24,757 nucleotides of DNA from an uncultured Flavobacteriaceae bacterium (GTDB lineage: Bacteria > Bacteroidota > Bacteroidia > Flavobacteriales > Flavobacteriaceae), in NCBI GenBank assembly GCA_938041595.1, contig CALITN010000051.1, positions 1-24,757 on the forward strand, written 5' to 3'. Within the stretch, counting starts at the first letter, position 1. Each line of letters opens with the position of its first letter. Positions 1 through 24,757 of this stretch are shown here, in pieces. Below the pieces are notes generated by a model. The model did no database searches. It saw only the letters and a program-made list of their open reading frames with translations, and was not told the origin of the DNA. The position numbers were made by a program, and so were the translations under genes.

Positions 1-1
1 G

Positions 2-454
2 TTTTTATTTCATTTCCCAAGTATATCCATTGGTGATTTTACTTTAATTAATTATATCAACAAGGGGACTTATGCTAAAAACTCTAGAGTCGGTTCCAAA
101 CTCCTCAAATACGGATTGATGACACTCGACTTCATTAATGAGAAATTTTATTTTGAACCTCATCAAAGCAAGGTTCTACTAGAACCGGAAAAATTATTTT
201 TCAATTCCGCCTCCATTGATGAAAAAATAATTGTCGGTATTGTTTGGGATGAAAAACTACAAGACAAAATTCAATTCGGAGATGAAATTCTAGCTGTTAA
301 TGATTGGGATTTGACCAAAATCGAGTTTTGTGATTTTGTTTTAGGAACATCCATTTTTAACAACAATTCAAATACCATTAGGTTTCGATCCCTGAAAGAT
401 TCCGTTTTTACTTTAGAACTAAAAAAAGAGAAAATGGTGTTTGGAGAATACTGA
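2..454 (+). CDS. C-terminal part (5'-truncated at window edge) of a probable retropepsin-like aspartyl protease with C-terminal PDZ-like domain
   Basis: The frame is open from base 2 (FLFHFPSISIGDFTL...), so the ATG at 116 is internal. 'SRVGSKLLKYGLMTLDFINEKFYFEP' resembles the G-x-x-L-L..(V/M)T(I/L)DF..K.YF end of bacterial retropepsin domains. 'IVGIVWDE...IQFGDEILAVN' resembles the PDZ GD-x-I-L-x-V-N motif. The catalytic D(T/S)G motif is not in the window. Confidence 0.6.
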   Translation, partial: FLFHFPSISIGDFTLINYINKGTYAKNSRVGSKLLKYGLMTLDFINEKFYFEPHQSKVLLEPEKLFFNSASIDEKIIVGIVWDEKLQDKIQFGDEILAVNDWDLTKIEFCDFVLGTSIFNNNSNTIRFRSLKDSVFTLELKKEKMVFGEY

Positions 455-455
455 A

Positions 456-483
456 GGATGAATAACGAATGGCAAAGGATGAA
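456..483. repeat. Degenerate heptamer tandem array in the convergent intergenic gap
   Basis: GGATGAA-TAACGAA-TGGCAAA-GGATGAA read directly. All four units end in RAA; units 1 and 4 are identical. Confidence 0.5.
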
Positions 484-497
484 ATAAAGAGATATTT

Positions 498-1745
498 CTA
501 ACGCCGATGCAAGGCTTTAAACAAAAGCTCAAAGGCTTTGTTTACCGTTTTTTGCATCACGCGTTCTCGGTTGTTTCCCATCACAAACCGAAAGCTTTCT
601 ACCCCATCAGGGGTAGCCAGACCAATAAATACAGTTCCTACCTCAGCATCTCCTTCCAAGGCTGATGGTCCGGCATTTCCAGTTGTCGCCAGCGCATAAT
701 CCGATTCCAGCGTTTGCTGTGCCCCTTTTGCCATGGCTTCTGCCACGGCAGCACTCACCACTCCATGTTTCGCAATAATGGTCTCGGAAACTCCCAAAAG
801 ATATGTTTTTGAGGAGGTAGCATAGGTAACCCCGCCGCCAAGAAAAAAAGCAGAAGCTCCAGGATGTGTGGTTATTCGACTGGCAATCAGACCGCCAGTA
901 CAACTTTCCGCAACAGCGAGTGTATGCCCTTTTGTTTGCAATTGTTTACCGATTAATACTTCTATGGGTTCATCCTCCTCTTCTCCATAGTACACATCTT
1001 CAATCAAGGGTCGTAATTTAGCTAGCTCTTCATCCACTTGAGAATGCAATAATTCGGCGTCTGTTCCTTTGGTGGAAAGACGTAAGCGAACCCGGCCTAA
1101 ACTGGGCAAATAGGCTAATTTTATGGCTGCGGGTAACTGAGCTTCCCAATCGGCAATGCGGTCTGCTATGACGCTTTCCCCTAAACCATAGGTCATGATG
1201 GTTTTATGATAGATATGTGGCGTATCAAATTTTTCCTGAAGTGCGGGCAACACTTCATTATTCATCAATGATTTCATTTCATACGGAACTCCTGGCATGG
1301 AAACTACCACCACATCTTTGGCTTCAAACCACATTCCAGAGGCCGTTCCAATGGTGTTTTTAAAAATTCGTGCCTTTTCGGGTAACTTTGCCTGTGCTCG
1401 GTTGGAATCGCTTATGGGTGTCGGGACGTATTTTTCAAAGAGTGTTTCGATATGAGACAAGATTTCAGGATACCAAACCAAACGATCATCAAAATAATCC
1501 GTCAATGTGTGCTTGGTAACATCATCATTGGTTGGCCCTAAACCTCCCGTCAACAACAGCACATCGGCCCGTTGGCGCGCTTCGTCAATTGTTTTTTTAA
1601 TCATTTCTGGCTGGTCAGAAATGGAGGTAATTTGCACTACTTCAAATCCTATTCGGTTGAGCGATTTTGATAAAAAAACAGCATTGGTATTAACAATCTG
1701 CCCAATCAGAATTTCATCGCCGATGGTTATGAGTTCTGCGGTCAT
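498..1745 (-). CDS. cinA: CinA family protein (MocF-like N-terminal domain + PncC-type NMN deamidase domain)
   Basis: N-terminal 'ELITIGDEILIGQIVNTN', 'LTGGLGPTNDDVT', 'MPGVPYEM'; C-terminal 'LAVAESCTGG', 'GVVSAAVAEAMA', 'TTGNAGP'. ATGA overlap with the upstream FAH stop. Confidence 0.93.
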   Translation of the reverse strand: MTAELITIGDEILIGQIVNTNAVFLSKSLNRIGFEVVQITSISDQPEMIKKTIDEARQRADVLLLTGGLGPTNDDVTKHTLTDYFDDRLVWYPEILSHIETLFEKYVPTPISDSNRAQAKLPEKARIFKNTIGTASGMWFEAKDVVVVSMPGVPYEMKSLMNNEVLPALQEKFDTPHIYHKTIMTYGLGESVIADRIADWEAQLPAAIKLAYLPSLGRVRLRLSTKGTDAELLHSQVDEELAKLRPLIEDVYYGEEEDEPIEVLIGKQLQTKGHTLAVAESCTGGLIASRITTHPGASAFFLGGGVTYATSSKTYLLGVSETIIAKHGVVSAAVAEAMAKGAQQTLESDYALATTGNAGPSALEGDAEVGTVFIGLATPDGVESFRFVMGNNRERVMQKTVNKAFELLFKALHRR

Positions 1746-2353
1746 TTTACTTTTACGTCTAGTAATTTTTGTCCTTCCAAAAAGCCTTCCAGATAATCGT
1801 TTTCTTGGACTGCCGCGACGCCCGCCGGGGTTCCTGTAAAAAGAATATCTCCAATTTTGAGAGTGAAAAACTGGGACACATAAGCAATCAGTTGATCGAT
1901 GGTGTAGAGCATCAACTGAGTGTTGGCGCGTTGTACTGAAAGGTCGTTTTTGATGAGTTCAAAGTTGAGCTTTTGAAGGTCTTTAAATTGATTTTTTGGT
2001 ACCCATTGACCCAGAACAGCCGCCCCGTCAAAAGCCTTGGCTTTTTCCCATGGCAAGCCTTTGGCTTTTAGCTGTGCTTGTAAATCGCGCGCGGTAAAGT
2101 CAATTCCCACACTGATTTGGTCGTAGTACTTATGGGCAAATTGCTCTTGAATATGTTTCCCTATGCGATTGATTTTTACAATGATTTCAATTTCATGGTG
2201 CACATCAGAGGAAAAATCAGGGATATAAAAAGGGGTATTGCGCTGTCCGATAGTGGTGTCGGGTTTTAAAAAAACAACCGGCTCTTTGGGACGTTCGTTT
2301 TCGAGCTCCTCAATATGATCTGCATAATTGCGGCCAATACAGATAATCTTCAT
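1742..2353 (-). CDS. Fumarylacetoacetate hydrolase family protein (YcgM/FAHD1-like)
   Basis: 'KIICIGRNYADH', 'PVVFLKP', 'VHHEIE', 'GIDFTARDLQ', 'PWEKAKAFDG', 'GDILFTGTPAGV'. Confidence 0.93.
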   Translation of the reverse strand: MKIICIGRNYADHIEELENERPKEPVVFLKPDTTIGQRNTPFYIPDFSSDVHHEIEIIVKINRIGKHIQEQFAHKYYDQISVGIDFTARDLQAQLKAKGLPWEKAKAFDGAAVLGQWVPKNQFKDLQKLNFELIKNDLSVQRANTQLMLYTIDQLIAYVSQFFTLKIGDILFTGTPAGVAAVQENDYLEGFLEGQKLLDVKVK

Positions 2354-2358
2354 AAGAA

Positions 2359-3129
2359 TTAGCCTTGATTGAATTTACGTAAGCGAATCTGCGTTAATAC
2401 TTTTTTGGTATACCGTGGAAAGTCCGCACCCATCAACCAACCAAAATAGCCTTGCTCTTGCTCCAAAACTTGATCCACGGTTTTGCCTTTGTGTTTCCCA
2501 AAAGAAAAACACTCTTTTCCCTCCTTATTGAAAATGATAAACCCAGCCAAGTCTGCAGATTTTCTTCGGGAAGTAAAAGTACTGAGGAAATCGACAGAAG
2601 GCTCCAATTCGTTGTAGCGTTCCAACTGCGCTTGAAGAACATCAAAGGTCGCACGGGTATCGGCAAGGGCGGAGTGCGCATCGGTCAAATCTTGTTGACA
2701 GTAAAACTTCAACGCGGCCGAAAGAGTACGCTGCTCCATTTTGTGGAAAATGGTTTGAACATCCACCGTTTTAAGATTTTTCATATCAAAGTCATAATCC
2801 GCTCGAAGCATTTCTTCTGCCAAAAGAGGGATATCAAATCGATCCGAATTGAATCCAGCCAAATCACAGTGTATGATAAAAGCGCTGATCTCAGCAACCA
2901 ACTCTCTAAAGGTAGGCGCATCGGCTACTTTTTCATCCGTAATTCCGTGTACCGCAGCGGCCTCCGGGGGAATGGGCATTTCAGGATTAATCAACCATAG
3001 CTTTTCTTCCTGAGAACCATCGGGATTCAGTTTAACAACCGCCATTTCCACAATCCGGTCGTTGGTGATGTTGATACCCGTTGTTTCCAAATCAAAGAAA
3101 CAAATCGGACGGGTGAGTTGAAGTGCCAT
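2359..3129 (-). CDS. DEDDh 3'-5' exonuclease (DNA polymerase III epsilon-like)
   Basis: ExoI 'FFDLETTG', ExoII 'AGFNSDRFDIPLL', ExoIII 'AHSALADT', C-terminal 'FSFGKHKG'. Start moved to ATG 3129 (MALQLTRP), 2 nt after the upstream stop; the track start at 3156 would overlap the E2 gene. Confidence 0.9.
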   Translation of the reverse strand: MALQLTRPICFFDLETTGINITNDRIVEMAVVKLNPDGSQEEKLWLINPEMPIPPEAAAVHGITDEKVADAPTFRELVAEISAFIIHCDLAGFNSDRFDIPLLAEEMLRADYDFDMKNLKTVDVQTIFHKMEQRTLSAALKFYCQQDLTDAHSALADTRATFDVLQAQLERYNELEPSVDFLSTFTSRRKSADLAGFIIFNKEGKECFSFGKHKGKTVDQVLEQEQGYFGWLMGADFPRYTKKVLTQIRLRKFNQG

Positions 3130-3131
3130 AA

Positions 3132-4505
3132 TTATACGGGAGCGGGTTCGTCCCAATTCTCAAGATAATTGGCGACGTTTTTGACAAATTGACCTCCGGT
3201 GGCTCCATTAATTATCCGATGATCGTAACTGTGTGATAAAATAAGTTTGCGGCGAATGCCGATAAAATCTCCATCTGGAGTTTCGATTACCGCAGGCATC
3301 TTACGAATAACACCGACGGCCATAATTCCCACTTGGGGTTGGTTAATAATGGGGGTTCCCATGATGGATCCAAAATTCCCAACATTGGTTACGGTATAGG
3401 TGCCGCCTTGGACTTCATCGGGGAGCAATTGGTTATCTCGGGCGCGACTTGCCAAATCATTGACAGCTTTAGTCAAACCGAACAGATTGAGGTGATCCGC
3501 ATTTCGAATAACGGGAACAATAAGATTCCCATCAGACAGAGCCGTTGCCATTCCTATATTAATGGCTCCCTTTTGGATGATTCGATTACCTTCAACAGAA
3601 CTGTTTAAAAGAGGGAAATCACGGAGGGCTTTCAGGACAGCCGTGATAAATAAGGGGGTAAATGTGAGTTTTTCTCCGGTTCGTTCGAAGAATTTATTCT
3701 TGATCTTTTCACGCCATTCCCAAAGCTCGGTGACGTCTGCCTCGACAAAGGACTGCACATGGGCAGAGGTTTCTTTGCTCTGGATCATATGGTCGGCAAT
3801 CAGTCGACCCATACGGGACATCTCGATGATTTGATCTTCACCGCTGACCACTGCTGGTGCCGGCGTTGGGGTTTTATGCTTGGATGCAGCTAGAGGCGCT
3901 GCCGCAGGAGTCATCGTTTTTTGGGGGGCTTCTTCTGTAACTACAGGTGCTGCTTGACTGCGATTTTCCAAATAGGCCAAAATATCTTTTTTGGTAACTC
4001 GACCGTTTTGTCCCGTTCCCAGCACACGATCCAATTCGTCCTGTGGAATGTTTTCTTGGGCCGCAATGTTTTTAACCAAAGGAGAATAAAAACGTTTTTC
4101 GTTGGAAGCAATTGGCTGGAGTTGTTCTTTGACCTGAGTCATTTCTTCCGCCACAAGTGTAGCAGCTTTGACTGCGGGAGAGGGTGCTTCCTCTCCAGCT
4201 ACAGCGGTTTCTTGAACGGCTTTGGCAACTGCCGTAGGCTGTGGATCCGGAATTGTATTCTCGCCCTCGGTTTGAATCACAGCAAGGACTTCTCCTACTT
4301 TGACCACCTGATCAACCTCAAAGTTTTTTTGTAGTAATATACCTGCGACTTCGGATGGAACATCCGAATCCACTTTATCAGTGGCAATCTCCACCACAGC
4401 ATCGTCAATTTCAATGGTATCGCCCACTTCTTTCAACCAAGAAGTAATCGTGGCTTCGGCCACACTTTCTCCCATTTTAGGGAGTTTTAATTCAAACTTT
4501 GCCAT
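3132..4505 (-). CDS. 2-oxoacid dehydrogenase E2 (dihydrolipoamide acyltransferase), likely branched-chain type
   Basis: One lipoyl domain ('LPKMGESVAEATI', 'EIATDKVDSDVPS'), E3-binding domain ('SPLVKNIA...GTGQNGRVTKKDI'), catalytic domain ('GGTYTVTNVG', 'PIINQPQV', 'SHSYDHRIING'). Confidence 0.92.
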   Translation of the reverse strand: MAKFELKLPKMGESVAEATITSWLKEVGDTIEIDDAVVEIATDKVDSDVPSEVAGILLQKNFEVDQVVKVGEVLAVIQTEGENTIPDPQPTAVAKAVQETAVAGEEAPSPAVKAATLVAEEMTQVKEQLQPIASNEKRFYSPLVKNIAAQENIPQDELDRVLGTGQNGRVTKKDILAYLENRSQAAPVVTEEAPQKTMTPAAAPLAASKHKTPTPAPAVVSGEDQIIEMSRMGRLIADHMIQSKETSAHVQSFVEADVTELWEWREKIKNKFFERTGEKLTFTPLFITAVLKALRDFPLLNSSVEGNRIIQKGAINIGMATALSDGNLIVPVIRNADHLNLFGLTKAVNDLASRARDNQLLPDEVQGGTYTVTNVGNFGSIMGTPIINQPQVGIMAVGVIRKMPAVIETPDGDFIGIRRKLILSHSYDHRIINGATGGQFVKNVANYLENWDEPAPV

Positions 4506-4565
4506 AGTAGGTTTTAGGGGTTAAAAGTACAAAATCTACACAACACTCTGCGGAATCGTAATGTA

Positions 4566-5183
4566 TTACTCTCGTATCGATTTTTCGTAGGGCAAGCGGG
4601 TATTGATACTCCGCGCTAGGGTCACTTCATCAGTATATTCGAGTTCTTCGCCGATAGCAATACCTCTTGCAATAGTGCTAAGACGAACCGAAAATTTACT
4701 GAGTAACTTAAACATATAAAAATTGGTTGTATCTGCTTCCATAGTCGCACTCAGGGCAAAAATCACCTCAGTAATAACCCCGGATTCAACTTTGGAAATC
4801 AAAGAATCTAGAGTTAGATCCTGTGGCCCAACACCATCCATAGGTGAAATAAGTCCCCCCAAAACATGATAAAAACCCTTAAACTGACCTGTTGCCTCAA
4901 TGGCCATGACATCCCGTATATCTTCCACCACACACAAAAGGGTTTCGTCTCGAGACGGATTAGAGCATATCTCACAACGGGGCGCATCCGACAGGTTATG
5001 GCATTGCTCACAATAATTGATGTGATCTCTAAAGTTTGTCAAGGCTGTTGCCAAACGCTGGGTGTGGCTTTGGGGCTGCTTCAAAAGGTGTAAGGCCAGT
5101 CGGAGTGCCGAACGCCTTCCGATGCCGGGTAACTGCGCAATTTCATCAACAGCTTTCTCGAGAAGTTGGGAGGAAAATTCCAT
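4566..5183 (-). CDS. recR: Recombination mediator RecR
   Basis: HhH '[17 protein letters not shown]', C4 zinc finger 'CEQC...CEIC', Toprim 'CVVEDIRD', '[10 protein letters not shown]', 'EYTDEVTL'. ATG at 5183 preferred over TTG at 5189. Confidence 0.96.
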
Positions 5184-5186
5184 GGC

Positions 5187-5194
5187 CAAAAATA
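5187..5194 (-). promoter_or_regulatory. Bacteroidota -7 promoter box for recR
   Basis: Minus strand TATTTTTG is an exact TAnnTTTG, 3 nt before the ATG. No clear -33 box. Confidence 0.5.
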
Positions 5195-5244
5195 GGAAAA
5201 TTATAGTAGGTACATTTTTCTATCTTTAGGCAAAACCAAATATT

Positions 5245-6711
5245 ATGCTTACCCCTTCCACCATCCTTGGGTTGATCCTCACCTACTTTGGGGTATTGAT
5301 TGCTATGTCGTACTGGACTGGTCGTCAAGACAACAATCAGGTTTTTTACAAAGCCAACAAAAGTGCTCCTTGGTATTTAGTCGCCTTTGGTATGGTAGGA
5401 GCCTCGCTTTCGGGCGTTACTTTTATTTCCGTTCCCGGGTGGGTTGCGGACACGCAACTCACTTATTTTCAAGTCGTGCTAGGGTATCTACTTGGGTATT
5501 TTGTTGTTGCTTTTGTATTACTCCCCCTCTACTACCGTTCCAATATCACTTCCATTTATGAATATCTGGGGCAACGATTAGGCCGAAGTAGTCATTTTAC
5601 AGGAGCTGCTTTCTTCTTTATTTCAAGGGTATTGGGAGCCGCTTTCCGCTTGTTTTTAGTAGCCTTAGTATTACAGCAATTTATTTTTGAACCTTGGGGT
5701 GTTCCCTTTGAAATAACCGTGGTGTTATCTATTGCATTAATTTGGCTTTACACCTTCAAGGGGGGGATTCAAACCATCATTTGGACGGATACCTTACAAA
5801 CACTATTAATGCTCGTTGCAGTGGTTTTATCAGTCATATACCTCCTACAAGAAATGGACTGGACCCTAGCCTCGTTTATGAAATCAAGCGCCTTTGAACA
5901 ATACAATAAGATGTGGGTCACTGATGATTGGCTTGCTCGAAACTATTTCCTAAAGTCCCTAATAGGTGGTGCGTTTATCACCATCTGTATGACAGGTTTG
6001 GATCAAGATATGATGCAAAAAAACCTGACCTGTCGCAATCTTAAAGAAGCCCAAAAAAACATGATTAGCTTTAGTTTTGTTCTAGGGGGAGCTACTTTTT
6101 TATTCCTACTGCTTGGAATTCTTCTTTACAGTTTTGCACAGCAAAAAGGAATCGAAATACCCCTAGTGGAAGGGAAAGCCAATACCGATCTACTTTTCCC
6201 AGAAATCGCCCTAAAAGGAGGCTTGGGCGTTGGGGTGGCTGTTACCTTTATTCTAGGGTTAATTGCTGCAGCCTATAGCAGTGCCGACAGTGCGTTGACT
6301 TCCTTAACCACCTCTTTCTGTGTGGACTTTTTGAATCTAGAAAAACGATCTGAAAACGACCAAATACGGATTCGAAAACAAGTTCATATCGGAATGAGTA
6401 TTGCCTTGATTGTAGTTGTCATCCTATTCAAATACGTCCTTGATCGCAATGTGATTGACGGACTGTTGACGGTTGCCTCCTATACCTATGGCCCCTTGCT
6501 CGGACTGTTTGCTTTTGGAATGTTTACCTCCCATCAGGTTCAGGAAAAAAAGGTAATCTGGGTGGCATTGATCGCGGTTGCTATCATTTTCTGTTTGGGG
6601 CAAATTCCAAGTGAATCACTGGGTGGCTATCAAATTGGATATGAACTGCTTCCGCTCAACGGATTGTTGACCTTTCTGGGTTTAGTATTGATTCGTCGAA
6701 AGGAGGACTAG
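5245..6711 (+). CDS. Sodium:solute symporter (SSS/SLC5) family transporter, substrate unknown
   Basis: Many hydrophobic segments; '[12 protein letters not shown]', '[11 protein letters not shown]', '[13 protein letters not shown]', 'DQDMMQKNL', '[14 protein letters not shown]'. Confidence 0.92.
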
Positions 6712-7050
6712 CGTACAGGCATTCTCAGTAGCAATTCCATTTTCTCGTAGTACTTTGGAAAAGCTGGGGTTTTCCGTACCGGGGTTGAACAACACGCGTT
6801 CTGGCCGAAGTGCTAGCAGCCATTCCCGATAGCCTTCTTGATGTTGTGGACTCAAATAGAGGGTGACCGTATGAACTGCTGTAGTGACTTGATCTGGATC
6901 TGTTTGAATGGTAATATCCTCCACCTGTCCTTCTTGCCTTCCCAAAGCCACCACTGGATGTCCTGCCGCGCGCAGTCGCTGAATGGCTTTATAGGCATAT
7001 CGCTCCACCTTGGTGGAGGCACCCAATACAAGTGTCGTTTGTGGGATCAT
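6682..7050 (-). CDS. CoA-binding protein (YccU-like)
   Basis: 'TLVLGAS', 'HTVTLYL', 'VLFNPGTEN', '[12 protein letters not shown]'. The ATG directly abuts the fabH TAA. Confidence 0.88.
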
Positions 7051-8058
7051 TTACCAGCGGATAATAGAACTCCCCCAAGTAAATCCACTGCCAAAGGCTG
7101 CGAGAACCACCAAGTCACCCTCTTGGATCTTACCCTCTTCCCAAGCTTCAGTCAAAGCGATTGGAATGGAGCCTGCTGTGGTATTTCCATACCGTTGAAT
7201 ATTAGTATACACTTGATCGTTTCCAAGACCAAACTTCTTTTGCACAAACTGAGATATACGCAAATTCGCCTGATGTGGAATCAACATATCTATAGCATCA
7301 GTGGCCAATCCGTTGGTTGTTAAACCTTCCATAATGACTTCTGAAAAACGAACGACAGCATTTTTAAAAACCAACTGCCCATTCATATAGGGATAATAGG
7401 ATTCATCAGTAGGGTCGTTAGCCTCTATAATTTCTGGCACCCAACGGTTGGTGCTAGGGCCTATCAATGAAAGTTCTTCAGCGAATTTTCCTTCGGAATG
7501 CAGATGGGAAGACAAAACACCCTTCTTAGGATCTTCTTCGCGAGTGATTACTGCCGCTCCGGCACCGTCGCCAAAAATCACTGACACTCCCCTTCCTCGG
7601 GTGGTCATATCCAAGCCTCCGGAGTGGTTTTCAGAACCAATGACCAGTACGTTTTTATACATCCCCGTTTTGATGAATTGATCCGCAGTGGAGAGGGCAT
7701 AAATAAAACCCGAACATTGATTCCGAATGTCCATTGCGGGACAGGTAGGAATCTCTAAAAGTTCTTGTACCAAAACACCTGACCCTGGGAAATAATAGTC
7801 AGGACTCAGAGTCGCAAAAAGGATTAGTTCAATATCTTGGGGAGTGAGCCCCGCTCGTTCAATGGCGATTCGTGCCGCAGCAGCACCCATGCTTGAAGTG
7901 GTGTCACCAGATCCTTTTTTGATATGACGGCGTTCTCGGATCCCCGTTCTTTCTTGGATCCATTCATCGGAGGTCTCCATTATTTCGGATAAATCCTGAT
8001 TTGTTACTATGTTTTCAGGGAGGTATTTGCCCAGACCGGAAATTCTTGATTGGTACAT
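7051..8058 (-). CDS. fabH: 3-oxoacyl-ACP synthase III (FabH family)
   Basis: 'ETSDEWIQERTGIRERR', catalytic Cys in 'RNQCSGF', 'FGDGAGA', 'PHQANLRI', 'YGNTTAGSIP', 'FGSGFTWG'. Confidence 0.93.
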   Translation of the reverse strand: MYQSRISGLGKYLPENIVTNQDLSEIMETSDEWIQERTGIRERRHIKKGSGDTTSSMGAAAARIAIERAGLTPQDIELILFATLSPDYYFPGSGVLVQELLEIPTCPAMDIRNQCSGFIYALSTADQFIKTGMYKNVLVIGSENHSGGLDMTTRGRGVSVIFGDGAGAAVITREEDPKKGVLSSHLHSEGKFAEELSLIGPSTNRWVPEIIEANDPTDESYYPYMNGQLVFKNAVVRFSEVIMEGLTTNGLATDAIDMLIPHQANLRISQFVQKKFGLGNDQVYTNIQRYGNTTAGSIPIALTEAWEEGKIQEGDLVVLAAFGSGFTWGSSIIRW

Positions 8059-8089
8059 AATTGTTGCTATTGATCTTGCAATATAACAG

Positions 8090-8120
8090 AAAAAAACACC
8101 CTACAAAATGTAGGGTGTTT
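8090..8120 (-). terminator. Rho-independent terminator of the TetR-fold/ABC1 pair
   Basis: 12-bp perfect stem aaacaccctaca (8094-8105) / tgtagggtgttt (8109-8120) with a 3-nt loop. The A-run at 8090-8096 gives a U-tract on the minus strand. Confidence 0.85.
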
Positions 8121-8147
8121 GATAATTACAGAAGTAAATAAACCAAT

Positions 8148-9458
8148 TTAAACAAAATTCATGTAATTATTTATGGTGACTTTCGCTTTGAGATCAAAAA
8201 GTAAACTGTAAAGACCGAAAAAGGTTCGGTTGATGTAGATAAAGTGCTCAGAGCCACGATTACCATTCATTTTTCGCCACTCTTTATCCTCAGTAAATTC
8301 CTGACTTAAAGAAGCAATTTGATTCCAGAAAACCGCATCTGAAAAATCAAAGGTGTCGGTGTGAAATGGCAAGGTTAAAAGACAAAGCATTCGGTTGAAT
8401 AGATCAGTGAAAAAGGCAATTTCCTTGGTACTGTCTGTGGGAGTAAGAATTTCCAATGATCTTAAAATATTTTGAAATTTTTCAGGACTATTCAGGTTTT
8501 CCTCTTTAGATAATTCAAAATAAGGCTGGTAAAAATCTTCCGGAATTTGTTTGATACAACCAAAGTCCAAAGCAATCAATTCATGTGTTGGGGAAATCAA
8601 AAAATTCCCAGGATGGGGATCGGCATGCACTTTTTTGAGGCAATGCATTTGAAACATATAAAAGTCCCATAGGCTCTGCCCTAGTTTTTGATTGATCTGA
8701 GGATCTGTATTATCCTGATCGGTATATTCGGAGAGATGAATACCTTCCATCCAATCCATGGTTAATATGCGTTTGTTGGACCATTCTGGATAATACTTTG
8801 GGAAACTAAGATTCGGTACTCCAGAGCATTCCTCTGTGATTTGACGGCTTTGCTCCAGTTCCAATTCGTAATCGGTTTCTTCGAGAAGTTTATTTTCGAC
8901 TTCTTTAAAAAACTTATCAACGTCCTGCCCTTGCAGGTTAAACATACGAACGGCTACCGGTTTGACGATACTTAAATCAGAGCCGATACTGTTTGCCACT
9001 CCTGGGTATTGAATTTTCACAGCAAGTTTTTTCCCATTCTTTGTTGCCTGATGTACCTGACCGATACTGGCAGCATTGATAGATTGAGCAGCAAACGTAT
9101 CAAAAATGACCTCGGGGTCGGCTCCTAAATTTTTACGTATTAATTGTTTGACCAATGGAGTTGAAAGCGGCGGCACTGAAAATTGTGCCAAGCTAAATTG
9201 TTCCACATAGGCCCGGGGCAGCATGTTTTTTTCCATGCTAAGCATTTGTGCCATTTTCAAAGCACTGCCCTTAAGGCTTTTCAGTCCGTCATAAATATCT
9301 TTCGCATTTTCTTCATCCAAAGCTTCTTTGGAAATGTCTCGATTCAGCGCTTTTCCGCTGTAGTATTTGAGGTAATTCCCTCCTACTTTGACACCAGTAG
9401 CTACCAGTTTGGTCGCCCGTTCAATTTTGTTGGTTGGTATGTAATCGAGAGTTTTCAC
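8148..9458 (-). CDS. ABC1/UbiB (AarF) atypical protein-kinase-like protein, COQ8/ADCK3-like motifs
   Basis: 'ALKMAQMLS' (KxGQ variant), 'AASIGQVH', 'AVKIQYPGVANSIGSD', 'ETDYELE', 'HADPHPGNF', 'LDFGC'. GTG start abuts the upstream TAA. Confidence 0.9.
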   Translation of the reverse strand: MKTLDYIPTNKIERATKLVATGVKVGGNYLKYYSGKALNRDISKEALDEENAKDIYDGLKSLKGSALKMAQMLSMEKNMLPRAYVEQFSLAQFSVPPLSTPLVKQLIRKNLGADPEVIFDTFAAQSINAASIGQVHQATKNGKKLAVKIQYPGVANSIGSDLSIVKPVAVRMFNLQGQDVDKFFKEVENKLLEETDYELELEQSRQITEECSGVPNLSFPKYYPEWSNKRILTMDWMEGIHLSEYTDQDNTDPQINQKLGQSLWDFYMFQMHCLKKVHADPHPGNFLISPTHELIALDFGCIKQIPEDFYQPYFELSKEENLNSPEKFQNILRSLEILTPTDSTKEIAFFTDLFNRMLCLLTLPFHTDTFDFSDAVFWNQIASLSQEFTEDKEWRKMNGNRGSEHFIYINRTFFGLYSLLFDLKAKVTINNYMNFV

Positions 9459-10109
9459 TTAAGCGTTTACAAATTTTTCTTTCCACAAAAACTTTCCGAG
9501 ATCCAAAATAGAATCCAAAGGGGTGTTATCGAAAACATCAAAGGCAGTGTGCACTGACTTTTCAATGGCAGCATCTGTTTTTTCAAAGTTTTCCGATCGA
9601 TCTGTTATCCAAAATTTGAGCAAGAACATCAGTTGTACCCAAGCCGCTTCGGAAAACAACTTTGGTGGATGCTGCTGGAAACGCGAGTCTTTATCAGCAT
9701 TGCCTTCTTCAATTAAATCAGTGGTAAATGCTTTGAAGTGGCGACGTAAGCCCTTCAGATAAACCAAATCCTTCATATTATTCATTTCCTGACGCAAGGC
9801 AAAAAGAACATAGGATCGGTTTAACAACAACAACTCAAAAAAAGTAAAATAAAAACTAAGAAGCTTTTCTTTTCGTCCTCCCTTTTTGAAATTTTTATCC
9901 TTTTCCAATACCGACATCGTATTGATGAAAAAAGCATCCCAAATGTATTCGCGAACGGCATCAAGGGAACCAAAAACACTATAGAATTCTTTTTCCTCCA
10001 TTCCCGCAGCTTGGCAAAACTTGTAGACCGACTTAGGATAGGATTCCTGCGCTAAGACATGATCCGTGTAGTGAGTTAATATTTTGGTTCGAAGTTCTTG
10101 TGGCTGCAT
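9459..10109 (-). CDS. TetR-fold protein (degenerate HTH + TetR C-terminal domain)
   Basis: 'SVYKFCQAAGMEEKEFYSVFGSLDAV' resembles a TetR HTH (..A..AG.....FY..F.S...). 'EKLLSFYFTFFELL' and 'FWITDRSENFEKTDAAIEKSV' are typical of the Bacteroidota TetR-C proteins I recognise next to ABC1 kinases. Confidence 0.75.
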   Translation of the reverse strand: MQPQELRTKILTHYTDHVLAQESYPKSVYKFCQAAGMEEKEFYSVFGSLDAVREYIWDAFFINTMSVLEKDKNFKKGGRKEKLLSFYFTFFELLLLNRSYVLFALRQEMNNMKDLVYLKGLRRHFKAFTTDLIEEGNADKDSRFQQHPPKLFSEAAWVQLMFLLKFWITDRSENFEKTDAAIEKSVHTAFDVFDNTPLDSILDLGKFLWKEKFVNA

Positions 10110-10141
10110 AAGTTGTTTTTATATTTTACAATATTACAAAA

Positions 10142-10171
10142 TGTTTAATTATTTTTAAATATGGTTAAACA
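10142..10171. promoter_or_regulatory. Candidate operator: inverted repeat TGTTTAA-N16-TTAAACA with imperfect 10-11 bp repeats
   Basis: TGTTTAA at 10142-10148 and TTAAACA at 10165-10171. On the minus strand TTTAACC, TTTAAAA and TTAAACA recur at 10 and 11 bp spacing. The region is very AT-rich, so chance is possible. Confidence 0.35.
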
Positions 10172-10194
10172 ATAATATTTTGTTAATTTTTTGA

Positions 10195-10235
10195 TGTCAA
10201 AATGTCACTTACTTTGATTTGGTATTTTTTTTGAA
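10195..10235 (+). promoter_or_regulatory. Putative sigma54-spaced promoter with upstream TGTCA tandem repeat for htpG
   Basis: TGTCAaaaTGTCA at 10195-10207. TTGGTA...TTGA with GG (10221-22) and GA (10233-34) separated by exactly 10 nt, the -24/-12 geometry. Confidence 0.45.
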
Positions 10236-10260
10236 CAGCTAGTGGAAAATCATAGAAACG

Positions 10261-12138
10261 ATGTCAAAAGGCAAAATCAATGTAGCGGTCGAAAATATTT
10301 TCCCGCTAATCAAAAAGTTCTTGTACAGTGATCACGAAATATTTCTTCGAGAACTGATCTCCAACGCAACCGATGCCACGAATAAGTTGAAGCACTTAAG
10401 CAGCCTTGGGGAAGTCAAAGGCGACTTAGGCGATTTGACCTTGGAGGTTAAAATTGACGCCAAAGGCAAGAAGCTCCATATCATCGATAAAGGGGTCGGA
10501 ATGACTGCCGATGAGGTAAACAAATACATCAATGAGGTCGCCTTTTCGGGGGCTGAAGAATTCTTAGAGCAATATAAAGAAAGTGCCAAAGACTCAGGCA
10601 TCATTGGTCATTTCGGTCTGGGCTTCTATTCTGCTTTTATGGTAGCCAAAGAGGTAGAAATCATCACCAAATCGTTTAAGGACGAGCCGGCAGCTCACTG
10701 GACTTGTGATGGTTCTCCAGAATACGAACTCAAAGAATCCGACAAAAAAGAACGCGGTACGGAGATTATCCTTCATATTGATGCAGACTCCAAAGAATTT
10801 TTGGAAGAAAGCCGTATTGGAGCTTTGCTGAGCAAATACAATAAATTCATGCCCGTTCCCATCAAATTTGGAACGCGCGAAGAAAACCTGCCACTCCCAG
10901 AGGACGCTGCTGACGATGCCAAAGCCGAAACGGTCACTGTGGACAACATCATCAACAATCCAAACCCTGCTTGGACCAAAGCCCCTTCGGATCTCAAAGA
11001 GGAAGACTACAAAGGATTCTACAGAGAGCTCTACCCAACTCAATTTGAGGAGCCTTTATTTAACATCCACCTCAATGTGGACTACCCCTTCAATCTGACT
11101 GGAATATTATATTTTCCAAAATTGAACAATGACCTCAACATTCAAAAAGACCGCATTCAGTTATATCAAAACCAAGTTTTTGTGACCGATAATGTGGAGG
11201 GGATTGTCCCTGAGTTCTTAACCCTTTTGCGAGGTGTCATTGATTCTCCTGATATTCCATTGAATGTGTCTCGAAGCTATTTACAAGCCGACGGTGCAGT
11301 AAAGAAAATAAGCAATTATATCACACGCAAAGTGGCTGATAAATTGAGTAGCCTGTTCAAAAAAGACCGCAAAGGTTTTGAGGAAAAATGGAACGACATC
11401 AAGGTGGTTATTGAATACGGAATGCTTAGCGAGGACAAGTTCTTTGAAAAAGCAGAAAAATTTGCCTTATTTCCCACTACTGATGGAGATTATTTCACTT
11501 TTGAAGAACTCCAAGAAAAAGTAAAAGACAATCAAACCGATAAAGACGGAAAACTGATTTTGCTCTACGCATCCCAAGTTGAAGAGCAACACAGCTATAT
11601 TCAGGCAGCCAAAGACAAAGGTTACACCGTTTTGCTTTTGGATTCTCCCATTATCAGCCATTTGATTCAAAAACTAGAAACCAGTAAAGAAAATCTCAGC
11701 TTTGCAAGAGTGGATGGAGATGCTATCGAAAACCTCATCAAAAAAGACGAGGCCACCGTTTCTAAGCTATCGGAGGAAGAAATAGAAAAACTCAAACCCA
11801 TCATTGAGGAAGTGGTCACTGATGAAAAGTACAGCGTACAACTGGAAGCTATGGACAGCCAGGGGCTCCCTTTTGTGCTGACCCAACCCGAGTTTATGCG
11901 ACGCATGAAAGAAATGCAGCAAACCGGAGGAGGGATGATGGGAAGCTTCCCAGAAATGTACACGCTATTGGTGAATACCAATCACAGCTTGGTAGGACAG
12001 ATTTTGAATACTAAAACAGCCAAAAAGCGAGAGCGTTTAATCAAACAAGGTTTGGATTTAGCTCGCTTGTCACAAAACCTTCTTAAAGGGGAAGAATTAA
12101 CGGCTTTTATTCAAAGAAGTTTGGATTTGATCAAATAA
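10261..12138 (+). CDS. htpG: Molecular chaperone HtpG (Hsp90)
   Basis: 'LYSDHEIFLRELISNATDA', 'DKGVGMT', 'IGHFGLGFYSAFMVA', 'RGTEIILH', 'GVIDSPDIPLNVSRS'. Confidence 0.97.
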   Translation: MSKGKINVAVENIFPLIKKFLYSDHEIFLRELISNATDATNKLKHLSSLGEVKGDLGDLTLEVKIDAKGKKLHIIDKGVGMTADEVNKYINEVAFSGAEEFLEQYKESAKDSGIIGHFGLGFYSAFMVAKEVEIITKSFKDEPAAHWTCDGSPEYELKESDKKERGTEIILHIDADSKEFLEESRIGALLSKYNKFMPVPIKFGTREENLPLPEDAADDAKAETVTVDNIINNPNPAWTKAPSDLKEEDYKGFYRELYPTQFEEPLFNIHLNVDYPFNLTGILYFPKLNNDLNIQKDRIQLYQNQVFVTDNVEGIVPEFLTLLRGVIDSPDIPLNVSRSYLQADGAVKKISNYITRKVADKLSSLFKKDRKGFEEKWNDIKVVIEYGMLSEDKFFEKAEKFALFPTTDGDYFTFEELQEKVKDNQTDKDGKLILLYASQVEEQHSYIQAAKDKGYTVLLLDSPIISHLIQKLETSKENLSFARVDGDAIENLIKKDEATVSKLSEEEIEKLKPIIEEVVTDEKYSVQLEAMDSQGLPFVLTQPEFMRRMKEMQQTGGGMMGSFPEMYTLLVNTNHSLVGQILNTKTAKKRERLIKQGLDLARLSQNLLKGEELTAFIQRSLDLIK

Positions 12139-12159
12139 TAATCCCTTCTTTATACTAGC

Positions 12160-12192
12160 AAAGCAACGACTGCAAACAGTCGTTGCTTTTTT
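12160..12192 (+). terminator. Rho-independent terminator after htpG
   Basis: 13-bp perfect stem aaagcaacgactg (12160-12172) / cagtcgttgcttt (12177-12189), loop caaa, T-run continuing to 12192. Confidence 0.85.
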
Positions 12193-12218
12193 GCATTAAT
12201 TAAGGAGTTGTGGCGGTA

Positions 12219-12250
12219 TTTGTTTGAGACTTGCTTTCCCTTTACTTTAG
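12219..12250 (+). promoter_or_regulatory. Probable housekeeping promoter for the small membrane protein
   Basis: TTTG (12219-22), 20-nt spacer, TACTTTAG (12243-50; one mismatch to TAnnTTTG). Confidence 0.45.
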
Positions 12251-12274
12251 TGCTAAAGGAGTTTGCTGATACCT

Positions 12275-12559
12275 ATGGACAAAAAACGCTTACGATACCG
12301 ACTGCTATTGTTTTGGAGCTTATTGTTGATTCCGTTGGTTGGGAGTCAGTTCACAACTGAAATACAGTGGGATATGTATGATTATCTGGCGGCAGTCCTG
12401 CTATTGGGTGCAGGGGCATGGAGCATTGAAGGGATCCTCCAATCGCGAAAATCCAAACACTTAAAAAAAATCGGAGTGGTTGTACTACTATTGCTTTTAG
12501 TGATTTTGTGGGCGGAAATGGCCGTTGGACTGTTTGGGAGTCCCCTAGCAGGTCATTAA
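12275..12559 (+). CDS. Small conserved-type membrane protein, about 3 TM helices, unknown function
   Basis: Hydrophobic pattern 'LLLIPLVGSQFTTEIQW..YDYL...' and C-terminal 'LWAEMAVGLFGSPLAG', which I recognise as a recurring uncharacterised bacterial family. ATG 12275 preferred over TTG 12263. Confidence 0.7.
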   Translation: MDKKRLRYRLLLFWSLLLIPLVGSQFTTEIQWDMYDYLAAVLLLGAGAWSIEGILQSRKSKHLKKIGVVVLLLLLVILWAEMAVGLFGSPLAGH

Positions 12560-12564
12560 CTTTG
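12533..12564 (+). promoter_or_regulatory. Canonical Bacteroidota -33/-7 promoter embedded in the upstream gene's 3' end
   Basis: TTTG (12533-36), 20-nt spacer, TAACTTTG (12557-64, exact). The TAA is the stop codon of the upstream gene; the ATG follows at 12569. Confidence 0.65.
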
Positions 12565-12568
12565 TCCT

Positions 12569-13183
12569 ATGACCGAACGACATCTTCATTGGGAAACCAT
12601 ATACCAAAACAAAGAATTTGAAGCTTGTAGCTGGTATCAAGACATTCCAAAAACCTCATTAGAATTGATTGCCACACTTGAGCTCCAGAAGGACGCGGCA
12701 ATTATAGACGTAGGTGGAGGCGAAAGTTATTTAACAGCCTTCTTGGATAAAAAAGGGTTTTCCCAACTTTCTGTATTGGATATTTCACCCACAGCCTTGA
12801 AAAAGAGTCAAAAAAAAATGGGCGGCAAGGCTGCCAAAGTAACATGGATCGTATCAGATGTCACGCACTTTGAAACCGAACGACATTATGACCTTTGGCA
12901 CGATCGAGCAACTTTTCATTTCCTTCGAGATCCGGAAGATATAACTGCCTATATAGCTACGGCTGGAAGAAGAGTTCGTTCTGGAGGTTATGCCATTATA
13001 GGCACCTTTTCACCGCAAGGACCTACACGATGCAGCGGCATCACTATTCAACAATACAGTATAGATGCCCTTGCCGAATGCTTTAAAGCGGATTTTGACC
13101 TCATTGCCAGTCAAGAAAACAGCCATCAAACACCCTTTGACACAAAACAAGCCTTTAGCTTTTGTACCTTTCAAAGAAAATAG
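12569..13183 (+). CDS. Class I SAM-dependent methyltransferase (TehB/TPMT-like small-molecule type)
   Basis: Motif I 'IIDVGGGES', 'VLDISPTAL', 'WIVSDVT', 'YDLWHDRATFHFL', 'GPTRCSG'. Confidence 0.88.
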   Translation: MTERHLHWETIYQNKEFEACSWYQDIPKTSLELIATLELQKDAAIIDVGGGESYLTAFLDKKGFSQLSVLDISPTALKKSQKKMGGKAAKVTWIVSDVTHFETERHYDLWHDRATFHFLRDPEDITAYIATAGRRVRSGGYAIIGTFSPQGPTRCSGITIQQYSIDALAECFKADFDLIASQENSHQTPFDTKQAFSFCTFQRK

Positions 13184-13197
13184 TGTCGACAATACCC

Positions 13198-13806
13198 ATG
13201 CAGGAATTATTCGCATCTCCATCCTTCCCGTGGCAACCTGACCTCCCCGATGCGGAACTGCATTACTATCCCCATTTTTGGTCTCGAAAAGAAGCCGATG
13301 CTTTGTTTGAGCAGCTAAAAAATGAAACACCCTGGCAGCACGATCCGATCACCGTTTTCGGAAAAACCTATATGCAACCACGACTGACAGCCCTATATGG
13401 CAAAAACCCAAAACCCTATTCCTACTCTGGGATAACCATGAATCCCCACCCTATGTCAAACACCCTTATGGAGGTGCTTCAAAAAATCCAAACTGTGGAC
13501 CCCCATGCCTACAATACCGTTTTACTCAACTTATACCGCAATGGAAAAGACAGCAACGGTTGGCATGCAGACAATGAAAAAGAATTGGGACCTCATCCAC
13601 GCATTGCCTCGGCTAGTTTTGGGGAAGAACGCTTTTTCCACTTCAAACACCAAAGCGACAAGCAACAGCGGTACAAATTACGTTTGGATCACGGCAGTCT
13701 ACTAATTATGGGAGGGGCCATGCAAGAACACTGGTTGCACCAAATTGCCAAAACAGCACGCCCGATCAGGGAACGGATTAACCTTACCTTTCGGAAACTC
13801 TATTAA
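13198..13806 (+). CDS. AlkB-family 2OG-Fe(II) dioxygenase, ALKBH2/3-like clade
   Basis: 'QPRLTALYG', 'LLNLYRNGKDSNGWHADNE' (HxD), 'GSLLIMGGAMQEHWLHQI' (distal His), 'RINLTFR'. Start moved to ATG 13198. Confidence 0.9.
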   Translation: MQELFASPSFPWQPDLPDAELHYYPHFWSRKEADALFEQLKNETPWQHDPITVFGKTYMQPRLTALYGKNPKPYSYSGITMNPHPMSNTLMEVLQKIQTVDPHAYNTVLLNLYRNGKDSNGWHADNEKELGPHPRIASASFGEERFFHFKHQSDKQQRYKLRLDHGSLLIMGGAMQEHWLHQIAKTARPIRERINLTFRKLY

Positions 13807-13990
13807 AATAACCGAGTTAAAAAGGCCGCAAATGAGTATTTGGTATGGCGTTTTCTTATGCTTAAGCCCCCTAATCACAAAAGGATTGATCAAAGGGTTT
13901 CAATCAAAAACCCAATGCGTCTCATCATTTTTTTGCTTTGCCGTTTAAATATTGAATAACTATAAGTATTTTGCACCTTAAAAAAATTCA

Positions 13991-16204
13991 TTGAAATCAT
14001 ACAGCCTCACCTTATTTTGCCTTTTGCTATTTAGCGCTCAAATACTCCTAGGGCAAAACAAAGACCTCCCCAGTATACAAGTCAAATATATTTCTGAGGA
14101 TATCGCTATTGACGGTAATGCCAATGAAAGCAGTTGGAGCACCGCACCAGAATCCAGTGATTTTTGGCAGTGGTTTCCCACCGACAGCATTCGTGCGCAA
14201 AAACAAACGCGCTTTAAAGTATTGAATGATGACAAGAATATCTACTTGAGCATTCAAACCTTTTATGATGGCGAGGACTATGTAATTCCATCACTCCGAA
14301 GGGATTTTCAAGGGGGTGGCAATGACAATATTGCCTTTCATTTTGACCCTTTTAACGACCGTACTAATTCCTTCTTTTTTGGCACTAACCCTTTGGGTGT
14401 AAAAAGAGAAGCGCTTGTTTCCAATGGTGGAAATGACTGGCGTCGTGACAGCAACTTAAGCTGGGACATCAAATGGGAAACCGTCACCAAGCAGTTTGAT
14501 GGATTTACACTAACGGAAGTGAAAATCCCTCTTGCTTTTCTAAACTATCCCGATGGCAGCACCAACTGGGGTTTTAACATGTATCGCTTTGACACACAAG
14601 CCAATGAGCGTAGTTCGTGGGGGCATGTTCCTCAAAACCAGAGTGTGGTCAACTTAGCTTTTATGGGGGACTTACAGTTTGAAAAACCCCTGCCAAAATC
14701 TAAAATCCCTTGGGCCTTTATTCCTTTTATGGCTGGGATCGGTGCAAATGACTTTGAGAATGACGAGCAATTTCAAAGCTTGAGTTTTGGAGGAGATGTC
14801 AAAGTGCCCATTAACAACGGTCTCAATCTAGATCTTACATTCAATCCGGACTTTTCACAGGTAGAAGTGGACGACCAAGTGATTAATCTTACCCGCTTTG
14901 AAGTTCGACTTCCTGAAAAAAGACAGTTTTTTATCCAAAATGCTGATTTGTTTGCCAATTACGGAAGCAGTTACAATGCGCAGCCTTTTTTCTCCCGCCG
15001 GATCGGGGTGGCTGAGGACAAAGATGGTAACACCATCCAAAACCGAATTATTGCTGGAGCGCGACTGAGTGGTAAAGTCAATAACAACCTTCGACTGGGG
15101 CTGCTCAATATGCAAACCGATGCGGACGAAGCCAATGAAATAGCCGCAAACAATAACACTGTTTTTACGCTGCAACAAAAAGTGTTTTCCCGATCCAACA
15201 TCGGCTTGATCTTCGTCAACCGAGAGACGACCGGTGAATACGATTTTGTAGATGAAGACGATCGCTACAATCGCGTGCTTGGTTTGGACTATCGCTTAGC
15301 GTCCAAAGACAATAAATGGACTGGGAATTCATATTTCCACAAGTCTTTTGAACAAAACAATGGAAGTGACAACCTTAGTTGGGGCAGTTTTATCAACCGC
15401 AACACACGAAACTATCAAATCTCACAATCGATTGCTGGTATTGGAGAGGATTTTAATGCCGATCTTGGTTTTGTGCGCCGCAAAGGAAACTTCCGAAATT
15501 TCACTAAATACACACAGAAGTTTTATCCCAAAACAGGAGCCGTTAACACATGGAATTTAACCTTGCAAAGTTACTCGCTATGGAAGCCCTCGGATGATTT
15601 TCGCTTGACCGACAATAGTTTCAATTTGGAATCGCAAATACGGTTCAAGAATCAAAGCCGAATTGATGTAGAAGCTTCCAATCGCTATGTGTATCTCTAT
15701 GACGACTTTGATCCAACCGGACTCAACGACAACAATCCCCTACCGGGTGACACCGAATACACCTACAAATCAGTAGAAGTCACTTTCAACTCTGACCAAC
15801 GAAAACGCTTTAACTACCGCTTACGACCCAGTTTGGGCGAATTTTTCAATGGTCAAAAATATTCCCTGCAAAGCGACTTCAATTATCGTATTCAGCCTTT
15901 TTTCCAAGCGAGCCTCAAGCTCAACTACGACCATATTCAATTAGGACAAGGGTTTCCCTCCGCCGATTTACTCTTGGTCAGTCCCAAGGTTGATCTCACT
16001 TTTACGAAAAGTATCTTTTGGACCACTTTTGTGCAATTCAGTTCCCAATCGGAAAATTTAGGAATTAATTCCCGTCTTCAGTGGCGTTTTGCCCCTCTAT
16101 CCGACTTATATGTGGTCTATAACGACAATTATATAACAACGGACTCCTTTTTGCCAAGATTGCGTACTTTTAACCTCAAATTTACCTACTGGTTAAACAT
16201 ATAA
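13991..16204 (+). CDS. Exported protein with N-terminal CBM9/DOMON-like domain and DUF5916-type C-terminal region, probable outer-membrane beta-barrel
   Basis: TTG start with signal peptide; 'IAIDGNANESSW'; 'LDLTFNPDFSQVEVD', 'NLTRFEVRLPEKRQFF', 'FFSRRIG' are motifs I recognise from DUF5916 proteins; alternating beta-strand pattern; aromatic C-terminus 'KFTYWLNI'. Confidence 0.8.
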   Translation: MKSYSLTLFCLLLFSAQILLGQNKDLPSIQVKYISEDIAIDGNANESSWSTAPESSDFWQWFPTDSIRAQKQTRFKVLNDDKNIYLSIQTFYDGEDYVIPSLRRDFQGGGNDNIAFHFDPFNDRTNSFFFGTNPLGVKREALVSNGGNDWRRDSNLSWDIKWETVTKQFDGFTLTEVKIPLAFLNYPDGSTNWGFNMYRFDTQANERSSWGHVPQNQSVVNLAFMGDLQFEKPLPKSKIPWAFIPFMAGIGANDFENDEQFQSLSFGGDVKVPINNGLNLDLTFNPDFSQVEVDDQVINLTRFEVRLPEKRQFFIQNADLFANYGSSYNAQPFFSRRIGVAEDKDGNTIQNRIIAGARLSGKVNNNLRLGLLNMQTDADEANEIAANNNTVFTLQQKVFSRSNIGLIFVNRETTGEYDFVDEDDRYNRVLGLDYRLASKDNKWTGNSYFHKSFEQNNGSDNLSWGSFINRNTRNYQISQSIAGIGEDFNADLGFVRRKGNFRNFTKYTQKFYPKTGAVNTWNLTLQSYSLWKPSDDFRLTDNSFNLESQIRFKNQSRIDVEASNRYVYLYDDFDPTGLNDNNPLPGDTEYTYKSVEVTFNSDQRKRFNYRLRPSLGEFFNGQKYSLQSDFNYRIQPFFQASLKLNYDHIQLGQGFPSADLLLVSPKVDLTFTKSIFWTTFVQFSSQSENLGINSRLQWRFAPLSDLYVVYNDNYITTDSFLPRLRTFNLKFTYWLNI

Positions 16205-16287
16205 ATACAACCCGTAGCGTAACAGAAGGCGCTGCATGGAAAGCACAAAAAAACTCCCGCAAGCGACTTCATTTAAAAACTAAATTG

Positions 16288-17028
16288 ATGAAAAAAACGA
16301 TTTCTTTTGCCCTTCCCTTTTTGCTAATAGCTTTATCCATTAGTCAGTGCAGCAACCCGAAGAAAGTAGGAAAAGGCGAAATGTTGGTCTCTGGGAAAAT
16401 TGAAGGCCTTCGTAAAGGCACCCTCTACTTGCAAAAATTTGTAGACACCCTACTTACTAGCATTGATTCCGTATCAATTGCCGGGAGCCCAGAATTCTCT
16501 TTTACAACCAAAATTGAAAGCCCTGAATTATACTACCTATCTTTAGTCAAAGACGATGGTGACTCACTCAAAGATCGTATTCCATTTTTTGGAGAGCCGG
16601 GTGCTATTTCCATCAATACCCGTTTAAAAACCTTTGAAACCAGTGCACAAATCAAAGGGTCAGAAAATCAAAACCTCTATCGCGAATATCAATCCTACAT
16701 TCGAAAATTCAACAGCCAACAGCTAGACTATTTGGAAGACTACTTGGAGTTCCAAAAAGACGGACTCCAAAAAAAATCAGACTCCATGCAAAAGGTATTG
16801 GATAATTTGATTCGTAGAAAATACCTCTATGCCATTAATTTTGCTTCCAACAATGCAGACCATGAGATTGCGCCTTTTATTGCTTTAGCGGAGGTATATG
16901 ACGCCAATTTGAGCTTATTAGATACGCTTGCCGCTCGGATGAGCTCGGAAGTTGCAACATCGAAATACGGAAAGAAACTGACCGAATACTTGTCAGATCG
17001 AAGAGCTGACGAACAGCCAGAAGACTAG
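16288..17028 (+). CDS. DUF4369-type lipoprotein without a thioredoxin domain
   Basis: Lys-rich start, hydrophobic stretch, then 'SQC' (possible lipobox); 'VSGKIEGLRKGTLYLQK', 'PELYYLSL', 'FFGEPG.I.INT', 'IKGSENQ', 'YGKKL'. No CxxC. ATG 16288 preferred over TTG 16285. Confidence 0.75.
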   Translation: MKKTISFALPFLLIALSISQCSNPKKVGKGEMLVSGKIEGLRKGTLYLQKFVDTLLTSIDSVSIAGSPEFSFTTKIESPELYYLSLVKDDGDSLKDRIPFFGEPGAISINTRLKTFETSAQIKGSENQNLYREYQSYIRKFNSQQLDYLEDYLEFQKDGLQKKSDSMQKVLDNLIRRKYLYAINFASNNADHEIAPFIALAEVYDANLSLLDTLAARMSSEVATSKYGKKLTEYLSDRRADEQPED

Positions 17029-17297
17029 GCCTTGCTGAGCTTGGCTAGGTCGGATTGCAATTTATCCAAGCCCTTTACTAGTTTTTCTTGAATCGGTTTG
17101 AATGCTGCTTTGCCTTTCGTTCGTGCAGCATTGATTTCTGAAATCAACTCATCAAAAAGCGTGATGGCCGCATCAATAAGAGGGTCTGTTTTTTTGGCAT
17201 CTACTTTGGGGTTCTCCAATTCCGCTCCGTAGATATCTTCGATAAAAGCACCAATCGAATCATTGATGTCTTTTTTTAGTTGTTTGACGCTGGACAT
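17025..17297 (-). CDS. Small helical hypothetical protein
   Basis: 90-aa amphipathic helical ORF 'MSSVKQLKKDIN...IDAAITLFDELISEIN', resembling a small Bacteroidota-conserved protein. It has its own promoter-like box, and its stop shares the CTAG with the opposite gene. Confidence 0.72.
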   Translation of the reverse strand: MSSVKQLKKDINDSIGAFIEDIYGAELENPKVDAKKTDPLIDAAITLFDELISEINAARTKGKAAFKPIQEKLVKGLDKLQSDLAKLSKA

Positions 17298-17313
17298 ATT
17301 CGTTAGTTTTAGG

Positions 17314-17344
17314 GAAAGATAGAAACTTATTTGGGTTTAGACAA
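17314..17344 (-). promoter_or_regulatory. Probable promoter for the 90-aa hypothetical gene
   Basis: Minus strand TTG (17344-42), 20-nt spacer, TATCTTTC (17321-14; one mismatch). Confidence 0.45.
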
Positions 17345-17795
17345 CGGTTTCCTTCTTTAGGGTTTTAAGTGCTTTATAAATGTGACTGATTGGATTAAGG
17401 CTATCATACGCCAAAATCAATTTTCCTTCAATATCAAAAACAAAGCTGACACGACGGCTTAGGATTCCTAAGAATTGTTTGTTGATTTTAAAAGCCTTTT
17501 GCAGGGATTTATCTGAATCTGAAAGCAAGGAAAATGGTAGGTCAAAACTTTCAGAAAAACGTTCGTGACTCCTAAGAGAGTCTGTGCTGATTCCAATAAC
17601 CGCCGCACCATAATCCACAAAATCGGTGTATTTATCGCGAAAAGAACAAACTTCCGCAGTACACCCAGGGGTGTAGTTTTTGGGGTAAAAGAAAACCACT
17701 AAAGGCTTTTTTCCGATAAATTGATCACTCTTCACAAGCGTTCCTTTTTGATCGACCCGATCAAAAAAAGGAAGGCGTTCTCCTTCTTTCAACAT
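17337..17795 (-). CDS. bcp: Peroxiredoxin, BCP/PrxQ subfamily
   Basis: 'VVFFYPKNYTPGCTAEVCSFRD' (PxxxTxxC with a resolving Cys 5 residues later), 'GISTD', 'LLSD', 'RRVSFVFD'. Confidence 0.9.
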   Translation of the reverse strand: MLKEGERLPFFDRVDQKGTLVKSDQFIGKKPLVVFFYPKNYTPGCTAEVCSFRDKYTDFVDYGAAVIGISTDSLRSHERFSESFDLPFSLLSDSDKSLQKAFKINKQFLGILSRRVSFVFDIEGKLILAYDSLNPISHIYKALKTLKKETVV

Positions 17796-17798
17796 AAT

Positions 17799-18209
17799 TT
17801 ATTCTCCTGCGTATTTAACAAAATTTCGTGGGGTTTCATACAAAACTACCTCTAGGTCTTGGGTGGTTTCGAGATGGGGTCTTAGTTTGTTGTAAATCAC
17901 CACAACAATATTTTCTGCCGTGGGAATGAGATTTTGAAACTCCGGCACTTGAACATTTAAATTTTTATGATCAAAGGCATCTTCCACCTCAGATTTGATC
18001 AAGTCCCGCAATACTTTCATATCCATTACATAGCCCGTAATAGGATCAATATTTCCCGTTACATGGACGATGAGTTCGTAATTATGGCCGTGGTAGTACT
18101 CGTTGGAGCATTTGCCAAAGACAGCTTCGTTTTGAGACGCGTCCCAATCGGCACGATGTAAGCGATGAGCAGCATTAAAATGAGCTTTTCTAGAGACCGT
18201 AACGCGCAT
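17799..18209 (-). CDS. queD: 6-carboxytetrahydropterin synthase / 6-pyruvoyl-tetrahydropterin synthase
   Basis: 'HFNAAHRL', 'GKC...YHGHNYEL', 'GYVMD', 'FDHKNLN', 'PTAENI', 'LYETPRN'. TAATG overlap with the idi stop. Confidence 0.9.
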   Translation of the reverse strand: MRVTVSRKAHFNAAHRLHRADWDASQNEAVFGKCSNEYYHGHNYELIVHVTGNIDPITGYVMDMKVLRDLIKSEVEDAFDHKNLNVQVPEFQNLIPTAENIVVVIYNKLRPHLETTQDLEVVLYETPRNFVKYAGE

Positions 18210-18742
18210 TAGTTCTGTGAGTTTAAGGATTGAATATGGGCATAGAATCGATCAAAAATGATTTTAAACCATTCGGTGTACTGCTCTGGTTGCTCAGTCA
18301 TATCCACTGCAATAGCTTCCATAGAAGCCCATCGAAAGGCCGCGACCTCTTCCGTGTTGATCACCGGATCCGTATCGGAATACCCTAAGAGTACATGATC
18401 GAGTTCGTGTTCAGTAAGTCCGTTGTCAAAAGGAGCTTTGTAGATGAAAGCAAAAAGTTCCGTGAGATTCGTTTGCATCCCCATCTCCTCTTGCAAACGT
18501 CGGTGTCCAGCCTCCAAATTGGATTCTCCCATCCGCTGATGACTACAACAGGTATTAGTCCACAATCCTGGGGAATGGTATTTTTTCCAGGCGCGTTGTT
18601 GGAGGAGCAATTCTCCCTTTTTATTTAGGACAAATACCGAAAAGGCACGGTGTAGCACCGCCTTTTCATGTGCTTCCATTTTGGGCATAGTACCCAAGGG
18701 TCGATCGTTGGTATCAACGAGGATTACTTCTTCTTCTTTCAT
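18209..18742 (-). CDS. idi: Isopentenyl-diphosphate delta-isomerase type 1
   Basis: 'KMEAH...LHRAFSVF', 'LLQQRA..KYHSPGLWTNTCCSH', 'RRLQEEMG', 'EHELDHV', 'NTEEV', 'YTEWFK'. Start moved to ATG 18742 (MKEEEVILVD), downstream of an exact promoter. Confidence 0.95.
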   Translation of the reverse strand: MKEEEVILVDTNDRPLGTMPKMEAHEKAVLHRAFSVFVLNKKGELLLQQRAWKKYHSPGLWTNTCCSHQRMGESNLEAGHRRLQEEMGMQTNLTELFAFIYKAPFDNGLTEHELDHVLLGYSDTDPVINTEEVAAFRWASMEAIAVDMTEQPEQYTEWFKIIFDRFYAHIQSLNSQN

Positions 18743-18751
18743 GCAATAGAT

Positions 18752-18784
18752 CAAAAATACCGAAATCTTCATCAAAAACCCAAA
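18752..18784 (-). promoter_or_regulatory. Canonical -33/-7 promoter for idi-queD-bcp
   Basis: Minus strand TTTG (18784-81), 21-nt spacer, TATTTTTG (18759-52, exact), 9 nt before the ATG. Confidence 0.7.
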
Positions 18785-18815
18785 TCCCATGTAGGTGCCC
18801 CTGCTAATTTTCAGC

Positions 18816-18823
18816 TATTTTTG
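18816..18823 (+). promoter_or_regulatory. -7 promoter box for prfC
   Basis: TATTTTTG (exact), followed by CG, 16 nt before the ATG. No clear -33 box. Confidence 0.55.
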
Positions 18824-18839
18824 CGAAAACTAATTTGGA

Positions 18840-20429
18840 ATGGGCTTTACGGAAGAATTGCAACGCCGCCGCACTTTTGGGATTATTTCCCACCCCGATG
18901 CAGGAAAAACCACTTTGACTGAGAAGTTACTTCTTTACGGAGGAGCCATTCAGGAGGCTGGAGCCGTTAAGTCCAATAAAATCAAAAAGTCTGCCACCAG
19001 TGACTTTATGGAGATTGAACGCCAGCGAGGAATTTCTGTAGCTACTTCCGTTTTGGCTTTTAACTACCAAGACAAAAAAATAAATATCCTCGACACCCCT
19101 GGACACAAGGATTTTGCCGAAGACACCTACCGTACGCTTACCGCAGTGGACAGTGTGATTGTAGTGATTGACGTGGCCAAAGGCGTGGAAGAACAAACTG
19201 AGAAACTAGTGGAAGTGTGCCGCATGCGCAACATTCCCATGATTGTCTTTATCAACAAACTCGACCGAGAAGGAAAAGACGCTTTTGACTTATTGGATGA
19301 AGTAGAAACAAAGCTACATTTATCCGTAACCCCACTGTCTTTTCCTATTGGGATGGGGTATGACTTTAAGGGGATTTACAATATCTGGGAACAAAATGCC
19401 CAGCTATTTTCTGGAGAACAAAAACAAACCGTAACCCACAAGGAAACCTATGCTTCCCTTGAAGACGCCCAACTGGAAAAACGCATTGGAAGCAACTCTT
19501 TAGAACAGCTGAAAGAGGAGTTAGAATTGGTGCAAGGGGTCTATAACCCTTTTGACAAAGAGGCCTATTTGAGCGGGAAGCAACAGCCTGTTTTCTTTGG
19601 TTCGGCACTGAATAATTTTGGCGTACAAGAACTACTCGATTGCTTCATTGACATCGCTCCTGAGCCGCTTCCCAAGCAAGCAGAAGAACGCCTGATCCAA
19701 CCCAACGAAAAGGACTTTAGTGGATTTGTATTTAAGATACACGCCAATATGGATCCCAAGCACCGCGATCGTTTGGCCTTTGTCAAGATTGTTTCTGGAA
19801 CCTTTGAACGTAACAAGCCCTACTTGCACGTACGCCACGGGAAAAAACTCAAATTTTCAAGCCCGAATGCCTTTTTTGCCGAAAAGAAAGAAATCGTAGA
19901 CATCTCCTATCCCGGAGATATTGTAGGTCTGCACGATACGGGAAACTTTAAGATCGGAGACACCCTTACCACCCAAGAAAAAATTCAGTTCCAAGGAATC
20001 CCTTCCTTTTCCCCAGAACACTTCCGCTATATCAACAATGCCGACCCAATGAAAGCCAAGCAGCTAAACAAAGGTATTGACCAATTGATGGACGAAGGGG
20101 TGGCACAGTTGTTTACGCTACACTTAAACAACCGAAAGGTAATCGGTACGGTAGGCGCCCTGCAGTTTGAAGTGATTCAATACCGCCTGCTACATGAATA
20201 CGGAGCGCAATGTTCCTATGAAAACCTAAATGTTCACAAGGCTTGTTGGATTGGCTGTGAATCCGAAGACCACCCAGAATTTGTGGAATTTAAACGGGTA
20301 AAACAAAAATTCCTAGCGCTCGACAAGCAAGGACAACTGGTCTTTTTGGCTGACTCGGCTTTTTCCCTTCAAATGACCCAACAGAAATATCCCGCAGTAC
20401 AGTTCTTTTTCACATCTGAAATGACCTAA
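18840..20429 (+). CDS. prfC: Peptide chain release factor 3
   Basis: 'RRRTFGIISHPDAGKTTLTEKLLLYGGAIQEAG', 'SDFMEIERQRGIS', 'LDTPGHKDF', 'NKLDR', 'FKIHANMDPKHRDR', 'GALQFEV'. Confidence 0.97.
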   Translation: MGFTEELQRRRTFGIISHPDAGKTTLTEKLLLYGGAIQEAGAVKSNKIKKSATSDFMEIERQRGISVATSVLAFNYQDKKINILDTPGHKDFAEDTYRTLTAVDSVIVVIDVAKGVEEQTEKLVEVCRMRNIPMIVFINKLDREGKDAFDLLDEVETKLHLSVTPLSFPIGMGYDFKGIYNIWEQNAQLFSGEQKQTVTHKETYASLEDAQLEKRIGSNSLEQLKEELELVQGVYNPFDKEAYLSGKQQPVFFGSALNNFGVQELLDCFIDIAPEPLPKQAEERLIQPNEKDFSGFVFKIHANMDPKHRDRLAFVKIVSGTFERNKPYLHVRHGKKLKFSSPNAFFAEKKEIVDISYPGDIVGLHDTGNFKIGDTLTTQEKIQFQGIPSFSPEHFRYINNADPMKAKQLNKGIDQLMDEGVAQLFTLHLNNRKVIGTVGALQFEVIQYRLLHEYGAQCSYENLNVHKACWIGCESEDHPEFVEFKRVKQKFLALDKQGQLVFLADSAFSLQMTQQKYPAVQFFFTSEMT

Positions 20430-20488
20430 ATTCGTCGGTCTTATATAATAAAACTTAGTGAAAAGACAAGCGCAAAGAAATATATCGT

Positions 20489-20521
20489 AAAAAAAACCCC
20501 CAACCGATGGTTGGGGGTTTT
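20489..20521 (-). terminator. Rho-independent terminator after rpoC-DUF3467, possibly bidirectional with prfC
   Basis: 13-bp perfect stem aaaacccccaacc (20493-20505) / ggttgggggtttt (20509-20521), loop gat. The A8 run at 20489-96 gives a U-tract on the minus strand; the plus strand has only T4. Confidence 0.85.
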
Positions 20522-20527
20522 GGGTAT

Positions 20528-20836
20528 TTAGGCTTCTCCGGCCGGACCAAAATTCATAGGTATGGGCGGTGCGTCTTGGGAGTTAATTTCCCCATGCTTA
20601 GCTTCATACTTCTGAAGGTTGTCTGCCAAGGCTTTTTGAAAGCGTTTGGCGTGTTCGGGCGTCAAAATAATCCGCGACTGAACTTTGGCCTTTGGAGCAC
20701 CAGGCATCAAGCTAACAAAGTCAACCACAAACTCCGAAGGAGAATGGTTGATAATGGCTAGATTGGAATAGGAACCACTGGCAGTAGTCGCGTCCATTTC
20801 AATATCAATCTGTTGTTCTTTCTTTGCTTCTGCCAT
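20528..20836 (-). CDS. DUF3467-type small protein
   Basis: 'QIDIEMD....SGSYSNLAIINHSPSEFVVDFV..MPG.PKAKVQSRIILTPEHAKRF..AL.DN...YE...GEI' matches the family I recognise. The start is 2 nt after the rpoC stop. Confidence 0.88.
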   Translation of the reverse strand: MAEAKKEQQIDIEMDATTASGSYSNLAIINHSPSEFVVDFVSLMPGAPKAKVQSRIILTPEHAKRFQKALADNLQKYEAKHGEINSQDAPPIPMNFGPAGEA

Positions 20837-20838
20837 GG

Positions 20839-23800
20839 CTATTCTTCAATAGGCATTTCTTCTTGCTGATCGATCAACAAACTCTTATACTCGTCCTTGG
20901 AACCAACAATGGTATTGTTGTATTCGCGGAGTCCTGTTCCTGCTGGAATTTTATGTCCTACAATAACATTCTCTTTCAGACCGTTTAAGTGGTCTTCTTT
21001 TCCGTTAACCGCTGCTTCGTTGAGTACTTTTGTCGTTTCTTGGAAGGAAGCTGCTGAGATAAAGGATTTGGTCTGTAGAGACGCGCGGGTAATTCCTTGC
21101 AACTCCGGAGTCGCTGTAGCTGGCGAGGCATCACGCGCCATCACCAAGGCTTTGTCTTCTCGTTTGAGCAACGAATTCTCATCCCGTAACTCTCGTGCCG
21201 TGACCATTTGACCTTGCTTCAAGTTTTCGCTCGCGCCAACTTCTTCGACAATCTTCTTACCATATAGGTTATCATTTTCTTGGATAAAGTCGGTTTTATA
21301 CACCAACTGTCCTTCTAAGAAAATAGAATCTCCTGGGTCTTGGATTTTCACTTTACGCATCATTTGACGAACTACGACTTCAAAGTGCTTGTCGTTGATC
21401 TTCACCCCTTGCAATCGATAGACTTCTTGTACTTCGTTCACCAAGTATTGCTGAACGGCAGAAGGGCCTTTGATTTTAAGGATATCTGTTGGTGTGATGG
21501 AACCATCAGAAAGTGGCATTCCCGCTTTGACAAAGTCATTCTCCTGTACCAATATCTGATTGGATAGTTTGACAAGATATTTTTTCACATCACCAAACTT
21601 GGACTCCACGATAATCTCACGATTACCTCGCTTGATTTTTCCGAAAGAAACAACACCATCGATTTCAGAAACAACAGCAGGGTTCGAAGGATTTCGTGCT
21701 TCGAACAATTCCGTTACACGTGGCAAACCTCCTGTAATATCTCCAGACTTAGCCGATTTACGTGGAATTTTAACCAGAATTTTTCCTTCTTTGATTTTCT
21801 CACCATCATCTACGATTAGGTGGGCACCCACAGGCAGGTTGTAGGAACGAAGAGTAGTTCCTTTGCCATCTACAATCAATAGGGTTGGAATGAGTTTCTT
21901 ATTTCGAGATTCAGAAATTACCTTTTCTTGGAAACCAGTTTGTTCATCAATTTCTACTTGATAGGTAACTCCTTGTTCGATATTTTCAAATACGATTTTC
22001 CCTGAGAATTCAGAGACGATCACTCCATTAAATGGATCCCACTGACAAATCAAATCGCCTTTGTTGAGTTTCGCACCATCTTTGATTTTGATGGTTGAAC
22101 CGTAAGGAATGTTGTTGGTACTCAAAACGTTTTTGGTTTTGGCATCCAAAAGCTTGATTTCAGCCGTACGAGAAATTACAATCTCAGCTTCATTGCCTTC
22201 AGCATCCAAACCGTTAACAGTTTTAAGATCTTCGATTTCAGCAACTCCTTTGAATTTAGCAATCAAGGAATTTTCCTCTGAAATGTTTCCAGCAACTCCA
22301 CCCACGTGGAAAGTACGAAGCGTCAACTGTGTTCCAGGCTCTCCAATGGATTGAGCGGCGACAACACCAACAGCTTCTCCTTTTTGTACCATTTTACTGG
22401 TAGCAAGGTTTCGTCCGTAACATTTCACACAGATCCCTTCGGGTGCTTCACAGGTCAATGGAGAACGGACTTCTACCGCATCGATTGGTGAAGCATTGAT
22501 TTTATCTACAATGGAATCGGTAATTTCTTCTCCAGCCGCAACAATGATTTCATTAGAACTTGGATCAATCACATCGTGTAAGGCAACACGTCCTAAGATT
22601 CGTTCACCTAGTGATTCCACGATCTCCTCGTTTTTCTTCAACGCAGAAACGTTAATACCACGAAGCGTATTACAGTCTTCAATATTGATAATGGCATCTT
22701 GTGACACATCTACCAAGCGGCGGGTCAAGTAGCCCGCGTCAGCTGTTTTCAAAGCCGTATCTGCCAGTCCTTTACGTGCACCGTGCGTTGAGATAAAGTA
22801 TTCCAAAATAGACAACCCTTCCTTAAAGTTTGAAAGGATTGGGTTCTCAATGATTTCCCCGCCGCCAACATTTGATTTCTTTGGCTTGGCCATTAGGCCC
22901 CGCATTCCCGTAAGCTGACGAATCTGCTCTTTAGAACCTCGTGCTCCAGAATCCAACATCATATACACCGAGTTAAATCCTTGTTGGTCTTCACTAATGT
23001 TTTTCATAGCGAGTTCCGTCAAGGTAGCGTTGGTTGATGTCCAAACGTCAATCACCTGGTTGTAGCGTTCGTTATTGGTAATCAATCCCATATTGTAGTT
23101 GGCCATAATACCTTCTACTTGCTTGTTAGCATCTACGATCATCTGCTCCTTTTTCGGAGGGATGATGATATCCCCTAAGCTAAAGGACAGTCCCCCTTTA
23201 AAGGCAAAGCCGTAGCCCATATCTTTGATCTTATCCAAGAACTCAGCCGTTTCAGGAACACTGGTTACTTTTAAAATACCTCCAATAATCTCCCGTAGGT
23301 TTTTCTTGGTCAATACCTCATTGATATACCCGGCTTCCTCAGGAACAACTTCGTTAAAAAGGACACGACCTACTGTTGATTCAATCAACTGATATTCTAA
23401 TTCGCCTTTTTCGTTAAAGTCCTTGGCGCGAATTTTAATGATTGCGTTCAGGTCAACGCGTTTGTCATTAAGCGCAATATGAACTTCCTCTGCCGAATAG
23501 AACACCAATCCTTCTCCTTTTACAGGATATTCTTTGGTGGACTTTCGTGCCTTGGTCATGTAGTATAATCCCAAAACCATGTCTTGAGAAGGCACGGTAA
23601 TTGGCGAACCGTTAGCAGGGTTCAAAATATTATGCGAAGCCAACATCAATAGCTGCGCTTCCAAAATTGCTTCAGGGCCTAGGGGCAAGTGAACCGCCAT
23701 TTGATCCCCATCAAAGTCCGCATTAAAGGCTGTACATACCAAGGGGTGCAATTGAATCGCTTTTCCTTCGATCAGTTTGGGTTGGAAAGCCTGAATTCCC

Positions 23801-24757
23801 AAACGGTGAAGTGTGGGGGCTCGGTTAAGAAGCACGGGGTGTCCTTTCAACACGTTTTCCAAGATATCCCAAACAACGGGCTCTTTACGATCAATAATTT
23901 TCTTGGCAGACTTCACGGTCTTAACAATTCCTCTTTCAATCAACTTACGGATGATAAAAGGCTTGTATAGCTCTGCAGCCATTCCCTTAGGAAGTCCACA
24001 TTCAAATAATTTCATTTCCGGTCCAACAACAATCACGGAGCGTGCTGAGTAGTCCACACGTTTCCCTAATAGGTTTTGGCGGAAGCGACCTTGTTTTCCT
24101 TTGAGAGAATCCGAAAGTGATTTCAAGGGTCGATTGGATTCAGTCTTAACCGCAGACGATTTACGGGTATTGTCAAAAAGAGAATCCACAGACTCCTGCA
24201 GCATTCGCTTTTCGTTACGCAAGATCACCTCTGGGGCTTTTATTTCCACCAAGCGCTTCAAACGATTGTTTCGGATAATCACACGACGGTAAAGGTCATT
24301 TAAGTCGGATGTAGCAAAGCGGCCTCCATCAAGTGGAACCAATGGGCGCAACTCTGGTGGGATCACCGGAATGACTTTCATTATCATCCACTCGGGAAGG
24401 TTTTCCGAACGCTCATTGGCATCGCGGAAAGCTTCTACCACCTGCAAACGTTTTAAGGCTTCTGTTTTTCTTTGCTTAGAGGTTTCATTATTGGCTTTAT
24501 GACGCAGTTCATAGGAAAGCTCGTTAAGGTCTATACGACCCAAAAGCTCAATCAAACACTCGGCTCCCATCTTAGCGATAAATTTATCGGGGTCACTGTC
24601 TTCCAAATATTGGTTTTCAGCGGGAAGTGTGTCCATGATATTGAGGTATTCCTCCTCGGTCAAAAAGTCCATTTTCTGAACAGCTTCTCCCTCTTCGTTT
24701 TTGGCAATTCCAGCCTGGATCACTACATAACGCTCATAATAAATGATCATATCGAGC
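20839..24757 (-). CDS. rpoC: DNA-directed RNA polymerase subunit beta' (5'-truncated at window edge)
   Basis: '[22 protein letters not shown]', '[18 protein letters not shown]', '[10 protein letters not shown]', catalytic '[13 protein letters not shown]', bridge helix '[24 protein letters not shown]', trigger loop '[13 protein letters not shown]', 'DITGGLPRV'. The frame stays open to the window end (…LDMIIYYE), so ATG 24750 is internal. Confidence 0.98.

Follow-up and report, generated by a model that had tools for sequence, protein, structure and literature searches.

The window examined here (the whole 24,757-nt stretch of DNA, from an uncultured Flavobacteriaceae bacterium) encodes an atypical kinase/ATPase of the UbiB/ABC1 family next to a TetR-fold protein (hereafter, the kinase and the partner), and the two genes are a deeply conserved, co-inherited unit across Bacteroidota. 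Upstream of this operon we found a 30-bp palindrome that is shared with carotenoid (crt) and photolyase loci, which is a new observation. We propose, with a probability of about 0.45, that the pair is a light-gated two-gene module in which a UbiB-family ATPase/kinase and a TetR-fold ligand-binding partner handle membrane prenyl lipids.

Structure of the gene pair

The operon and its flanking regions contain the following features:

8148–9458, reverse strand: kinase gene, 436 aa; soluble UbiB/ABC1-family atypical kinase/ATPase with the COQ8A/MABP-1 fold and a GTG start
9459–10109, reverse strand: partner gene, 216 aa; TetR fold, TetR_C_23 at residues 82–208, atypical N-terminal helix-turn-helix (HTH)
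9456–9461, reverse strand: stop/start junction TAA-GTG, spacing 0 nt
9246–9257, reverse strand: KxGQ-motif position of the kinase, reading K-M-A-Q; the Ala is invariant in 35 of 35 orthologues
9558–9611, reverse strand: most conserved partner motif, W167-x2-D170-x-S172-x3-E176-x-T178-x5-K184 (FWITDRSENFEKTDAAIEK), at the alpha8-alpha9 junction
8094–8120, reverse strand: intrinsic-terminator-like hairpin, 12-bp stem with T tail, 27 nt past the kinase stop and preceding fabH
10110–10260, no strand assigned: divergent intergenic region of 151 nt, common to the partner gene and htpG; contains the operon promoter and the palindrome
10142–10171, no strand assigned: 30-bp palindrome TGTTTAACCATATTTAAAAATAATTAAACA, arms TGTTTAA/TTAAACA separated by N16, 33–62 nt 5' of the partner ATG; predicted CarH/LitR-type operator

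As the earlier note had described, the two genes abut and end in a terminator of their own: the partner stop TAA (9461–9459, reverse) is directly followed by the kinase GTG (9458–9456, reverse), and the terminator-like hairpin is present. All of the peptides quoted there were found as well (AASIGQVH...AVKIQYPGVANSIGSD and ALKMAQMLS in the kinase, FWITDRSENFEKTDAAIEKSV in the partner). The GTG start agrees with the N-termini of orthologues (MKT[IL]D.IPT), and junction gaps in orthologous loci range from −17 to +190 nt, with frequent overlaps of −1 or −4. On the other side of the intergenic region, htpG (10261–12138, forward) is divergent from the partner gene, and a sigma70-like promoter (TTGACA-17-TATTAT; 10200–10172, reverse) adjoins the palindrome. 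TAnnTTTG-like boxes occur 3' of the right arm of the palindrome at orthologous loci.

Two apparent partner–kinase fusions, 662-aa frames at L013 and L041, were ruled out, because on translation a stop codon separates the partner and kinase genes, and long open frames in high-GC genomes (f50) run in a frame different from that of the partner ORF. No fusion cluster was found among ESM-Atlas neighbours.

Co-inheritance and gene neighbourhood

Among 401 Bacteroidota genomes, 120 contain both genes, two the kinase only, none the partner only, and 279 neither; the four genomes of the window's own family that lack the partner lack the kinase too. In 48 of 49 loci of the phylum sample the two genes lie side by side on one strand, and adjacency was found in 71 of 78 named loci, therefore the pairing is far above chance. 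It holds in Rhodothermia-type genomes, where kinase identity drops to 34–39%.

A survey of gene neighbourhoods for crt and photolyase genes, which had been suggested earlier, was productive: photolyase/cryptochrome genes are physically clustered with the pair in several genera, and crt loci are linked to it through the palindrome. Co-occurrence with carotenoid synthesis via PF00494 was uninformative because nearly all genomes match (384 of 401). We found no paper on the gene pair in the literature searched.

The kinase is a soluble UbiB/ABC1-family protein

The kinase matches PF03109 (ABC1) at 179.5 bits (E 8e-53; gathering cut-off 22.9) and aligns to COQ8A (4ped) over 392 columns in Foldseek (E 2e-18, TM 0.72/0.80). 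The COQ8A/MABP-1 fold spans about 390 of its 436 residues, including the N-terminal KxGQ domain. Residues invariant in orthologues comprise K68-x-A70-Q71, the Ala-rich loop A130-S-x-G-Q-V-H136, K148, D280, N285, and D298-F-G. Fold and catalytic residues are those of the UbiB/ABC1 family, with an invariant Ala in place of the motif Gly, which is present in all of the alignments compared (COQ8, MABP-1, and E. coli UbiB).

The kinase had been described as COQ8/ADCK3-like rather than as an E. coli-type UbiB, which fits its sequence blocks and fold but not its catalytic loop; by score the kinase is nearest to mycobacterial MABP-1. In HMMER comparisons, its blocks are close to those of COQ8A/B (aaasigqvh, amkiqypgvaqsinsdv, alklgqmls), and the E. 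coli UbiB blocks VIKVIRPDILPVIKADL match far more poorly. The catalytic loop HADPHPGNF is nearer to UbiB (HADMHPGN) and MABP-1 (HGDAHPGNF) than to COQ8 (TDPNWSNF). The PDB sequence matches were MABP-1, Rv3197, and COQ8B/A, with MABP-1 at the top, and pairwise scores were 113 bits for MABP-1, 98 for COQ8B, 88 for COQ8A, and 75 for E. coli UbiB (the last from phmmer). The kinase falls short of the models of UbiB proper (TIGR01982: 152.8 of 487.6 bits; PRK04750: 125.7 of 667 bits), and its match to the MABP-1 family (NF050082, ATPase_MABP1) is partial (133.2 bits vs a cut-off of 800). No TM-like window was detected in the kinase; such windows are present in E. coli UbiB and the long Bacteroidota paralogues. 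Streptophyte ABC1 clusters were seen among its nearer ESM neighbours.

The partner has a TetR fold with an atypical helix-turn-helix

The partner matches TetR_C_23 (PF17931) at 152.5 bits (E 8e-45; cut-off 29.1), as do all 38 family members. TetR_N (PF00440) gave no Pfam match at E ≤ 1 in the window partner, was found at E ≤ 0.1 in three of the 38 members and went undetected in the other 35; in three genomes, the partner loci were absent from the TetR_N matches. The AF2 model (pLDDT 92.5) is all-helical with a predicted three-helix N-domain, and the family profile aligns to the HTH of solved TetR proteins (3c07: E 2.5e-10; FadR: 1e-8). The net charge of the HTH region averages −2.4 vs +0.3 in 18 canonical TetR_N regions from the same genomes, with overlapping ranges, and the lysine of F-x-x-K is replaced by F/L in all Bacteroidia members. 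Rhodothermia-type partners have a canonical-looking HTH (G-x-[ST]-A-S-x-[IL]-Y-x-x-F-P-N-K-K), and some match TetR_N. The HTH region is conserved as strongly as the remainder of the protein, and conservation peaks at the C-terminal domain motif, in which D170 is invariant among 38 sequences and W167, S172, E176, T178, and K184 are each conserved in at least 90%.

The proposal that this 'TetR regulator' is COQ9-like was borne out in part. The partner shows weak COQ9 family matches, including TIGR02396 (NCBIfam) at 13.9 bits vs a threshold of 74.55 (E 0.037, residues 166–191 only) and PF08511 (Pfam) in six of 38 members (best E 0.015), and it lies below the COQ9 family threshold. Its fold is close to that of solved human COQ9 (16–17% identity): in a comparison with 48,161 chains, 4rhp ranked fifth (Z 13.7, 180 residues aligned) and 6awl seventh (Z 13.3), and among the other named ESM-Atlas clusters the closest ones carry COQ9 (PF08511). 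FadR and other TetR proteins, however, reach Z values equal to or above those of COQ9. Uncharacterised TetRs and acyl-CoA-sensing FadR stand with human COQ9 among the nearest solved structures, and the bona fide TetR regulators 3c07, FadR, and FabR are equally near or nearer. In Foldseek searches of pdb and Swiss-Prot, COQ9 was outside the top 50 and 30, respectively; an Atlas shape search returned its own family and generic TetRs only, and single-sequence PDB searches, run with the full-length partner and with its final 80 residues, gave only chance-level matches and no COQ9 chain. The D-x-S-x-x-F-E-x-T-like motif, which had been taken as a mark of COQ9, is not specific to it because the Streptomyces TetR protein 3c07 has the same motif. 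The C-terminal helix (199–214) has a moderate, unexceptional amphipathicity (muH 0.54; family mean 0.38). Prediction of the partner–kinase complex (score 0.17, mark 0.32) spoke neither for nor against contact.

A palindrome shared with carotenoid and photolyase loci

The operon is preceded by the palindrome in most Flavobacteriaceae. It is present with at most one mismatch at −44 to −76 in 17 of 23 own-family loci, compared to a background of five matches (at most two mismatches) in 214 kb. The same palindrome lies upstream of crtI-crtB beside a MerR-B12 (CarH/LitR-type) gene, as well as at fasciclin, DUF2867-SDR, and DUF2805/photolyase-cluster loci. Sometimes there is a third inner copy. No carH was detectable in the window's own MAG (66% complete). 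A 155-aa ORF by the second palindrome of this genome was compared with a 142-aa ORF of the regulon and rejected as unrelated.

Genomes without the gene pair still have the palindrome beside carH-crtI, and we therefore ruled it out as the TetR-like partner's own operator. The palindrome is predicted to be bound by a MerR-B12 photoreceptor repressor of the CarH/LitR type. Its arms fit the published CarH repeat TnnACA (PMC9304148); a point against this assignment is that the operators known for CarH consist of 11-bp direct repeats in tandem, not of an inverted pair (PMC9304148). Apart from this palindrome, the Flavobacteriaceae loci showed no second conserved operator. In another family (f5), a perfect palindrome CTTTCAAATATTTTGAAAG upstream was dropped as a family-wide operator, because another genus does not conserve it and the pattern, once loosened, occurs commonly.

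In a transcriptome of Dokdonia MED134, the genes MED134_03409 (hypothetical) and MED134_03404 (ABC1 family) are light-induced (bioRxiv 10.1101/2023.12.25.573297, Table S2), with log2FC values of 2.69 and 2.28 at 10 C and 1.16 and 1.38 at 18 C, respectively (bioRxiv 10.1101/2023.12.25.573297). They are probably orthologues of the partner and the kinase, judged by gene order (flanked, as in the window, by fabH and a very abundant gene) and not by sequence. The same list of light-induced genes includes MerR-crtI-crtB and the photolyase operon, whereas fabH, which adjoins the ABC1 gene, is not light-induced, in keeping with a two-gene unit that ends before fabH; men genes are also listed for Dokdonia (bioRxiv 10.1101/2023.12.25.573297). 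The operon shows the marks of a light regulon, namely a palindrome in common with the crt locus and light-induced probable orthologues, with CarH as the predicted binder.

Proposed module and alternative explanations

In the proposed module, as it would operate in Flavobacteriaceae, a MerR-B12 repressor (CarH/LitR type) would occupy the palindrome in the dark and keep the operon off, and light would switch the operon on along with crtI-crtB, the photolyase/cryptochrome genes, and those for SDRs and fasciclin lipoproteins. Translation of the partner and the kinase would be coupled through the abutting stop and start codons. The partner may bind a hydrophobic ligand, either isoprenoid or acyl, and work together with the kinase/ATPase as the subunit that binds or senses this ligand, and the module may act on membrane prenyl lipids under photo-oxidative stress, with carotenoids likelier than menaquinone. 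The partner would then not be the main repressor of the operon, and its DNA binding may have been lost.

A credible, if less probable, alternative is that the TetR_C_23 protein is an acyl-CoA- or lipid-sensing autoregulating repressor with the kinase as its target, CarH being a further level of control in Flavobacteriaceae. TetR-family homology does extend through the partner HTH, but in every Bacteroidia member this region is acidic and devoid of the conserved Lys, and the Pfam TetR_N model misses it. The nearest characterised folds are repressors (FadR, FabR, DesT, and EthR), the Rhodothermia-type partners retain a canonical helix and in some cases the TetR_N match, and the partner is first in the operon, a position that regulators often take in operons they control. 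The perfect palindrome upstream in one other family, limited to a genus, also speaks for this alternative; against it, that palindrome is not kept in a second genus, and the Flavobacteriaceae loci showed no second conserved operator. One-to-one co-inheritance with frequent stop/start overlap at phylum depth is also tighter than we would expect of this arrangement, which is a judgement and not a measurement.

An improbable alternative is the handling of xenobiotics or antibiotics as in MABP-1 (Rv3197), whereby the ATPase would bind and neutralise a hydrophobic drug or photosensitiser that the TetR-fold protein senses. Drug sensing is common among TetR proteins, and MABP-1/MSMEG_1954 is the top PDB sequence match (113 bits), but the partial ATPase_MABP1 match (133 bits) is far from the cut-off of 800 and identity in the structural alignment is about 23%. 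Moreover, the neighbourhood consists of light-response and carotenoid genes rather than efflux or resistance genes, and the inducer of the probable Dokdonia orthologues is light. That the two genes are unrelated neighbours on a common transcript without a functional link is scarcely credible given their near-perfect co-occurrence and co-loss and their adjacency across classes at 34–39% kinase identity.

The light-gated module can also be put in a bolder form, which we consider unlikely as a whole: the Bacteroidia partner would be a functional COQ9 analogue that binds an isoprenoid lipid, be it a carotenoid species, a menaquinone species, or some photo-oxidised product, cooperates physically with the COQ8-like ATPase, and is no longer a DNA-binding repressor. 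The COQ8/COQ9-type partnership would thereby be a general prenyl-lipid device beyond ubiquinone, switched on by light via a B12 photoreceptor, as carotenogenesis and photolyases would be.

Significance

The true activity of UbiB-family proteins (COQ8, ADCKs, and ABC1Ks) is an old open question with disease links. The module described here combines a COQ8-like ATPase with a dedicated COQ9-related TetR-fold protein in hosts without ubiquinone. The pair is kept in tractable genera (Flavobacterium, Zobellia, Dokdonia, Pedobacter, and Hymenobacter) and light appears to switch it on; therefore its ligand, partner, and phenotype are directly testable. The predicted CarH/LitR-type operator and regulon of Flavobacteriaceae (crtIB, the photolyase cluster, fasciclin lipoproteins, SDRs, and the kinase operon) fit and would explain the published light-induced lists, in which the partner and kinase genes are undiscussed.

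Comparison with known systems

Compared by pairwise scores and motifs, the kinase resembles COQ8A/COQ8B, the mitochondrial UbiB-family atypical kinases/ATPases that act in coenzyme Q biosynthesis, in its whole-protein fold and in the near-identical blocks AASIGQVH and KIQYPGVA.SI.SD. It differs in the loop (HADPHPGNF vs TDPNWSNF), in having KxAQ instead of KxGQ, in its lack of a TM helix, and in the predicted light gating of its operon. The window's host makes menaquinone, not ubiquinone. Mycobacterial MABP-1 (Rv3197/MSMEG_1954) gave the highest-scoring PDB sequence matches (113 and 104 bits) and is likewise soluble (~440 aa) with an HxDxHPGNF loop, but the kinase reaches only 133 of the 800 bits of the family cut-off, and genomic context and inducer are different. 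As an ATPase, MABP-1/MSMEG_1954 binds macrolides and confers resistance (PMC8696161, PMC6208485).

The partner shares with COQ9 a TetR-like fold, weak family matches on W..D.S..FE.T, and an atypical HTH, whereas it lies below the family thresholds and its motif is also found in the canonical TetR protein 3c07. COQ9 is an isoprenoid-lipid-binding protein of complex Q, and its known direct partner is COQ7, not COQ8. The acyl-CoA-sensing TetR repressors FadR (Bacillus/Thermus), FabR, and DesT and the uncharacterised TetRs 3c07, 3lwj, and 3ni7 are the nearest folds or profile matches to the partner. FadR, FabR, and DesT accommodate long hydrophobic ligands in their C-terminal domains and, unlike the partner family, have a canonical Pfam-detectable TetR_N and known operators.

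The CarH/LitR regulons of Myxococcus, Thermus, and Bacillus share with the predicted flavobacterial one a MerR-HTH plus B12-binding gene beside crtI-crtB, a promoter-overlapping site, and arms that fit TnnACA, and crt genes are light-induced in Dokdonia. In contrast, the flavobacterial site is a 30-bp inverted pair (N16) instead of tandem 11-bp direct repeats, and the predicted regulon takes in a UbiB-family kinase operon, for which we found no report in the literature searched. Plant and cyanobacterial plastoglobule ABC1Ks are UbiB-family kinases linked to high-light stress and to the homeostasis of prenyl lipids and carotenoids. Here, the host is instead a non-phototrophic bacterium, in which the kinase has a dedicated TetR-fold partner and predicted transcriptional gating by a B12 photoreceptor.

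Organization and co-inheritance of the gene pair

The gene for a TetR-fold protein (hereafter, the partner) and that for a UbiB/ABC1-family kinase form a module which, together with its light gating in Flavobacteriaceae, we consider well supported (probability about 0.85). As the earlier note had described, the two genes abut and end in a terminator of their own, and every peptide that it quoted was found in the two ORFs.

8120–8094 (−): terminator-like hairpin, 12-bp stem plus T tail, 3' of the pair
8148–9458 (−): kinase ORF, 436 aa, GTG start straight after the partner TAA
9459–10109 (−): partner ORF, 216 aa, ending in TAA
10142–10171: 30-bp palindrome TGTTTAA-N16-TTAAACA, 33–62 nt 5' of the partner ATG

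The GTG start is consistent with the N-termini of kinase orthologues, and the source MAG (1.26 Mb, 66% complete) contains one copy of each gene. After the terminator come fabH (KAS III) and a CoA-binding-domain gene (6682–8058, minus strand); the order fabH, kinase, partner recurs at 10 of the 80 named loci, and Dokdonia has it as well (MED134_03399–03409). Downstream of htpG, a methyltransferase gene shares a 22-nt overlap with the gene for a 2OG-Fe(II) oxygenase of the AlkB-like superfamily (12569–13806, plus strand), and farther along lies a string of peroxiredoxin, PTPS, and NUDIX genes (17337–18790, minus strand).

Among 401 Bacteroidota genomes, the partner was found in 120 and the kinase orthologue (at least 226 bits, with paralogues clearly apart at 130 bits or less) in 122: both genes occur in 120 genomes, the kinase alone in two, and the partner alone in none. 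The four Flavobacteriaceae genomes without the partner all lack the kinase too. The kinase lies directly 3' of the partner on the same strand in 48/49 fetched loci (gaps of −17 to +190 nt, with many overlaps of 1 or 4 nt). The 78 named loci (from Flagellimonas, Zobellia, Aquimarina, Flavobacterium, Winogradskyella, Dyadobacter, Hymenobacter, Mucilaginibacter, and Pedobacter, among others) include 71 with the partner immediately 5' of the kinase and 75 with it ≤900 nt away. The 650–860 nt between the two genes in Mucilaginibacter-type loci (L141, L143, L147, L155) suggest that one gene was inserted in this lineage.

Predicted light regulon

The palindrome lies at −44 to −76 in 17/23 Flavobacteriaceae loci (at most one mismatch), compared to a background of five matches in 214 kb at up to two mismatches, and was seen again in about 28 named loci. 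Genomes carry 2–10 copies (control pattern: 0–2), with further copies located 5' of crtI-crtB, fasciclin-domain proteins (lipoproteins), DUF2867-SDRs (SDR fusion proteins), and small ORFs (142/153 aa) with DUF2805 or photolyase. Directly 5' of the crtI site lies a gene whose product combines a MerR HTH with a B12-binding domain and is, by its sequence, of the CarH/LitR type. The palindrome was ruled out as the partner's own operator, since it is still present beside carH in Flavobacteriaceae genomes without the pair. Its arms match the published CarH repeat TnnACA, but they form an inverted pair, whereas known CarH operators are tandem direct repeats (PMC9304148). In the window's own MAG (66% complete), a search for carH found none. 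We predict a CarH/LitR-type regulon of Flavobacteriaceae comprising crtI-crtB, fasciclin lipoprotein, DUF2867-SDR, and DUF2805/photolyase loci.

Regulon loci with the palindrome: L052, L056, L060, L054, L058, L059, L062, L066, L063, L064, L053, L057, L065

A neighbourhood survey for crt and photolyase genes, proposed in the earlier note, found both types beside the pair. In one genome, carH-crtI-crtB-x-x-photolyase adjoins it; others, including those of a second family, show the order pair-(SDR)-cryptochrome/photolyase-DUF2805, and DUF2867-SDR, photolyase, DUF2805, or the 142-aa ORF lies ≤2.5 kb from the pair in many named loci. A second exact copy of the palindrome in the window's genome (G000:C133:903-932; locus L067:903-932) sits between a 155-aa ORF (no Pfam match; has GPYSLWHHKHF) and a DUF2911 protein, and may mark another member of the predicted regulon.

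Other candidate regulatory elements were seen upstream of the pair. A near-consensus sigma70-type TTGACA-17-TATTAT (11/12; 10172–10200, minus strand) ends exactly at the palindrome start; this consensus is not the usual Bacteroidota one, which is −33 TTG / −7 TAnnTTTG. Rhodothermia-type loci (L046, L047, L192, L198, L204) share CGAAC-N16-TCGTT about 40–60 nt 5' of the pair. With its GAAC ... CGT, this conserved motif looks like an ECF-sigma promoter, and its AACGAA / TTCGTT makes it an inverted repeat as well; it suggests that in this class the operon is under a different, stress-type control. Four loci of family f12 (L003, L013, L014, L016) have in common [TC]AAACC-N16/17-G[GT]GTTAT 5' of the partner and after an upstream terminator, possibly a further promoter for an alternative sigma factor. 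In one genus of family f5 (L026, L029, L030), a perfect 19-bp palindrome, CTTTCAAATATTTTGAAAG, lies at about −105 relative to the partner start; it was not found at the pair locus of a second genus.

Light induction in Dokdonia

The light-induced list of a Dokdonia MED134 transcriptome preprint includes MED134_03409 (hypothetical) and MED134_03404 (ABC1 family protein), two genes that its authors do not discuss (10.1101/2023.12.25.573297). At 10 °C their log2FC is 2.69 and 2.28, respectively, and at 18 °C it is 1.16 and 1.38 (five entries each in Table S2). Table S2 also contains MerR-crtI-crtB-crtZ, a cryptochrome/photolyase operon, an SDR, and an adhesion lipoprotein; the adjoining fabH (MED134_03399) is absent from it, and so is MED134_03414, which is very abundant (10.1101/2023.12.25.573297). 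Dokdonia fabH, ABC1, hypothetical, and abundant genes correspond in order to fabH, kinase, partner, and htpG of the window; judged by gene order, MED134_03409 and MED134_03404 are probable orthologues of partner and kinase. The predicted regulon (crtI-crtB, fasciclin, SDR, and photolyase types) agrees with these light-induced genes.

Fold and possible role of the partner

Pfam matched the partner to TetR_C_23 alone (E 8e-45), with no TetR_N, and the precomputed domains of 120 homologues gave the same picture. Source annotations call these homologues either 'heat-shock protein' or 'TetR family transcriptional regulator C-terminal domain-containing protein'. At a pLDDT of 92.5, the AF2 model has an all-helical TetR fold with an additional C-terminal helix, amphipathic as the earlier note had proposed, but only to a moderate degree. 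The family profile aligns with solved TetRs, including the HTH region (3c07 E 2.5e-10; FadR about 1e-8), and Foldseek placed 3c07, FadR, EthR, DesT, and FabR in the lead. Exhaustive structural alignment to 48,161 chains ranked 3c07 first (Z 16.5), then 3lwj and 3ni7, followed by Thermus FadR (13.7), human COQ9 4rhp (13.7, rank 5), Bacillus FadR (13.6), and COQ9 6awl (13.3, rank 7). TIGR02396 matched weakly (E 0.037, residues 166–191), PF08511 weakly in 6/38 family members (TetR_N in 3/38), and in the ESM-Atlas, PF08511 annotates the closest of the other named clusters (184 shared features, score 0.94). The motif previously read as COQ9-type does hold the most conserved residues of the family (W167, D170, S172, E176, T178, K184), but is also present in TetR 3c07 (YWIFDRTEGRERS).

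We tentatively read the partner as a COQ9-like ligand-binding subunit or sensor that would cooperate with the ATPase, based on its strict co-inheritance, its relatedness to lipid binders of the COQ9 and FadR types, a C-terminal domain in which conservation is concentrated, an acidic atypical HTH, and no operator of its own. The HTH in Bacteroidia (E-x-[ED]-F-Y-x-x-F-x-S-F-E) lacks the F-x-x-K lysine usual in TetRs, and its net charge averages −2.4, versus +0.3 in 18 canonical TetR_N regions from these genomes. A conventional ligand-responsive repressor is a possible, somewhat less likely alternative to which clear TetR homology, a conserved N-domain, and deep-branching orthologues with canonical-looking HTHs point; Rhodothermia-type orthologues retain such a helix. 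Plausibly, the module descends from an ancestral regulator-target pair, the regulator in Bacteroidia having gained, or solely retained, a protein- or lipid-level role. From its context, the ligand would be an isoprenoid or acyl lipid linked to light stress, with carotenoid intermediates likelier than menaquinone because the shared regulon and the neighbourhood consist of crt and photolyase genes rather than men genes.

The kinase and its known relatives

The kinase scored 179.5 bits against Pfam ABC1 and fell well under the equivalog cut-offs of UbiB (152.8/487.6) and MABP-1 (133/800). With phmmer, it matched MSMEG_1954/MABP-1 (113 bits), Rv3197 (104), COQ8B (98), and COQ8A (88/83); E. coli UbiB scored 75, and the long Bacteroidota paralogues that bear TM segments scored 85–129. 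The AF2 model (pLDDT 84.6) best matched human COQ8A 4ped (E 2e-18, TM 0.72/0.80, 392 columns), then MSMEG_1954 and Rv3197, with ordinary kinases below (E about 1e-5, TM about 0.3). All orthologues share the active-site Lys, Asp, Asn, and DFG, and a search for a TM-like segment in the kinase found none. Given this modelled fold, the invariant active site, and no TM segment, the kinase is predicted to be soluble and intact as a UbiB-family enzyme, with a fold of the COQ8A/MABP-1 type. Its motifs fit the proposed COQ8-branch placement, rather than E. coli-type UbiB, only in part: the blocks AASIGQVH and KIQYPGVA.SI.SD are COQ8-like, whereas the loop HADPHPGNF is UbiB/MABP-like. The KxGQ motif reads KxAQ (9246–9257, minus strand), and the Ala, invariant in 35/35 orthologues across classes, is a signature of this UbiB subfamily; Gly occupies this position in COQ8, MABP-1, and E. 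coli UbiB.
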